Positions 1-64,000 of a stretch of DNA of 64,000 nt are shown here, in pieces. Both the position numbers and the translations under genes were made by a program. The first letter of the stretch is position 1. Each line of letters begins with the position of its first letter. The notes below the pieces were generated by a model that was not told the origin of the DNA, searched no databases, and saw only the letters and a program-made list of their open reading frames with translations. Source of the stretch: Kiritimatiellia bacterium (GTDB lineage Bacteria; Verrucomicrobiota; Kiritimatiellia; RFP12; UBA1067); NCBI GenBank assembly GCA_017652705.1, contig JAGCAM010000085.1, positions 585-64,584 on the forward strand, written 5' to 3'.

Positions 1-1433
1 GCGATCTCGCCCAGCCGGGCGTCGGGCAGACCGATGACCGCGACATCCTTCACCGCCGCGTTCGTGCGCAGAAAATCTTCGATCTGCACCGGATAGATGT
101 TTTCTCCGCCCGTGATGATCACGTCCTTCGCGCGATCGACGAGATAGATGAAACCGTCTCGTTCTTCGGCCATGTCGCCGGTCAGCAGCCACCCCGGTTC
201 CTTTTTGATTTCCGCAGTCGCCTTGGGGTTGCGGTAGTATTCTTTCATCACGCCCGGGCCTTTGAGCGCGAGTTCGCCGACTTGACCGGGCTTGACCGGC
301 GTAACCCCGTCGGAGCCGACGATCTTCGTCTCCCAGCCGTAGCCGGCGACGCCGATCGCCCCGACGTGATCGATGTTCTCCACCCCGAGGTGCACCGCCC
401 CCGGGCCGGTCGATTCGCTCAAGCCGTAGTTGGTGTCGTAATCGTGATGCGGAAAAACCTTCTTCCAGCGCTTCACCAGCGAAGGCGGCACCGGCTGCGC
501 CCCGATGTGCATAAGCCGCCACTGGCCAAGTTCGTAGTCGGAGAGCTTTATGTCGCCGCGGTCGATCGCGTCGAGAATGTCCTGCGCCCACGGCACCAGC
601 AGCCACACGATCGTGCATCGTTCCTCCGACACGGTGCGGATTATCCACTCCGGCTTGACGCCCTTCAGCAGCACAGCCCTGCCGCCGACGAGAAACGAGC
701 CGAACCAGTGCATCTTCGCGCCCGTGTGGTAAAGCGGCGGGATGCAGAGGAACGTGTCGTCCTTCGTCTGGCCGTGGTGCGCCTGCTCCACCAGACAGCT
801 GTGCAGCAGACAGCGGTGCTGCAGCACGATCGCTTTCGGAAAACCAGTCGTGCCGCTCGAAAAGTATATCGCCGCCTCGTCCTCCGGCAGCATCACCGTT
901 TCGGGGGACTTCGATATGCAGTACCCGACGAGATTGTGGTAGGATTCGGCGAACACCGGGCAGTCCTCGCCGACGTAGAGCCTCGCCTTGACGTTCGAGA
1001 TGCAGTCCGCGATCTGCTCCACGCGGCCGATGAACTCGGGTCCGAACACGAGCGCCGCGGCGTCGGAAAGACCGAGACAGTACTTGATTTCGTCCGACGT
1101 GTATCTGAAGTTGAGCGGCACCGCCATGCACCCGGCCTTGAGCACGCCGAAGTAAATCGGCAGCCACTCGAGACAGTTCATGAGAAGAATCGCGATTTTA
1201 TCGCCCTTTCTGAAGCCGCGGCTCAGCAGAAAGTTGGCGAAACGGTTCGCTTTCTCGTCGAATTCCCGCCAGGTGAGCTCCGAGCGGAAAGCCCTCGCCG
1301 GCGCCGACTCCACCAATTCCGCCTCGCGCCAGGTTTTCTGGCGGCCTCCGTCGGGGGTGTCGATCTCGACCAGCGCCACGTCTCCGCCCCATTCGCGGGC
1401 GTTGCGCTCAAGTATTTCGGTTATGTTGTTCAT
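1..1433 (-). CDS. AMP-dependent synthetase/ligase (acyl-CoA synthetase family); C-terminal end cut by window edge
   Basis: Absent from the ORF track because it is open at the window edge. My minus-strand translation from ATG (cat at 1431-1433) reads MNNITEILERNA...YFSSGTTGFPKAIV...GDMAEERDGFIYLVDRAKDVIITGGENIYP, giving the AMP-binding SSGTTGxPK box and the adenylate-forming core. Plus-strand ORF 282..1562 is its Arg-rich shadow. Confidence 0.85.
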   Translation of the reverse strand, partial: MNNITEILERNAREWGGDVALVEIDTPDGGRQKTWREAELVESAPARAFRSELTWREFDEKANRFANFLLSRGFRKGDKIAILLMNCLEWLPIYFGVLKAGCMAVPLNFRYTSDEIKYCLGLSDAAALVFGPEFIGRVEQIADCISNVKARLYVGEDCPVFAESYHNLVGYCISKSPETVMLPEDEAAIYFSSGTTGFPKAIVLQHRCLLHSCLVEQAHHGQTKDDTFLCIPPLYHTGAKMHWFGSFLVGGRAVLLKGVKPEWIIRTVSEERCTIVWLLVPWAQDILDAIDRGDIKLSDYELGQWRLMHIGAQPVPPSLVKRWKKVFPHHDYDTNYGLSESTGPGAVHLGVENIDHVGAIGVAGYGWETKIVGSDGVTPVKPGQVGELALKGPGVMKEYYRNPKATAEIKKEPGWLLTGDMAEERDGFIYLVDRAKDVIITGGENIYPVQIEDFLRTNAAVKDVAVIGLPDARLGEI

Positions 1434-1435
1434 GC

Positions 1436-2263
1436 TCAAAATTCCGCCTGCGTCCATTTGAGATCTGCCAGCGCGTTCTTCGCCTCCTGCGCGACCCGCG
1501 GATCGGCCGCGTTCTTCATCGGCTCGCATTTGTCGATCACGTCTTTGACGAGTTTCTCGTAACGGCGGCGCTTGACCGTTTCCTTCGGACCGAACCGCGG
1601 CGGATCCTTCGCGCGTTTCGCGAATTCGACCAGATCGGCGACTTTTCTGACATCCGGCACGGCGGCGAGCTTCGTCACCCTGTCTTTGTAAGCCTTCGCT
1701 TCTTTCGGGTACTGCTTGGCGAAGTCTTTCATGCGCAGAAAGGCCCTGCACGGCAGATGGTCGAGCTCGTAGTCGAGAAAGCGCTTCCACTGGGCGAGGT
1801 TTTTAGGCGCTTCCGCATCGGTCAGCGCGGTGACGACCGCCCTGGTGGCGCTGCGGTCGTTGAGACCGAGATAGACAAGTCGGCCTGTTTCATCGACCAC
1901 GTAAAGGAACGGAAGTTCGGCGGAGACCGGTTCGTTGGTGGAGATCCCCGCTTCCCGGTAGACCGGGAAAGTCACGCCGGCGGCGATTTTTCTCGCCTCG
2001 TCGCCGACGGTCCCGACGTGACCGCCGAGCACGACGAACTGCTTGGTTTTAAAGCCGCGCCAGACCTCTTCGAGACGGCTCATCATCGCGCCGCCGCCTT
2101 CGTTGGCGGACCATTTGCACACGAGCACGACTTTGCCCTGCAGATAGCCCGCACTCGCCATGCGGCCGCCGAGATGGTGGTCGCGGTCAACGTTACGCCA
2201 TTCCGCGGCGTGCGAAAATGTCGCGACGGCGGCGGCGGCCAGAAAAAGCTGAAATTTTCCCAT
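1436..2263 (-). CDS. secreted thioredoxin-fold (TlpA/ResA-like) protein lacking the CxxC site, with helical C-terminal domain
   Basis: Signal peptide MGKFQLFLAAAAVATFSHA. GKVVLVCKWSANEGGGAM...FVVLGGHV...VTFPVY...PFLYVVDETGRLVYLG follows the TlpA-like pattern, but WSANEGGG replaces WxxWCxPC. Confidence 0.6.
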   Translation of the reverse strand: MGKFQLFLAAAAVATFSHAAEWRNVDRDHHLGGRMASAGYLQGKVVLVCKWSANEGGGAMMSRLEEVWRGFKTKQFVVLGGHVGTVGDEARKIAAGVTFPVYREAGISTNEPVSAELPFLYVVDETGRLVYLGLNDRSATRAVVTALTDAEAPKNLAQWKRFLDYELDHLPCRAFLRMKDFAKQYPKEAKAYKDRVTKLAAVPDVRKVADLVEFAKRAKDPPRFGPKETVKRRRYEKLVKDVIDKCEPMKNAADPRVAQEAKNALADLKWTQAEF

Positions 2264-2294
2264 ACCGTAATTATACCAAAAACGGCGTCGGTTT

Positions 2295-3083
2295 TCAGCG
2301 CGCGCCCTTCTCGGCCAGACGCGCGAGTTCCTCCCGGGCGGCCGCCATGTCGGCGAGAAATTCCTTCGACGCGTGAAGCCTGGCGTACGCCGCGGCGGCG
2401 GCGAGACGGCCCGCTTCTACGTCGCTCCGCCAGTGGTAGCCGGCGATGATGCGGCTCTCCCCGTATTCATGGCCGAACTTCAGCACCGCGTTCTGAACCC
2501 TTGGGTTAAGCTCCGCCATCAGCAGCGCCATGCACCAGCCGCGGAAAGCGTGTCCGCTGGGGTACGACCCGTTATCCCGCAGCAGCTCCTCGCTGTCCGG
2601 CAGCAGAGAACTTTCGCCGTAATAAACGTACGGGCGCTTGCGCATGTACGCGTCCTTCGGCTTGTGGGTGGCGCGCCGCACGGTCATCAGCCCCCGGGTC
2701 AGCACCCGGTGCATCGCGGGGGTTTTCCCGGGCGTGATCTCCATGCCGAACGGAACCTCGAACCGTTTCAGGAGATCTTTCGCCGTGAACACCGCGTTTG
2801 ACGCAGCCAGCCGCCCGCGCGCCGTGTCGCGCTGGGTTCTGCCCCAGATGTATTCGGCGTGGTCGCCGACGAACCGGTGCGAACTCCAGCCCGGGGGCGG
2901 CGGCAGAAAAACCGTCGCGTCCGGCAAAGCGTCCACGTCGAAATAAACCGGTGCGTCCTGATCCGATTCGTAGGCGTCGTCGGTTTTCTGCGACGGCCCC
3001 GCCGCCGCGGCCGGCGCCAGCGCGATCAACCATGCCGCCGCCATTGCGGCTGACACTGCGTTTTTTAGTCCCGTGTCTTTCAT
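2295..3083 (-). CDS. class A nonspecific acid phosphatase (PAP2 superfamily), secreted
   Basis: Motifs KRPYVYY, YPSGHA and SRIIAGYHWRSD match KX6RP / PSGH / SRX5HX3D. Start taken at internal MKDTGLKN (cat 3081-3083), which has a signal peptide. That start overlaps the upstream stop by 4 nt (ATGA). Confidence 0.85.
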   Translation of the reverse strand: MKDTGLKNAVSAAMAAAWLIALAPAAAAGPSQKTDDAYESDQDAPVYFDVDALPDATVFLPPPPGWSSHRFVGDHAEYIWGRTQRDTARGRLAASNAVFTAKDLLKRFEVPFGMEITPGKTPAMHRVLTRGLMTVRRATHKPKDAYMRKRPYVYYGESSLLPDSEELLRDNGSYPSGHAFRGWCMALLMAELNPRVQNAVLKFGHEYGESRIIAGYHWRSDVEAGRLAAAAAYARLHASKEFLADMAAAREELARLAEKGAR

Positions 3084-4186
3084 TGTTCGTTGTCCTCCGC
3101 TTCTGAAGCTTCTGAATCCGCAGCCGGCAGGGTAAGCGTGAATACGCAGCCTTTCGGCCGGTTGGGGCGCACAGTCACGTCGCCGCCCATCGCCCTGGCG
3201 AAGTCGCGCGCCGTGCACAGTCCGATGCCGAAACCGCCCTTGCCGCTCTGGAGCGCGGTCTTTGCGCGGTAGTAGCGGTCGAACGCCCTGCGCATCTGCA
3301 CCGGGGTCATTCCGCCGCCTTCGTCGGCGAACGACACCGACGCCGCGGCGCCGTCAGAAAACGCCGCGACCCTGACCGCGCCGTACGGCGCGGCGTACTT
3401 AAGCGCGTTGCCGAAAAGGTTCCAGAGTATCTGCATGGTCATCACCTCGTCGGCGAAGACATACGCGGCCGGGGTGTTGAAATCCACCGCTCCGCCGTAC
3501 GAATCCTCATAATCGGCGGCGAACAGCCGGTAGGCTTCGCGGCACGCCGCGGACAGGTCGAACCGGACCGGTTGCGGCGGGCGCCGCCTGCCGCCGCGGC
3601 GGAGAAAATCCTTGATGTTGTTCACGATCAGCAGCATTCTTTCGTTCAGGCGCTTCGCCTCCGCGTCGTCCCGGCCGATCATCAGCCGCATGCCCACCAG
3701 CGGGGTCGTCAGGTCGTGCGCCGTCGCCGCCAGAAAATCGTCGCGCTCCCTCACGAAGCGCAGAAACCACAGCGAAGCCAGCGCCGAGAGCCAAGCCAGC
3801 GCCGCCGCTATCACCGCCGAACCGGCATACACGACCGGCGCGTAAGGAAATGGCTTCAGCGCCGCCGTTTCCACGGCCCGGCACTCCTTGTCCCCCGTCG
3901 AAACCCACACCGTCGCACGTTCGCCCTCCACCGCGTATCCCCAGGGCACTCCGCCGATCTTGCCTCGTTGCACCCATCCCTTTTTCTTCGATCCGGCGTA
4001 TCCGGCGGCCTCCGGCTTTTCCATCAGTTCTTCGGCGCGTTCGCGGTATTCCCGGCCGATGCGCACGACTTCGCCGTGCGCCGCGCGCGGCGTCCAGCCG
4101 ACGACGAACCATCCCCCGGCGACGGTTATCAGCAGCGCCGGCAGGCAGATCAGGGCAACGTAAAAAAATTTGAGCCGGCCCTTCAT
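3080..4186 (-). CDS. sensor histidine kinase (2 TM, periplasmic loop, HisKA + HATPase_c)
   Basis: H-box FLAATAHDLTTPL, N-box NLFGNALKYA, G1 DEGGGM, G2 GGFGIGL. Start at MKGRLKFFYV (cat 4184-4186) overlaps the stop of the upstream gene (ATGA). Confidence 0.85.
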   Translation of the reverse strand: MKGRLKFFYVALICLPALLITVAGGWFVVGWTPRAAHGEVVRIGREYRERAEELMEKPEAAGYAGSKKKGWVQRGKIGGVPWGYAVEGERATVWVSTGDKECRAVETAALKPFPYAPVVYAGSAVIAAALAWLSALASLWFLRFVRERDDFLAATAHDLTTPLVGMRLMIGRDDAEAKRLNERMLLIVNNIKDFLRRGGRRRPPQPVRFDLSAACREAYRLFAADYEDSYGGAVDFNTPAAYVFADEVMTMQILWNLFGNALKYAAPYGAVRVAAFSDGAAASVSFADEGGGMTPVQMRRAFDRYYRAKTALQSGKGGFGIGLCTARDFARAMGGDVTVRPNRPKGCVFTLTLPAADSEASEAEDNEQ

Positions 4187-6765
4187 CTCGGCATGCAAAG
4201 CGTCACCGGTCCGACCAGCCCCGCCTCGGCGAAAGGCGCGTCCGCCCCGGGCCCGCATATCGTCCACGTCGCCCGGTCGGCTTCCGGCTTGCCCGCGTCG
4301 ACGACCAGCTGGTTGTAGATGGTCGAAGTGACGGAGACTTCAACGACGTTTCTGCCGCGCCTGAGCAGCCTGGTCACGTCGCAGCCGAACGGTTTGCACC
4401 ACAGTTTCGCCGCGACCGTTCCGTTGACCTTGACTGTCGCCCAGTGGCAGACCCTGCCGAGATCAAGCGTCGCCGGCGAAACCTCGTCAAGGTCGAACTC
4501 AATGTCGTAAATCCGCTCCGTCGCCCCGATCGGATAGTCCTCCCTCGGTTTCGCCGCGAGCGCGGTCACGCGTGGCGGCTTTGCGCGCACCCGCGATTTC
4601 GGATCGCACGGCTTGGTCTCGCCGCTCACCGGGTCGAGCGACGTCCACGCCCCGCCCCGGCCGACGAGAAACTGCGATCTGCCGTCGAGTTCCGAAATGA
4701 AGAAAACGTCTTCGTCGCCGTCGCGCCGCTGGTACCACCACAGGTCTTTGCCGGTGCGCCCGATCGACTCGAGCGGCGACGGCCAGTCTGGTTTGAACGG
4801 CCCGCGGATGATCCGCGCGCCCTTCTTTTCGAGTTCGTCCAGCCTGGCCTTCGTCTCCGGCAGCAGAAAAGTTCCCGAAGGCAGCCACAACACGCGGTAG
4901 CTCATTCCGTCGGGGAACACTATGCGCCCGCCCCGCACGTCGGCGCGCGTCATCAGCGCGTCGTTGTTGAGATAGTCGTATTTGTAGCGGTTCTCGAAAA
5001 GATCGCCGCGCTCGCCCGGCTTGTGGTTAAAGTCGTCGCCCAGATACCGGAGAATGTCCACGACCGGCTTGCCGCGCTCGAGCTGCCGGCCGCACCGCTC
5101 GAGATAGGCGGTGAAGCACGGCATGTACTTCCACCACGGCTGGAGCCGCAGGAACGGCGTGCCGATGGCGTTGCCGAAACTGCTGCCCGGCGGTTTGCCG
5201 CCGACGACCGGGTTGTGCGTGAACGTATGGAAAACTATGTGGGTCAGCCCCCGCGCGAAGTGGCGGTTGGCGTTCTCCTTGAGCTCCTGCATCGACTCGT
5301 TGAAAGTGAGCTTGAAACTGGTGAACGATTCTGCGGTGACGCGTTTCTTGCCGTAGATGTGCGCCGCCGAAACGCACGGGCGAATCGGTTTGAAGTCATG
5401 AGACCCTACGAATCCTTCGTCGTTGCGGAACGGGCTCCAGAACTCGCACATCGGTTCGTCGGCGTACTTCCAGTACCGCAGGATGTCGCCGTTGATGACG
5501 TCGCCGAAAGCCGTTTCAAACTGGATGGTCATTCCGTTGCGGTGCGCGATGTCGGCCATCGCCCCGTAATAGTTGTCTTCGATAAGCCGCGAGCAGGTGC
5601 GCCGCCAGTCGAGCAGAAAGCGTTCCGTCGCGGCGGGGCTCACGAGAATGTAGCCGAAAAGAGCCGGCAGCCATTCTCGCAGTTCGTAGCCGTTCAGCCG
5701 CTTGAACTCAGACTCCATCTTCCAGGTCCAGCTCTGCACCGAACACTCCCAGCTGTCCACCGTCACCCCCTTCAGCATGCCGCCCTTGAGCGGACCGGCG
5801 GCGAGCTTGCCTATGTAGCCGCTCCAGTTGGCTTCGCAGCCGCGGCGGTCCATCTTGTCGCATTCCCAGCCAGTCGCTTCGCCGGGGGCCGGGCCGTTGA
5901 CGCGTTTGGCGTTGACGTGGCCGAAGACAAGGGTCTTTTTCAAATCGAAGTTCACCGGCGTGTCGTCGCGGGTCATCCTGAATTCGCGCAGCCCCAGCGC
6001 GGCCTTCGACTCCCAGTCGTCGAGAATGCCGGTCTGCCGCCCGAAAACCACCTTGACCTCCCTGGCGTCGCAGTGCCGGCTGTGCACTTCCGCGCGCAGC
6101 TTGTGCATCACCGGGTTTAAGCGCCGCGGCAGCACGAAAGTCATGCCGGCGGAGTCCTGCCACGCCCCCTGCGGACACCTCCGGCGGAAAACCTCCTTCC
6201 CGTCCTCGTAGATCAGCAGTTCCGCGTCGGGTTCATACGCCCAGTGGTGGCATATCTGCTGCGGATTCGGAAACGTCACAGAGCAGACCTGCTCGACCAG
6301 GGTTTCGCCGACCGGAAATGTCACCGCGCCGATTTCGCGGTAGTCGTCGTCCTTGTCCCACTTGGGTTCCTTGCCCGGCTCGAAGCACACGAGCTTGCGC
6401 ATCGCCCTTTCGACCGGCACCCACGGGCCCCCGCTCATCGACCAGCCAGGGCAGTTCTGCATCTTGAACGCGATGCCCCGCTTCGCGCACTCGCCCGCCA
6501 GAAACGCGACGAGGTCCTCCCACTTTTCGCTGAGGCACGGCATGGACTCTTTGACGCCCGGCCAGAGCGTTCCGCCCTTCCAGCCGCCGTGGAAGAAATG
6601 GACGCCGCCGATGCCGGCCTCCTTGATCGCGTCGAGATCCGCCACGATTCCTTCTTTGGAGGCGTTGCCGCCGATGAAATGAAACCATGCCTCGGGGGAG
6701 TATTCCGAAGCGGCGGCGGCCGCCGAACACGCGGCGAACGCCGCGGCGACTATCGTCTTTTTCAT
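4183..6765 (-). CDS. secreted glycoside hydrolase, GH106-like (alpha-L-rhamnosidase-type family)
   Basis: Signal peptide MKKTIVAAAFAACSAAAAA. The N-terminal AWFHFIGGNASKEGIVADLDAIKEAGIGGV matches the family signature as I recall it. GAGGG lies 6 nt before ATG 6765; an alternative start is 6777. Family assignment is from memory, not a search. Confidence 0.7.
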   Translation of the reverse strand: MKKTIVAAAFAACSAAAAASEYSPEAWFHFIGGNASKEGIVADLDAIKEAGIGGVHFFHGGWKGGTLWPGVKESMPCLSEKWEDLVAFLAGECAKRGIAFKMQNCPGWSMSGGPWVPVERAMRKLVCFEPGKEPKWDKDDDYREIGAVTFPVGETLVEQVCSVTFPNPQQICHHWAYEPDAELLIYEDGKEVFRRRCPQGAWQDSAGMTFVLPRRLNPVMHKLRAEVHSRHCDAREVKVVFGRQTGILDDWESKAALGLREFRMTRDDTPVNFDLKKTLVFGHVNAKRVNGPAPGEATGWECDKMDRRGCEANWSGYIGKLAAGPLKGGMLKGVTVDSWECSVQSWTWKMESEFKRLNGYELREWLPALFGYILVSPAATERFLLDWRRTCSRLIEDNYYGAMADIAHRNGMTIQFETAFGDVINGDILRYWKYADEPMCEFWSPFRNDEGFVGSHDFKPIRPCVSAAHIYGKKRVTAESFTSFKLTFNESMQELKENANRHFARGLTHIVFHTFTHNPVVGGKPPGSSFGNAIGTPFLRLQPWWKYMPCFTAYLERCGRQLERGKPVVDILRYLGDDFNHKPGERGDLFENRYKYDYLNNDALMTRADVRGGRIVFPDGMSYRVLWLPSGTFLLPETKARLDELEKKGARIIRGPFKPDWPSPLESIGRTGKDLWWYQRRDGDEDVFFISELDGRSQFLVGRGGAWTSLDPVSGETKPCDPKSRVRAKPPRVTALAAKPREDYPIGATERIYDIEFDLDEVSPATLDLGRVCHWATVKVNGTVAAKLWCKPFGCDVTRLLRRGRNVVEVSVTSTIYNQLVVDAGKPEADRATWTICGPGADAPFAEAGLVGPVTLCMPR

Positions 6766-6785
6766 TTCAACCCTCATGTTCCTGA

Positions 6786-7733
6786 TTACAGGCCCAACAG
6801 TTCTTTCGCCCGTTCGATTTCACCGGATATGTCGATCTTGCGCGAACCGTCGACATAACCGCCGCGCCGCAGGTTGACGAGAAAGCGCCGGTACTTGCTC
6901 GGGCCCGGCTTCAGGTTGTCGAGCGCGACCACCTCCGCCGCGCCGCAGGTGCAGGCCTCAGAAAGCATTCCGGTCGAGTCGGCGGTCACGTAAAGCCTCT
7001 TCGCCAATTTCACGAAAGCGGGCACTGGGTTGAACCTGTCCCGCGAATAGATCAGGCTGTAGTCCCACGAGAAATCTTCGACGACGCGTTCGGCGGCCGG
7101 CGGCGTGCGGCGGCTGGTCGTCACCCAGTGCTCGCAGTCAGTCGTTTCGGCGAAAACGCGCGCCAACTCCGCCTTCAGCCAGCCCGGTTCGAGCGCCGCG
7201 CACTTGTTCGGCCCGCCGACGACCACGGCCACCGCCGGCCGCGCGGACGGTGCGTGCCTCGCCGTGAACGCAGCAGCCCCGGCCTCGTAAAACGCCGGAT
7301 CCACCGCCACGAGATTCGCCGGCGTCTCGACGATGTTGCCGCGCCGCGGCGGATTGTCGAACGACGGGGCGAGAATGCAGTCGAACGACGCGAGGTCGTA
7401 CCCCCGCGGATGCAGAACGACGCCGCATTTGACCCCCAGCCGCTTCGCCAACGTCTTCGCCGCGTAAAAAGTTCCGCTGCCCGTCCCGAGCACCGCCGCC
7501 GGTTTGAAGCCCGCAGGCGGCCGTCCCGCGCCGGAAAACGTCCCGGGCGCGAATTCCCACAACGCCTCCGACCGAACCCCCAGCCGGTCGAAGCAATATG
7601 AAAGAGCCTTGTGGAATTTCGACTTGAACCGCACCGCGGCGATTTCGCAGCCGCGGCCGAGCGCGCCGGCGAAAGCCCTGGACTGGTTTTCATGACCGGC
7701 TTTGCCGTCCGTCAGAATCAGCACTTTGGTCAT
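6786..7733 (-). CDS. ELM1/GtrOC1-family (DUF1022) putative glycosyltransferase-like protein
   Basis: MTKVLILTDGKAGHENQSRAFA...VVGGPNK...TTSRRTP...VTADSTGMLSEA resembles the ELM1-family pattern. The upstream 133 codons of ORF 6786..8135 are Arg-rich and non-coding-like. Confidence 0.6.
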   Translation of the reverse strand: MTKVLILTDGKAGHENQSRAFAGALGRGCEIAAVRFKSKFHKALSYCFDRLGVRSEALWEFAPGTFSGAGRPPAGFKPAAVLGTGSGTFYAAKTLAKRLGVKCGVVLHPRGYDLASFDCILAPSFDNPPRRGNIVETPANLVAVDPAFYEAGAAAFTARHAPSARPAVAVVVGGPNKCAALEPGWLKAELARVFAETTDCEHWVTTSRRTPPAAERVVEDFSWDYSLIYSRDRFNPVPAFVKLAKRLYVTADSTGMLSEACTCGAAEVVALDNLKPGPSKYRRFLVNLRRGGYVDGSRKIDISGEIERAKELLGL

Positions 7734-7750
7734 CGCGCGCCGCCCCCCAG

Positions 7751-8776
7751 TCATCCCGTCACCGGCGGGATGCGCACCGTTTTGCGGCACGCGCTTTTCA
7801 GCAGTTCCTTCACCGCGGCGCGCATCTGGCGCTTCGCTTCGCCCATCGACGCCTTGATCGTGCAGCCCGCCGCCTTCACGTGGCCGCCGCCGCCGAACCG
7901 GGCGGCGAGCACCGTCGCGTCCCAGCCGCCGCGGGTGCGTATCGAGCAGCGCGTCTCTTTGGTGCGGTCGGGTATCTGGTAGAAAAACAGCGCGATTTCG
8001 TTCCGCGCTACGGAACGCGGTATCTCGATCACGTCCTCCGCGTCGGCTTTGGTGCCGCGCACCGACCTGAAGTCGTCGCGGGTGAGCGTCACCTCCGCCA
8101 CGCGCCGGTTCTTCCAGATGTGCAGCGAACGCCACGCCAGCCGTTTCAGCTCAACCGCCTTCCGCGGGAAAGTCCCGTAAAGAATGTCGTTGATCAGCGA
8201 GGTGCGCACGCCGCATTTAAGCAGGTCGCCGGCCGCCAGCATCGTGCCCGGGCCGGTCGAATCGTACGCGAAACGCCCCGAATCGGTCACGATCGCCACC
8301 CACAGCGCCTCGGCGACGGCGCGGTCTATCTCCCATTCGTTCCACTTCGCGAAACGCCAGACGATTTCACCCGCCGACGACGCCTCCGGGTCGACGATCG
8401 ACACGTCCGCGAAAGATCCGTCGTTGGTCACGTGGTGGTCGATGCAGATTTTCGGCAGCTTCTCCGCCGCGAGCCGCACTTCCGGCGGCATGCGGTCGAA
8501 CGACGCGCAGTCGACCGCGATGAACAGATCGAACCGGCGCTGCCGCCTCAGCCTGCGCACCGGCACGATGTCGCCCGCCCCTTCAAGAAAACCGGGCTTG
8601 CCGAGTGCGTTCAGATCGGCCGTCGCCGCCGCTTCGTGGCCCGCGTTCGCAAGCAGCCGCGCGAGGGCGATCATGGAGCCGAGCGAATCGCCGTCTGGGC
8701 TGACGTGCCCGGATACGAGAATACGCTTGGCGCCCGCTATCAGCTGTTTCGCCGCTGCGTAATTCTCGCGGTTCAC
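7751..8776 (-). CDS. nrnA: DHH/DHHA1 phosphoesterase, NrnA-type oligoribonuclease/pAp phosphatase
   Basis: ILVSGHVSPDGDSLGS, IDHH and GGGH motifs. GTG start at 8776 overlaps the secDF stop (GTGA); no ATG lies near the conserved N-terminus. Confidence 0.8.
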   Translation of the reverse strand: MNRENYAAAKQLIAGAKRILVSGHVSPDGDSLGSMIALARLLANAGHEAAATADLNALGKPGFLEGAGDIVPVRRLRRQRRFDLFIAVDCASFDRMPPEVRLAAEKLPKICIDHHVTNDGSFADVSIVDPEASSAGEIVWRFAKWNEWEIDRAVAEALWVAIVTDSGRFAYDSTGPGTMLAAGDLLKCGVRTSLINDILYGTFPRKAVELKRLAWRSLHIWKNRRVAEVTLTRDDFRSVRGTKADAEDVIEIPRSVARNEIALFFYQIPDRTKETRCSIRTRGGWDATVLAARFGGGGHVKAAGCTIKASMGEAKRQMRAAVKELLKSACRKTVRIPPVTG

Positions 8777-11340
8777 TGCCGTTTCTTTTCTTCGGTCTCG
8801 AACTCGGGCCGCTTGCCCTTGTACCACCAGAACATGATCGGCGTCGCGATGAAGACCGACGAGAACGTGCCCGACACCACGCCGATCAGCATGATCAGCG
8901 CGAAGTCGAATATCGAACCGTCGCCGAACGCGAACAGCGCCAGCACCGCGAAGAAGGTCGTCACCGACGTGATCACCGTGCGCGAAAGGCACGCGTTGAC
9001 CGCCGCGTTGCAGAGATCGTAGAACGTCAGCCGCTTGTCGTGGCGCAGCATCTCGCGGATCCGGTCGAACACAACGACGGTGTCGTTGACCGAGTAGCCG
9101 ATGATCGTCAGCAGCGCCGTGATCACGATGAGCGACACCTGCCTGCCGCAGAGCGAAAACAGCCCCAGCGACATGAGCGCGTCGTGCGCCAGCGCCACGA
9201 TCGCCCCCAGCCCGAAACCGAACTGGAACCGGAACCCGACGTACGCGAGAATCGCCACGAGCGAGAACAGCACCGCGTACGTGCCCGACCGCTTCAGGTC
9301 CGCGCCTACCATCGAGCCGACCTCCTCGACCGACGCCGAGGTGAACCCCGCCTCGGGGAACTTATCCTGCAGCAGTTTCGTCACGTGCGCGCCGACGTCC
9401 TTGTCTTTCAGCGCCGAGCCCTTCTTCGTCTCGGCGGTCTCGCCGGTCTTCACCAGCAGCGTCGAATCGCCGACACCCTCCTGATACTGGATGACCGCCG
9501 CGTTGTCGAAGCCGTCCAGCGCCTTGCGGATGTCGGTCATCGCGGGTTTCGCGTCCTGCTTGAAGTTGTAGACGATCGAGGTGCCGCCCGTCAGGTCGAC
9601 CGAAAGCACCGACGCGCGGTTGTTCACGAACCGCACCGCGAAAACCGCGAGCGACAGCGCGATGACCGCGAACGACCAGCCGACGGTGTACTTCGTGGCC
9701 TTCATGAAGTCGTACTTCGGATTCTTGAAGACCTGCATCATCTTGAAGGGTTTCGCGCGCCCGGGGTCGACGCAGTGGTCGAAGACGAGCCGCGTCACCA
9801 CCACCGCGGTGAACATCGAAATCACGACGCCCGCCGTCAGCATGATCGCGAAGCCGCGCACCGGCCCGGTGCCCACGATGAAAAGGATGACGCCGGTTAT
9901 GATCGTCGTCAGGTTGGAGTCGAAAATCGCCGTGAACGCGCGCCCGTAGCCGTTGTACACCGCCTCGCCGGCCGTCCTGCCGGCGGCGAACTCTTCGCGG
10001 ATGCGCTCGAAAATCAGCACGTTCGCGTCCACCGCCATGCCGAGCGACAGCACGAGACCCGCGATGCCGGGCATCGTCAGCACCGGCAGTTGCATCGAGC
10101 CCCCGCCGCCCATCGAAGGATCGTGCGCGAAAACCCCCAGGAAGTTCGCCACGAACACGAGCGCCGTCGGCAGCAGCGCGATGTCGAGAAACAGCGCGAT
10201 GTCCGCCACGAGACCGGAACGCCAGTAATAAATGAACATGAACACCGCGATGAGGGCGAACCCGAGAACCGCCGCCGTCTTGCCCGCCGCGATCGCGTCT
10301 TCGCCGACCGTCGGCGCCACCGAAGTCTCCGCGAGAACCTTCATCGGCGCCGGCAGCGCGCCCGCGTTCAGCTCGTCTGCCAGCTTCTTGGCGCTTCTCG
10401 CGTCGAAGCGCCCCGTAATCTGGCCGGACGTGCCGATTTCGCTCTGGATGACCGGCGCGGATATGAGCTGGTCGTCGAGGATGATCGCCAGCTGGCGGCC
10501 GCGGTCGCTCGGGTTTTTGGGCCCGTGCGCCTTGTAGTTGCGCGTGAGCGTCGAAAACTTGCGCCCGCCCTCGGCCGACATCCTGAAACCGATCGAAAGA
10601 CCGCCCGACGTCTGGTCGCGCTCGACCATCGCCGAAACGAGATCTTCGCCCGTCACGCGCGGCTCCGTCGAACGCGCCACGAAATTCGGCGAATACGTGC
10701 CGTCCCCGTTGTCTTCAAGCATGAAACTGTAACGGGCGTCGGGCGTCTCGAACCGCGCCAGCCTCGCCGCGTACCCCTTGTTGGTGGACACATCCGCCCA
10801 GTTCTCCGCCCGCGCGTAGCCGTTGCCGCTCTTCTTGTAGCCCTCCGGCGCGATTTCCTTCGACAGCAGCTTCGCCACAAGCTGGTCGTTCTTCGGGTGC
10901 GTCAGCCGGAATTCAAGAAACGCCGCGTGCTGCAGCGACGCCTTAGCCTCCTTGCGCGTGCGCTCGTCGGCGCCGGGCAGCTGCACCAGCAGCCGGTGCC
11001 CCTTGCCCTTCATCCCCTGGATCACCGGCTCGTTGGTGCCCATCGCGTCGACACGCCGCCGGATAACCTGGATGATGCGGTCGTCGCAGCCCGCGAGAGT
11101 CTCCTCCATCTTCTTCTCGACCGCCCCGACCGTGTTGGTCAGACCGGGATTCGACGCGATTATCGACTCGCGCAGCTTATCTTCGTCCACCCCGAGGGTG
11201 AACGACGTGCCGCCGTTCAAATCCAGCCCAAGACGGATCTTCTCCGACGGCGGATTGCACACGTAGAATGATATGACGGCGATGAGCGCCAGAACCAACC
11301 ATTTCCACAAATTGTTGCGGCCAACAGAATCTTTAGACAT
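8773..11340 (-). CDS. secDF: protein translocase subunit SecDF (fused)
   Basis: 855 aa with two 6-TM blocks and a large periplasmic domain. SecD- and SecF-like TM motifs are present (LDLNGGTSF, GIAGLVLSLGMAVDANVLIFERIREE, YSVNDTVVVFDRIRE). Confidence 0.95.
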   Translation of the reverse strand: MSKDSVGRNNLWKWLVLALIAVISFYVCNPPSEKIRLGLDLNGGTSFTLGVDEDKLRESIIASNPGLTNTVGAVEKKMEETLAGCDDRIIQVIRRRVDAMGTNEPVIQGMKGKGHRLLVQLPGADERTRKEAKASLQHAAFLEFRLTHPKNDQLVAKLLSKEIAPEGYKKSGNGYARAENWADVSTNKGYAARLARFETPDARYSFMLEDNGDGTYSPNFVARSTEPRVTGEDLVSAMVERDQTSGGLSIGFRMSAEGGRKFSTLTRNYKAHGPKNPSDRGRQLAIILDDQLISAPVIQSEIGTSGQITGRFDARSAKKLADELNAGALPAPMKVLAETSVAPTVGEDAIAAGKTAAVLGFALIAVFMFIYYWRSGLVADIALFLDIALLPTALVFVANFLGVFAHDPSMGGGGSMQLPVLTMPGIAGLVLSLGMAVDANVLIFERIREEFAAGRTAGEAVYNGYGRAFTAIFDSNLTTIITGVILFIVGTGPVRGFAIMLTAGVVISMFTAVVVTRLVFDHCVDPGRAKPFKMMQVFKNPKYDFMKATKYTVGWSFAVIALSLAVFAVRFVNNRASVLSVDLTGGTSIVYNFKQDAKPAMTDIRKALDGFDNAAVIQYQEGVGDSTLLVKTGETAETKKGSALKDKDVGAHVTKLLQDKFPEAGFTSASVEEVGSMVGADLKRSGTYAVLFSLVAILAYVGFRFQFGFGLGAIVALAHDALMSLGLFSLCGRQVSLIVITALLTIIGYSVNDTVVVFDRIREMLRHDKRLTFYDLCNAAVNACLSRTVITSVTTFFAVLALFAFGDGSIFDFALIMLIGVVSGTFSSVFIATPIMFWWYKGKRPEFETEEKKRQ

Positions 11341-11373
11341 TTTTGCTTTTTTCCTCTTTTGACGTGTTTGGGA

Positions 11374-11382
11374 ATTATATCA
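11374..11382 (-). promoter_or_regulatory. extended -10 box TGATATAAT upstream of secDF
   Basis: The minus strand reads TTGATT-N18-(TGA)TATAAT about 30 nt before the secDF ATG. It belongs to the recurrent aATATGATATAAT box family. Confidence 0.5.
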
Positions 11383-11583
11383 TATTGCTATTCGGTAAAT
11401 CAAGGGGTCGCCGCTGTAAGCCATGTCGCATCCGACGGCGGATTGGCGCGAGGAACATCCGCGTCTGCCGCAGCGGCGGGAATCGCCGCGGCGCACATGA
11501 TGCGTGTGGCAACGATGACGGGTAATTCCAGTTTCATAAATCTCTCGGGCAGCATGCCATTTTCACCGCGTTTCGCCAGACGT

Positions 11584-12693
11584 TCAGCGGGATTCGCCCG
11601 ACTCGGAGAGTTTTTCCGCGCGGGCGAGCACTTTTTTCGCGATGTCGAGCCGGCCGATTTTCTTCAGGCAGACCCCGAAATTGTGCACCGCCGACGCGTC
11701 TCGCGGGTTTATCAGCACCATCGTCTCGTAGCACTTCATCGCCTGCAGCACCTTGCCCAGGGCCAGAAAACCCTTCGCGTTGCGCTCCAGTCTTTCTATG
11801 CGCTCCAGCAGGAAAAGGTCATCGGGGTTGCGCAGCGCCGCGCGATGCCACTTCTCGGTCGCTTTTTCCTCCCCTTTTCTGTCCTTCGCCGCCGCCGCGT
11901 CCATCGCACCCTCCACCACCAGCCGACGCACGATCTGCATCGACCGTATTTCGTCCGTCATCATCTTGGCGATGTCGGCGTCGGTGCCTTCGGTCGAAAT
12001 CCAGTCGAGACGCGGAATCTCCTTCGTCAGAAAGTGTTCGGGCCGCACCCGGTCGGGGCGTTTGCGGTTGATGAAGGCGGGCATCACCTCCTCGATCGTT
12101 CCGGCGTAGGCGGCGAACAGCCCCGGCAGCGTGCCGCACCGCATTTCGCCGATCTGCTCGAACGCCTCCTCCCTGGAGAAGAGTTCCGCCATGTCGTCGA
12201 GTTTCAGCCGCCGGAATTCGCGGCTTCCCGTCGCCAGCCACTGGTTTTCGCCGGCCATCCAGAAGTGAACCTGGGGCAGGTCGAACCTGAGCAGCCGGTC
12301 ATAGAACTCGCCGGCTGTGAGGTTGCGCGCGTCGATGAACCAGGCGATGACGCCCTTCTCCGCGAGCATCGCCGAAAATTCCTTCAACTCCTCCGGTGTG
12401 ACGGCGTCGCAGGCGACGACGATGAGATCGAATTTCCCGGCGCCGCCTGGTTCGGTGAACGCCGCGACGCCGGCGTTTTCGAATATCCCGCGGCATTTCA
12501 CCGCCGCGCCGCCCACGAGCAGCGCCCGCGCCGCGCCGGGGTTCTCCAGCATCGCCAGATAGCAGCGGTTGATTATCACCGGTCTGAAGGTGTATTCCTC
12601 CTGCGGTGCGCCGTCGCCGCCGCTTTTCGAGCATCCGACCGCCGCCAGCAGCGCCGCCGCGACAATCCAACGGCTGCTTTTCAGTCCGTTCAT
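11584..12693 (-). CDS. lipoprotein with C-terminal TPR repeats
   Basis: Lipobox LAAVGC follows the signal peptide. The C-terminal ALGKVLQAMKCYETMVLINPRDASAVHNFGVCLKKIGRLDIAKKVLARA is TPR-like. The N-terminal half vaguely resembles a Rossmann/spermidine-synthase-like fold, which is unverified. Confidence 0.7.
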   Translation of the reverse strand: MNGLKSSRWIVAAALLAAVGCSKSGGDGAPQEEYTFRPVIINRCYLAMLENPGAARALLVGGAAVKCRGIFENAGVAAFTEPGGAGKFDLIVVACDAVTPEELKEFSAMLAEKGVIAWFIDARNLTAGEFYDRLLRFDLPQVHFWMAGENQWLATGSREFRRLKLDDMAELFSREEAFEQIGEMRCGTLPGLFAAYAGTIEEVMPAFINRKRPDRVRPEHFLTKEIPRLDWISTEGTDADIAKMMTDEIRSMQIVRRLVVEGAMDAAAAKDRKGEEKATEKWHRAALRNPDDLFLLERIERLERNAKGFLALGKVLQAMKCYETMVLINPRDASAVHNFGVCLKKIGRLDIAKKVLARAEKLSESGESR

Positions 12694-12819
12694 TCCGCCA
12701 CCTGTCTATGTTAGGCAACTACAGTGTTTTTGCGTTGCAACACAACCACCCTTTTCTTGCTCATGTCCGAACCCGCGGCAAAGCGGACCTCCCGCGTCAC
12801 CGTAGGAACGGTTTAGGAA

Positions 12820-12828
12820 ATACTACCA
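12820..12828 (-). promoter_or_regulatory. candidate extended -10 (TGGTAGTAT) for the TPR lipoprotein gene
   Basis: The minus strand reads TTTGGTAGTATTTCC about 125 nt upstream of ATG 12693. Pattern match only. Confidence 0.3.
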
Positions 12829-13066
12829 AATCCTTCGGCATATTGCAACCTACCCGGGCCCGGCGCAGAGATTCCAAATCATCTTCCCGTCCCTACAGCC
12901 AGGAGCCCTTGCCGCGGCGAGAGGCAGCGACGCGGCGCATGGCCGAAATCGGGGTGATGATCTTCGCCTCGAGGACGAACCTCAATTCCCGGTTGCCGCC
13001 GCGTTTGCCGCTATTCGCCGGCAAAGGCGCCCTGCAGGTGGCGGACAGCGCCGCGCATAGTCCGCC

Positions 13067-14176
13067 CTACAGCCGCGACTTGAAATCATCGTAGCCGAAG
13101 CGTTTTAAGACCTTTACTGATCCCAGGCGAGTTCGGAGCGCGATGGACGGCAGCGGCATGCCGTTGAATGTGTTGTTCTTCACCATCGTGTAGATCGCCA
13201 TGTCCTCGAAGACGAGTTCGTCCCCGACCTTGAGCTGACGCGCGAACGAATAGTCTCCGATTACGTCCCCCGCGAGGCAGGTCGGTCCACCAAGCCGGTA
13301 GGTGTACTTCTTCTCGCCCGGCTGGCCCGATCCCCTGAGCGGCGGACGGTACGGCATTTCGATAACATCCGGCATGTGGCACTCCGCCGATGCATCGAGA
13401 ATCGCAATCGGCATTCCGTAGTCGACGATCTCCCGCACCGTCGTCACCAGCGTCCCCGCATTTAGCGCAATCGCCTCGCCGGGCTCGAGATACACCTCAA
13501 GGTTGGGATGACGCCGACGGAAGTCCTTTAGCGTCTTCACCAGCAATTTGACGTCGTATCCCTTGCGGGTGATGTGGTGTCCGCCCCCGAAGTTCACCCA
13601 CTTCATCTGCGGCAGGAACTCGCCGAACTTCGCCTCGAACACTTCGAGCGTCCGCGCCAGCACGTCCGCACCCTGCTCGCACATGGTGTGGAAATGCAAT
13701 CCCTCCACGCCGCGCAAGTCGTCCGCCTTGAGGAATTCCCGCGGCACTCCCAACCGGGAGCCAGGCGCACACGGATTGTAGATGTCGTGCTCGATCTCGC
13801 TGTAGCCGGGATTCACCCGCAGTCCGAGGCTCGCCTTGCCACGGCAGACGCGCCGCGCAAGCGCGAGCTGCGGCAGCGAATTGAGGACGATGTGATCCGA
13901 ATACTTGAGGACTTCCCGCAGTTCCGACACCGTAAAGGCCGGATTGAACACATGGTTCTCCCGACCTGGCATCTCCTCCGCCGCGAGCCGCGCCTCGTAG
14001 ACGCCGCTGGCGGTGGTGCCGTCAAGGTGCTTGGCGACAAGCGGATAGGTCGCGTAGCACGAAAACGCCTTCTGCGCAAGGAGAATCTTCACCCCCGCGC
14101 GGCTGCGCACCGAGGCGAGCAGCTCGAGGTTGCGCCCGAGCAACGCCTCGTCGATCACGTAGTACGGGGTCTTCAC
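13067..14176 (-). CDS. nspC: carboxynorspermidine/carboxyspermidine decarboxylase
   Basis: VKTPYYVIDEALL...HFHTMCEQ...NFGGGHHIT...GGPTCLAGDVIGDY has typical CANSDC (alanine racemase-fold PLP decarboxylase) features. GTG start 14176 overlaps the upstream stop (GTGA). Confidence 0.9.
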   Translation of the reverse strand: MKTPYYVIDEALLGRNLELLASVRSRAGVKILLAQKAFSCYATYPLVAKHLDGTTASGVYEARLAAEEMPGRENHVFNPAFTVSELREVLKYSDHIVLNSLPQLALARRVCRGKASLGLRVNPGYSEIEHDIYNPCAPGSRLGVPREFLKADDLRGVEGLHFHTMCEQGADVLARTLEVFEAKFGEFLPQMKWVNFGGGHHITRKGYDVKLLVKTLKDFRRRHPNLEVYLEPGEAIALNAGTLVTTVREIVDYGMPIAILDASAECHMPDVIEMPYRPPLRGSGQPGEKKYTYRLGGPTCLAGDVIGDYSFARQLKVGDELVFEDMAIYTMVKNNTFNGMPLPSIALRTRLGSVKVLKRFGYDDFKSRL

Positions 14177-15516
14177 GGAACCTTCACCGGATCGAAGTTT
14201 TCCTTCCAGGGGAGTCCGCGGCGCTTCAGTTCCGCCATGAACGGATCGGGATCGAACTCCTCGCAGGTGTGGACGCCCTTCGCCGTCCACTTTCCGTCGA
14301 GGAACATCTTCGCGCCAATCATCGCGGGGACGCCGGTCGTGTAGCTGATCGCCTGCGAGCCGACTTCGCGGTAGCACTTCTGGTGGTCGCATACGTTGTA
14401 CACGTAGTAGTCCACCGTCTTTCCGTCCTTCTTGCCGTGGAAGATGCAGCCTATGTTCGTCTTGCCCTTGGTGCGCGGACCGAGCGACGCGGGATCGGGC
14501 AGCAGCGTCTTGAGGAATTCGATGGGGACGATCTTGTGCCCCTGGAAGTCGACGGGGTCGATACGCGTGAGCCCCACGTTCTCAAGGCACTTGAGGTGCG
14601 TGAGATAGCTCTGACCAAAGGTCATGAAGAAGCGGATGCGCTTGATGCCCTTCAAGTTGCAGCCGAGCGACTCGAGCTCCTCGTGATGGAGCAGGTACAT
14701 GTCCTTCTTGCCGACCTTGTCGAACACGTATTCGCGCTTGATGGCCATCGGGTCCGTCTCCACCCACCAGCCCTTGTCGAACGCTTTTTTGTATTTGACC
14801 TTCACGCCGTGGGCGTCCTTCGACTTCTTCCCCTTCTCGCTCGTCCAATACGAGCCCTTCGCGGCGACTTCGCGGAGGTTGATCTCGGGGTTGAAGTTCG
14901 TGGCGAAGGGATAGCCGTGGTCCCCGCCGTTACAGTCGAGGATGTCCAGCGTCTCAATGGTGTCGAAGTAGTGCTTCTGCGCGTAGGCGGAGAACACCTG
15001 GGTGACGCCGGGGTCGAATCCGCAGCCGAGGATCGCGGTGAGCCCTGCCTGCTCGAACTTCTTGCGGTACGCCCACTGCCACGAATACTCGAAGTGCGCC
15101 TCGTCCGGCGGCTCGTAATTCGCGGTGTCGAGGTAGCTTACGCCGGCCTCGAGGCAGGCGTCCATGATCGCGAGGTCCTGATAGGGCAGCGCGATGTTCA
15201 TCACCAGGTCAGGCTTGAACTTGCGGATGAGCGCCACGAGGCGCGGCGTATCCATCGCGTCGATCTGGGCGGTCGAAACACGGGTTGAGATGTTGCGGGG
15301 TTGAGATGTTGAGATACGTGTCGAGGCGTTGAGATGCTGAGAAATCGAGTTGGGGGAGTACCACGGGCGGGACATGATGTCCTTGCGGATGGCCTTGCAC
15401 TTTGATTCAGTGCGCGAGGCGATCAGCAGGTGCCCGAAGGTCTCCGGGTCCTGGCACATCTTCGCGGCGGCGACGCCGGCGACACCGCCGGCACCGATGA
15501 GGAGCACTCTGCTCAT
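14173..15516 (-). CDS. carboxynorspermidine/carboxyspermidine dehydrogenase (saccharopine dehydrogenase family), carrying a repeat-derived in-frame insert
   Basis: MSRVLLIGAGGVAGV Rossmann start, then YLDTANYEPPDEAHFEYSWQWAYRKKF, GCGFDPGVT and ISYTTGVPA. The SPNSISQHLNASTRISTSQPRNISTRVST segment is encoded by the CTCAAC repeat. Confidence 0.9.
   Translation of the reverse strand: MSRVLLIGAGGVAGVAAAKMCQDPETFGHLLIASRTESKCKAIRKDIMSRPWYSPNSISQHLNASTRISTSQPRNISTRVSTAQIDAMDTPRLVALIRKFKPDLVMNIALPYQDLAIMDACLEAGVSYLDTANYEPPDEAHFEYSWQWAYRKKFEQAGLTAILGCGFDPGVTQVFSAYAQKHYFDTIETLDILDCNGGDHGYPFATNFNPEINLREVAAKGSYWTSEKGKKSKDAHGVKVKYKKAFDKGWWVETDPMAIKREYVFDKVGKKDMYLLHHEELESLGCNLKGIKRIRFFMTFGQSYLTHLKCLENVGLTRIDPVDFQGHKIVPIEFLKTLLPDPASLGPRTKGKTNIGCIFHGKKDGKTVDYYVYNVCDHQKCYREVGSQAISYTTGVPAMIGAKMFLDGKWTAKGVHTCEEFDPDPFMAELKRRGLPWKENFDPVKVP
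15281..15357. repeat. GTTGAGATG short-repeat cluster (sense CTCAAC arm) inside the dehydrogenase CDS
   Basis: The plus strand reads GGGTTGAGATGTTGCGGGGTTGAGATGTTGAGATACGTGTCGAGGCGTTGAGATGCTGAGAAATCGAGTTGGGGG. Confidence 0.85.
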
Positions 15517-15539
15517 GGGCGTGAATCCTTTCTTTTGTT

Positions 15540-15588
15540 GTTGACAACGACCTGAATTCCGTACTCCACCCGGAGCAGTTCAAAGGCG
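15540..15588 (-). promoter_or_regulatory. conserved 5' leader element, copy A (upstream of the dehydrogenase gene)
   Basis: Sense CGCCTTTGAACTGCTCCGGGTGGAGTACGGAATTCAGGTCGTTGTCAAC begins a few nt after the TATAAT box. It is near-identical to copy B at 19916-19966. Confidence 0.55.
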
Positions 15589-15593
15589 AGTGT

Positions 15594-15602
15594 ATTATAT
15601 CA
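15594..15602 (-). promoter_or_regulatory. extended -10 box TGATATAAT for the dehydrogenase-nspC unit
   Basis: The minus strand reads AATTTGATATAATACAC about 80 nt upstream of ATG 15516. Confidence 0.5.
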
Positions 15603-15694
15603 AATTCTCGTCCCGCTCATCTGGGAACTCTGACGTTTCGCGTAATCTCGAAGGCGGGATTCTGCTGCCGTGTCATGCCTCGGCGACGGCGTTA

Positions 15695-16246
15695 TCATCG
15701 CGCCAGCTTCACTTTCAATATCCAGCCGCCGCCGCCGGGCTTGCGGCCGGCCGGGTCGGGATGCGTCCAGTGGACAACACCGCCGCGCTCGTTGTCGATG
15801 TACTCGCCTCTGAAGATCACCTCGTCGCCCTGCTTCACGTCTTTGAGCCGCTCCCACTTGTCGATATTGTTGGCGATGAGAACCGTGCGTCCGGCCGGAT
15901 CGGCGACCAGGAGACGCTGGTGGCGCGGCGGATTGATGTCGTCCGGCAGCACCTTCTTGACAGTTCCCCGGCCCTCGATCCAGCTGCGGTTCTTAAAATC
16001 AGCGAAGAAGCACGGATCGGGAATCGTTGCCGTAATCTTCCTCACCCCGCGAACCACGGTGTTCGTTCTCGTTACCGGCGGCGTTCCCCGCACCGGTCTC
16101 CGGCCCGACAACCTCGCCGACGCGTCTTCACGTCCGCGCGCTTCCGTCGGATAGCCGTTGCGAAAGCTCCAATGATGCGTCACCGCGCCAATGCCCATCA
16201 CCAGCGCGAAAGCCGCCCACGCAAAAATCCAGGTCTTCGTTTTCAT
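15695..16246 (-). CDS. DUF3465-family membrane-anchored protein
   Basis: An N-terminal TM helix, then GTVKKVLPDD...HQRLLV...VLIANNID...GDEVIFRGEYIDNERGGVVHWTH. This matches the DUF3465 pattern as I recall it. Confidence 0.7.
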   Translation of the reverse strand: MKTKTWIFAWAAFALVMGIGAVTHHWSFRNGYPTEARGREDASARLSGRRPVRGTPPVTRTNTVVRGVRKITATIPDPCFFADFKNRSWIEGRGTVKKVLPDDINPPRHQRLLVADPAGRTVLIANNIDKWERLKDVKQGDEVIFRGEYIDNERGGVVHWTHPDPAGRKPGGGGWILKVKLAR

Positions 16247-16253
16247 GCCGTCT

Positions 16254-16262
16254 ATTATAGCA
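16254..16262 (-). promoter_or_regulatory. extended -10 box TGCTATAAT only 7 nt before the DUF3465 ATG (possible leaderless transcript)
   Basis: The minus strand reads TGAATTGACACGAACTGTGCTATAATAGACGGCATG within the 30-nt speB/DUF3465 gap. Confidence 0.35.
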
Positions 16263-16276
16263 CAGTTCGTGTCAAT

Positions 16277-17236
16277 TCATGCGGGCACCGATTTATCGCA
16301 CTGATCATTCTGAGGAAACCAACGTCCCGCCGCACCGGACAGGGCAAGGAGGCACTCGCGGAGGAACTTGCAGGCGAGGGCCGTGGAACGTCCCGATGGA
16401 TCGAGCGAGGGATTGAGTTCCACATTGTCGAGCGCGACCACATGGAAACGCGTGAGAATGTCCGTGATCGCGCAACGCAGTTCGTCGTAGTGCAGTCCGC
16501 CCGCCTCCTGGGTGCCCGTGCCCGGGAAGTCTGCGGGATCGAGCACGTCGAGGTCGATGGTGAGATAGACGGGGGTTGAGACGCTGAGCCGCTGAGGGGT
16601 TGAGACATCGCAACAACTCAACTTCTCAGCACTGTTCCAACTCAACTTCTCAACACCTTTACAAGTAAACTTCTCGGCAATCACATGCCCCGCCTTCATG
16701 AAGGCGAACTCTTCGCGGGTGCCGGAGCGGATTCCGAACTGGAAGATACGGCCGTCGCCGAGGAGGTCATAGCATCGCCGCATGACGGTGGCGTGCGAAA
16801 GCGTCTCGCCGAGGTATTCCTCTCGGAGGTCGGCGTGGGCGTCGAAGTGGATGATGCGCAGGCCGGGGAACCGCTTGAACGCGGCGCGGACCGCCCCGAG
16901 GGTGACGAGGTGCTCGCCGCCGAGCATGAACGGAATCTTGCCGTCGTCCAGTATCTCGCCTGCACGCGTCTCAATGGCCTCGAGCTGTCTCGCCGGAGAG
17001 CCGAACGGAAACTCCAAGTCTCCTGAATCGTAGAACGGGAAGTCTTCGAGGTCACGGTCTTGATACGGCGAGTACGTCTCGATGCCGTAGCTCTCGGCAC
17101 GAATCGCCGCAGGGCCGAACCGCGTTCCAGGACGGTAAGACGTCGTGGCATCCGCCCCCGCGCCGAACAGCACGACCTTCGCCCGATCATAGTCGTACGT
17201 CGCCCCGATAAAAACATTCCTGTTCGCTTTTTCCAT
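16277..17236 (-). CDS. speB: agmatinase-family ureohydrolase (agmatinase or aminopropylagmatine ureohydrolase) with palindromic repeat insert
   Basis: GGEHLVT, HFDAHADL and LTIDLDVLDPADFPGTGTQEAGG are arginase-fold Mn-binding motifs. ATG 17236 has AGGAG 5 nt upstream; an alternative GTG is at 17242. Confidence 0.9.
   Translation of the reverse strand: MEKANRNVFIGATYDYDRAKVVLFGAGADATTSYRPGTRFGPAAIRAESYGIETYSPYQDRDLEDFPFYDSGDLEFPFGSPARQLEAIETRAGEILDDGKIPFMLGGEHLVTLGAVRAAFKRFPGLRIIHFDAHADLREEYLGETLSHATVMRRCYDLLGDGRIFQFGIRSGTREEFAFMKAGHVIAEKFTCKGVEKLSWNSAEKLSCCDVSTPQRLSVSTPVYLTIDLDVLDPADFPGTGTQEAGGLHYDELRCAITDILTRFHVVALDNVELNPSLDPSGRSTALACKFLRECLLALSGAAGRWFPQNDQCDKSVPA
16570..16677. repeat. imperfect palindromic GTTGAG/CTCAAC element inserted in frame in speB
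   Basis: The plus strand reads GGGGGTTGAGACGCTGAGCCGCTGAGGGGTTGAGAC-atcgcaaca-ACTCAACTTCTCAGCACTGTTCCAACTCAACTTCTCAACACC. It encodes about 35 extra residues (AEKFTCKGVEKLSWNSAEKLSCCDVSTPQRLSVSTP) just before the conserved VYLTIDLDVLDP. Confidence 0.8.
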
Positions 17237-17239
17237 TTT

Positions 17240-17271
17240 CACTCCTCAGCCACTCAACGCCTCAACCTCTC
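17240..17271. repeat. CTCAAC repeat arm in the speE-speB spacer (sense GTTGAG; supplies the speB SD)
   Basis: Sense strand reads TGA-gatgacGAGAGGTTGAGGCGTTGAGTGGCTGAGGAGTGaaaATG. Confidence 0.8.
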
Positions 17272-17277
17272 GTCATC

Positions 17278-18141
17278 TCACTTGGTCTCCTCTTCCCTGA
17301 GGATGTCAAGCACGTAGTTGGGCAGGGCGAAGGCGCCGCGGTGGAGGGCGGTGTTGTAGTAGCGCGTGGTAATGCGCAGCTTGTTCCAACGCGCCTCGTC
17401 AAGGTTGCCGATGGGATGGTACTTCTTTGAGGCGAAGCCGAAGAGCCAGTGCCCCGAAGGATAGCTGGGGATGTGACACTGGTAGACGGTGGAGACGGGG
17501 AACTCCACCGCGATATGGCGGTGGGCATCGCGCACGGAACGCTGGTGCGCCGCGTAGAACGGCGACTCGTGCTGGTTGATGAGGATGCCGTCGTCGCGCA
17601 GCGCCTTGTAGCAGGTGCCGTAGAACTCGCGGGTGAAGAAGCCTTCGGCGGGTCCGTAGGGATCGGACGAGTCGACGATGATGAGGTCGTACTCGGCTTT
17701 CTTGCCGCGCACGTATCTGAGGCCCTCCTCGAACCACACCTTCACCCGCCTGTCCTTGAGCTTCGAGGACGTGAACGGCAGAAACTTCTTCGCCAGCAGC
17801 ACAACGTGCTTGTCCACCTCCACAAGGTCGATGGACTCTATGGCGCGGTACTTGACGAGTTCGCGCACCGTGCCGCCGTCGCCGCCGCCGATCACCAGCA
17901 CGTTCTTGACCCGCGGGTGCACGGCCATCGGCACGTGGGTGATCATCTCGTGGTAGATGAATTCGTCCTTTTCGGTGATCATCAGTCCGCCATCCAGAAC
18001 CAGCACGCGGCCGTAGGCGGGCGTGTCGAAGATGTCAATCTGCTGTACAGGGCTTTTTCTGGAAACGAGCTGCTCGCTCACCTTCATTGAGAAGCGCACG
18101 TCGCGCGTATGTTCGTCGGTGTACCAGAGTTCGGTTTGCAT
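17278..18141 (-). CDS. speE: spermidine synthase / aminopropyltransferase
   Basis: VLVIGGGDGGTVREL, DLIIVDSSDPYGPAEGFFT and YPSGHW motifs; 287 aa. Confidence 0.92.
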   Translation of the reverse strand: MQTELWYTDEHTRDVRFSMKVSEQLVSRKSPVQQIDIFDTPAYGRVLVLDGGLMITEKDEFIYHEMITHVPMAVHPRVKNVLVIGGGDGGTVRELVKYRAIESIDLVEVDKHVVLLAKKFLPFTSSKLKDRRVKVWFEEGLRYVRGKKAEYDLIIVDSSDPYGPAEGFFTREFYGTCYKALRDDGILINQHESPFYAAHQRSVRDAHRHIAVEFPVSTVYQCHIPSYPSGHWLFGFASKKYHPIGNLDEARWNKLRITTRYYNTALHRGAFALPNYVLDILREEETK

Positions 18142-18189
18142 GGGAGGTTGAGTGGTTGAGTTGTTGAGCGGTTGAGGGGTTGAGGGGGG
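18142..18189. repeat. five tandem GTTGAG units (sense CTCAAC arm) between the 4-helix-bundle ORF and speE
   Basis: The plus strand reads GGGAGGTTGAGTGGTTGAGTTGTTGAGCGGTTGAGGGGTTGAGGGGGG. It exactly fills the gap between the speE ATG and the TAA of the small ORF. Confidence 0.9.
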
Positions 18190-18390
18190 TTACACTTTTT
18201 TCTGGCGGAACGGTTCGCCGGAAAGTGATTGCATGAGGCGAAAGAGCTTAACCTGCACACGTTCAAGATCGCCATATATAGCACCAAAGTCCGACGAAAA
18301 CAAGCGAGCAGCGGTCAAGGCGTAGATCTTTTTAACTATCGCCCGTCCGTCCTTCCATATCTCAATATCTTCAAACTTTCTGAATGCCAT
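18190..18390 (-). CDS. four-helix-bundle protein (23S rRNA intervening-sequence protein / Avd-like family), shortened 66-aa copy
   Basis: MAFRKFEDIEIWKDGRAIVKKIYALTA resembles the family N-terminal helix (F.DL.VW..A..L...IY). Family members as I recall are about 115-125 aa, so this copy looks internally deleted. GC is about 46% by my count against GC-rich neighbours. SD GAGGAGA is upstream. Confidence 0.5.
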   Translation of the reverse strand: MAFRKFEDIEIWKDGRAIVKKIYALTAARLFSSDFGAIYGDLERVQVKLFRLMQSLSGEPFRQKKV

Positions 18391-18413
18391 TTCTCTCCTC
18401 AACTTCTCAACGC
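18391..18413. repeat. CTCAAC repeat arm (sense GTTGAG) between the speA stop and the 4-helix-bundle ORF
   Basis: Sense strand reads TAG-GCGTTGAGAAGTTGAGGAGAGAA-ATG. It is an inverted repeat of 18142-18189. Confidence 0.85.
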
Positions 18414-19895
18414 CTACGCAAGCACATTGATGTATTCGAGCGACATGTCCTCGGTGCCGGTCATGAAGCAACCCTTCTCCTTCGCGAAGAGAATGTGCGC
18501 CAGCACGTCCGGGGTAATCCGTTCGCCGGGGGCGACGATCGGGATGCCGGGCGGGTAGCTCATCACGAACTCGCCGGCGATCTGTCCCGTGGACTCCCGC
18601 ATCGCCACGCGGCGCTTTTTCGCGTAGAACGCCTCCTGCGGGGGCATGGCGATGACGGGGTCAATGTACTCGTGGTCGAAGAGCCCGGCGGGGCTCTTCT
18701 CGCGCTGGCGCTTGATCTCCTCGAGGGCGGAGATAAGGCGCTCGACGTCCATCATCCGGTCGCCGTTGGAGATGATTGCGAGCAGGTTGCCGATGTCGCC
18801 GAACTCGATCTGGATGCCGTAGTCGTCGCGGAGGTAGTCGTAGACCTCGATGCCGGCGAGCCCGATGTCGCGGGTGTGGACGGAGAGCTTCGTGCGGTCG
18901 AAGGCGAAGACGGTGTCGCCGTTGACGAGCTCGGGGCCGAACGCGTGGTACCCGCCGAGCTCGTTGATTTCGTCGCGCGCGTAGTCCGCGAAGTCCATCG
19001 TCTGCTGGTACATCTGCTTCCCCCGGAAGAACAGATTGCGGCGCGCGATGTCCAGCGACGAAAGCAGCAGGTAGGAGGCGGAGGTCGACTGTGTGAGGGT
19101 GATGACCTGGCGGACGTAGTCCGGATTCACCGGGCGGCGCGTGAGCAGGACCGAGCTCTGCGTTAGCGAGCCGCCGGTCTTGTGGATGGACGCCGCGGAC
19201 ATGTCGCACCCGGCGGCCATCGCGGAGACCGGGAGCTCGCCGTGGAAATAGAAGTGGGTGCCGTGCGCCTCGTCCGCCAGCACCGTCATACCCGCCTCGT
19301 GGGCGATTTTGACAATCTCCACGAGGTTGGAGCAGATGCCGTAGTAGGTGGGGTTGTTGACCAGGACCGCCCTGGCGGACGGATGCTCGGCGACTGCCTT
19401 GCGGACGTCGGCGACGCTCATTCCGAGCGGGATGCCGAGCTTCCGGTTGATGCCGGGGTTGATGTACACCGGAACCGCCCCGCTGACGACCAGCGCGTTG
19501 ATGGCGCTGCGGTGGACGTTGCGCGGCATGATTATCTCGTCGCCGCTCTTGACGGTGGCCATGATCATCGCCTGCACCGCCGAGGTGGTGCCGTTGACCA
19601 TGAAGAACGCGTCGTCGGAACCGAACGCCTCCGCCGTCAGCTCCTGCGCCTCGCGGATGACGGACACCGGATGCCCGAGGTTGTCGAGGGGTTTCATGGA
19701 GTTTACGTCCATCGCCATGGCCCGTGCGCCGAGATACTCGGTAAGCTCGGGATTCCCCCGACCGCCCTTGTGGGCGGGGACGTCGAAATGCGCGAGGCGG
19801 TTGATGCGCTGCGCATCAAGAGCCTCCGCCAGCGGCACGCGCCGCTGGCGCGCCGATACCTCGTTTTCCGCTTTCGCGGATACAGAACGTGCCAT
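18414..19895 (-). CDS. speA: PLP-dependent arginine decarboxylase (Orn/Lys/Arg decarboxylase family, Bacillus SpeA-type)
   Basis: 493 aa; FMVNGTTSAVQAMI, ADEAHG and SIHKTGGSLTQSS (PLP lysine region). The operon context with speB favours arginine as substrate. Confidence 0.85.
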   Translation of the reverse strand: MARSVSAKAENEVSARQRRVPLAEALDAQRINRLAHFDVPAHKGGRGNPELTEYLGARAMAMDVNSMKPLDNLGHPVSVIREAQELTAEAFGSDDAFFMVNGTTSAVQAMIMATVKSGDEIIMPRNVHRSAINALVVSGAVPVYINPGINRKLGIPLGMSVADVRKAVAEHPSARAVLVNNPTYYGICSNLVEIVKIAHEAGMTVLADEAHGTHFYFHGELPVSAMAAGCDMSAASIHKTGGSLTQSSVLLTRRPVNPDYVRQVITLTQSTSASYLLLSSLDIARRNLFFRGKQMYQQTMDFADYARDEINELGGYHAFGPELVNGDTVFAFDRTKLSVHTRDIGLAGIEVYDYLRDDYGIQIEFGDIGNLLAIISNGDRMMDVERLISALEEIKRQREKSPAGLFDHEYIDPVIAMPPQEAFYAKKRRVAMRESTGQIAGEFVMSYPPGIPIVAPGERITPDVLAHILFAKEKGCFMTGTEDMSLEYINVLA

Positions 19896-19915
19896 TCAAT
19901 CAACCCGTTGAGTAA

Positions 19916-19966
19916 GTTAACAACAGCCCGAATTCCATACTCCCCAGAGGAGCAGTTCAAGGGTCG
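19916..19966 (-). promoter_or_regulatory. conserved 5' leader element, copy B (upstream of speA)
   Basis: Sense CGACCCTTGAACTGCTCCTCTGGGGAGTATGGAATTCGGGCTGTTGTTAAC directly follows the -10-like box. It is a paralogue of 15540-15588. Confidence 0.55.
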
Positions 19967-19970
19967 CGTA

Positions 19971-19979
19971 AGAATATCA
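19971..19979 (-). promoter_or_regulatory. candidate -10 region TGATATTCT for speA
   Basis: The minus strand reads TTGTCA-N18-TATTCT, aligned with the TGATATAAT family. Confidence 0.4.
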
Positions 19980-20031
19980 TAATCAGCCGTCTCTTGACAA
20001 GGGGGTAATTTTATTTGCCGCGTAGTTTTCA

Positions 20032-20073
20032 TTGCGGAAGTAAACGAACCAGATCGTGCATTCACTTCCGCAA
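20032..20073. repeat. 10-bp perfect inverted repeat TTGCGGAAGT...ACTTCCGCAA (22-nt spacer)
   Basis: Read directly at 20032-20041 and 20064-20073. Confidence 0.8.
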
Positions 20074-20102
20074 ACCACCGATGATTTGGAATCTGGCACC
20101 CC

Positions 20103-20139
20103 GCCACCCTTATCCCGGATTTTCCGGGATAAGGGTGGC
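20103..20139. repeat. perfect 17-bp stem / 3-nt loop hairpin
   Basis: GCCACCCTTATCCCGGA-ttt-TCCGGGATAAGGGTGGC. No flanking T/A run on either strand, so it is not a classical terminator. Confidence 0.9.
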
Positions 20140-20271
20140 ACAAAGCGTACGGCAGCCCGTGGCGGCCGCCGCGTTCCGCGAATACCATTTTTGCCGCGCT
20201 GTGTGGGAATCTGCGCGGCGGAGGTGATCCACAAGTGCACGGGGACGTTCCTATGCAACTATAGCGGCAAA

Positions 20272-20326
20272 GGGGTACCCCAAAATCGAAAAGTGGGTAC
20301 CCCAAAATCGAAAAGTGGGTACCCCC
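20272..20326. repeat. 2.5 copies of a 22-bp direct repeat, each carrying the palindrome GGGTACCC
   Basis: GGGGTACCCCAAAATCGAAAAGT / GGGTACCCCAAAATCGAAAAGT / GGGTACCCCC. Palindrome centres are 22 bp apart. Confidence 0.9.
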
Positions 20327-20677
20327 GCGAGCGGCTAAAGCCATGCGAGTGTTCTCACGCCTCTATTCTGCCCGCCCGCAACAAATTCGCCCTTCGCGTT
20401 CACCAGCTAGCGACTGCCGTCAATCAGGCCATATCTCCACGCATACACCCGATTTTTGACGGCATTTCCTGCTGAACCTCTGAGCGGCCAGGGAGCGCGA
20501 AGCTTCGGGCGCAGCGGCAGCGGAGCCTTCTTTGCAGGCCATCGGAGTTGACTTCGGGGCTGGGCGTGGACGGGTGTGCCCGTTATGCGCCACGACGGCC
20601 TGGCTGGCACGGAAATCGGCGTCGAAAATATTTTTCGGCCAATGTTTACAGGGGGATGGCGCACTTTCGGGGTAAAC

Positions 20678-20730
20678 TATCCCGTAAAAATCGGGATAAG
20701 CGTGGGCGGCCGCCGGGGTGGCGGCCGGCC
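20678..20730. repeat. degenerate second copy of the TATCCCG...CGGGATAAG hairpin plus a GGCGGCCGCC-type GC palindrome
   Basis: TATCCCG-taaaaat-CGGGATAAGCGTGGGCGGCCGCCGGGGTGGCGGCCGGCC. Compare with 20111-20175. Confidence 0.6.
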
Positions 20731-20738
20731 GAAAATAA

Positions 20739-20747
20739 TGATACAAT
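20739..20747 (+). promoter_or_regulatory. extended -10 box TGATACAAT for the PIG-L gene
   Basis: AATAATGATACAATACAC lies 29 nt before ATG 20776; SD AAAGGAG is at 20761-20767. Confidence 0.5.
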
Positions 20748-20775
20748 ACACAGAAAGAAAAAAGGAGTCCAGACA

Positions 20776-21759
20776 ATGAACATCAATCGCAGGAATTTTC
20801 TCGGGGCGGGGGCGGTGGCCGCCGCCTCAACCCTTGTCGGCGGCAAGGCTTCCGCCGGCAGCACGGTGGCCGCGACGAAACGCCGCAGGTTCGTGGGGTC
20901 GTGCCCCGGAGTGATCAACACGATCGGGCGCAGGCCTGGGCCGACGCGCATCATGGTGATCGGGGCGCACCCGGACGACGCGGACATCATCTGCGGCTGT
21001 TTTTCGCTCAAGCTGATCGAGAAGGGCTACAAGGTGAAGTTCGTCTCCATCACCGACGGGCGCATGGGGCATCAGCGGCTCACGCCCGACGAAACCGCGC
21101 GGACGCGGCGCGCCGAGACGCTCGAGGCGGCGAAGCGGTTCGGTCTCGACGGCTACGACATCTACGGCGCGCCAGACTGCGGGCTCATACCGACCTACGA
21201 ATGGCGTTGCCGGGTGGCGGCGGAAATACGCAAGTACGAGCCCGACTACATCATCACCCACCGCACCTGCGACTACCACGCAGACCACCGGGCGACAGGC
21301 ACGCTGGTGATGGACGCCGGTTACCTGCTCGGGGTGCCGCACTGGGTTCCGGAAGCGCCGGCGCAGCGGCGGCGCCCCGTCATATTCTACATGTCCGACG
21401 CGTTCACGGTGCCGAAGGAGATGCGGGCGGACGTTTTGATCGACGCGGGGCCGTATCTCGACCGGTGGTGCGAAGGGCTTGACGCCCAGGTTTCGCAGTT
21501 CTACGACTGGCTGCCGTGGGACATGGGCCGCGAAGACGAGGTGAGGGCGCTCGGCGACCGCAAGGACATCCCCCGGCGCAACGCCTATCTGAAGAAATAC
21601 TGGAGCGGGCGCAAGCGCCGCGACGCGGTGCGTTACGCCGACGCCTGGCGGGAGCAGTATCCCGGCAAGCCGGTGCCTGAGTTCGTGGAGGCGTACGAAG
21701 TATCGGAGTACGGGCGCGCGCCCAACGACGAGGACTTCCGCATTCTGATCGGTGAGTGA
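20776..21759 (+). CDS. PIG-L/LmbE-family N-acetylglucosaminyl deacetylase with TAT signal
   Basis: Twin-arginine MNINRRNFLGAGAVAAAS. IGAHPDDADI and HADH are LmbE zinc-site motifs. Confidence 0.85.
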   Translation: MNINRRNFLGAGAVAAASTLVGGKASAGSTVAATKRRRFVGSCPGVINTIGRRPGPTRIMVIGAHPDDADIICGCFSLKLIEKGYKVKFVSITDGRMGHQRLTPDETARTRRAETLEAAKRFGLDGYDIYGAPDCGLIPTYEWRCRVAAEIRKYEPDYIITHRTCDYHADHRATGTLVMDAGYLLGVPHWVPEAPAQRRRPVIFYMSDAFTVPKEMRADVLIDAGPYLDRWCEGLDAQVSQFYDWLPWDMGREDEVRALGDRKDIPRRNAYLKKYWSGRKRRDAVRYADAWREQYPGKPVPEFVEAYEVSEYGRAPNDEDFRILIGE

Positions 21760-21835
21760 CTCAGGCATAAAGGGGCCGGCCGCGTTGATCGCGGCCGCGC
21801 TTTCGCTCTTCATTCTCCGGGCGGAGGTGTTCGAG

Positions 21836-24163
21836 ATGAAGGCGCGGCCGACGATGACGCCGGTTGAATTGAATCTCGGCGACGTGTGCCGTTTCACGCT
21901 GGCAGGCGGAGGGGTGCGCACCGTCGAATACGCCGGCGGGGAATCGTCGATACTCGAAGTGCCGGCGACGGAGGGGTTGATCGCGACTTTCACGATGCGG
22001 CTCAAAGTCGACGGGGTGGAGATACCGTTCCGCCGGTATCTCGCGACGCAGGAGTCGTTTTACGAGCCGGCTGTGGTGGACGGGCTGAGGATATTCCCCG
22101 ATTCGACGCTCGAATATCTCACCAATGCGGTGCCGATGCGGTACCCGTCGTCCGGGGCGATGCGGCATCATCCCTGGAAAGACTGCCGCGTCGTGCTGCA
22201 GGACGCGACGCTGAAGCTGTGCCCGGAGCGGCTGCACCCGTGGTTCGACGACGGGCGGTGGAAGAAACTGTTCATACCGATCGGCGACTGCTACCACGGC
22301 GGCGACTGCTGGCTGGGCCCGTTCGCCTACGGGCAGGCGCACGGCGGGCTGGACATACGGATGAAGCAGGGGTCGCTGCTCTACGCGCCGTTCGCGATGG
22401 ACGACCAGTGGATGGCGCTTTACGCGAAGAAGGGGCGCGGCGGCAATTCACGGTGGCGCGGGGTGCGGCGCTGGAGCGACGGCACGCTGTGGTCGGTGAA
22501 CACCAGCCACGTGATCGACCCGGTGGTGGCGGAGCGCACGGCGGTGACGAACGGCCAGGCGTACTGCACGGCGGCGGGCACCGCCACCGGTGAATACGAC
22601 CACACCCATTTCGAACTTCACATCTGCCGCGACCCGAATTGCGAGATGCCGGAATGGGACGCCGGCTGGGGCGAATGCGCGGAAGTGAAGAACGACTGCC
22701 CGCGCGGGCAGCCGGAATTCTACAATCTCGACCCGTGGACGCTGTTCTGGCAGACGTTCGTGCAGTTGCGCGACGAGCGGGGGCTGCCGGCGGCGGAGAT
22801 CGCGCCGTTCGGCCCGGCGAAGACGGGCGAACGCGTGAGGTTCCGTTCGGCGCGGGCGGTGCCGGAGGGCCGCTTCGCGGTGTGGACGTTCAACGACGGT
22901 ACGATGCACGTCGGGGGCGAGGCGGAGCACGTTTTCGCGACGGCGGGGGTCTACACGGTGACGCTGGTGGTTAGCGACGGGCGCGGCGAGCGCGCGCGGG
23001 ACGTCGCGCTCATAACGGTTTCGGGGGAGCCGGCCGCGGGGCCGCTGCCGGGCGCGGCGGCCGACGACGTGTCTTTCGTCGAACTCAGGCCCGGCGATCT
23101 GCCGGCCTGGGGCGAACTGGTTAGGTTCGACCCGCATTCCGTGGGGCGCGAGTCGGAACTGCGGTTTTTCGACCGCGCCGGCGGCGGGCGCCTCGAACCC
23201 ACGGAGGTGAAGCGGGAGGCACTGCCCGGCGGCGTGGTGCGCGTCGTTTACGCGGCGGCCGGCGGCGGAGAGACGGTCGAGGCGCTGGTGAGAAAAAGAC
23301 CTGGCAACCCCGGCAGAATGCGCGACGCGGAGTTCATCCTTGCCATCGGCGACGCGGACGGTTATTTCCACACGCCGTGCTTCTGGGTGCAGCATCATTT
23401 CGACTGCAAGCGCCGCTGGTACGAGACGAACGGCGCCCGGCGCGAGCGCGGGCAGTTCGTGCGCTTTCAGCCGCGGCTGCGGGCGGGCAGGTGGCGGATT
23501 GAGGAGACATTCTACGCGACCCACGCGCCGGGGGCCTCCTACGTCGCGAAGGTGAGGGCGAAAGACGGGGAACACCGCGTCAGGGTGTCGCCGCTGAAAA
23601 ACAGGCTCATCGGCGAATACGACTTCGATGAAAGCGAGGGGTGGGTGCAGATCGACGCCGAAGACTCGACGGGGCCGGTTTACGTGGGCGCGCTCAAGTT
23701 CACGCCGGTCAAACTGCTGCCGCCGCGGTACATAACGGCGGAGCGCGAGAAGGAACTGCGGGCGGAGAGGGAATCGCTGATCGGGGAGATACGGCGCCTC
23801 GCGAAGACTGCCGAGTTCACGCCGCTGTCGCCGCCGCGGCCGAAGGACTGGCTGCCGGCGGTGCGCGCCGTCGGGAACCTCCAGATCGGCGGTTCGACCG
23901 CGCAGATTCTGTTTCAGCAGCTTACCGAAACCGCGGAACAGTGGCGCACCCTGCCGGGAGGAACCGAGGAATGGCGGGAGTTCTCGGGCTGGCTGTACAC
24001 GCGGTGCTGGCATCTCGGCCTGAAAACGCGGTGGGACGCGATTCTCAAAAAACCGACGTCGCCTGACGCCGCGCCGCTTTCGCCGCTCGGCGCGCGGATG
24101 AAAGACCTCGCCGGGCGCCTGGCCGCGGCGACCGACGAACTGCAGGGGGTTTCTCAGCGATGA
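21836..24163 (+). CDS. large protein with M23 (LytM-type) peptidase-like motifs, a PKD domain and an uncharacterised C-terminal half
   Basis: AHGGLDI (HxxxD) and DHTHFELH (HxH). A PKD-like segment reads WTFNDGTMHVGGEAEHVFATAGVYTVTLVVSDGRG. ATG 21836 has GGAGGTG 8 nt upstream. No obvious signal peptide. Confidence 0.65.
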   Translation: MKARPTMTPVELNLGDVCRFTLAGGGVRTVEYAGGESSILEVPATEGLIATFTMRLKVDGVEIPFRRYLATQESFYEPAVVDGLRIFPDSTLEYLTNAVPMRYPSSGAMRHHPWKDCRVVLQDATLKLCPERLHPWFDDGRWKKLFIPIGDCYHGGDCWLGPFAYGQAHGGLDIRMKQGSLLYAPFAMDDQWMALYAKKGRGGNSRWRGVRRWSDGTLWSVNTSHVIDPVVAERTAVTNGQAYCTAAGTATGEYDHTHFELHICRDPNCEMPEWDAGWGECAEVKNDCPRGQPEFYNLDPWTLFWQTFVQLRDERGLPAAEIAPFGPAKTGERVRFRSARAVPEGRFAVWTFNDGTMHVGGEAEHVFATAGVYTVTLVVSDGRGERARDVALITVSGEPAAGPLPGAAADDVSFVELRPGDLPAWGELVRFDPHSVGRESELRFFDRAGGGRLEPTEVKREALPGGVVRVVYAAAGGGETVEALVRKRPGNPGRMRDAEFILAIGDADGYFHTPCFWVQHHFDCKRRWYETNGARRERGQFVRFQPRLRAGRWRIEETFYATHAPGASYVAKVRAKDGEHRVRVSPLKNRLIGEYDFDESEGWVQIDAEDSTGPVYVGALKFTPVKLLPPRYITAEREKELRAERESLIGEIRRLAKTAEFTPLSPPRPKDWLPAVRAVGNLQIGGSTAQILFQQLTETAEQWRTLPGGTEEWREFSGWLYTRCWHLGLKTRWDAILKKPTSPDAAPLSPLGARMKDLAGRLAAATDELQGVSQR

Positions 24164-24188
24164 AAAAAAACACTTCAAGGAGGATGAA

Positions 24189-25637
24189 ATGCACGTAAAA
24201 ACTAGGATGGCGGCCGCCGCGGCGGCGTTGACGGTGGCGGGGCTGTGCGCCGCCGCCGAAAAGAAGACCGCAGAAAAGAAGATGGACAAGGACGCCATCA
24301 TCAACGGAACCCACGGCTACATACCAGACAACTACATCCCACCAGCCGAACCGGAGGTTCGCGAGAAACTCGAGTGGTTCCGGGATCAGAAGCTCGGGCT
24401 GATGATGCACTGGGGGATGTATTCGCAGACCGGCGACGTCGAAAGCTGGGGCCTCTGCGACAAGGAGAAGGAATGGTCGCGCCAGCGGGTGGACTGGACC
24501 GAAGACGGAGAGTTCTACAAGCGCCAGTACTGGGGGCTCAACCGTTCGTTCAACCCCATCCGTTTCCGCCCCGAAGTGTGGGCGGACATCGCGGCGAAGA
24601 ACGGTTTCAGGTATCTGATATTCACCACCAAGCATCACGACGGGTTCTGCATGTTCGACTCGAAGTATTCGGACTACAAGGTGACCGCGCCGGAATGCCC
24701 GTTCTCGTCGAATCCGAACGCCAACATCGTCAAACGGGTGTTCGACGAATTCCGGGCGAAGGGTCTGGCGATCGCCGCGTACTTCTCGAAGCCGGACTGG
24801 CACCACACCGACTACTGGGAGAACCACGGGCTCGGCTACGAAAACACGCGCATGCCGAGCTACGACGTCAGCAAGAACCCGGCGAAGTGGGGGCGTTTCA
24901 CCGAATTCGTGCGCAACCAGATACTCGAACTGGTGGGCGACTACGGGCCGGTCGACATAATCTGGCTTGACGGCGGTCAGGTGCAGCGCAACTGCGGGCT
25001 GGACATCGGCATAGAAAAGATCATCGCCGACGCGCGCAAGATCAGGCCCGGTCTCATCGCGGTGGACCGCACCGCCGGCGGCACGTGCGAGAACGTGATC
25101 ACGCCGGAGCAGACGGTGCCCCCGCAGCCGCTGGCGGTGCCGTGGGAGAGCTGCGTGACGATGGGCGGCGGTTTCTCCTACCGCTACGACGACATCTTCA
25201 AGTCGCCGCGCGAGCTCGTGCATCTGCTGATGGACATCGTGGCGAAGGGCGGCAATCTCGCCCTGAACGTGGCGCCCGGGCCGGACGGCCGCCTGCCGCG
25301 CGGGGCGGTCGAGCGCATGAACGCGATGGGCGAATGGCTGAAGAAGAATGGCGAGGCGGTTTACGGCACCCGCACCGCGCCGCCCTACCGCGTCGGGGAA
25401 TGGGCGTTCACCGGCAAAGGCGGCGCCGTGTACGCCACCCGCCTGTGGAACGAGCGGCAGTACTGCGTGAGGCGTTCGCACTGCCCGGTGGAGAACGCGG
25501 AGAAAGTCAAAAAGATCGTGCACGTCGCCACCGGGCGGGAACTCGACTTCAAGGTCGAGGGCGGCAAGGCCGTGTTCGTGATGCCGGCCGACATCCAGCC
25601 CGATCCGTACGCGGATTCCTTCAAGTTCGTTTTCTGA
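24189..25637 (+). CDS. alpha-L-fucosidase, GH29, secreted
   Basis: Signal peptide; GLMMHWGMYS, TTKHHDGFCMFDS and DIIWLDGG motifs. Confidence 0.9.
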   Translation: MHVKTRMAAAAAALTVAGLCAAAEKKTAEKKMDKDAIINGTHGYIPDNYIPPAEPEVREKLEWFRDQKLGLMMHWGMYSQTGDVESWGLCDKEKEWSRQRVDWTEDGEFYKRQYWGLNRSFNPIRFRPEVWADIAAKNGFRYLIFTTKHHDGFCMFDSKYSDYKVTAPECPFSSNPNANIVKRVFDEFRAKGLAIAAYFSKPDWHHTDYWENHGLGYENTRMPSYDVSKNPAKWGRFTEFVRNQILELVGDYGPVDIIWLDGGQVQRNCGLDIGIEKIIADARKIRPGLIAVDRTAGGTCENVITPEQTVPPQPLAVPWESCVTMGGGFSYRYDDIFKSPRELVHLLMDIVAKGGNLALNVAPGPDGRLPRGAVERMNAMGEWLKKNGEAVYGTRTAPPYRVGEWAFTGKGGAVYATRLWNERQYCVRRSHCPVENAEKVKKIVHVATGRELDFKVEGGKAVFVMPADIQPDPYADSFKFVF

Positions 25638-25673
25638 CGGACCGGTTCAGTGACTTGCAATGAGACAAGAGAA

Positions 25674-27584
25674 ATGAAATTCCTGACTGTGATGGCGGCT
25701 GCCGCGTTGGCGGCCGCGGCGGACGGCGCGGAGATGAAGGTCCGGGCGGTGCAGCTCGATCTCGCGCGGCAGATGGAGACGGTTCCGTTCGTGAAGCGGT
25801 ACCTTTCATTCGCCAAGGAGAGCGGTTTCAACACCGTGCAGCTCTACCTCGAAGGGCGGATCCGCACCAAGTCCTTCCCCTGGCGCGCGGCGTCGGAGAC
25901 GTACACGCCGGAGCAGATGAAGGAGATCGTGGCGGAGGCGCAGCGCGTCGGGATCGATCTGATACCGGTGGTTTCCGTGCTGGGGCACGCCGAGAATTTC
26001 GTCAACTGCCCCGAGCTTTCTGAGTTCTGCGAAGAGACGCGCGCCGGGCGCGGACGTTTCTCCGTCGAGACGAAGAAGCACACGTTCTGCCATTCGTTGC
26101 CTGGCACGAGGGCGTTCCTTGAAAAGTACATCGCCGAACTGCTGGAGATATTCCCGGGGAAGAACTTCCACGTCGGGCTCGACGAGTCGTTCAACACGGG
26201 GTTCTGCCCCGAATGCGCGGCGAAGATGAAGACGATCGGACTAGGCGGGCTTTATTTCGAAGTGATCGACTGGGCGCGTGATTTTCTGGCGAAGAGGGGC
26301 CGGCGGATGTGGATGTGGGGGGACTTTTTCGAATACTTTCCGGAGAAGGCGCCGGATCTGCCGCGCGACGTGGTGATCTGCGACTGGGGGTACGAGTCAG
26401 ACGTGTCCCGGAACCGCGGGCAGCGGGGGTGCTTCGGCGACCGGTTCCGGAACGACTGGGTGCGCACTTTCCGTTCGCTGGGGGTCGAGACGATCGCATG
26501 TCCGGGGCACGTCACGCGGGCGATGACGAGGTTCTGCGATTACGCGGACACGGCGGGCGCGTCCGGTTGCCTCGTTTCGCTGTGGGAGATGTCCACCTTC
26601 TTCCACGGCAGGGTGTTCATCGTCGCGAGGGCGGCGGGGAAGCGCTGGAGCAAGGGTATTGACACGCTCGGTTTCGACGAGGCGAAGGCGGTTGCGGTCG
26701 CGGAGTTGTGCCCGACGCTGAACGGCACCGAACGGATGGCGGTGCTGACGCTGGCCGGTTACAGCAAGGGCGGCGTGGCGCGGAATCTGGCGGTCGCCAC
26801 CCTGATGCCGCGCATCAAAGGGGAGGTAAGCCCCGATCCGTTCTGCGAAGAGGCGATCGTGGACGATCTCGTGACGAGCGCTCGCATCGGCGCGGTGTCG
26901 GAGGCGCTCGCGGCGGCGGAGTACGCCGAAAGCGGGCTTTACCGCAGGCCGGCGGCGATACGCTCGGCGAAGGCGAAGGTCAGGGCTCTGCAGTCCGAAA
27001 TCGAGGCGCTTCGAAAGCGGCGCGCCGCTCAGGAACAGGCCTGGCGGCCCGGCTGCCGCCCGAACGAACTGCTCAAGCCGCTGGACTTGCTGGCGAAGCG
27101 CTCCGCTAAACTGCTCGCGGTCGAAGAGAAGGAGGCGGCCGACGACGAGTGGCAGCTTGAAATCGACCTCTCCCTGCCCGACTACCACGGGCTGCCGAAC
27201 TGGACGGTCGAAGGGCTTTTCGACGGGAAATGGCGCAAGCTGTGCGACGGGGCATGGAAGCCCGAGTCGGCGGAGTGGTGTTATTTCGGGCGCGAGGTGA
27301 AGTTCACGGCGGAGAAGGCTCCGTCGGCGCTGAGGGTGTCGTACCACGGCTACAACGACGGCGGCGTCACCTATCTCGCGGTTGCCAACCGCAGGGCCGG
27401 TCGGTTCGTGCCGGCGGCTGTTTCGTCCGTCAATGGCAGGGTCCGCGACGTGTGCAACATGCTGGAGGACACGGTGGACGCGGCGTGGTTCGGCAATCCG
27501 GACTGCCGGTCGTACATGCTCGACCCGACCGGGGCCGACGAAGTGTCGTCGGCGGTGGTCACCCTCAAACCGGAATTTCCGTGA
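25674..27584 (+). CDS. GH20-like (beta-N-acetylhexosaminidase-type TIM barrel) secreted protein with long C-terminal extension
   Basis: Signal peptide MKFLTVMAAAALAAAADG. VRAVQLDLARQ, IPVVSVLGHAE and HVGLDES resemble the GH20 catalytic-domain pattern. Confidence 0.65.
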   Translation: MKFLTVMAAAALAAAADGAEMKVRAVQLDLARQMETVPFVKRYLSFAKESGFNTVQLYLEGRIRTKSFPWRAASETYTPEQMKEIVAEAQRVGIDLIPVVSVLGHAENFVNCPELSEFCEETRAGRGRFSVETKKHTFCHSLPGTRAFLEKYIAELLEIFPGKNFHVGLDESFNTGFCPECAAKMKTIGLGGLYFEVIDWARDFLAKRGRRMWMWGDFFEYFPEKAPDLPRDVVICDWGYESDVSRNRGQRGCFGDRFRNDWVRTFRSLGVETIACPGHVTRAMTRFCDYADTAGASGCLVSLWEMSTFFHGRVFIVARAAGKRWSKGIDTLGFDEAKAVAVAELCPTLNGTERMAVLTLAGYSKGGVARNLAVATLMPRIKGEVSPDPFCEEAIVDDLVTSARIGAVSEALAAAEYAESGLYRRPAAIRSAKAKVRALQSEIEALRKRRAAQEQAWRPGCRPNELLKPLDLLAKRSAKLLAVEEKEAADDEWQLEIDLSLPDYHGLPNWTVEGLFDGKWRKLCDGAWKPESAEWCYFGREVKFTAEKAPSALRVSYHGYNDGGVTYLAVANRRAGRFVPAAVSSVNGRVRDVCNMLEDTVDAAWFGNPDCRSYMLDPTGADEVSSAVVTLKPEFP

Positions 27585-27600
27585 AAACGCACCTTCCCGT

Positions 27601-27629
27601 TTGACTATTTCGCGCAAAAAGGGTAAAAT
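27601..27629 (+). promoter_or_regulatory. sigma70-like promoter TTGACT-N17-TAAAAT for the MFS-galK unit
   Basis: Read directly. SD AAGGAGG is at 27648-27654 and ATG at 27661. Confidence 0.55.
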
Positions 27630-27660
27630 AAACCACAAAGACCTGTAAAGGAGGTATCTG

Positions 27661-28995
27661 ATGTCAGAACAGCAAAAGCAGGGCGGCAGCTGGGTCGCCA
27701 TAGTGACGATGATGTTCATTTACGGCATGATTTCGTTCGTGACGAATCTCGCCGCGCCGATGGGCAATGTCTGGAAGTACCAGCCGGGCATCGAAGGCTC
27801 GAACATGCTGGGCATGATGGGCAACATGATGAACTTTCTCGCCTATCTGTTCATGGGGATACCGGCGGGGAAGATGCTCACCAAGTGCGGCTACAAGAAG
27901 ACGGCGATGATCGGCATCGCGACCGGTTTCGTCGGGGTGGCCGTTCAGTTCATCTCCGGCAAGGTGCCCGGCACGGCGGAAAGCGCGGTAGTGCCATTCT
28001 GCGTCTATCTGCTGGGCGCGTTCGTGTGCGGTTTCGCGGTGTGCATGCTGAACATGGTGGTGAACCCGATGCTCAACCTGCTCGGCGGCGGCGGCAACCG
28101 CGGCAACCAGCTCAACATGATCGGGACTACTTTCAACTCGCTCGCCGGCACGGCGACGCCGATTCTGGTTGGCGCGCTCATCGGGCAGGTGACGAAAGAC
28201 ACGGCCGTCGCCGACGTCAACCTCGTGCTCTACATCGCGATGGCGGTTTTCGCCGCGGCGTTCGTGATTCTCTCTTTCATCCCCATCGAGAACCCCGCCG
28301 AGGGCTCGACGACGGAGGACATACCGGTTTTCGCGCCGCTGAAGTTCCGCCACTGCCTGCTCGGCGTCATCGGCATTTTCATGTACGTCGGCATCGAGAT
28401 CGGCATCCCGGCGACGATGAACCTGTGGCTCGCGGCGAAGGACGGCCCGCTGATGACGAGCGCGGATCCGGAGGTGGTGAAGAACGCCGCGACGATCGCG
28501 GGCATGGTCGCGGGCACGTACTGGTTCCTCATGCTTGTCGGGCGCACGATCGGCGCGTTCATCGGCGGCAAGATTTCGTCCCGGGCGCTCATGACGTTCA
28601 CCACTGCGGCCGCCGTGCTGCTCATTGTCGTCGGCACGCAGACGACCGAAGTGGCGAGCTCGATGCCGGTGTTCACCGGCAAGACCTTCGTGATGGCGAA
28701 GGTTCCGCTGACGGGCGTTCTCTTCGCGCTGTGCGGTCTCATGACGTCGATCATGTGGCCGTCGACGTTCAATCTCGCCACCGAGAAGCTCGGCAAGTAC
28801 ACCGCGGCGGCGTCGGGGCTTTTCATGGTGATGGTGGTCGGCGGCGGCGTGCTGCCGCTCGTGCAGAACTACATCGCCGACCAGGCCGGTTACATGATTT
28901 CCTACGCGATACCGGTCGCGGCGCTCGTGTACCTGTTCGTCTATTCGGCGTTTCTCTCGAAGCCGCCGAAGAACATCGACGAGCTGGTGAGATAA
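27661..28995 (+). CDS. MFS sugar transporter (glucose/galactose or fucose permease family)
   Basis: 444 aa with about 12 TM helices. The FucP/GluP-like N-terminus reads IVTMMFIYGMISFVTNLAAP. Confidence 0.85.
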   Translation: MSEQQKQGGSWVAIVTMMFIYGMISFVTNLAAPMGNVWKYQPGIEGSNMLGMMGNMMNFLAYLFMGIPAGKMLTKCGYKKTAMIGIATGFVGVAVQFISGKVPGTAESAVVPFCVYLLGAFVCGFAVCMLNMVVNPMLNLLGGGGNRGNQLNMIGTTFNSLAGTATPILVGALIGQVTKDTAVADVNLVLYIAMAVFAAAFVILSFIPIENPAEGSTTEDIPVFAPLKFRHCLLGVIGIFMYVGIEIGIPATMNLWLAAKDGPLMTSADPEVVKNAATIAGMVAGTYWFLMLVGRTIGAFIGGKISSRALMTFTTAAAVLLIVVGTQTTEVASSMPVFTGKTFVMAKVPLTGVLFALCGLMTSIMWPSTFNLATEKLGKYTAAASGLFMVMVVGGGVLPLVQNYIADQAGYMISYAIPVAALVYLFVYSAFLSKPPKNIDELVR

Positions 28996-29029
28996 GGTGC
29001 GCTCGGCGCCGTTGAAAGAAGGTGACATC

Positions 29030-30205
29030 ATGTTAAATCAGGAGATTTACGACAGGGTGACGGCCGGGTTCGCGGCGAAGTTCGGCGGCAAGCCGGCATT
29101 CGTCGCCTACGCGCCGGGGCGCATCGAGGTTCTGGGCAATCACACCGATTACAACGAAGGGTACGTTTTTTCGGCGGCGATCGACAAGGGGACGTTTTTC
29201 GCCGCGTCGCCGTCCGGCGACGGCAAGATTTCGCTCGTCTCCGCCGATCTGGGCGAAACGTACGAATGCGATGTTGCGTCCGTCGCGCCGGTCAAGGAGG
29301 GTGCGACCTGGGCGAACTACGTGATCGGCACCTTCAACTGGCTTTTCGGCGGCGACGTTTCCGCCGCGGGCGGCGGCTTCAAGGCGGTGTTCGGCGGCAA
29401 CATTCCGCTCGGCGCCGGGCTGTCGTCCTCCGCGGCACTGGAAATGGCGACGGCGCTCGCGCTCTGCGCCGTTTACGGAATCGAGAAAGACCGCACGACG
29501 CTCGCCAAGATCGGCCAGAAGGCGGAGCACACTTTCGCCGGCTGCCCGTGCGGGCTTCTCGACCAGGCCTCGTCGATGTACGGCGCCGAGGGTGCGCTCG
29601 TGAAGAGCGATTTCCGCACGAACGAGTTCGAGACCGTGGCGATGGGCGATTCCGCCGCGTTCATGATGGTCAAGTCCAACGCCAAGCACGCGCTCGTCGA
29701 CGGCGCCTACGCGTCGCGGCGCAAGGCCTGCGAAGACGCGGCGAAATATTTCGCCGGCGTGCTGAGAAAGCCGGTTACGCATCTGCGCGACGTCACGATG
29801 GCCGAATGGGTTCTTTACCGCGGCGGCCTCGACGAGACCACGGCGAAGCGCGCGGTGCATCCGATCGGCGAGGACGAACGCGTTCTGCAGGGTGCGGCGC
29901 TGCTCGCCAAAGGCGACTTGAGGGGCTTCGGGGCGCTGATGTACGATTCGCACGAGTCGAGCCGCCGCTGGTTCGAGAACTCCTGCGAAGAGCTCGACGC
30001 GATAGTCGACGCCGCGAAGAAGATCCCCGCGGTTTACGGCGCGCGGCTTTCAGGCGGGGGGTTCGGCGGCAGCTGCTGTCTGCTCGTGGAACCGGCCGCG
30101 GCCGGCGAAATCGCGGAGAAAATCACCGCCGAATACAGGGCCGCGTTCGGGGACGAACCGGTTTGCCAGTTGATAAGGCCGTCGGGCGGCGCCCGTCTCG
30201 TCTGA
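29030..30205 (+). CDS. galK: galactokinase
   Basis: APGRIEVLGNHTDYNEGYV and GGNIPLGAGLSSSAALE are GHMP kinase signatures. Confidence 0.92.
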   Translation: MLNQEIYDRVTAGFAAKFGGKPAFVAYAPGRIEVLGNHTDYNEGYVFSAAIDKGTFFAASPSGDGKISLVSADLGETYECDVASVAPVKEGATWANYVIGTFNWLFGGDVSAAGGGFKAVFGGNIPLGAGLSSSAALEMATALALCAVYGIEKDRTTLAKIGQKAEHTFAGCPCGLLDQASSMYGAEGALVKSDFRTNEFETVAMGDSAAFMMVKSNAKHALVDGAYASRRKACEDAAKYFAGVLRKPVTHLRDVTMAEWVLYRGGLDETTAKRAVHPIGEDERVLQGAALLAKGDLRGFGALMYDSHESSRRWFENSCEELDAIVDAAKKIPAVYGARLSGGGFGGSCCLLVEPAAAGEIAEKITAEYRAAFGDEPVCQLIRPSGGARLV

Positions 30206-30227
30206 TGTTTACCGGGGGTACGCTGCA

Positions 30228-31349
30228 ATGAAAATCATTCCTCTGACGCTTCTCGCGCTCGCGCCGATTGCGGGCTTCGCCGACGAACTGGACATGTTGT
30301 TGGCCCCGGTGACGAACGACATGCAGGTCAAGACCTTCACCACGCTGCCGTTCTGCCGCCGCATTGAAGGCCGCGCCGCCGTCTGCAAGCCGGGCGGAGA
30401 GTGGATCGAGGCCGAAGAGGGCAGGTTTTATCCGTTCGGCACCTCGTTCCGCGCCGGCAAGGGCAGCTCCATGACCGTGGCCTTCGGCCCGGTTTCGACG
30501 GTGAAAATCGCCGACGGCGACGAGTTCGCGACCCGGGTTCAGAAGTTGGGCCTCCCCTCGCGCACCGTCGTTCTGGTGCGCGGCACGCTGGAGGTCAAGC
30601 TGCCCGACAACCTGCCGGAAGGTTCGTTTTTCGTGACCGCGCCGAGTTTCACCGTCAAAAACCAGACCGGCGCGGTGGTCACCAACCTTGCCGACTTCAC
30701 CATCAAGAACCCGGCCGGCGAGTCGCGCATTTCGTATGTGGACATGGGAGACGGCGACTCGGCGACGATACGCTGCGTCACCGGGGCGCTGAGCGTCGAG
30801 GGCAGGCACTTCGACATACCCGTGATGCACTCGGCCGACGAGCTGGTCATACGCACATCGCGCGACCATCTTTTCACGTCGCTCTCCGGCACCAGCGGCG
30901 ATTACGTGGTGAACGTCGATCAGGGGCTGCAGCTGAAGCCGGAGTTCAGCGACGACGGCCGCCAGCGCGACGTCGTGGTCAAAGGCAACCTTGAATGGCA
31001 CCTCACCCCCTGCACGAAAATCGTCATCAGCCGTTCGGTGCCCGCCATCGGCGAGCGCATGAGCGTGCACACCATGGCTTTCGACGCGGCTGGCGAACGC
31101 AAGAGCGAGTGCTGTTTCTCCGAAGGCCGCGCCGAAGTGAACACCGGCGAAATCGTGCCGAAGAGCAAAGTGGACAGCGAAGAGCTGGCCAAAAAAGCCG
31201 CCGAGGCGACTGAAACCACAGAGGCCGCCCCGAAAGACGCCGCGGCCGAGGGTGACGCCGCTGGCGGTGATTCCGCGGAGGAGGGGAAGACGGACGGCGG
31301 GGAAACCACGGCGGACGGAGCCAAGGACGAAGCGGAATCTTCGCAGTGA
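30228..31349 (+). CDS. secreted hypothetical protein with acidic low-complexity C-terminal tail
   Basis: Signal peptide MKIIPLTLLALAPIAGFA. Strong GC3 bias. The tail is rich in E/A/T/D/G. Confidence 0.6.
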   Translation: MKIIPLTLLALAPIAGFADELDMLLAPVTNDMQVKTFTTLPFCRRIEGRAAVCKPGGEWIEAEEGRFYPFGTSFRAGKGSSMTVAFGPVSTVKIADGDEFATRVQKLGLPSRTVVLVRGTLEVKLPDNLPEGSFFVTAPSFTVKNQTGAVVTNLADFTIKNPAGESRISYVDMGDGDSATIRCVTGALSVEGRHFDIPVMHSADELVIRTSRDHLFTSLSGTSGDYVVNVDQGLQLKPEFSDDGRQRDVVVKGNLEWHLTPCTKIVISRSVPAIGERMSVHTMAFDAAGERKSECCFSEGRAEVNTGEIVPKSKVDSEELAKKAAEATETTEAAPKDAAAEGDAAGGDSAEEGKTDGGETTADGAKDEAESSQ

Positions 31350-31420
31350 TGTGGGGGAAGCAATCAGCATAACAACAACAGCAACAAAAAATAAAATCCG
31401 GTCAACGGCAATCAACAAAA

Positions 31421-33073
31421 ATGGTCATTCATCAATTCAACAAACTGATCCGCAACAAGTGGGTGTGGGGCGTGTTCGCGGTACTGGTGTCCGCCGCGTT
31501 CTGCTTTGACGACGTTTTCACCTCCCGCGGCGGCGCGGAGGACCGCCGCTCCTCCGGCGGCGCCGGTTCGCTCGGCGGCGAGCCCGTCGACGCCGACGAA
31601 TTCAACGACATCGCCGAAGACGTGCGCGGCTTCGGCCAGCGGCGCGACTGGCGGCGCAGCTCCTGGGAGGTCAACCGCGAAGCCTGGGAGAATTACGCGG
31701 CGATCAAGACCGCCGAAAAGGACGGGATTGAAGCGACGGATTCCGAAGTGCAGGCGATGATCCGGTCCGACCCGTCGTTCCACAAGAACGGCGCGTTCAG
31801 TTTCGCCGCCTACGAGCAGCTTCTCCGCCAGAACGGTTTCACCCCGCAGCGTTTTGAAGAATATCTCAAACGCACGACCACTCTGAGGCGCGTGAGTCAA
31901 TCGGTTCTCGGCGGCGCGGCGTGGGTTTCGACCATGGAACTCGACCAGGCGGTGGCCGACATGACCGACACCTTCACCGTCAAGGTCGCGACCTTCGCGC
32001 AGGACGGCAAGGCGGCCGCCGCGGTAAAGGTTGACGACGCGGCGGTCAAGAAATGGTACGAAGAGCATAAAAAGTCGCTGGAACTGCCCGAACGCGTCAG
32101 GATACGCTACGTGCGGTTCAACGCCGCCGCGTCGAACGTGCTCGCCCGCATGACCGTCACCGAAGACGAGATGAAAGACCGCTACGACGTCACCGTCGAC
32201 AAGTACACTTCGACGGACACCAACGGCGTCGAGAAAGTCAAGAAGTTCGAAGAAGTCAAGGCGGAGATCGAGAAAGACCTGCGTTTGATCGCGGCGGTGC
32301 AGTATTTCGAGACGAATCTGAACCAGCGCGTTTATTCAGACAACGCCTCGACCGGAGGGGTTTCCCGTCTCGACGAGATCGCCAAGGCCGACGGGCTCAA
32401 AGTTGAGACGAGCGACTGGTTTTCGGTTGACGGCGGTTTTCAGGAGGGCTTCATGAAGCCCCCGTCGCAGATTCTGCCGGGTGCGAACGGTTTCACCGAA
32501 GCGGTGGCCGAGCTTGATTCCTCCAGTGAAGACCTGCGTTACGGCGTCGTGTCCTCCGACCGCTTCGTGTGGCTCATCGAAAAGGCCGAAACAAGCGCAC
32601 GCCACGTGCCGACGTTCGAGGAGGCGAAGGAGGCGGTGCGCCCGCGCGCGCTGCGCGACGCCAGGGCCGATGCCTTCAAGGCGGTCGTCGAGGCCGTACG
32701 CGCGAAGGGCGCCGACGCGGTCCGGGCGGTAAAAGGCGTAACCACCAACATCGTGTTTTCGGTCTCGGACATCCGCGGAACGTCGTCGTTCGACAACCAG
32801 ATGGCCGTCGTGCGGGCGGCGACGAAGCTCAAGAAGGGCGAAGTGTCCGAGTTCACCCTCGTTTCGCCGGGCCGCGCGATTCTCGTCGTCTGCGAAGACA
32901 GGGCTCCCGGCGACGCCGCGAAGGCGATGGTGCTGCGTTCGCAGGTGCGGGACGAACTCGCGATGCTGCAGCTCCGCCAGATTCCCGATTCGTGGAAGAA
33001 ATGGAATCTTGACCGCATCGGGTTCACGACCACCGACGCGTCGTCGGTCGAAGTGGTGAAAGAGGAAGAATGA
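31421..33073 (+). CDS. PpiD/SurA-like periplasmic chaperone (membrane-anchored)
   Basis: N-terminal anchor NKWVWGVFAVLVSAAF, then a SurA-N-like helical region. No clear parvulin catalytic motif seen. Confidence 0.65.
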   Translation: MVIHQFNKLIRNKWVWGVFAVLVSAAFCFDDVFTSRGGAEDRRSSGGAGSLGGEPVDADEFNDIAEDVRGFGQRRDWRRSSWEVNREAWENYAAIKTAEKDGIEATDSEVQAMIRSDPSFHKNGAFSFAAYEQLLRQNGFTPQRFEEYLKRTTTLRRVSQSVLGGAAWVSTMELDQAVADMTDTFTVKVATFAQDGKAAAAVKVDDAAVKKWYEEHKKSLELPERVRIRYVRFNAAASNVLARMTVTEDEMKDRYDVTVDKYTSTDTNGVEKVKKFEEVKAEIEKDLRLIAAVQYFETNLNQRVYSDNASTGGVSRLDEIAKADGLKVETSDWFSVDGGFQEGFMKPPSQILPGANGFTEAVAELDSSSEDLRYGVVSSDRFVWLIEKAETSARHVPTFEEAKEAVRPRALRDARADAFKAVVEAVRAKGADAVRAVKGVTTNIVFSVSDIRGTSSFDNQMAVVRAATKLKKGEVSEFTLVSPGRAILVVCEDRAPGDAAKAMVLRSQVRDELAMLQLRQIPDSWKKWNLDRIGFTTTDASSVEVVKEEE

Positions 33074-33501
33074 CCGTCCGCTTCAGGAAGATCCACCCAG
33101 CCGCCGCGCTGCCGGCGTACGCCCACGACGGCGATGCGGGCATGGATCTCCGCAGCGTGGAGGACATAGCGGTCGCGCCCGGAGCCCGAGCGCTGGTGCG
33201 CACCGGTCTGGTGATGATGCTGCCGCCGGGATACGAAGGCCAGGTGCGGCCGCGTTCCGGGCTCGCCCTCAGACACGGCGTCACCGTTCTCAATTCGCCC
33301 GGCACGGTTGACGCCGGCTATCGCGGCGAGGTCGGGGTCATACTCGCCAATTTCGGCGACGCCGAATTTTCCGTGCGCAGGGGGGACCGCATCGCCCAGC
33401 TCGTGATCGCCCCCGTTCTGCGGGCTGGCATCGAAGAGGTGGAGGCTGTGGACGACACCGACCGCGGAGAGGGCGGTTTCGGTTCCACCGGCAGGTCATG
33501 A
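33070..33501 (+). CDS. dut: dUTP diphosphatase
   Basis: AGMDL, RSGLA, GTVDAGYRGE and RIAQLV motifs. ATGA overlap with the upstream stop. Confidence 0.95.
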   Translation: MTVRFRKIHPAAALPAYAHDGDAGMDLRSVEDIAVAPGARALVRTGLVMMLPPGYEGQVRPRSGLALRHGVTVLNSPGTVDAGYRGEVGVILANFGDAEFSVRRGDRIAQLVIAPVLRAGIEEVEAVDDTDRGEGGFGSTGRS

Positions 33502-34043
33502 AGCTCAGGATTTTCAAATACGGCGAGAGGGTTCTCCGCGAGAAGGCGGAACCGGTGGCGGCGGTTGACGACACGCTGCGGCGGCTGGCGGGCGACATGC
33601 TCGAGACCATGCGAGACGCGAAGGGGGTCGGGCTCGCCGCGCAGCAGGTCGGCCGGAAGGAGCGGTTGTGCGTGATTGACGTGCCCGAAGGCTGCGACGA
33701 TGGGGCGGACATGATGTTCAACGCGCCGATCGCTATGCCGCTGGTGATGTTCAATCCGGAAATCATCGCGAGGGAAGGCAGCCGCCGTGAAAAGGAAGGG
33801 TGTCTGAGTTTTCCCAACATCGGCGGCACGCTCACCCGCGCGGTGCAGGTAACGTGCAGGTTCATCGATCTGGAGAACCGTCCGCAGACGATAACGGCGA
33901 GGGGGTTTCTTGCCAGAGCCGTCCAGCACGAAGTCGATCACCTCGACGGGGTTCTTTACATCGACCGGATGTCGGCGGTTGAAAGGCTCGCCTGCTCCGG
34001 CAAGCTGAAGAAGCTCGCCCGCAACAACGGCGGCGTCCGCTGA
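33498..34043 (+). CDS. def: peptide deformylase
   Basis: GVGLAAQQVG, EGCLSFP and HEVDHLDG. Confidence 0.95.
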   Translation: MKLRIFKYGERVLREKAEPVAAVDDTLRRLAGDMLETMRDAKGVGLAAQQVGRKERLCVIDVPEGCDDGADMMFNAPIAMPLVMFNPEIIAREGSRREKEGCLSFPNIGGTLTRAVQVTCRFIDLENRPQTITARGFLARAVQHEVDHLDGVLYIDRMSAVERLACSGKLKKLARNNGGVR

Positions 34044-34124
34044 TCCGCCGTCCGCCGGAAAAATGGCAAAATCACATGTCGTCGGGTTGGTTTTCCGGCG
34101 ATGGAAAAAGAAAGGAAGCATGGG

Positions 34125-35609
34125 ATGAATAGATTCGTTTTCGCCGCTGTTGCTGCTGCGGCAGCGTTCACCGCGTTTCCGGAAGAAGTTGTCGTTTCAA
34201 CCTTCGACGCCCCCTGGCGGGCGTCCGCGTTCGTCCGCGCCGCCCCGGCCGGAGCTGCTGCGCTTTCGATCAATCCGGACAAAACCGACCAGTCGGTAAC
34301 CGGTTTCGGCTGCGCCATGAGCGAACTGAGCTGGGGTGCGCTCTCGACCCTCCCCGCCGATGGACGCAAGGCGGTTCTCGACGAAATCTTCTCCCCCGGC
34401 GGCGGCAATTTCACCGTCATCAGAACGCCGATCGGCTCCAGCGATTTCGCCTACGCATACTATTCCTACGACGACCACCCCGGCGATTTCGCGATGGAGA
34501 AATTCTCCGTCGAACGCGACGAAAAACATCTCATACCGCTGATCCGCGAAATCCAGAAACGCGTGCCGGCCGGCGTTCTCAAAATCTGGGCTTCGCCTTG
34601 GACGCCTCCCGCCTGGATGAAGGTCAACGGCAAATACGCGTCGCGTCCGTACCATTCGTGGTATCACGACGAATTGCGCGCCAAGGGACTCGACCCGGAG
34701 CACCCCGACGGTTTCTACACCGGCAACGGGCTGGAGGAATCCGACCGCATGTACGAAGGCGAGGATGCTTTCAAGGCAGACGACCGCCATCTTGCGGCGT
34801 ACGCGAAATACTTCCGCAAATACGTTGACGCCTACAGGGAGCGGGGAATACCGCTGTGGATGGTGATGCCGCAGAACGAACCGAATTCGTCGATGGTGTA
34901 TTCGAGCTGCACATGGCGGTACGCGACGATCGCGCGCTTCATAGGCGAGCATCTCGGGCCGGCGCTCGACGGCAGCGGCACCGAGATATTTCTCGGCACG
35001 ATCGAGCGCGGCGACCTGCACATGATGAGCGCGGCGATGGCGGACGGCCCGGCGAGGAAGTACATCCGCGGGGCGGGCTTTCAGTGGGGCGGCGTCGACG
35101 CGGTCGAGGCGGCCCACCGGCGCTATCCGAAGATGTTTCTCGTGCAGACCGAGCAGGAGTGCGGTTCCGGCCGGAACGACTACGCGGAGGCGCGCCACTG
35201 CTGGAACTTGGCGAAGCGTTATTTCAGGGGCGGGGTTTCGGTTTACGAATACTGGAATCTGGCGCTGCTCGACCGCCAGATAAGCCCCTGGGGGTGGCAG
35301 CAGAATTCGCTCGTGACCGTCGACCGCAGGACTCGCACGGCGAAGTTGAACGCCGAATATTACGGCATGAAACATCTTTCGCACTTCATCGTGCGCGGAT
35401 CGAAGCGGCTGGTGACGGAAGGCTATGACGACTCGCTCGCGTTCGTGCGACCCGACGGCTCATTTGTGGCGGTTCTTGGCAACGACGAGGCGCAACCCAA
35501 GACGGTGGTGGTCGCCGCCGGCGGCGCCCGGCGCGCGCTGGAGCTGCCGCCGAAATCGCTGACGACTGCGATGTGGCGGGAATCTAAGCGTACGGGGGAT
35601 GAAAGATGA
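34125..35609 (+). CDS. GH30 glycoside hydrolase (glucosylceramidase-like), secreted
   Basis: QSVTGFGCAMSE, IRTPIGSSDF and WASPWTPPAWMK. AGGAAG precedes ATG 34125; an alternative ATG is at 34101. Confidence 0.85.
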   Translation: MNRFVFAAVAAAAAFTAFPEEVVVSTFDAPWRASAFVRAAPAGAAALSINPDKTDQSVTGFGCAMSELSWGALSTLPADGRKAVLDEIFSPGGGNFTVIRTPIGSSDFAYAYYSYDDHPGDFAMEKFSVERDEKHLIPLIREIQKRVPAGVLKIWASPWTPPAWMKVNGKYASRPYHSWYHDELRAKGLDPEHPDGFYTGNGLEESDRMYEGEDAFKADDRHLAAYAKYFRKYVDAYRERGIPLWMVMPQNEPNSSMVYSSCTWRYATIARFIGEHLGPALDGSGTEIFLGTIERGDLHMMSAAMADGPARKYIRGAGFQWGGVDAVEAAHRRYPKMFLVQTEQECGSGRNDYAEARHCWNLAKRYFRGGVSVYEYWNLALLDRQISPWGWQQNSLVTVDRRTRTAKLNAEYYGMKHLSHFIVRGSKRLVTEGYDDSLAFVRPDGSFVAVLGNDEAQPKTVVVAAGGARRALELPPKSLTTAMWRESKRTGDER

Positions 35610-35767
35610 AGCGAACGCCTGTCTTGATCGTGCCGGCCAGTCTTGGCCACATCTTCTACGACCGCTCCGCCGTCGGCGTGAAGCGCTTCGATCTCGACGT
35701 TTCGCCCGAAGCGTGTTCACTCTCCGGCCATCACCCGGTAATCGCCGACTTCGACATTCTCCGGTGA
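35606..35767 (+). CDS. 53-aa small ORF (unknown function, or N-terminal piece of the following methyltransferase)
   Basis: Below the ORF-track cutoff. MKRTPVLIVPASLGHIFYDRSAVGVKRFDLDVSPEACSLSGHHPVIADFDILR has strong GC3 bias, whereas the track frame (35599) is Arg-rich junk here. ATGA overlap with the GH30 stop and GTGA overlap with the next start. Confidence 0.35.
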   Translation: MKRTPVLIVPASLGHIFYDRSAVGVKRFDLDVSPEACSLSGHHPVIADFDILR

Positions 35768-36663
35768 AGACTCTTCTCGTAGGTTACAAGGCGGCCGATC
35801 TGACGCCGGAACTGCTCGCAGGCGACCCCGTCTGCCACGTCCTCGACGTCTACCACCGCCACGCCATCGAGAAGGTGCACCACGCCAGGGCGGTATGCTC
35901 CGCGCACCTGCCGGATGGTCCGTGGGATCTGGTGCGTTTCCGGACGGGGCCGAAGCTGATGAGCGGAGAACTCGCGCTCGACCTGCTGCAGGAGTGCCAC
36001 CGGGTGTGCGCGCGGGTGGAGGTCGATTTCGTCGGGCGCGAACGCGACCGCAACGATCTGCTGGCGAAAATCACCGGCGATCCGGACCGCGTGCGCAGCT
36101 TCAGGGCGGAATGGCCGGCGAGCGTGCCGGGCGGTCCGCCACTCATGTTCACGAGCTATCCGGGCTGCTTCTGCCACCGCCGCCTCGACCCGGGCGGTCT
36201 CGCCCTCGCCGAAGTCGCCGCCCGCGAACTTGCGGCGCAAGGCGCAGAGTGCAATCTACTGGACATGGGGTGCGGCTGCGGTCTCGTCGGTTTTTTGATA
36301 GCGAGCGTCGTCGTGGGGGCTCGTCTCACGCTCGTCGATTCGCACGCGCGGGCGGTGGAGGCCGCGCGCGAGAACGCCGCGAAGTTCGGGGTTGACGCGG
36401 AAGTCATACTTGCCGACTGCGGCACGCCGCCGCGCATGGACGGTTCGTTCGACGTCTTTGTCGGCAATCCGCCGTATTACAGCGACTACCGCATCGCCGA
36501 CGTCTTTCTGGAAACCGCGAAAAGGGCGCTCAAGCCGGGGGGGGCATGCTACACGGTCGTCAAGAACGCGGCGGGGCTGAAGCCGGTGCAGGAGCGTTAT
36601 TTCAGGCAGGCGGAAGTCATCGCCCGCCGCGGATATTCGGTGCTGAAATCAGTGAAGGAGTGA
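35764..36663 (+). CDS. class I SAM-dependent methyltransferase (RsmC/RlmG-like small-domain type)
   Basis: LLDMGCGCGLVG (motif I) and FVGNPPYY (NPPY, N-methylase type). GTG 35764 proposed as the start. Confidence 0.75.
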   Translation: MKTLLVGYKAADLTPELLAGDPVCHVLDVYHRHAIEKVHHARAVCSAHLPDGPWDLVRFRTGPKLMSGELALDLLQECHRVCARVEVDFVGRERDRNDLLAKITGDPDRVRSFRAEWPASVPGGPPLMFTSYPGCFCHRRLDPGGLALAEVAARELAAQGAECNLLDMGCGCGLVGFLIASVVVGARLTLVDSHARAVEAARENAAKFGVDAEVILADCGTPPRMDGSFDVFVGNPPYYSDYRIADVFLETAKRALKPGGACYTVVKNAAGLKPVQERYFRQAEVIARRGYSVLKSVKE

Positions 36664-36666
36664 AAA

Positions 36667-37401
36667 ATGCCAACCGCCAATCAGCTGCGCTGGAAAGTCA
36701 TCGACCTTTTCGGCATACCCGTATACCTTGACATCACTTTTCTCGTGCTGATGCTGCTCTTTGTCAACGGGGGGTCGTCTTTCAGCGCCGGACTCGCCGA
36801 GGCGATGATACTCGCGGTGTCGATCGTGCTGCACGAACTCGGCCATTCGCTCACGGGCCGCGCGTTCGGCTGCGAGACGAGCCACATCACGCTGTCGTTC
36901 ATCGGCGGGTGCGCCTCCATGACTTCGATGCCGCGTCGCGGCTGGGAGGAGTTCACCGTGGCGATCACGGGGCCGCTCGTCAGTTTCGCGCTGTGCGGCG
37001 CGGGGTATGCGTTGCTCCGATTCCTGCCGATCGAGAACCACTTTCTCGCGCACATGCTCGTCTATCTGTTCTGGCTCAACCTCGTGCTTGGGGCGTTCAA
37101 CCTGCTGCCGGGGTTCCCGATGGACGGCGGCCGCATATTCCGCAGCGTGATGATGCTTTTTCTGTCGCGTCCGAAGGCCACGCTGGTGGCGATGTGGGTG
37201 GGGCGGGCGTTCGCTGTTCTGCTGGGACTGAGCGGCGTCTACGCGTTTGTGAACGGCGGCAGCTGGGCGGTCGTCAAGATGTTCATCGCGTGGACGATCT
37301 GGCGAGACGGATACCGTGAATACCAGCTTGCGCTGATGGAAGCTTCATGGACTTGCCAGGATTTCCGGGCGAAGGTTTCTCCGCCGCCGTACGAGCGGTG
37401 A
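36667..37401 (+). CDS. M50 site-2 protease family zinc metalloprotease
   Basis: HELGHS and NLLPGFPMDGGR motifs; multi-TM. Confidence 0.85.
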   Translation: MPTANQLRWKVIDLFGIPVYLDITFLVLMLLFVNGGSSFSAGLAEAMILAVSIVLHELGHSLTGRAFGCETSHITLSFIGGCASMTSMPRRGWEEFTVAITGPLVSFALCGAGYALLRFLPIENHFLAHMLVYLFWLNLVLGAFNLLPGFPMDGGRIFRSVMMLFLSRPKATLVAMWVGRAFAVLLGLSGVYAFVNGGSWAVVKMFIAWTIWRDGYREYQLALMEASWTCQDFRAKVSPPPYER

Positions 37402-37412
37402 CGCGTCAAATA

Positions 37413-37421
37413 TGATACAAT
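37413..37421 (+). promoter_or_regulatory. extended -10 box TGATACAAT
   Basis: AAATATGATACAATAAAC lies 17 nt before ATG 37438. Confidence 0.45.
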
Positions 37422-37437
37422 AAACGGGATCGGTGCG

Positions 37438-39273
37438 ATGACTAAACTCGACGAGAAGTGGGTGTTCACCAGAGAGACGGTCGGAACCGGCCGTCTGTCG
37501 GTGGTCATGCCGTTCTACAGACTCGCGGGTGCCGCCGGCGCCAATCTGCGGGAGGTGGCGGAACTGTTCGAAAGCCGCGGCGTCGAGACCGAGCTGGTGC
37601 CGGTGGACGACGGCAGCGGCGACGGAACCGACGGCGTTCTCGGCAGTCTTTCCTTCGACGGCTTCAGGCATGTCACGGTGCGGCCGGTCATCTGCCGCCG
37701 CAACGGCGGCAAAGGAGCGGCGCTGCGCGCCGGTTTCGAGGCCTCCACCGGGCGTTACGTGATGCTGCTTGACGGCGATCTCGACATCAACCCGAAGCAG
37801 ACCCCGTATTTCTTCGAAGAAATGGTCAAGAACGGGGCCGACATAGTAGTCGGCTCGAAGCGCCACCCCCGGTCGGCGGTGCAGTACCCGTGGCACCGGC
37901 GCATCATGAGCGCATGCTATTTCACGCTCGTCAAGTGGCTGGCGGGGCTGCCGATAACCGACACCCAGACCGGCATGAAACTCTTCAAGCGCGAGGTGCT
38001 CGGCCCCGCGCTGGACCGCATGCTGGTCAAGACCTACGCCTTCGATCTCGAACTGCTGTCCATCGCCGCGAGCCGCGGCGCGAAAATCGCCGAGGCTCCG
38101 GTGGTGATCAAATTCGGCGGCAAGTTCGGCGCGCTCAAGCCGCGCACGGTGTGGCAGATGGCCAAGGACACGCTGGCGGTTTTCTACCGGCTGCGCATTC
38201 TCAAATACTACGCGAAATGCCTTGTGCCGGCGAAGCTCGACCACCAGCCGCTCGTGTCGATCGTGATCGCCTGCCCCAGGCGCAGCTGGATGCTCGACGA
38301 GTGCCTTGAAGCGGTGAAGGCCCAGAGCTACGAGAAATGGGAGGCGATCGTGCTGCCGGACGGCGCGGAGGAGGGCGACGCCGACGGGCGCGTGCGCTTC
38401 ATCGAGACGGGCAAGGTGCGCCCCGCCGAAAAGCGCAATACCGGCATCCGCGAGGCGAAGGGTGAAATCATCGCGTTCATCGACGACGACGCCTACCCGG
38501 ACGCTCACTGGCTCGAGTACGCGGTCAAGTATTTCGGCGAGCGAGACATCGGCGCCGTCGGCGGGCCGGGCGTGACTCCGCCGGGCGACAAAAGCCTCGC
38601 GCGCATCGGCGGGCGGGTGTACGACAACTGGCTCGTCTCCGGCAACTACCACTACCGCTACCGCGCCGGCGGCGTCAGGATGGACGTCGACGACTACCCC
38701 AGCTGCAACCTTTTCGTGCGCAAAGACCTGCTGGACAAGATAGGCGGCTACCGCACCGATTTCTGGCCGGGCGAGGACACTCTGCTGTGCAAAGACATCG
38801 TCGACAACTGGAAGCGCATCATCTACGACCCCTGGGTGGTCGTCTACCACCACCGCCGTCCTCTTTTCCTGCCGCATCTCCGGCAGCTCGGCCGTTACGC
38901 CTTCCACCGCGGCTACTTCTGCAAGCGTTTCCCCTCGAACTCGCTGCGGCTGAGTTATTTCGTGCCGACGCTTTTCGACATCTATCTTTTCGTGCTCGCC
39001 GTGGTGGGGGCGCTCAACCTCACCGGCGTCGATTTTCTGCGCGTCACGTTCCACCGCTGGGGCGGCTACCTGCCGTTCTGGATATATCTCGCGCTGGTGA
39101 CGGTCACCACGTTCAGCCTCAAACCACACTACTGGGTGCTGACGGCGCTCGGCGTCGTCGCCAGCCACGTTTGGTACGGCGTCCGCTTCATCCAGGGGCT
39201 CTGCGCGAAGAAGGCCCCCTGCGAATACATCGGAAAGGACCATGCCCATGGAGAAGGCGTTAATCTGGTTTAG
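37438..39273 (+). CDS. membrane glycosyltransferase with two GT2 domains
   Basis: First GT2: LSVVMPFY...VDDGSGDGT...LLDGDLD. Second GT2: VSIVIACP...FIDDDAYP. C-terminal TM helices follow. The 679-aa minus ORF 37345..39384 is its shadow. Confidence 0.85.
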   Translation: MTKLDEKWVFTRETVGTGRLSVVMPFYRLAGAAGANLREVAELFESRGVETELVPVDDGSGDGTDGVLGSLSFDGFRHVTVRPVICRRNGGKGAALRAGFEASTGRYVMLLDGDLDINPKQTPYFFEEMVKNGADIVVGSKRHPRSAVQYPWHRRIMSACYFTLVKWLAGLPITDTQTGMKLFKREVLGPALDRMLVKTYAFDLELLSIAASRGAKIAEAPVVIKFGGKFGALKPRTVWQMAKDTLAVFYRLRILKYYAKCLVPAKLDHQPLVSIVIACPRRSWMLDECLEAVKAQSYEKWEAIVLPDGAEEGDADGRVRFIETGKVRPAEKRNTGIREAKGEIIAFIDDDAYPDAHWLEYAVKYFGERDIGAVGGPGVTPPGDKSLARIGGRVYDNWLVSGNYHYRYRAGGVRMDVDDYPSCNLFVRKDLLDKIGGYRTDFWPGEDTLLCKDIVDNWKRIIYDPWVVVYHHRRPLFLPHLRQLGRYAFHRGYFCKRFPSNSLRLSYFVPTLFDIYLFVLAVVGALNLTGVDFLRVTFHRWGGYLPFWIYLALVTVTTFSLKPHYWVLTALGVVASHVWYGVRFIQGLCAKKAPCEYIGKDHAHGEGVNLV

Positions 39274-39841
39274 CTGGACAGCCGCCGCGTACCTGATCGG
39301 TTCAATCCCGTTCGGATACCTGATCGGGCGGATGCGCGGCGTCGACGTGCGCACGGTCGGCTCGAAGAACATCGGCGCGACCAACGTCTACCGCACGGTC
39401 GGAAAGAAGTGGGGGGCTCTCGCGTTCTTCTGCGATTTTCTGAAAGGGTTCGCCCCGACATGCTCGTCAGCGGCGTTCGCCGGGCCTGAGACCGGTCTTC
39501 CGGTCGCGGTCGGTCTCGCCTGCGTCATCGGGCACACGCTCACCGTCTTCATGAAATTCCGGGGCGGCAAGGGGGTCGCCACCGCGTTCGGCATGATGGT
39601 GGCGCTCGCGCCGGCGCCGACGCTCATCGCCTTCGCCGTTTTCGCCGTCACCGTGTGGCTTTCGCACTACATCTCGCTCGGTTCGATGCTGGCGGCGGCG
39701 ACGCTCGCCGCGCTGGTGTGGGTGTTTCCGGCGGGCACCCCGCTGCGGGTCGTCGCCGCGTTCATCGCGGCGTTCGTCATCTTCAAGCACAAATCCAACA
39801 TCGGGCGGCTCGTGAAAGGCACCGAAAACAAGATTTACTGA
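39242..39841 (+). CDS. plsY: glycerol-3-phosphate acyltransferase PlsY
   Basis: YLIGSIPFGYLIGR, GSKNIGATNV and FRGGKGVAT. Confidence 0.92.
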   Translation: MPMEKALIWFSWTAAAYLIGSIPFGYLIGRMRGVDVRTVGSKNIGATNVYRTVGKKWGALAFFCDFLKGFAPTCSSAAFAGPETGLPVAVGLACVIGHTLTVFMKFRGGKGVATAFGMMVALAPAPTLIAFAVFAVTVWLSHYISLGSMLAAATLAALVWVFPAGTPLRVVAAFIAAFVIFKHKSNIGRLVKGTENKIY

Positions 39842-39854
39842 ACAAAGGCCAGAC

Positions 39855-41561
39855 ATGAAGAAGAAGCAGAGAATCAGAATAACCGACACGTCGCTGCGGG
39901 ACGCGCACCAGTCGCTTTGGGCGACGCGCATGCGCACCGACGACATCCTGAAAATCGCCGAGACGATCGACTCGGCGGGCTATTACTCGCTCGAGTGCTG
40001 GGGCGGGGCGACGTTCGACGTCTGCATGCGCTTTCTCAGGGAGAATCCCTGGGAACGACTGCGCCGGATAAAAAAAGTCTGCCGGAAGACCCCGCTGCAG
40101 ATGCTGCTGCGGGGGCAGAACCTCCTCGGCTACAAGCACTACCCCGACGACGTCGTCGAACGGTTCGTCGCGCTCGCGTGCGAGAACGGCATGGACATCT
40201 TCCGGGTTTTCGACGCGCTCAACGACCCTCGCAACCTCGAGCAGGCGATACGCTGCGTCAAGAAGTACGGCGGCCACGCGCAGGGCACGATCTGCTACAC
40301 GACGTCGCCGGTTCACACCGTCGCGAACTACGTCAGGCTCGCCAAGGCGCAGGCGTCGATGGGCGTCGACACTCTCGCCATCAAGGACATGGCGGGCATC
40401 CTCACGCCCGGCGCGGCGCGGGAACTGGTCTCCGCCCTGCGCAAGGCGCTGCCCGAAATGCCGATTCAGGTGCACTCGCACATGACGAGCGGCATGGCCG
40501 CGGCGATGTACATGGCGGCCGTCGAGTCTGGCGCCGGCTGCGTCGACTGCGCGATTTCGACGCTGAGTTCCTTTTCGTCGCAGCCGCCGACCGAGTCGGT
40601 CGTTTCGATTCTCGAATCGGAGGGGTTCGACTGCGGTCTCGACCGCGATGCGCTCGCCAGGATCAACGACTATTTCAAGACGCTGAAGGAGAAACGCCAG
40701 CCCGTCTCCTCGGCGAGGGTGGAGCCGGTCGACGCCGGGGTGCTCGTGCACGCCATTCCCGGCGGCATGATTTCCAATCTAAGATCGCAGCTCGCCGGGC
40801 AGGACGCTCTCGGCCGCCTGCCGGAAGTGCTGTCGGAACTGCCGCGCACGCGCGCCGACATGGGGTATCCGCCGCTTGTCACGCCGACCTCCCAGATAGT
40901 GGGGGTGCAGAGCGTCCTGAACGTCCTGTCGGGCAGGCGATATTCGATGGTGACCGACGAAACCAGGCGTTATGCGGCGGGTTACTACGGCCGCACCCCG
41001 GCTCCGATCGAGCCGAAGCTCCGCAAGAAACTCTGCGGCAGGCTGAAACCCATCGACTGCCGGCCGGCCGATCTGCTCAAGCCCGGGCTTGTCGCCGCGG
41101 CGGCGGAACTGCCGCCCGACACGATCAAGGCCGAAGAGGACATCCTCTCCTACGCGCTGTTCCCTGAAGTCGCGCTCGGCTATTTCAAGTGGCGCAACGC
41201 CGACCCGCAAAACCGCGAGCCGGTGCCGGCCGACGTCGAGGAGGCGAAGAAAACCGCCTCCGAAGCGACGGCGAAAGAGTCGGAAATCCTGGTGGAAGGC
41301 AACGCCGCCCCCGTCCCGCCGGCCGCCGGGGGCACTCCGGTGACCGCGCCTCTGAACGGCACGTTCTACCGCTGCGACGCGCCCGGCAAACCGCGCCTCG
41401 CCGAGGACGGAGCCGTGGTCAAGGCCGGCCAGCCGGTGTGCGTCGTCGAAGCGATGAAACTTTTCAATCCCATCAAGGCGTCCGCCGCCGGCCGGATAAC
41501 TTTTCTCGTCGAACACGGCAGAAGCGTTACCAAGGGGCAGGTCGTCGCCACGATAAAATAA
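39855..41561 (+). CDS. oxaloacetate decarboxylase alpha subunit / pyruvate carboxylase subunit B-type carboxyltransferase with C-terminal biotinyl domain
   Basis: ITDTSLRDAHQSL and ECWGGATFD (HMGL-like carboxyltransferase). C-terminal VVEAMKLFNPI is the biotin attachment motif. Confidence 0.9.
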   Translation: MKKKQRIRITDTSLRDAHQSLWATRMRTDDILKIAETIDSAGYYSLECWGGATFDVCMRFLRENPWERLRRIKKVCRKTPLQMLLRGQNLLGYKHYPDDVVERFVALACENGMDIFRVFDALNDPRNLEQAIRCVKKYGGHAQGTICYTTSPVHTVANYVRLAKAQASMGVDTLAIKDMAGILTPGAARELVSALRKALPEMPIQVHSHMTSGMAAAMYMAAVESGAGCVDCAISTLSSFSSQPPTESVVSILESEGFDCGLDRDALARINDYFKTLKEKRQPVSSARVEPVDAGVLVHAIPGGMISNLRSQLAGQDALGRLPEVLSELPRTRADMGYPPLVTPTSQIVGVQSVLNVLSGRRYSMVTDETRRYAAGYYGRTPAPIEPKLRKKLCGRLKPIDCRPADLLKPGLVAAAAELPPDTIKAEEDILSYALFPEVALGYFKWRNADPQNREPVPADVEEAKKTASEATAKESEILVEGNAAPVPPAAGGTPVTAPLNGTFYRCDAPGKPRLAEDGAVVKAGQPVCVVEAMKLFNPIKASAAGRITFLVEHGRSVTKGQVVATIK

Positions 41562-41570
41562 CCGAAAATA

Positions 41571-41579
41571 TGATATAAT
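41571..41579 (+). promoter_or_regulatory. extended -10 box TGATATAAT in front of tRNA-Arg
   Basis: AAAATATGATATAATATTCC ends 16 nt before the tRNA 5' end. Confidence 0.55.
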
Positions 41580-41594
41580 ATTCCTTCCAAACCG

Positions 41595-41671
41595 GGGCCT
41601 GTAGCTCATCTGGACAGAGCAACTGCCTTCTAAGCAGTGGGTAGTGGGTTCGAGTCCCGCCAGGCCCGCCA
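41595..41671 (+). tRNA. tRNA-Arg (anticodon UCU), CCA encoded
   Basis: Hand-folded. Acceptor GGGCCTG/CAGGCCC, D stem GCTC/GAGC, anticodon stem ACTGC/GCAGT with loop CTTCTAA, T arm GTGGG-TTCGAGT-CCCGC, discriminator G, CCA; 77 nt. Confidence 0.93.
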
Positions 41672-41724
41672 GTCAAACGGACGGCGGATTGCACGGTTGC
41701 AAGTTACGAACTAAAGGTAGACCT

Positions 41725-44451
41725 ATGATGGAGAAGCAGTACAACGCGAAAGCGGCGGAGGCCAAGTGGTATCCGCTGTGGGAGAAAAACGGGTGTTTCC
41801 ACCGGGAACCCGGCGAAGGAACGCCGTATTCGGTGGTGATACCGCCTCCGAACGTCACAGGCATACTTCACATGGGTCACGCGCTCAACCAGACGATTCA
41901 GGACATTCTGGTGAGGTGGCGGCGCATGCAGGGCCGCAACACCCTCTGGCTGCCCGGCACCGACCACGCCGGCATCGCAACCCAGAATGTGGTTGAAAAG
42001 GCGCTGAAGAAGGATGGCAAGCGCCGGCAGGATCTGGGCCGCGAGGCGTTCGTCGAGCGCGTGTGGGAGTGGAAGCGCCGGTACGGCGGCACCATCGTGC
42101 ACCAGCAGCGCATGCTCGGCAATTCCACTGACTGGCGACGGGAGCGCTTCACTTTAGACGAGGGCTGTTCCAGAGCGGTCACCAAAGTATTCAAGCAGCT
42201 GTTCGACGAAGGCCTTGTCTACAAGGGCAACTACATCGTCAACTGGTGCCCCCGCTGCGGCACCGCGCTCGCCAACGACGAAGTGGAGCACGAGCCGAAC
42301 CACGGCCATTTCTGGTATGTTAAATATCCGGTGGTGGGCAGCTCCGCGGGGCAGTCCGGCGAACCTTACCGCGACTACGTGATGGTCGCGACGACGCGCC
42401 CCGAAACCCTGCCGGGCGACACTGCGGTGGCGGTTAACCCGAAAGACGACCGTTACGCGCATCTGGTCGGCAAGACGGTGATACTGCCGCTGACCGGCCG
42501 CGAGATACCGGTGGTCAGCGACGATTACGTCGACCGCGAATTCGGCACCGGCATCGTGAAAATCACCCCGGCGCACGACCCCAACGACTTCCTCGTCGGC
42601 AAGCGCCACGGCCTCGAGGAGATCAACATCATGACCGGCGACGCGCGGATGAACGCGCTCGCCGGGGCGAAGTACGAGGGCATGGACCGCTGGACGTGCC
42701 GCGATGCGATCGTCGCCGATCTCGAAGCCGGCGGCTATCTCGATCACGTTGAAGACATCGACAACCAGGTCGGCCACTGCTACCGCTGCCACGAGGTGGT
42801 CGAGAGCCGCCTCTCCAAACAGTGGTTCGTCCGGATGAAACCGCTGGCGGAACCCGCCGTCGCAGCCGTTAAATCCGGCGAGGTGCGCTTCGTGCCCGAC
42901 CGCTGGTCGAAGATATACTACAACTGGATGGAGAACATCCAGGACTGGTGCATATCGCGGCAGCTGTGGTGGGGCCACCGGATACCGGCGTGGTACCTCG
43001 CTTCTCAGGAAAGCGGAGCGGCGGCCGGCGAGGAACGCGTCTTCGTCGCCGAAACGGCGCAGGAAGCCCTCGGGCAGGCGAAGAAGGCGACCGGCAACGA
43101 CGGTCTCACGCTCGCCGACCTCGTGCAGGATCCCGACGTCCTCGACACTTGGTTCTCGAGTTGGCTGTGGCCGTTTTCCACGCTCGGCTGGCCGGAGAAG
43201 ACAGACGATCTGGCCTTCTACTACCCGACCACCGATCTCGTGACCGCCCAGGACATCATTTTCTTCTGGGTCGCGAGGATGATGATGGCGGGCATCCATT
43301 TCATGGGTAAGCCGCCGTTCGCGAACATCGTCATCCACGGCATCGTACGCGATGCGCAGGGGCGGAAAATGTCGAAGTCGCTCGGCAATTCGCTCGATCC
43401 GCTGGAAATAATTTCGATGTACTCCGCCGACGCGCTGCGCTTCTCGCTCGCGCTGATAACTTCGCTTGAATGCGACACGAAGGTGGACAAGTCGAAATTC
43501 GAGATCGGCCGCAATTTCGCGACGAAAATCTGGAACGCGGCGAAATTCATCGAAATGCAGACCGCCGCCGGCGTGACGCCCGCCGCGCTCGGCGATCTCT
43601 CCGCCGCGGCGCTCTCGACCGACGACCGCCACATGCTGCTCGCGTGCGACAAGGCGTGCCGCAGAATCGGCGAAATGCTCGAAAACTACAGGATACAGGA
43701 CGCCGCGCTCGCGGTTTACGATTTCTTCTGGACTCAGATCTGCGACTGGTATGTCGAGTACGTAAAAGATTCCCCCGACAAGTCCGTGTCGCTCGCCGTG
43801 CTGCGCGACGTTTTCGACAAGGCGCTGCGGCTGCTGCATCCGTTCATGCCGTTCGTCACCGAGGAGGTGGCGCACCAGCTGCGCCTGGTCGGCGAAAACG
43901 ACACCATCATGCTGCGGAGTTTCCCGACCGGGTACTCCCCCGAAGAAGCCGCGAAGTGGGGCCTCACCGAAGGTCTTTACGAGTTCGTCAACGCCAAGCG
44001 CGAAGCGGTCACGGCGCTGAGGGCGCTGCGCGCGGAATACAAAGTGCCGCCGTCGGCGCGGGTGGACGTGACGATCGCGGCGGCGCCGGCGGGAATTCCC
44101 GATTCCCCGTCCCCCGAGGGCGAGATACCCTCCATGAAGCGGGCGATGCGGGCTGAGTCGGTCAAACTCGTCGCGGCCGGCGCCGACTTGCCGATGCCGT
44201 CGAAAATAACCAGGTTCGGCACGGTGTATCTTTCGCTCGAAGGGCTCGTCGACAAGGCGGCGGAGGCGAAGCGCATCGCCGGCGAAATCGCCAGAATCGC
44301 GGGCTTCATCAAAGCGGCGGAGGCGAAACTGGCGAACCGGGCTTTCGTCGACCATGCGCCGCCGGCGGTGGTCGACGAAGCGCGGCGCAAACTGAACGAG
44401 AACCGCGAGAAGACGGTGCAGCTTGAAAAGCTCGCCAGACTTTTCGCGTGA
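41725..44451 (+). CDS. valS: valine--tRNA ligase
   Basis: PPPNVTGILHMGHA (HIGH) and KMSKSLGN (KMSKS), with a coiled-coil C-terminus. The track start 41644 lies inside the tRNA, so ATG 41725 (MMEKQYN) is used. Confidence 0.97.
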   Translation: MMEKQYNAKAAEAKWYPLWEKNGCFHREPGEGTPYSVVIPPPNVTGILHMGHALNQTIQDILVRWRRMQGRNTLWLPGTDHAGIATQNVVEKALKKDGKRRQDLGREAFVERVWEWKRRYGGTIVHQQRMLGNSTDWRRERFTLDEGCSRAVTKVFKQLFDEGLVYKGNYIVNWCPRCGTALANDEVEHEPNHGHFWYVKYPVVGSSAGQSGEPYRDYVMVATTRPETLPGDTAVAVNPKDDRYAHLVGKTVILPLTGREIPVVSDDYVDREFGTGIVKITPAHDPNDFLVGKRHGLEEINIMTGDARMNALAGAKYEGMDRWTCRDAIVADLEAGGYLDHVEDIDNQVGHCYRCHEVVESRLSKQWFVRMKPLAEPAVAAVKSGEVRFVPDRWSKIYYNWMENIQDWCISRQLWWGHRIPAWYLASQESGAAAGEERVFVAETAQEALGQAKKATGNDGLTLADLVQDPDVLDTWFSSWLWPFSTLGWPEKTDDLAFYYPTTDLVTAQDIIFFWVARMMMAGIHFMGKPPFANIVIHGIVRDAQGRKMSKSLGNSLDPLEIISMYSADALRFSLALITSLECDTKVDKSKFEIGRNFATKIWNAAKFIEMQTAAGVTPAALGDLSAAALSTDDRHMLLACDKACRRIGEMLENYRIQDAALAVYDFFWTQICDWYVEYVKDSPDKSVSLAVLRDVFDKALRLLHPFMPFVTEEVAHQLRLVGENDTIMLRSFPTGYSPEEAAKWGLTEGLYEFVNAKREAVTALRALRAEYKVPPSARVDVTIAAAPAGIPDSPSPEGEIPSMKRAMRAESVKLVAAGADLPMPSKITRFGTVYLSLEGLVDKAAEAKRIAGEIARIAGFIKAAEAKLANRAFVDHAPPAVVDEARRKLNENREKTVQLEKLARLFA

Positions 44452-44464
44452 GGGGGCGGCGGGC

Positions 44465-44980
44465 GTGCGCGTGCTTTTTCTGAGTGACATCCACGGAGTG
44501 CCGTCGGCGCTGGAGGCCGCGCTCGCAGCCGGCGATGCGCTCGGCTTCGACCGCATCGCGCTGCTCGGCGATCTGCTTTATCACGGTCCGCGCAACGGCG
44601 TGCCGGATTTCTACGACCCCGTCAAAGTCGCGCGGATGCTCAACGCCCGCAAAGATTCAATCGTGGCCGTGCGCGGCAACTGCGACGCCGAGGTCGACCA
44701 GATGATGTTCGAGTTTCCCATGATGGGCGATTACACGCTGCTGGACGCCGGCGCCGAGACGTTCTTTCTGACCCACGGGCATCTTTGGAACGAACACCGT
44801 CTGCCGCCGGCCGGCGTCGGCACGGTGCTGGCGCACGGCCACACCCACGTCCCCGGGCTGAAGAAACTCGAATGCGGGTTGACAGTCTTCAACCCCGGCT
44901 CGGTGTCGCTGCCGAAAGGCGGCAGCGGCCGTTCTTTCGGGTATTTCGACGGAGACTCGCTGAGGATCTGCGAAATATGA
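44465..44980 (+). CDS. YfcE/MJ0936-family metallophosphoesterase
   Basis: VLFLSDIHG, GDLLYHGPRN, RGNCD and GHTH motifs. GTG start follows GAGGGGG. Confidence 0.8.
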   Translation: MRVLFLSDIHGVPSALEAALAAGDALGFDRIALLGDLLYHGPRNGVPDFYDPVKVARMLNARKDSIVAVRGNCDAEVDQMMFEFPMMGDYTLLDAGAETFFLTHGHLWNEHRLPPAGVGTVLAHGHTHVPGLKKLECGLTVFNPGSVSLPKGGSGRSFGYFDGDSLRICEI

Positions 44981-45696
44981 CGGCAAGGGGCGTATACCGG
45001 TTCAAGGTTAGATCGTACGAATGCGGCGCGGACGGTCTCGCCACGCTGCCGACCGTCTGCAACTATCTGCAGGAGGCCGCGAGCCTGCACGCCGAGCATC
45101 TCGGGTTCTCCAAGTCCGATTTCGACGCGGCGGGGGGCAACGTCTCCTGGGTGCTGACGCGGCTGGCGGTGAAGATCAAACGTTATCCGGCATGGGAGGA
45201 GGAGGTGTCGGTCGAGACGTTTCCGCGCGGCGGCGTGAAACTGGTTGCGTGGCGCGACTTCGAGGTCAAAGACTCCTCCGGCGCGGTTGTCGCCGCGGCG
45301 TCGAGCGAGTGGATGATCATCAATCTCGCCACGCGTAAAATCGCGCAGGTGCCCGATGCGGTGGCGGCGTGCTGTGACCCGGCCAACGAACCCGTGCTGG
45401 GTGATGCGCCGTTCAGCCGCCTCAAATTCCGCGGCGAAGCGCTCGGTTCGTCGCGTTTTACCGCGCTCAAAGGGCACATCGATCTCAACGGCCACGTGAA
45501 CAACGTCCATTACATAGAATGGATGCTTGAACCGTGCGAGGACACGCGGCCCGCCGAGATGGAGGTGGTGTTCAGGTCGGAAACTTTCGCCGGCGAGGAG
45601 GTGCTCGTCGAAACCGCGCGCGACGACGGCTTCATCTACCACCGTGTGTTTTCCGCGGACGGCAAGGACCACATAGTCGCGAGGACGAAAAGATGA
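44977..45696 (+). CDS. acyl-ACP thioesterase
   Basis: Double hotdog pattern: YRFKVRSYECGADG...NYLQEAA...SWVLTRL...DLNGHVNNVHYIEW. ATGA overlap with the upstream stop. Confidence 0.85.
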   Translation: MTARGVYRFKVRSYECGADGLATLPTVCNYLQEAASLHAEHLGFSKSDFDAAGGNVSWVLTRLAVKIKRYPAWEEEVSVETFPRGGVKLVAWRDFEVKDSSGAVVAAASSEWMIINLATRKIAQVPDAVAACCDPANEPVLGDAPFSRLKFRGEALGSSRFTALKGHIDLNGHVNNVHYIEWMLEPCEDTRPAEMEVVFRSETFAGEEVLVETARDDGFIYHRVFSADGKDHIVARTKR

Positions 45697-46580
45697 AAAG
45701 AATACTGCTGTTTCTGATAACGAACATCGCGGTGATGTTCATGCTCTCGATGGTCGTCAACCTGGTGTTCATGCTGACCGGCACCACGCTGGAACAGGTG
45801 TTCGGCCCGCAGTGGTCGCATCTGGTGGTGTGGGCCGCCGTTTACGGCATGGGCGGCGCGATCGTTTCGCTGCTGCTTTCGAAGCCGCTCGCCAAGATGT
45901 CGTGCGGAGCGAAGACAGTCGACGGCAGCGAAGGCGAGGCGGAACGCTGGCTGGTCGACACCGTGGCGGATCTCGCCGGCCGCGCTGGGGTGAAGACGCC
46001 GGAGGTGGCGATCTACCGTGGCGCGGCCAACGCTTTTGCGACGGGTGCCTTCAAGAATTCCGCTCTCGTCGCGGTCTCCACCGACATCATGGGGCAGATG
46101 TCGAAGGAGGAGCTGCGCGCCGTGCTGGGGCATGAAATAAGCCACGTGGCGAACGGCGACATGGTCACGCTGACGCTTATCCAGGGTGTGCTGAACGCTT
46201 TCGTGATCGTGGTTTCTCGCGTGCTGGCGTCCGTGTTGTCCGGCTCCGGCAAGGGCGGCGGCCGGCGCGGCGGCGCGGCCTACTACCCGCTCGTCATGGT
46301 TCTGCAGCTCGTGCTGGGCCTGCTCGCGTCGCTCGTCGTGCTTTGGTTCTCGCGCCGGCGGGAATACGCCGCCGACGCCGGCTCGGCGAAGCTGCTGGGC
46401 ACTCCCTCGTCGATGATCGCCGCGCTGCGCCGCCTCGGCAACCTCCGGCCCGGCGTCCTGCCCGATTCCATCAAGGCGATGGGCATCGCCGGCGGTAGCA
46501 GGACTTCAGTGTGGGCGACCCACCCGTCGCTCGAAGACCGCATCGCGGCGCTCTCCGCCCTCAACAACAACTGGCGGTGA
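45693..46580 (+). CDS. htpX: M48 protease HtpX
   Basis: [11 protein letters not shown] zinc motif and 4 TM helices. ATGA overlap with the upstream stop. Confidence 0.93.
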
Positions 46581-46581
46581 C

Positions 46582-47025
46582 GTGAAAGCGTGGGTGCAGC
46601 GAGTCGACGAGGCGTCGGTCACGGTCGGCGGCGAGACGGTCGCCGCGATCGGCCGTGGACTCCTCGTTCTCCTCGGCGTGACTCACGGCGACACCGGAAA
46701 ATCCGCCGACGAGATCGCCTGCCGCATCGTCAACCTGCGCATCTTCGACGACGAGAACGGCAAAACCAATCTCTCGATCGAAGACGTCGGCGGCTCCGTG
46801 ATCGTCGTTTCGCAGTTCACGCTCTACGCCGACACCTCCCACGGCCGCCGCCCGGGTTTCTCCGCCGCGGCGCGGCCGGAACTCGCCGAACCTCTCTACC
46901 GGCGCACCGTAGCCGCACTCCGTTCGGCGCTCGGCGCGGACCGCGTAGGCACCGGGCGCTTCGGGGCTGACATGAAAGTGCGGCTCGTGAACGACGGGCC
47001 GTTTTCGCTGGAGCTAACCGCGTGA
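46582..47025 (+). CDS. dtd: D-aminoacyl-tRNA deacylase
   Basis: QRV...GLLVLLGV...[10 protein letters not shown]...GRRP...NDGP motifs. GTG start. Confidence 0.93.
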
Positions 47026-47387
47026 AACTCGAACTGCACGGTCTCGAAGCCTGCTGCATCATCGGCGACACCCCCGAAGAGCGCGGGGTGGAACAGCGGC
47101 TGCTGGTCGACATGACGCTTGACATCGACGACTGCGCCGCGGTCTCCGACGATCTTTCCGACACGGTCGACTACGCCGCGCTCGCGCACGCCGCAAGAAC
47201 CGCGCTCGCCGCGGCGAAATGCAGATTGATCGAACGCGCTGCGAAGACCGTCTTCGACGCGTGCGCCGCCGACCCGCGCGTGAAGGCGGCGGAAGTCAGA
47301 GTCACGAAGTCCGGGCGCGTGCCGGGGTTGTCGTCAGCCGCCGCGGTGTACGCGGGGCGGACGCGCGGCGGGAGGGAAGGAGCGTAG
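47022..47387 (+). CDS. folB: dihydroneopterin aldolase-family protein
   Basis: [27 protein letters not shown]...[12 protein letters not shown]...IERAA fits the FolB pattern. GTGA overlap with the dtd stop. Confidence 0.7.
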
Positions 47388-47390
47388 CGG

Positions 47391-48179
47391 ATGGGCTGGA
47401 AGGGCATCGCCATCGGCGGATACATCGGGAGCATTTTCGGCGGCCCCCTCGGTTCGATTCTCGGCGCCGCCCTCGGCCACAAGGTCGAAAGCATGGCGTT
47501 CGGCGGCGACAATCGCAGACCCGGTTACGCCGAAATGCCCCCTGGCGGCAGGTCGATGATTTTCTGCGCGTCCGTCGCCGCTATGATGGCGAAACTCGCC
47601 AAGGCGGACGGCGCGGTCACGCGGGACGAAATCGACGGCGTAGAGGAGGCCTTCAGGCGACTCGGCTTCACCCCGTCGGCGCGGCGTTACGCCGTCAATG
47701 TCTTCCGTAAAGCGAAGGACGACTCGCACTCCATCTACGAATACGCCCGTGAATTCGCCGGCGCTGTCTCTTCCGTCGAAGTGCGAGAACTGTTCTACGA
47801 AATACTGTGGGATATAGCCTGCGTCGACGGCGCCGTAAGCGAGGAGGAGCTGGTGATACTGCAGCGTATTCCGCGGTCGCTCGGCATCCGCCCCGGACTC
47901 TTCGACTATTTCTTCGTGCGTCGAATCGGTTCGCGGCGCGCCGGCGCGCCTCCGCCACCGCCGAGGGATCCGCTCGCCGACGCTTATGCCATGCTCGGCG
48001 CGAAACCATCGGACGGCGCCGATACGCTCAGGCGCAAATACCGCGAACTCGCCAAACGCAACCACCCCGACGCGCTGCGCGCGCAGGGCCTGCCGGACGA
48101 GATGGTGGGCAAGGCCACCGAGAGAATGAGCCGGATCAATTCCGCCTGGGCGGCGATAAAGGAGGCGCGAAACATCTGA
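47391..48179 (+). CDS. djlA: DjlA-type co-chaperone (TM + TerB-like + C-terminal J domain)
   Basis: The Gly-rich N-terminal helix is followed by MAKLAKADGAVTRDEI (TerB-like). The J domain reads AYAMLGAKPSDGADTLRRKYRELAKRNHPD. Confidence 0.8.
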   Translation: MGWKGIAIGGYIGSIFGGPLGSILGAALGHKVESMAFGGDNRRPGYAEMPPGGRSMIFCASVAAMMAKLAKADGAVTRDEIDGVEEAFRRLGFTPSARRYAVNVFRKAKDDSHSIYEYAREFAGAVSSVEVRELFYEILWDIACVDGAVSEEELVILQRIPRSLGIRPGLFDYFFVRRIGSRRAGAPPPPPRDPLADAYAMLGAKPSDGADTLRRKYRELAKRNHPDALRAQGLPDEMVGKATERMSRINSAWAAIKEARNI

Positions 48180-48180
48180 C

Positions 48181-48903
48181 ATGGAAAAACTGATTGAAGC
48201 GCTGAAAAAAGCGAAATGCGCAGGGTGCCTCACCGGCGCGGGCGTCTCCACCCTGTGCGGCATACCGGATTTCCGCGGACCGCAGGGGTTGTACAAGCAG
48301 CCCGACGCCGAGCGGATATTCGACATCGACTGGTTCGACCGCGACCCTTCGATTTACTACCGCGGCTGCGCCGAACTCGTGTACGGTCTCGACCGGTTCA
48401 AACCCGGGCCGGTCCACTTCGCGCTCAAACGGCTCGAAGACGCCGGCCGTCTCGCAGGCGTCGCGACTCAGAACATCGACATGCTGCACCAGAAGGCCGG
48501 CTCCTCCAACGTCTACGAAGTGCACGGTTCGCCACTGCACCACCGCTGCCGCCGCTGCGGAGACGTGAAAACCTTCGCCGAGATTCTCGAACTGCGCGGG
48601 AAAAACGAAATTCCGAGATGCTCCTGCGGCGGAGTTTACAAGCCCGACATCACCTTTTTCGGCGAGGCGCTGCCCGAAGCGGCGTTCGCGGCCGCCCAGA
48701 CGCTGGCGGCCAAGAGCGACGTCTTTCTGGTGCTCGGGACTTCGCTAACCGTCTACCCGGCGGCGGGGTTGCCGCGGTTGACGCTTCAGACCGGCGGCAG
48801 GGTGTTCATCGTGAACGCCCAGCCGACGCCGCTCGACGAATACGCCGCCGGCGTCTACCGCGATCTCGCCGAATTCGCCGCCGCCGTTCAAAACGCCTTT
48901 TGA
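48181..48903 (+). CDS. cobB: NAD-dependent protein deacylase (Sir2 family)
   Basis: GAGVSTLCGIPDFRGPQGLY, TQNIDMLH and a CxxC...CxC zinc ribbon. Confidence 0.9.
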   Translation: MEKLIEALKKAKCAGCLTGAGVSTLCGIPDFRGPQGLYKQPDAERIFDIDWFDRDPSIYYRGCAELVYGLDRFKPGPVHFALKRLEDAGRLAGVATQNIDMLHQKAGSSNVYEVHGSPLHHRCRRCGDVKTFAEILELRGKNEIPRCSCGGVYKPDITFFGEALPEAAFAAAQTLAAKSDVFLVLGTSLTVYPAAGLPRLTLQTGGRVFIVNAQPTPLDEYAAGVYRDLAEFAAAVQNAF

Positions 48904-48937
48904 CCGGTACACCGGCACAACCCGCCCCGCAAGCCAT

Positions 48938-48985
48938 TTCCGCCGCGTGGTCTTGACCGGGCGGCGGAAGTTTTGATATCATTTT
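48938..48985 (+). terminator. possible intrinsic terminator after cobB, overlapping the next promoter
   Basis: TTCCGCCGC-14 nt-GCGGCGGAA followed by GTTTTGATATCATTTTT. The loop is long, so it is only moderately convincing. Confidence 0.35.
48953..48982 (+). promoter_or_regulatory. promoter TTGACC-N18-(TGA)TATCAT
   Basis: Read directly, about 40 nt upstream of ATG 49024. Confidence 0.45.
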
Positions 48986-49023
48986 TCCGATGGCATCTAA
49001 ACGCGAAGCGGGGAAAGTAAACG

Positions 49024-49538
49024 ATGTTCACTAACTGGAAAAAAACCGCGGCGGCGGCCTTTGCCGCGGCCGCCGTGTCTACGGCGCAGCGCGCCGACGC
49101 GCTCATGGAAGTGTCGTTCATGACGGCGACGACGGTCGGGAAGGGCCCGAAAATCGACGGCTCGATCGATGACGCCTGCTGGGGGAAGGCCCAGGCCAAC
49201 GACACCTGCTTCGAATACTGGACTCAGACGCCGAGCAGAGTTCCGCTCAAGACGGAGTGCCACATCGTCTACGACGACCGCGGCATCTACACCGGCGTTC
49301 GCAACTACGAAAGCCAGGTCGGCAAACTCCGCCACGACATAACCAGAAACGACATCCCCTCGCCTGGACGGACGACAGCGCCGAACTCTACTACGACCCC
49401 AAGGCGAACGTGGTCGGTTACTGCAAATTCGTCGTCAGTTGCAACGGCTGCCGCACCACCGCCTGGCGCATGGACAGCGCGAACACGAACGGCATAAGGC
49501 TCCGCAAGTTCGGCGGCATACTCCTGTTCGTCAAGTGA
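49024..49538 (+). pseudogene. frameshifted/truncated carbohydrate-binding (CBM9/DOMON-like) secreted protein
   Basis: Frame 1 gives a signal peptide plus IDGSIDDACWGKA...YDDRGIYTGV. After the C4 run at 49356-49359 the family-like sequence continues in another frame (LAWTDDSAELYYDPKANVVGYCKFVVSCNG). One extra C would join them. Confidence 0.45.
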
Positions 49539-49600
49539 ACGGTGCGGCGGCCGGATGCCAGTAAATGTGAAGTCCGAAGGAAAAAAGGAGAGAAAAAGCC

Positions 49601-51154
49601 ATGCAGACAACTACAGTTCCGCGTGAAATCCGCTGCCGTTTTGGCGAGTGGAAAGCCGCATCGTTGAAGCCGGGGCGGAAATTGCCGCTCCGCAAGGGGA
49701 AGTTGTTCTGCGTCGCGGCCGTCCTTTCGCTGACGGTTGCCGGCGCCGGCGTTGACACCCGTCGCGAGACGACTGTTGACGCCATGATGAGCGAACGACA
49801 GAAAGCCTTGCTCGGCATGGTCGAGAAGCATGCGAATAACGTCCTTGACGCCGAGCGGTGGCTGTGGGCGCATCCGCAGACTGGCTTCACCGAGTGGCAG
49901 GCTCACGAATATCTCACGAACCGTTTCGCGGCGCTGGGCTACAGCCTGACTTGCGCCGGTAATATCCCGGGCTTCTACGCCGACCTGGACACCGGTCGTC
50001 CGGGGCCGAAGGTATGCTTCATCGGCGAACTGGACGCACTTGACATTCCGGGTCACCCGGAGGCGGTGAACGGCATCGCCCATCTCTGCGGACACCATGC
50101 GCAGTGCGCGGCGCTTATCGGTGTCGCGGCGGCGTTGAAGGAACCCGGTGCGCTCGACGGGATGAGCGGTTCGATCCGCCTGATGCTCGTGCCCTCGGAG
50201 GAGTTGGTGCAGGTGTCTTTCCGCGATAAATTGCGGGAGGAGGGGACGATCCGCTACTTCGGCGGCAAACCCGAGTTCATGCACAGGGGGTTTTTCGACG
50301 GAGTGGGGCTTGTGATGAACGTGCATCAAGGCGGGCCGGCACGCGCCGACGGCGTGGTCTTCGACGCCATCATCAGCTGCAACGGCTGCCTCACGAAGAG
50401 ATGCGTGTTCAAGGGGAGAACCGCGCATGCCGCGGCCTGTCCGCACGACGGCGTCAATGCGCAGTATGCCGCCACGCTGGCGTTGCAGGCCTGCAACGCT
50501 CTGCGGGAGACATTCCGCGACCGGGAGAACGTGCGCTGGCATCCGGTTCTGCGCGGCGCCGACTGCGCCGTGAACAACATCCCCGACAGACTGGTTCTGG
50601 AGAGCTACGTCCGCGGCAATTCGATGGAGGCGATCAAACGCGAGAACAGAAAGATCAACCGCGCCATCGCCGGGGCGGCCCTCGCGATGGGGGCGCGAGT
50701 CGAAATTCACGACCGGCCCGGCTACGCCCCCGGACATTTCGACAGGAACCTCATGCGCGTGGCCGAGCAGGCCTGCGCCGAGATGGTCGGGCCCAGGAAG
50801 GTTTCGTTCAACTATACAGGCCACGGCTCGGGCTCGACCGACATGAGCGACCTTGCCTGCGTCATGCCCTGCGCATGGTTCAACGTCAACGGCGGCTTCA
50901 CCGGCTGCGGACACCGCGTGGACTACAGGGTGGTCGATCCGTACCGCCTGTGCGTCGATTCCGCCAAGGCGCAGCTTCTGGTCATTGACGCGCTTCTGAA
51001 GAATTCCGCCGCGGCGGCCAAGGGGGTCATCGCCAAGTTCAAACCCCTCTACCCGTCGATCAAGGCGTATCTCAAGGCCGCGGACGAGTTCTTCCTCGAC
51101 TGCGAGGCCGTCCAGTACGACAAGGACGGAAACGCCACCGTGACCCTGCAATGA
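49601..51154 (+). CDS. M20-family amidohydrolase/peptidase
   Basis: HPQTGFTEWQAHEYL, FIGELDALD and HLCGHHA. AAGGAGA lies 8 nt before ATG 49601. The conserved domain starts near ATG 49784, which is an alternative start. Confidence 0.8.
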   Translation: MQTTTVPREIRCRFGEWKAASLKPGRKLPLRKGKLFCVAAVLSLTVAGAGVDTRRETTVDAMMSERQKALLGMVEKHANNVLDAERWLWAHPQTGFTEWQAHEYLTNRFAALGYSLTCAGNIPGFYADLDTGRPGPKVCFIGELDALDIPGHPEAVNGIAHLCGHHAQCAALIGVAAALKEPGALDGMSGSIRLMLVPSEELVQVSFRDKLREEGTIRYFGGKPEFMHRGFFDGVGLVMNVHQGGPARADGVVFDAIISCNGCLTKRCVFKGRTAHAAACPHDGVNAQYAATLALQACNALRETFRDRENVRWHPVLRGADCAVNNIPDRLVLESYVRGNSMEAIKRENRKINRAIAGAALAMGARVEIHDRPGYAPGHFDRNLMRVAEQACAEMVGPRKVSFNYTGHGSGSTDMSDLACVMPCAWFNVNGGFTGCGHRVDYRVVDPYRLCVDSAKAQLLVIDALLKNSAAAAKGVIAKFKPLYPSIKAYLKAADEFFLDCEAVQYDKDGNATVTLQ

Positions 51155-52608
51155 AACGCCCGCCGAGAGCCGGCGGCCTGAAAGGAGTGAATCCAGTGAA
51201 GAACAAAGACGCGAAAGATAACCGGTCCGTGAAAAAAAACGCGGCCTTTTTCTGTCTCGCGGCGGCGCTTGCCGCCGGAACCGCCGCCGCGGCGAAAAGA
51301 CCAGTGCCGGAATATCTTAAAAAGGCCGTGGTCTATCAGGTGGTGCTGCGCAACTTCACCCGCGACGGAAACTTCAAGGCCGCGACCGCCATGCTCGACC
51401 ACGTGCGTTCCGCCGGCGTCGACGTCGTTTACCTCGCGCCCTTCGTCGAGATGGACCGCGACATGGATCCCGCCGGCTGGAGCCCGCGGCAGATCAGGAG
51501 CGGTTTCGGCTCACCGAAAAACTCCTACCGAATCTCCGACTACGACAAAATCGATCCGGAATACGGCGGCGACGCAGACTTCAAGGTCTTCAACGACCGC
51601 GCACACGCTCTCGGCATGAAGGTGTTCATGGACCTCGTATATCTGCACTGCGGGCCCAACAACGTGATCAAAGACAAATTCCCGGACGCGTTCCAGCGCG
51701 ACGAGAAGGGCGAAGTGCGCATGACCTACTGGCGTTTCCCCTACGTCAATTTCAAATCCAAACCGGTGCGACGGTATCTCATCGACTCGATGAAACACTG
51801 GATGCGCCTCGGCTGCGACGGTTTCCGCTGCGATGTCGGCGACGCGGTGCCGCTCGATTTCTGGGTGGAGGCGGTAGGGGAATGCCGCAAGATCGACCCG
51901 CAGCTGGTGATGATCAACGAGGGCACCAACCCGGAATGGCTGGAGAAGGCGTTCGACGCGTGCTATGCGTGGCCGTGGAGTTTCACCCTGCGCATGGCGC
52001 TCAACCCAAAAGGCATCCAGTACGGCAAAATGAAGCCCACGCTGCCGGAGCGGATGGACGAAGTGCGCGCCTACGAAGCGAAACTGCCGGCCGATTCGCT
52101 GATGTTCGCCTTTCTCGACAACCACGACACCGCCACCGACGACTGGGAGAACCGGTTCGACCGCGTGCAGCCGGTCGAAGCAGGCAACGCCGCGTTCGTG
52201 CTGACCTTTCTCCGCCGCGGACTCCCCCTCGTTTTCAACGGCAATGAAATAGCCGACAACGCCAATAATTCATTCTTCGCGCCGGTGGAGCATCCCGCGC
52301 GCGCCTACAAGACGGTCGACTGGGCGCGCGCACTGCAGCCGGCCGGCCGTGCGCGACTCGAACTCATCCGCAAACTTTCCAAGATGCGCCACGAAGACGC
52401 AATCTGGAGCGAAGGGACGATGGAGTGGGTCAAAGACGGCGAAGCCAAAGGGGTGATCGCCTTCATCCGCGCGCTCGACACGCGCAGAATGCTCGTGGCT
52501 GCGAACCTCACTGGAGAATCCGTGACCATTGACGGACTCGGAGCCTTCAAACCTTATGAATACGTCATCAGGGAAGCCCCCCCCAGGACAGGCAATTCCC
52601 GTAAATGA
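51151..52608 (+). CDS. GH13 alpha-amylase-family enzyme, secreted
   Basis: VYLAPF, DYDKIDPEYGG, GCDGFRCDVGD (catalytic nucleophile region) and FLDNHD. Confidence 0.85.
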   Translation: MKRPPRAGGLKGVNPVKNKDAKDNRSVKKNAAFFCLAAALAAGTAAAAKRPVPEYLKKAVVYQVVLRNFTRDGNFKAATAMLDHVRSAGVDVVYLAPFVEMDRDMDPAGWSPRQIRSGFGSPKNSYRISDYDKIDPEYGGDADFKVFNDRAHALGMKVFMDLVYLHCGPNNVIKDKFPDAFQRDEKGEVRMTYWRFPYVNFKSKPVRRYLIDSMKHWMRLGCDGFRCDVGDAVPLDFWVEAVGECRKIDPQLVMINEGTNPEWLEKAFDACYAWPWSFTLRMALNPKGIQYGKMKPTLPERMDEVRAYEAKLPADSLMFAFLDNHDTATDDWENRFDRVQPVEAGNAAFVLTFLRRGLPLVFNGNEIADNANNSFFAPVEHPARAYKTVDWARALQPAGRARLELIRKLSKMRHEDAIWSEGTMEWVKDGEAKGVIAFIRALDTRRMLVAANLTGESVTIDGLGAFKPYEYVIREAPPRTGNSRK

Positions 52609-52668
52609 GCGCGGCGAAGATACGAAGGCGGCCGTCGTTCCGGGCGCTTTGACATACTCTTTGCCGCG

Positions 52669-54003
52669 ATGGAGCGAGTAATGAACATCAACAAGACAAA
52701 CCCGGCGACGCTGAAGATAACCGACATGCGCTTCGCCGACATTGACGGCGCGCCGAAGCGCTGCACGCTGGTGAAACTTTTCACCAACCAGGGTCTCGTC
52801 GGCTACGGCGAAGTGCGGGACGCGAGTTCGCGCACCTACGCCGCGATGCTCAAAAGCCGCATTCTCGGCGAAAACCCCTGCAACGTCGAAAAGATTTTCC
52901 GCCGCATAAAACAGTTCGGCGGCGATTCCCGGCAGGCGGGCGGGGTCTGCGCGGTGGAGGTCGCCTGCTGGGATCTGTGCGGCAAGGCGTGGGGCCTGCC
53001 CGTATGGCAACTGCTCGGCGGCCGGTGGCGCGACCGCGTGCGCTGCTACTGCGACACAGATTCCGAAGGCGGCGGACGCGACATGGGCGCGGCGCTCAAG
53101 GCCAGAATGGCCGCGGGTTTCACTTTTCTGAAGATGGATCTCGGCGTCGAACTGCTGATGGACGTGAAGGGCGCGCTCGTCGCGCCGCTAGGCTACCTCG
53201 CCTACATGAAAAAAATGAAACACGTGGTGAAGACACCCCACGGTTCGATCGATCCCCGCGCTATGCGCGGCGAAGCGTACGATCTGTTCAACACATCCCA
53301 CGGCTTCACCGGGCTGCACATCACCGAGAAGGGGCTCGACATTCTCGAAAAATACACGGCCGACGTACGCGCGGAAATCGGCTGGGAAGTTCCCCTCGCG
53401 ATCGACCATCTCGGGCACATCCCCTACGAAGACTGCGTGGCGCTGCTGCGGCGGCTCGAGAAGTACCACCTCTCCTGGGCGGAGGATCCTCTGCCGTGGC
53501 GCAACGTCGAACAGTACCGCCAGCTCCACGCGGCGACGACCACGCCGCTCGGCACCGGCGAAGACGTTTACCTGAAGGAGTCTTTCCGTCCGCTCCTCGA
53601 ATCGCGCGCGCTCGCGGTCGTGCACCCCGACGTGCTGACGGCCGGCGGCTGTCTTGAAACTAAGAAAGTCGGCGACATGGCGGAGGAATGCGGGGTGCAG
53701 ATGAACCTGCACATGGCCGAAAGCCCCGTCGCGTGTCTCGCCGCCGTGCACGTCGCCGCCGCCACCCGCAACTTCATGGCGCTTGAACTGCATTCCGTGG
53801 ACGTGCCGTGGTGGGGCGATCTCGTCGAACCGGCCCTCGTCTGCAAAAACGGCTTCATCGAAGTGCCGGTGACACCCGGCCTCGGCATCGGGCGCCTGAA
53901 CGAACGTCTCGTGAAAAAACACGCCTGCGCCGACTTCCCGCCGCCGTGGAACTCCACAAAAGAATGGAACCGCGAATGGGCCAACGACCGGAGATGGAGC
54001 TGA
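52669..54003 (+). CDS. enolase-superfamily sugar-acid dehydratase (mandelate racemase/muconate lactonizing family)
   Basis: LVKLFTNQGLVGYGEV, AVEVACWDLCGKAWGLPVWQLLGG, LAIDHLGH and WAEDP. Confidence 0.85.
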   Translation: MERVMNINKTNPATLKITDMRFADIDGAPKRCTLVKLFTNQGLVGYGEVRDASSRTYAAMLKSRILGENPCNVEKIFRRIKQFGGDSRQAGGVCAVEVACWDLCGKAWGLPVWQLLGGRWRDRVRCYCDTDSEGGGRDMGAALKARMAAGFTFLKMDLGVELLMDVKGALVAPLGYLAYMKKMKHVVKTPHGSIDPRAMRGEAYDLFNTSHGFTGLHITEKGLDILEKYTADVRAEIGWEVPLAIDHLGHIPYEDCVALLRRLEKYHLSWAEDPLPWRNVEQYRQLHAATTTPLGTGEDVYLKESFRPLLESRALAVVHPDVLTAGGCLETKKVGDMAEECGVQMNLHMAESPVACLAAVHVAAATRNFMALELHSVDVPWWGDLVEPALVCKNGFIEVPVTPGLGIGRLNERLVKKHACADFPPPWNSTKEWNREWANDRRWS

Positions 54004-55268
54004 TGAAGCCGCCGGCCGACCGTTACAAATGGTTCGCGCTCGCGATTCTCTGGGTGGCGTTCTTTCTCCAGCAGGGTTCGCGGCAGATATTTTCCGCCAC
54101 GCTGCCCGCTATACAGAACGCTTTCGGCGCGACGCGGGCCGATCTCGGTCTGGTGGCGACGGTCTTCACTTTCGTTTACGGCGTGTGCGTGCCGTTCGCC
54201 GGCCTGGCGAGCGACATGCTGCGGCGCAAATGGATGGTCGTCGCCGGGGTGCTGGTCTTTTCGGCGGGCGTGTTCTGCTCCGGCTTCGCCGCCGGCGTCG
54301 GCCTGCTCATTCTTTTCTACGGTGTCGTGAACGGTCTCGGTCAGACTTTCTACTATCCGGCTTCGACCTCGCTCGTTTCGCAGCTCCACGCCGAAACCCG
54401 CGCGACCGCGCTCGGCATTCTCCAGTTCGGCCTCTACGCCGGCATCATCCTCTGCTCGTGGGCGAGCGGGTTTTTCGCCGACCTCGGGCCGGGCGGCTGG
54501 AAAACCCCGTTCTTCATCTTCGGCGGCGTGGGCGTCGCGTGGGCGTTCGCTTGCATGGTGTTTCTCGCCGACACCCCGCCGGCGGCGGCACCGGACGGAG
54601 CGTCCGGGCGAGCGACGCCGCGCGAAGCGCTGAAAGCGATCGTCGCCAATCCGGTGGCGCTGCTGCTCGCGGCGGCGTTCGGCATGCATGTCTACGTCGA
54701 CGTCGGCTATAAAACATGGATGCCAGACTTCCTGTTCAAAACGTTCGCCGCCGACGGCATAACCAGGGCGAACGCCGCGCTCAACGCCGTTCTCTGGCAC
54801 TATCTCGGCGCGTTCGCTGGCGTCGCCGCCGGCAGCCGTTTCGCCGACCGCAGCGTCAAAAACCGCCCGTCGGCGCGCCATGAGACGTGCGCTTTCGGCA
54901 TGCTCTTCGCCGCCCTGTTCATCCTCGCCACCGCCCTCGCGCCGTCGCTCGGCCCCGGCCGCGGCGCTTTCGCCGCGTGCTGCGCCGCGTCCGCGCTGTT
55001 CGGACTTTTCCGCGGCTTTTTCGATTCCAACCTTTTCGCCGCGCTTTTCGACGCGGTGGCTCCGCGCTACCACGCGTCGGCGACCGGGCTCATTCTCTGC
55101 GCGGCGTTCGTGGTCGGTTCGTCGTCCGGTTACGTGCTGGGTCTCATCAAGACTCCCGCCGCAGGGCTCGCCTCACTTGCCCCGGTGTATTTCGCCGGCG
55201 GACTCGTGCTGCTCGTCTCGCGCCGCGCGGTGAACAGGGTGAAATTCACGGAACACACGCCATGCTGA
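54003..55268 (+). CDS. MFS transporter (sugar-acid/anion type)
   Basis: MKPPADRYKWFALAILWVAFFLQQGSRQ and GLASDMLRRKW, with 12 predicted TM helices. Alternative ATG at 53994. The 501-aa minus ORF 53568..55073 is a shadow. Confidence 0.85.
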   Translation: MKPPADRYKWFALAILWVAFFLQQGSRQIFSATLPAIQNAFGATRADLGLVATVFTFVYGVCVPFAGLASDMLRRKWMVVAGVLVFSAGVFCSGFAAGVGLLILFYGVVNGLGQTFYYPASTSLVSQLHAETRATALGILQFGLYAGIILCSWASGFFADLGPGGWKTPFFIFGGVGVAWAFACMVFLADTPPAAAPDGASGRATPREALKAIVANPVALLLAAAFGMHVYVDVGYKTWMPDFLFKTFAADGITRANAALNAVLWHYLGAFAGVAAGSRFADRSVKNRPSARHETCAFGMLFAALFILATALAPSLGPGRGAFAACCAASALFGLFRGFFDSNLFAALFDAVAPRYHASATGLILCAAFVVGSSSGYVLGLIKTPAAGLASLAPVYFAGGLVLLVSRRAVNRVKFTEHTPC

Positions 55269-56011
55269 AAGAGAAATTCAACCTAACGGGCCGCAACGCC
55301 CTCGTAACCGGCTCGGCGCGCGGCATCGGCCGCGCCATTGCCGTCGCTTTCGCCGAATACGGCGCCCACCTGACGGTGCATGGATCTAAAGAATCCGCCC
55401 CGCTTGAAGAGGCTCTCGCTCTCGTCAGAGCCTTCGACCCCGCCGCGGAGAAGTGGGTGGCCGACCTGCGCGACCCCGCCGCCGTCGAAACCCTGCCGAA
55501 AGACGTCGACATTCTTGTGTGCAACGCCTCGGTGCAGTCCAACCTCAAATGGTGGGATGTGCCGCGCGAAACGGTGCTCGAACAGATGCAGGTCAATTTC
55601 AATTCCACCCTCAGGATGTTCCAGCTCGCCTTCCCGCGCATGAAGGAGCGCCGGTGGGGTAGGCTCATCACCGTCGGCAGCGTTCAGGAGCGCCGCCCCC
55701 ATCCGGAAATGCCGGTCTACGCCGCATCCAAAAGCGCGCAGGAGAATCTCGTGAGAAACATCGCGCGGCAGGCGGCGGCAGACGGCGTCACCGTGAACAA
55801 CATCTGTCCGGGCGTGTTCTTCACCGACCGCAACAAGGCCGCGCTCGGCGACCCGGTGTACGGCCGGCGCGTGACGGACGCGATTCCGGTGCACTGTTAC
55901 GCGATGCCCGAAGACGCCGCAGGCGCGGCGGTGCTGCTCGCTTCCGACGCCGGCCGCTACATCACCGGCGCGACCATTCTCATCGACGGCGGACTTTCCC
56001 TGCCCGGCTGA
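55262..56011 (+). CDS. SDR-family oxidoreductase
   Basis: VTGSARGIGRAIA, NAS and YAASKSA. The start overlaps the MFS stop (ATGCTGA). Confidence 0.9.
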   Translation: MLKEKFNLTGRNALVTGSARGIGRAIAVAFAEYGAHLTVHGSKESAPLEEALALVRAFDPAAEKWVADLRDPAAVETLPKDVDILVCNASVQSNLKWWDVPRETVLEQMQVNFNSTLRMFQLAFPRMKERRWGRLITVGSVQERRPHPEMPVYAASKSAQENLVRNIARQAAADGVTVNNICPGVFFTDRNKAALGDPVYGRRVTDAIPVHCYAMPEDAAGAAVLLASDAGRYITGATILIDGGLSLPG

Positions 56012-56017
56012 AAAATC

Positions 56018-56671
56018 ATGGAAATATTCAATTACCGTTTCAAGGATGAAGCGCTCCTGCGCGAGGCGCTCACCACGCCTGAGAGGCGGATGGACGAACC
56101 CGGCGCCGCCGACAACCAGCGGCTCGAGTTTCTCGGCGACGCGGTGCTCGGCCTGCTCAGCGCGGAACTGCTGTTCGGTGAGTTTCCTTCGGAGCGCGAA
56201 GGTTCGCTGACCGTCCGCCGCGCGCACATTGTTTCGTCGGCGGCGCTCTGCGAAGCGGCGGACCGGGCCGGTCTCGGAGGACTGCTGATCCGGAACCGCG
56301 GCGCGAAAAAACTGCCTAAGGATTCAAAGATTCTGGCCGACGCGGTGGAGGCGGTGCTCGGGGCTGCCTACGTGGACGGCGGTCTCGAAGCGGCGCGTAC
56401 GGTGTTTGAAGCGACCGGCGTCGCCGCCAACGCGCTTGGCGGGGAGTGGAGCGGCAATCCGAAGGGTGAGCTGCAGGTGCGCACTCAGGCGATGAACCCG
56501 CCGCGGCTGCCGGCCTATGAAATCGTCAGTATCGCCGGTGTGGCGCACAAGCCGGTCTTCACGGTGAGAGTCGAGGTCGAAGGGGCGGGCTCCGCCGTTG
56601 CTTCCGCCGGCAGTCGCCACGGCGCAGAATCCGCCGCCGCCGCCGAACTGCTGAAAAAGGCCTTTCGGTAG
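56018..56671 (+). CDS. rnc: ribonuclease III
   Basis: NQRLEFLGDAVLG signature, DAVEAVLGA, and a C-terminal dsRBD. Confidence 0.93.
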   Translation: MEIFNYRFKDEALLREALTTPERRMDEPGAADNQRLEFLGDAVLGLLSAELLFGEFPSEREGSLTVRRAHIVSSAALCEAADRAGLGGLLIRNRGAKKLPKDSKILADAVEAVLGAAYVDGGLEAARTVFEATGVAANALGGEWSGNPKGELQVRTQAMNPPRLPAYEIVSIAGVAHKPVFTVRVEVEGAGSAVASAGSRHGAESAAAAELLKKAFR

Positions 56672-57030
56672 GTGGACGGCATTGGTATGGCGCATATCCC
56701 GGTTCGTCAATGCCCTCAACACGCTTACCCCGATTTTTAACGGGCCTCCCGTGAGGCAATAGCGTCGGGCGGGGCGAACCTCCGCCCCGACCGCTGCGCA
56801 GCATGAAAAAGGCGGCATTACCCCTCCATTTTCTGCTATGCTGGCAGTGCTAAACCAGACCCTGAAAACCGGCCCGGGCCGGCGCTTTTCCGTCCGAGAA
56901 TCCGTCATTGAAGAAAGTCCCTGCCAGTTTTTGATCTCCCTGAAAATATTTTCTAATGTTTACAGGGAGATGGCACGATTCCCGGAAAATTTTCCAGGAG
57001 CCCCCCCCCTTGCGTGTTTCGGAGAGAATA

Positions 57031-57039
57031 TGATATAAT
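57031..57039 (+). promoter_or_regulatory. extended -10 box TGATATAAT in front of tRNA-Ala
   Basis: GAGAATATGATATAATACAC ends 20 nt before the tRNA 5' end. Confidence 0.55.
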
Positions 57040-57058
57040 ACACGCAATACCGGCAAAT

Positions 57059-57134
57059 GGGGAAGTAGCTCAGTTGGTAGAGCATCACGTTCGCAACGTG
57101 GGGGTCGAGAGTTCGAATCTCTTCTTCTCCACCA
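57059..57134 (+). tRNA. tRNA-Ala (anticodon CGC), CCA encoded
   Basis: Hand-folded. Acceptor GGGGAAG/CTTCTCC with the G3:U70 alanine identity pair, anticodon loop TTCGCAA, T loop TTCGAAT; 76 nt. Minus ORF 56850..57173 overlaps it and is spurious. Confidence 0.95.
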
Positions 57135-57160
57135 TTTAACGGAACAGAAGAGAGACAACG

Positions 57161-57544
57161 GTGATTTGTCCATTCAGGGAGTCAATGATGAAGGGGTCAC
57201 TGATGAAAAGTTCGTCAAATTATCGCGTCTCATTGCAGTTTCTCCTTATGGCTAACGTGGTTGATTATACGAAGATTGAAGTTTATGGTGAATGGACATT
57301 GTTCGGGGCGGTGACCGGCATTGCTTCGGGGCGGTTTGCGCTGATCGGCTCGCAATACCTGACGGGGTATCCAACGTTTGCCGCCACCTCTGTTGCACAC
57401 AATTTTTCCCGCAAGTTCGCCAACAAAACCGTCGTCTCCGTCGGGGGCGGGACGGAGCCGGCCGAGTTGGAGATTGATGACGGGGGTTTTCTCGACATAA
57501 ACGGCGGAAACATCCTCGTGGACTCTGCGGGTGGTGAAAAATGA
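57161..57544 (+). CDS. hypothetical small protein, possibly a truncated beta-strand-repeat (autotransporter-like) gene remnant
   Basis: Lower-GC segment right after tRNA-Ala. The C-terminal VGGGTEPAELEIDDGGFLDINGGNILVDSAGG resembles passenger-type repeats. The start is ambiguous (GTG 57161, or ATGs at 57185/57203). Confidence 0.3.
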   Translation: MICPFRESMMKGSLMKSSSNYRVSLQFLLMANVVDYTKIEVYGEWTLFGAVTGIASGRFALIGSQYLTGYPTFAATSVAHNFSRKFANKTVVSVGGGTEPAELEIDDGGFLDINGGNILVDSAGGEK

Positions 57545-57629
57545 AGACGAAACTTGTCAAGTTCGTTTGCGCGGGTTCGGCGCCGTCAGCGCCAGTCAAT
57601 TTCATGCGAATCAATGAGAGAGGTGAAAA

Positions 57630-58967
57630 ATGAAAGCATCAAGAAGAGAATTCCTGAAGGCGTCGGCGGCGTTCGGCGCGTTCAACGTCATTCCCGCGCG
57701 GGTGCTGCGGGGCGAGACCGCGCCTTCCAACCAGCTGACGCGCGCGATCATCGGCTATGGCGGCATCGCCAGAGGCGGCAACCACATGAACGACGCGAAT
57801 GGCGCCTATGCGCGCGTCGTCGCCGTCTGCGATCCCGACGCGCTTCACGTCAAGGACGGGCTCGATGCCGCCGTCAAGAGAGGCTATGGCAGGATAAAGG
57901 GGTGCAGGGACTTCCGCGAACTTATCGCCGACAGTTCAATCGACGTCGTCCATATCTGCACGCCGCCGCACTGGCACGGTTGCATGAGCGCGATGGCCGC
58001 GAATGCCGGCAAGGACATCTGGTGCGAAAAACCGATGACGCGCACTGTCGGCGAAGGCAAACGCGTGATGGAGCTCGTCAAGAAGAACAAGCGGATGTTC
58101 CGCCTCAACACCTGGTTCCGCTTCCAGGGCAACTATTATGGCTTCGGCACTACGGTGAAGCCGATCCGCCAGATCGTCGAGAACGGCCTTTTGGGCAAGG
58201 GGCCGGTGCGCTGCGTTTTCGGCGCGGGTCAGGGCTTCGACTGGAAGTTCTTCTGGTCGGGCAGGGTCAATCTTGATCCGGAGCCGGTCCCCACCACGTT
58301 TGACTGGGATCTTTGGCTCGGCCCTGCGCCGTGGAAACCATACAATTCGCACCGCACGCACCACACGTTCCGCGGCTACTGGGATTATGACGCGGGAGGT
58401 CTTGGCGACATGGCTCAGCACTATCTCGACCCGTTGCAGTACCTCCTCTGCAAGGACGAGACGAGTCCGGTGAAGATCGACTACATCGGTCCAAAGCAGC
58501 ATCCGGACGTGGTAGGGCGCTTCGACCGCATCACGTTGACGTACGACGACGGCACGGAGGTGATCCTCGACGGCAACGGGACGCTGAAGGAAGAGCCTCT
58601 GCTTCGCGGTTCCAACGGACTCTGCGTCTACAAGAAGGGCGACGGCAGCTCGACGCTCCGGCTCAAGGACGAAAACGGCTGGTGGGACGACAACAAGGTC
58701 GTCGCCAAACTGAAGGAACTTCCCGAGCCGGCCGCCCAGCAGACCGACTTCGCGGATTCGATCCGCATGCGCCGCCGTTTCTGCCTGAACGAGGAGACGG
58801 GCTTCCGCTCCTGCACGATGTTCAACCTGGCTATCGTCGCCGAGCGTCTCGGGCGCGGCTTCGAGTTCGATCCCGTGACCCTGCACGCCAGGGACGACGT
58901 CGCGGCAGAGCGCTTCCTCTACCAGTCGATGCGCGAACCATGGGCCGGCGAGTTCATGAAGGGCTGA
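57630..58967 (+). CDS. Gfo/Idh/MocA-family oxidoreductase with TAT signal
   Basis: MKASRREFLKASAAFGAF twin-arginine signal; IIGYGGIARGG Rossmann start; EKPM motif. Confidence 0.9.
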   Translation: MKASRREFLKASAAFGAFNVIPARVLRGETAPSNQLTRAIIGYGGIARGGNHMNDANGAYARVVAVCDPDALHVKDGLDAAVKRGYGRIKGCRDFRELIADSSIDVVHICTPPHWHGCMSAMAANAGKDIWCEKPMTRTVGEGKRVMELVKKNKRMFRLNTWFRFQGNYYGFGTTVKPIRQIVENGLLGKGPVRCVFGAGQGFDWKFFWSGRVNLDPEPVPTTFDWDLWLGPAPWKPYNSHRTHHTFRGYWDYDAGGLGDMAQHYLDPLQYLLCKDETSPVKIDYIGPKQHPDVVGRFDRITLTYDDGTEVILDGNGTLKEEPLLRGSNGLCVYKKGDGSSTLRLKDENGWWDDNKVVAKLKELPEPAAQQTDFADSIRMRRRFCLNEETGFRSCTMFNLAIVAERLGRGFEFDPVTLHARDDVAAERFLYQSMREPWAGEFMKG

Positions 58968-58983
58968 AATCAAAGAAAGGCGA

Positions 58984-60045
58984 ATGCAGGTGAAGAATCG
59001 CATTGTGGCGCTGGTTCTGACTGCGGCGGCTGCGGCTTTTGCCGAACAGAACATCGTGCGCGAACAGGTCTGCGGAAAGACGAAGCCGGCCTCCGAGTTG
59101 CGGACTGTCCGTCCCGACCGGAAGCCACCGTTTCGTTTTACCGTCTTAAACTGCGAGTGCGTCAACCAGGCGCCGGGGCAGTGCGTGGTCATCGAGACGC
59201 CGGAGGGCAAGGTGTTCGCCTTCGACACGGCCAACGGCAATATCGGCGACGAGAAGAACCCGGCCTGCCGCTCGAACGGCAAAGACATCCTTGTGCCGTT
59301 TCTCAAGAAGCGCGGCTATGATCATTTGGACGGTCTTATCATCAGCCACGCCCACATCGACCATTTCGGCGGGTTCAACTGGCTCAAGTACAACTGGCCC
59401 GTTTCGCGCCTGTGGGATAACGGCTTCATGATGCCGGGGATGGATCCGAAGGACTACCGCGGCGAACTCGGCGCCTACGCGCGCCTGCGCGACGAGTTCT
59501 CCGCTGAGAACCCGGGCGCCTATCAGGTTGTCCATGCGGGCATGAAGCTCGACTGGGGCAAGGATGTCGACGTCGAGGTCATCTGGCCGCCGAAGGGGGG
59601 GGTCGCCATCCTGAAGGACCGCGCGAATCCCAAGGAGGACACGCCTGTCCACCATCTTGTGAACGCCAGCTCGATCGCCGTGCGGATCACCTACGGGGAA
59701 GTCTCGTTTTTCATCGCCGGCGACATTCAGGAGGACTATTTCGAGCGGAGCATGGCCAGGCAGGTGCCGCCGGAGAAGTTGAAGTGCGACGTGTGCGTTC
59801 TGCCGGCGCACGGCATCCACACGACGAAGTTAGAGGCGTCGCTCACGCGTCCGAAACTCGCCCTGATCGGCATCGGCAACCGCACTTACATGTACGAGAC
59901 GCCGAAGGTGGCGCGGCGCATTTACGAGGCGGTCGGTTCGAAGGTCTACGTCTCGAACGAAGTCGGCGACATCACGGTGACGACCGACGGCAAGAGCCTT
60001 GACGTCTCGACCAACGGTCGGTTGTATCCGAAGCTCACAAAATAG
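58984..60045 (+). CDS. secreted MBL-fold metallo-hydrolase
   Basis: Signal peptide; LIISHAHIDHFGG (HxHxDH). Confidence 0.85.
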   Translation: MQVKNRIVALVLTAAAAAFAEQNIVREQVCGKTKPASELRTVRPDRKPPFRFTVLNCECVNQAPGQCVVIETPEGKVFAFDTANGNIGDEKNPACRSNGKDILVPFLKKRGYDHLDGLIISHAHIDHFGGFNWLKYNWPVSRLWDNGFMMPGMDPKDYRGELGAYARLRDEFSAENPGAYQVVHAGMKLDWGKDVDVEVIWPPKGGVAILKDRANPKEDTPVHHLVNASSIAVRITYGEVSFFIAGDIQEDYFERSMARQVPPEKLKCDVCVLPAHGIHTTKLEASLTRPKLALIGIGNRTYMYETPKVARRIYEAVGSKVYVSNEVGDITVTTDGKSLDVSTNGRLYPKLTK

Positions 60046-60114
60046 CCGTCTGATGTCATGGGCGTGAAACCGGGAATGTCCGCCAGCATGCGTCGGGAAA
60101 ATCGCCGGAAAATA

Positions 60115-60123
60115 TGATATAAT
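60115..60123 (+). promoter_or_regulatory. extended -10 box TGATATAAT for glgA
   Basis: GGAAAATATGATATAATGTAC lies 40 nt before ATG 60163. Confidence 0.5.
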
Positions 60124-60162
60124 GTACGGCGTTGGAATAATGAAACAAGGTAGAAAGAGGAA

Positions 60163-61689
60163 ATGGCGAGCAAGGAAAAACCGAGAAACCCGCGGATTCT
60201 CATCGTAACTCCGGAAATCACCTATCTGCCCGAAGGCATGGGGAATCTGGCTGGCAAGATGTCGGCCAAGGCCGGCGGCATGGCCGACGTGTCGGCGTCG
60301 CTTGTCCAGGCGCTCCACCGTCTCGGAGCCGACGTGCACGTCGCCCTGCCGCATTACCGCCGGATGTTCCACGTCGAAACCGCCCGGCTCGTCGCCGACG
60401 AACTGCGCAAATACAAAAGCCATCTGCCCGACGAACGCATACATCTCGCCGAAGACCGCTGCTTCTACTATCGAGACACCGTTTATTCCGAAGGCGAAGG
60501 CAACGTTAAACTCGCTCTCGCTTTCCAGCGCGAAGTCATCAACAACATCATACCGTTCGTTCAGCCGGATCTCATCCACTGCAACGACTGGATGACCGGT
60601 CTCATCCCCGCCGCCGCGCGCCGCGAAGGGATACCCTGCCTTTTCACCGTGCACAACATCCACACCCACAAGCTGACTCTCGCGCAGGTTGAGGACGCCG
60701 GCATCGACGCCGCCGAGTTCTGGATGAACCTTTACTACGGCTACCCGCCCAGAAACTACGAAGAAAGCCGCAACTGCAACCAGATCGACTTGCAGGCCTC
60801 CGGCGTGTTCGGCGCCCACTTCATCAACACCGTTTCGCCGACCTTCCTGCGCGAAATCGTCAACGGCTGGCACTCCTTCATACCTGATTCCATCCGCAGC
60901 GAAATACGCAACAAATACAACGCCGGCTGCGCCGAGGGCATACTCAACGCCCCGGACTCCTCCGACAACCCGGCGACGGACGAAAAGATACCGTTCCGCT
61001 ACGGACCGGCCGACCACGTCGCCGGCAAACGCCGCAACAAAGTCGAGTTCCAGCGCGCCCTCGGGCTTGAAGAAAACCCCGACGCGCCGCTGTTCTTCTG
61101 GCCGAGCCGCCTCGATCCGGCACAGAAGGGGCCGCAGCTGCTTACCGACATCACTTACCGTTTTCTGGACAAGTATTACGGGCGCGGCGCCCAGATCGCA
61201 GTCGTCGCCAACGGGCCGTTCCAGCGCCCGTTCCGCGACATCCGCGATTTCCACTCGATCGGCCGGCGTCTCGCCGTGCACGATTTCGACGCGCGGCTTT
61301 CGCAGCTCGGCTTCGCCGCCAGCGATTTCACCCTCATGCCTTCGCTCTTCGAACCGTGCGGGCTGCCCCAGATGCAGGCGCCGATCTACGGCTCGCTCGC
61401 CGTAGCCCACAACACCGGCGGGCTTCACGACACCGTCGAACAGCTCGACTGGAACGGTTCGGCCGGCAACGGGTTCATCTTCGACACCTACGACTCAAAC
61501 GGCCTGTTCTGGGCGATGGACCGCGCCATGGAGTTCTACGCCGCCCCGCCCGGAGTGCGCGAGCGCGAGACAGGCCGCATAATGAAGGAATCCCTCAGCC
61601 GCTTCAACCACGACGCGTGTGCGAAGGAATACATAAAACTCTACGAAAAAATGCTCGACCGCCAGCTGGTCAAACGGGAGATTTCATGA
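60163..61689 (+). CDS. glgA: glycogen/starch synthase (GT5)
   Basis: ILIVTPEI...KAGGMADVSASL at the N-terminus, HCNDWMTG and PSLFEPCGL. Confidence 0.88.
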   Translation: MASKEKPRNPRILIVTPEITYLPEGMGNLAGKMSAKAGGMADVSASLVQALHRLGADVHVALPHYRRMFHVETARLVADELRKYKSHLPDERIHLAEDRCFYYRDTVYSEGEGNVKLALAFQREVINNIIPFVQPDLIHCNDWMTGLIPAAARREGIPCLFTVHNIHTHKLTLAQVEDAGIDAAEFWMNLYYGYPPRNYEESRNCNQIDLQASGVFGAHFINTVSPTFLREIVNGWHSFIPDSIRSEIRNKYNAGCAEGILNAPDSSDNPATDEKIPFRYGPADHVAGKRRNKVEFQRALGLEENPDAPLFFWPSRLDPAQKGPQLLTDITYRFLDKYYGRGAQIAVVANGPFQRPFRDIRDFHSIGRRLAVHDFDARLSQLGFAASDFTLMPSLFEPCGLPQMQAPIYGSLAVAHNTGGLHDTVEQLDWNGSAGNGFIFDTYDSNGLFWAMDRAMEFYAAPPGVRERETGRIMKESLSRFNHDACAKEYIKLYEKMLDRQLVKREIS

Positions 61690-62009
61690 ATCCGGAACAA
61701 CTCGCCAGTCAGCTCGCCCGCACTCTCGAAGACGCCAAGGCGGAGAATGTTCGCGTTTACGACGTCCGCGGCAAGTCGGGGCTGACCGATTTCTTCGTCG
61801 TCGCCACCGGCGCGGCGGCGCCTCATTTGAAAGCGCTCGTCAGACTGCTGCCTAAGGCGTACCGACTCTCCGGCGCGCCGGAATCGGGCTGGATCGTCGC
61901 CGACTACTTCGACGTCGTCGTGCATGTTTTTTCGGCCGAAGCGCGCGCCTACTACGCCCTTGAAAAACTGTGGATGGGGGATTCAGCCGCGGGAGAAAAA
62001 GCATCATGA
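61686..62009 (+). CDS. rsfS: ribosome silencing factor RsfS
   Basis: VYDVRGKSGLTDFFVVATG...WIVADYFDVVVHVF...YYALEKLW. ATGA overlap with the glgA stop. Confidence 0.85.
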   Translation: MNPEQLASQLARTLEDAKAENVRVYDVRGKSGLTDFFVVATGAAAPHLKALVRLLPKAYRLSGAPESGWIVADYFDVVVHVFSAEARAYYALEKLWMGDSAAGEKAS

Positions 62010-62887
62010 AAAAAATCGTGAACCTGCTCGTTTTAGTTTCCGCCGAGCTCGCCGCATTCGTCTGCGCCGCGGGCAATGTCGTTCTGCGCTCGCAGACCGC
62101 AATCTGCGAAATCGCGCCGGAAGACGGCGCCAGAATCGTCTCCTGGCGCGTGAACGGCAGGGAGCTGCTCTGGAACCCGTCGACGCCGGCGCCGAAAGAC
62201 GGCAAGTGGCGGCACGGGGGCGTGCCCCTGGTCTGGCCGTGGGTGGCCGACGAATGGCCGGCCGACGTTGAAAAATCGCCCCACGGCGTCGCCTGGAAGC
62301 ATCCGTTCAAGGTTGAGTCGCGCCGCACCTCCGAGATAAGCGACGAAATCACCATGTCCTTCTCGGCATACGCTCTGCGGGCGGAATACACCGTCACGCT
62401 CTCCGACCGGCTGTCCTTCCGCTTCAAGACGAAAAACACCGGCGACAAGCCCCGCCGGTACGCGATGTCGCTGCACCCGTATTTCAGGCTGCAGGAGCGC
62501 GACCGCACCGTGATCAAGGGTTTCGACGCCCTGCGCTACCGCGACATGCGTGCGGGTTTCGTCACCAACGGCGTCTGGAAGGGTGACGTGAAAGTCGTCT
62601 CCTGGCTCGACCACGAGTTCTACCGCGGCACCGCGCCGATGAAGGCCGAGTTCAACGACGGCGACTGCCGCATCACGGTTTCGTCGGCGGACTCCGCCGC
62701 ATACGTCGTCTGGAATCCGGGCGACCAATGGCCGGTCGAGGGCACCGAAATGTACGGCGGGCTCGAGAAGGGCGCCTGGCGGCACATTCTCAGCGTCGAA
62801 CCGAGTTCGGCCGATCTCAAAGACGCCGTTCCGCTGCGCCCCGGCGAAGAGCGCACCCTCACCGCGGAGTTCGTCTGCCGTGAATGA
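62006..62887 (+). CDS. aldose 1-epimerase-family protein (hexose-6-phosphate mutarotase-like), secreted
   Basis: Signal peptide; RHGGVPLVWPW, HGVAW and HPYFRL motifs. ATGA overlap with the rsfS stop. Confidence 0.8.
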   Translation: MKKIVNLLVLVSAELAAFVCAAGNVVLRSQTAICEIAPEDGARIVSWRVNGRELLWNPSTPAPKDGKWRHGGVPLVWPWVADEWPADVEKSPHGVAWKHPFKVESRRTSEISDEITMSFSAYALRAEYTVTLSDRLSFRFKTKNTGDKPRRYAMSLHPYFRLQERDRTVIKGFDALRYRDMRAGFVTNGVWKGDVKVVSWLDHEFYRGTAPMKAEFNDGDCRITVSSADSAAYVVWNPGDQWPVEGTEMYGGLEKGAWRHILSVEPSSADLKDAVPLRPGEERTLTAEFVCRE

Positions 62888-63536
62888 CGCGCCCGGCGAT
62901 CACATACTGAGAGTCGCCGACATAACCAGACCGCTGGAGTTCGACACCGCCCGCCCTCTGGAGGTGGAGGTCGGCTGCGGCAAAGGCAGGTTTCTGACGG
63001 CGCGCGCTAAGGCTAATCCGGACTGCGATTTTCTCGGCATCGAGCGCATGCTGGGGCGGGTGCGGCTGTTCGACGGCAAATGCCGCCGGGGCGGCATCGA
63101 CAACGCTAAGGTGTTGCGGCTCGAAGCGCTGTACACTTTTCACTATCTGCTGCCGGCGCACGGCGTACGCACGGTTTACGTGTTTTTTCCGGATCCGTGG
63201 CCGAAGCGCAAGCACCGTTCGCACCGGCTGTTCGGGCCGCTGTTTCTCAACGCCCTGTGGAAGCGGCTGGAAATCGGCGGCAAGATTGAGTTCGCGACCG
63301 ACCACGAAGAGTATTTCGGCGTGGTGAAGGATTGTTTCGCCGCCGACGGCAGGTTTGAAGAAGTAGCACCGATGGAACGCCCCAGGGAGTTGTGGACCGA
63401 ATTCGAGACGCTGTTCCGCGGACAGGGGCTGGCCGTGCACTCCGCCGCGTGGCGGTCGCTGCCCGCCAGCGACGAACCGCTCGCCCCGCTCACGGTTCCG
63501 CCAGAGGCGGAACCCCGCCAGATCGCCGGCCGATGA
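62880..63536 (+). CDS. trmB: tRNA (guanine46-N7)-methyltransferase
   Basis: EVGCGKGRFL, FPDPWPKRKHRSHRL and FATDHEEY. GTG start overlaps the upstream stop. Confidence 0.9.
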   Translation: MNDAPGDHILRVADITRPLEFDTARPLEVEVGCGKGRFLTARAKANPDCDFLGIERMLGRVRLFDGKCRRGGIDNAKVLRLEALYTFHYLLPAHGVRTVYVFFPDPWPKRKHRSHRLFGPLFLNALWKRLEIGGKIEFATDHEEYFGVVKDCFAADGRFEEVAPMERPRELWTEFETLFRGQGLAVHSAAWRSLPASDEPLAPLTVPPEAEPRQIAGR

Positions 63537-63578
63537 CCCGACGCGGCTTTAGGCGACATTGCGGAATCGGGCGGGATT

Positions 63579-63587
63579 TGGTAGAAT
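63579..63587 (+). promoter_or_regulatory. extended -10 box TGGTAGAAT
   Basis: GGATTTGGTAGAATAACG lies about 125 nt before ATG 63711. Confidence 0.4.
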
Positions 63588-63710
63588 AACGTACATGAAT
63601 CGCAAGACTTGTTCTAATAAATCACGCCCGGCGCGACGGAACTCGGGGGCGGACGCCGGATGCGGTGACACCGAATCCCGCGAGCATGTTCATGAAAGGA
63701 CGGTTGCCTG

Positions 63711-64000
63711 ATGAAAGATCTTAAAGAAGCCTACAAAACCATCGAAGCGGATCATTTTCCTCCGCGCATGGAGATTTCGTTCATAGACGGCGACAGACGC
63801 GACACCCTTTCCTACGAAAAGGTCACCTGGAACATTGCCGGCGAGGAAAAAGGCCTTCGCTACGGCGAGAACCCGGGTCAGGAGGCCGCGCTCTACCGTC
63901 TGGTGAACGGCAATCTCGCGCTCGGCGATGTCGAGATGCTTCAGCCGGGGCGCTACCTCGCGTCACTGCCCGAGCTGCTCCAGAGCGGCAAACACCCCGG
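63711..64000 (+). CDS. AICAR formyltransferase-type PurH-like protein (N-terminal part; continues past window)
   Basis: My translation reads MKDLKEAYKTIEADHFPPRMEISF...GLRYGENPGQEAALYRLV. The LRYGENPxQ motif is typical of AICARFT domains. Confidence 0.7.
   Translation, partial: MKDLKEAYKTIEADHFPPRMEISFIDGDRRDTLSYEKVTWNIAGEEKGLRYGENPGQEAALYRLVNGNLALGDVEMLQPGRYLASLPELLQSGKHP

Follow-up and report, generated by a model that had tools for sequence, protein, structure and literature searches.

A decayed IVS-type cassette as the probable origin of the speA-speE spacer in a Kiritimatiellia polyamine operon

What occupies the 272 bp between speA and speE in a polyamine operon of a Kiritimatiellia bacterium? 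The operon lies in a stretch of 64,000 nucleotides of a metagenome scaffold, referred to here as the window, and is encoded on the minus strand in the order speA, the 272-bp spacer, speE, speB, a DUF3465 gene and a gene for carboxynorspermidine dehydrogenase. The upstream host gene ('speA', 18414..19895, minus strand) encodes an Orn/Lys/Arg decarboxylase (PF01276) and ends with a TAG stop codon at 18414-18416, and the downstream host gene, speE (17278..18141, minus strand), encodes a spermidine synthase (NF002010, 370 bits; TIGR00417, 302 bits). The speB gene for agmatinase (16277-17242) and the carboxynorspermidine dehydrogenase gene (14173-15516) are likewise on the minus strand. A first-pass annotation had divided the spacer (18142-18413) into a G arm, an ORF for 66 amino acids and a C arm, and re-reading of the sequence reproduced these coordinates and this layout exactly. 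The 5' or G arm (GCGTTGAGAAGTTGAGGAGAGAA; 18391..18413, minus strand), delimited by its sequence and its predicted pairing, directly follows the speA stop codon. In the sense direction it reads GC GTTGAGAA GTTGAGGA GAGAA after the TAG, i.e. two octamer units each of the GTTGAG type, and it includes a Shine-Dalgarno (SD)-like GAGGAG at 18400-18395 ahead of the 66-codon ORF. The ORF (18190..18390, minus strand) starts with an ATG at 18390 and its TAA ends at 18190. The 3' or C arm (18142..18189, minus strand) comprises five CTCAAC units of the CTCAACNN type with an exact 8-nt period (period 8 and 4.9 copies by TRF), arranged in sense order as CCCCC CTCAACCC CTCAACCG CTCAACAA CTCAACCA CTCAACCT CCC and lying flush with the speE ATG at 18141.

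The ORF differs from its surroundings in base composition. Its GC content had been put at ~46% and was computed as 46.3%; the flanking genes have 61-65% and the window as a whole 63.1%. Neither a promoter-like nor a terminator-like site was found in the 272-bp spacer. At gathering as well as permissive thresholds, Rfam 15 contained no family matching the spacer or the window, nor any of 15 cassette or hairpin loci, and by the same resource the 64-kb window contains no rRNA.

Homologues of the window speE are 85-94% identical, and the named ones are labelled Kiritimatiellae. We read the orthologous operon in six related Kiritimatiellae contigs with a speE 87-94% identical to that of the window. 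The first-pass annotation had taken the spacer for an inserted cassette and had advised a check for an empty site in relatives, and such a site is present in every one of the six: the ORF is absent from all of them and the speA-speE gap does not exceed 37 nt. The closest relative (L212; speE 94% identical in amino acids and 88% in nucleotides) reads CTTGCGTAG GAGACAGCCG ATG, that is, TAG-GAGACAGCCG-ATG, with a spacer of 10 nt and with both sides aligning with the window. No target-site duplication is visible at the window junctions in comparison with this site. In the five other relatives the two genes are 3, 11, 25 or 37 nt apart or overlap (ATAATG). Judging from these alignments, the 272-bp spacer is a lineage-specific insertion. 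Several of the relatives carry an SD (GGAGG) within the short speA-speE spacer. In its place the window has the pyrimidine-rich 3' arm, with CAACCTCCC preceding the speE ATG, and we take the speE SD to have been displaced by the insertion for this reason.

We then ask what the ORF encodes. A search of the 66-aa product against family models (TIGR02436/PF05635), as suggested in the first-pass annotation, returned nothing from Pfam (E up to 1) or NCBIfam (E up to 10), the family cut-off not being reached. There was also no match among PDB sequences, and a word search of 5.8 billion proteins retrieved the ORF itself and no second copy. Comparison with individual members of the family gave a different picture. 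With hhalign, an alignment to 12 family members had a probability of 84% and an E value of 7e-6, with residues 5-36 of the ORF matched to columns 7-38 of the family, and a more divergent set of five members gave an E value of 7e-4. A custom HMM made from 120 family proteins, run unfiltered against the 1173 window ORFs of at least 25 aa, had the 66-aa ORF as its sole match (E 0.0018), the next-best ORF reaching an E value of 0.86. When the 120 family proteins served as tblastn queries, 118 aligned pieces fell into the N-terminal stretch of the ORF frame, and the best of them paired family residues 7-39 with ORF residues 5-38. In a multiple alignment, ORF residues ~4-44 follow the family sequence collinearly through helix 1 and the F-x-x-E-x-F-G loop as far as the Arg that is conserved in helix 2; the similarity to PF05635/TIGR02436 members is in register, with helix 1 beginning shortly after the Met. 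Beyond about residue 44, neither tblastn nor the multiple alignment yielded anything significant and the SNIAEG motif is absent, leaving about 40 ORF residues that carry the family signal. On these alignments we regard the N-terminal ~40 residues as homologous to PF05635/TIGR02436, the homology appearing real but weak and partial.

Full-length members of the family have ~105-130 aa, four helices and the SNIAEG motif. The 66-aa product lacks this motif and at least two of the four helices; it is therefore a remnant and cannot form a four-helix bundle. Measured against its aligned relatives, the ORF is a gene relic of at most half the original length. Thus, the resemblance to the 4-helix-bundle family noted earlier holds for the N-terminal ~40 residues, as seen with hhalign, the custom HMM and tblastn, and does not extend to an intact bundle. 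As to how the gene was shortened, a direct join of helix 1 to helix 4 by internal deletion gave E values of 0.02 or worse in tblastn and 1.3 in blastp, and a collinear model with the N-terminal half fits the ORF at least as well. We consider it very improbable that the ORF encodes a functional small protein or a leader peptide that regulates the polyamine operon. The location between polyamine genes and the SD-like sequence ahead of the ATG would suit such a role, but the ORF is missing from all six related operons examined, conservation in sister lineages was not found, the sequence is unique among the 5.8 billion proteins, and low GC content together with the family match point to a truncated foreign gene.

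The arms had been said to be able to pair with each other, and ensemble prediction bears this out: each of the two GUUGAG units is paired with the 3' arm with a probability of about 1.0, and about 15 arm-to-arm base pairs are expected. The duplex of the two arms has an energy of -23.3 kcal/mol, a value matched by 5 of 500 shuffled 3' arms, and the predicted stem consists of 6+7 bp around a 2x2 internal loop, 13-15 bp in total. The 296-nt region overall folds no better than its shuffles (z = -0.36). As in the intervening sequences (IVSs) of 23S rRNA, complementary termini enclose the insert, here by predicted pairing and at only 13-15 bp. Occlusion of the small ORF's SD by the stem, which had also been proposed, was found in part: the SD has a pairing probability of 0.45-0.68, short of full occlusion. 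An RNase III gene had been noted in the window at 56018-56671; it is confirmed there (56018..56671, plus strand) by its Ribonuclease_3 and dsrm domains and is a candidate processing enzyme, not part of the element. Substrates of RNase III typically comprise roughly 20 bp, and the window stem with its 6+7 bp lies well below this. By analogy with rRNA IVSs, RNase III cleavage of the stem is plausible, if uncertain for this copy, and cleavage would uncouple speA from speE-speB.

A search for more copies of the same arms had been recommended as well, and further arrays were found within the window. The two-unit pattern GTTGAGNNGTTGAG, with at most one mismatch, has 17 matches in the window compared with 0.28 expected from shuffles, and all 17 are confined to 15284-18411. 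The arrays occupy five sites in 3.2 kb of the operon and occur nowhere else in the 64 kb, and what they have in common is their units, not one copied sequence. A solo G-type array (GTTGAGGC GTTGAGTG GCTGAG; 17245..17266, minus strand) lies in the speE-speB spacer before the speB SD; after it come GAGTGAAA and then the ATG of speB. In the closest relatives speE and speB overlap at this junction, and relatives have other 8-nt arrays there, of the GGGAATAG type in L122 and GGGTGTTT in L129. Within the coding sequence of speB, an ORF-less hairpin of six G-type and then four C-type units (16570..16662, minus strand) is inserted in frame. It takes the place of a shorter loop in relatives with a net gain of 15 aa, and its predicted fold has an energy of -38.2 kcal/mol (z = -3.75). 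In an array of GTTGAGNN units, TGA recurs every three units in each of the three frames; in the speB hairpin, exactly the two units that would yield an in-frame TGA are mutated, to GGAACAGT and GTTGCGAT. A short CTCAAC-containing insertion is present at the same speB loop in L129. Finally, the carboxynorspermidine dehydrogenase gene contains a C-type array (CTCAGCAT CTCAACGC ... CTCAACCC; 15284..15341, minus strand) as an in-frame loop insertion of ~18-24 aa.

Is this arrangement peculiar to one operon? One genome per species was scanned for three consecutive CTCAACNN units, which gave at least 120 loci, and the phyla among these matches as listed include Bacteroidota, Verrucomicrobiota, Planctomycetota, Desulfobacterota, Acidobacteriota and others. 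In many of the loci, a GTTGAG array, a loop and a CTCAAC array make up a hairpin, the G array always coming first, and solo arrays also occur, some of them immediately upstream of start codons. In at least four of the loci listed (L054, L008, L115 and L015), Pfam-confirmed PF05635 ORFs adjoin the arrays. The window architecture is present with an intact ORF in Bacteroidales (L054), Desulfatiglandales (L008) and Desulfobacteraceae (L115); the acidobacterial locus (L015) has a PF05635 ORF with CTCAAC units downstream and just one GTTGAG unit upstream. The intact armed ORFs from other loci reach 93-118 bits against the family HMMs, and scores of 45 and 27 bits were obtained with intact armed ORFs against the Avd model NF033474, for which the cut-off is 80. 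Intact-ORF cassettes of the same type thus sit co-directionally in the operons of other bacteria, filling the gap from stop to start codon.

A sample that does not depend on the arms was drawn from metagenomes by protein similarity only. It consists of 80 loci of one protein subfamily, obtained with two peptide patterns, 76 of them with enough flanking sequence. The plan of these loci is nearly universal, with GTTNANNN-type units upstream of the ORF and complementary units downstream; the downstream array often starts with the ORF's own TAA and stops at the ATG of the next gene. The unit varies from element to element (GTTTAA, GTTGAT, GTTGAA, GTTATG, GTGTAA and others), and a few elements have 7- or 10-nt periods. 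The best autocorrelation lag is 8 in 58 of 76 upstream and 44 of 76 downstream flanks, while control windows taken from these loci show no peak. Within an element, 5.94 of 8 positions are complementary between the consensus unit of the 5' arm and that of the 3' arm, compared with 4.68 of 8 for permuted partners. The arm-arm alignment score exceeds the permuted 95th percentile in 24 of 76 loci, and the duplex energy is better with an element's own arm than with the arm of another locus (p = 4e-7). Neighbouring genes are co-directional in 63 of 66 cases upstream and 51 of 60 downstream. The spacers around the cassette ORF have medians of 69 nt upstream and 46 nt downstream, little beyond the length of the arms, and about 8% of the loci have a complete hairpin on each side of the ORF.

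The same plan recurs in a second protein subfamily, from Desulfobacterota (L215, L216, L226 and L227), where GTTAAG or GTTGAG units precede the ORF and CTCAAC units follow it. Here loci with an identical protein have unequal numbers of units, namely 2 and 3 in L215 and L216 and roughly 5 and 20 octamers in L226 and L227, from which it follows that the arrays are hypervariable. The intact ORFs of this subfamily are TIGR02436 members and remain under the DGR-Avd cut-off, and the subfamily was absent from the viral contigs searched for it. A phage origin was considered and rejected, the cassette protein subfamily being absent from viral contigs.

With these loci in hand, the origin of the arrays can be weighed. 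They might be a general leader or spacer feature in these phyla, serving as initiation or insulation pads, between which a small ORF happens to lie and to which its PF05635 resemblance is incidental or secondary. Repeats of the (GTTGAGRR)n kind do carry the SD-like GAGGAG and put TGA in all three frames. Solo arrays stand right before start codons in Verrucomicrobiota (L037 and L039) and before speB here, the speE-speB junctions of L122 and L129 have differing 8-nt arrays, and most of the CTCAAC-array loci listed (at least 120) have no PF05635 ORF nearby. There is also a parallel in the TAACTGA heptamer arrays before start codons (PMC4679880). This proposal accounts for solo arrays but not for paired arms around PF05635 ORFs: loci picked by the PF05635 protein alone have arrays on both sides that are complementary within the element, the relic is the only window ORF matching the family, and the entire 272 bp is missing in the closest relatives. 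We therefore give little credence to incidental spacers and retain the inserted cassette.

If pairing in the sense transcript were under selection, arm mismatches of the G.U type should outnumber those of the A.C type. Among 57 cassettes we counted 90 G.U-type and 96 A.C-type mismatches (p = 0.71), with no signal of RNA-specific selection. Since both types are equally frequent, complementarity could equally be kept by a process at the DNA level, such as templated correction between inverted repeats. This outcome keeps alive the reading as a DNA-level mobile element, i.e. a MITE-like palindromic element with hairpin-only and ORF-carrying forms, whose arms would serve in transposition or in copying by template switching and for which neither RNA pairing nor RNase III would matter. 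The symmetric mismatch spectrum fits such an element, as do presence/absence polymorphism between close relatives, hairpin-only elements with the same units in many genomes and with several per locus (L057 and L083), the clustering of the same units at five sites in 3.2 kb and nowhere else in 64 kb, and entry in frame into coding loops, as is seen with Rickettsia palindromic elements. Nevertheless, no target-site duplication is present here or at the hairpin-only elements inspected, and no transposase or identifiable mobilising enzyme is associated. Variation of the units between elements argues against one sequence-specific transposase, and co-orientation with host transcription is strong. 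We judge a purely DNA-level element unlikely. In its narrower form, a derivative of a MITE or DDE transposon, it was rejected, given the lack of a target-site duplication in comparison with L212 and the five window arrays not being near-identical copies.

The shape of the units brings a further mobile element to mind. Integron attC sites have the core GTTRRRY and the inverse core RYYYAAC, to which GTTGAG and CTCAAC fit loosely as degenerate cores, and the element is a small promoterless ORF as expected of an integron-type gene cassette. The anatomy of the arms effectively refutes attC sites: tandem arrays lie on both sides in place of a single R''-L''...L'-R' site, and the inverse-core-like units after the ORF have no closing GTTRRRY. 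The cassettes are moreover scattered singly in housekeeping operons and not arrayed beside an integrase, and we find an integron origin scarcely credible.

The best explanation is hence that the spacer is a decayed cassette of the IVS type, inserted in a lineage-specific manner, in which a small PF05635/TIGR02436 ORF lies between complementary octamer arms (GTTGAGNN 5', CTCAACNN 3'). We put the probability of this reading at roughly 0.7. In the window copy the 5' arm has been reduced to two units. The cassette appears to have no promoter of its own and would be transcribed together with the host operon, and in the transcript the arms are predicted to pair and to loop out the ORF, as in the ORF-bearing IVSs of 23S rRNA, where RNase III cuts the terminal stem. 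The present effects of the relic are likely to be confined to the RNA level: an interrupted stem of 13-15 bp between speA and speE, and the exchange of the speE SD region for the pyrimidine-rich 3' arm. The arrays are presumably unstable and appear to have spread locally, the same units being found in the solo array before speB and, inserted in frame, within speB and the gene for carboxynorspermidine dehydrogenase.

Given our findings in other bacteria, we tentatively propose, with the odds somewhat against it, that PF05635 genes within and outside rRNA form one cross-phylum class of selfish hairpin cassettes. Its hallmark would be paired, complementary and fast-evolving tandem arrays of 7-8-nt units, and hairpins without an ORF and solo arrays, in-frame insertions among them, would be products of decay or spread. 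The window element has the features that delimit the class, namely a 5' array and, complementary to it, a 3' array, both directly adjoining neighbour genes of the same direction, and absence from the orthologous site in relatives. In a stronger version, each four-helix-bundle protein may recognise its own arm units. In the literature covered, from which most subscription journals fall outside, there is no account of complementary octamer arrays flanking PF05635 genes or of ORF-less derivatives, and, within the same coverage, none of four-helix-bundle genes as cassettes with empty sites. Such a class, with its link between operon cassettes and rRNA IVSs, appears to be undescribed. To our knowledge, the origin of ORF-bearing rRNA IVSs and the role of the S23p/four-helix-bundle ORF have been standing questions from the early 1990s onwards, and genes annotated as 'four helix bundle protein' number, as far as we know, in the thousands and come without context. 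Armed loci, empty sites, variation in array length and ORF-less derivatives together recast the PF05635 family as a cassette-type element. They offer substrates for testing RNase III processing of polycistronic mRNAs, binding of protein to arm and array instability. For annotation, octamer arrays become markers of such insertions, and odd low-complexity loops in otherwise conserved enzymes are explained by array insertions.

The octamer arrays have counterparts among known short repeats. TAACTGA heptamer arrays, known from Beggiatoaceae, Cyanobacteria and Bacteroidetes, closely precede start codons and place a stop in each of the three frames (PMC4679880). Like these arrays and the STRR heptamers of cyanobacteria, the octamer arrays are built of 7-8-nt units, stand a few nucleotides before start codons and occur across phyla. 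With TAACTGA-type arrays they also share stops in three frames in one orientation, being readable in frame in the other only. TAACTGA and STRR arrays have been described as direct repeats with neither a partner arm nor an enclosed ORF, whereas the octamer arrays form complementary pairs or hairpins. Rickettsia palindromic elements and REP/BIME are similar in being hairpin repeats that are tolerated in protein loops or are intergenic in operons. The octamer arrays differ from them in having tandem-octamer arms, no sequence relationship and no RAYT-type transposase or GTAG head.

On the protein side, the accessory protein Avd of diversity-generating retroelements (DGRs) has a four-helix-bundle fold homologous to that of the PF05635 cassette ORFs. 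Identity with DGR/Avd was rejected, as neither a reverse transcriptase nor a template or variable repeat lies close by, the surrounding genes are those of the polyamine operon and the Avd scores are sub-threshold. Gene tables of Flavobacterium columnare list a four helix bundle protein between gmk and nadD; in both strains a gap of ~35 nt separates it from gmk, and the distance to nadD is ~35 nt in one strain and 88 nt in the other (PMC5524665). Stand-alone genes of this kind in Bacteroidota, Desulfobacterota, the PVC group and others belong to the same family and are internal to operons, and they are annotated merely as genes.

The closest comparison is with the 23S rRNA IVSs, of which ORF-bearing examples are also known from Leptospira, Xanthomonas and Brucella. 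Like the window element, these have a small PF05635 ORF in the loop of a stem, complementary ends, apparently no promoter of their own and a decay-prone ORF, and short tandem repeats lie right before the start codon of the ORF. Unlike an IVS, the window element resides in a protein-coding operon and not in 23S helix 9, 25 or 45, its arms abut the stop and start codons of the neighbours, and its putative processing by excision would cut an mRNA and not fragment an rRNA. Because it lies outside rRNA, it does not belong to the class of IVSs as such. The IVS in the 23S rRNA of Coxiella burnetii has a terminal stem of 28 bp and an S23p (PF05635) ORF in the loop, with three to four tandem GACAGAT heptamers just before the start codon whose copy number varies between strains; RNase III cuts inside the stem, and the ORF is under reductive evolution (PMC4990558). 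The window element differs in its octamer units, where Coxiella has heptamers, and in a stem of 13-15 bp compared with 28 bp. The first-pass annotation had held that the architecture matches that of ORF-bearing rRNA IVSs, and it does fit the description of the Coxiella element (PMC4990558). The architecture of the Coxiella IVS is present here in another host transcript, and the element is thus soundly described, as to its kind, by the term 'IVS-like cassette'.

The octamer units that make up the arms of the speA-speE cassette also occur in frame within coding sequences of the polyamine operon. A hairpin of GTTGAG and CTCAAC octamers lies inside speB (agmatinase; 16570-16662, minus strand), where it occupies the place of a shorter agmatinase loop, and its mutated units are precisely the two whose phase would give an in-frame TGA. 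A CTCAAC-type array (15284-15341, minus strand) lies inside the carboxynorspermidine dehydrogenase gene and encodes an insertion of 18-24 amino acids (SPNSISQHLNASTRISTSQPRNISTRVS) that is not present in the relatives. Between these two genes, the window carries a DUF3465 gene (15695-16246, minus strand). No such gene was found at the equivalent operon position in any relative examined, which makes it a second insertion within the operon that is specific to the lineage of the window.

At the speE start, GGAGG precedes the ATG in the related contigs L126 and L214, while positions 18142-18150 of the window read CAACCTCCC, a sequence similar to the anti-Shine-Dalgarno sequence. The speE Shine-Dalgarno sequence was lost through insertion of the cassette. 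Further upstream, a 22-nt tandem repeat, AAAGTGGGTACCCCAAAATCGA, is present in 2.6 copies with 97% match (20269-20325). It precedes both the speA start, by about 370-430 nt, and the sole promoter-like site, and might be an operator or some other repeat element.

Arrays with an 8-nt period were also found at the speE-speB junction of relatives and differ from the units of the window: the array of contig L122 is of the GGGAATAG/GAAGAGGG type (5856-5949) and that of contig L129 consists of GGGTGTTT (5859-5925). The speA-speE spacer of L122 comprises 37 nt, TTCAACCC TCTAATCC TGTAAATT, and resembles a C-type arm in degenerate form, which may be what remains of an earlier cassette as a scar.

Comparison of Desulfobacterota loci with identical PF05635 proteins (L226 versus L227 and L215 versus L216) revealed several-fold differences in the number of arm units, and hence the arrays grow and shrink over very short time scales. 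Solo arrays with 5-14 units of the form (GTTGAGRR)n span the whole gap from one stop codon to the next start in the Verrucomicrobiota loci L037 (656-693) and L039 (329-466 and 937-1004), and may be leaders with multiple Shine-Dalgarno sequences or stops in three frames, without need of any cassette. Elements consisting only of a hairpin occur in Haliscomenobacter and other Saprospiraceae, in several copies per locus (L057, 744-825, 3269-3406 and 4073-4195; also L083, L084 and L005). They match nothing in Rfam, and their GTTGAG and CTCAAC arrays enclose an inner stem-loop that is conserved among them, GCTACCGCGAGCGA...GACAAGGAC...TCGCTCGCGGTAGC.

In the Desulfatiglandales contig L008, one PF05635 ORF (around 1110-1400, minus strand) is interrupted by an inserted small ORF. 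Its product (YIYVLQS...NFYMGYT...) looks like a GIY-YIG nuclease, and if this candidate truly is one, one element would be nested in another.
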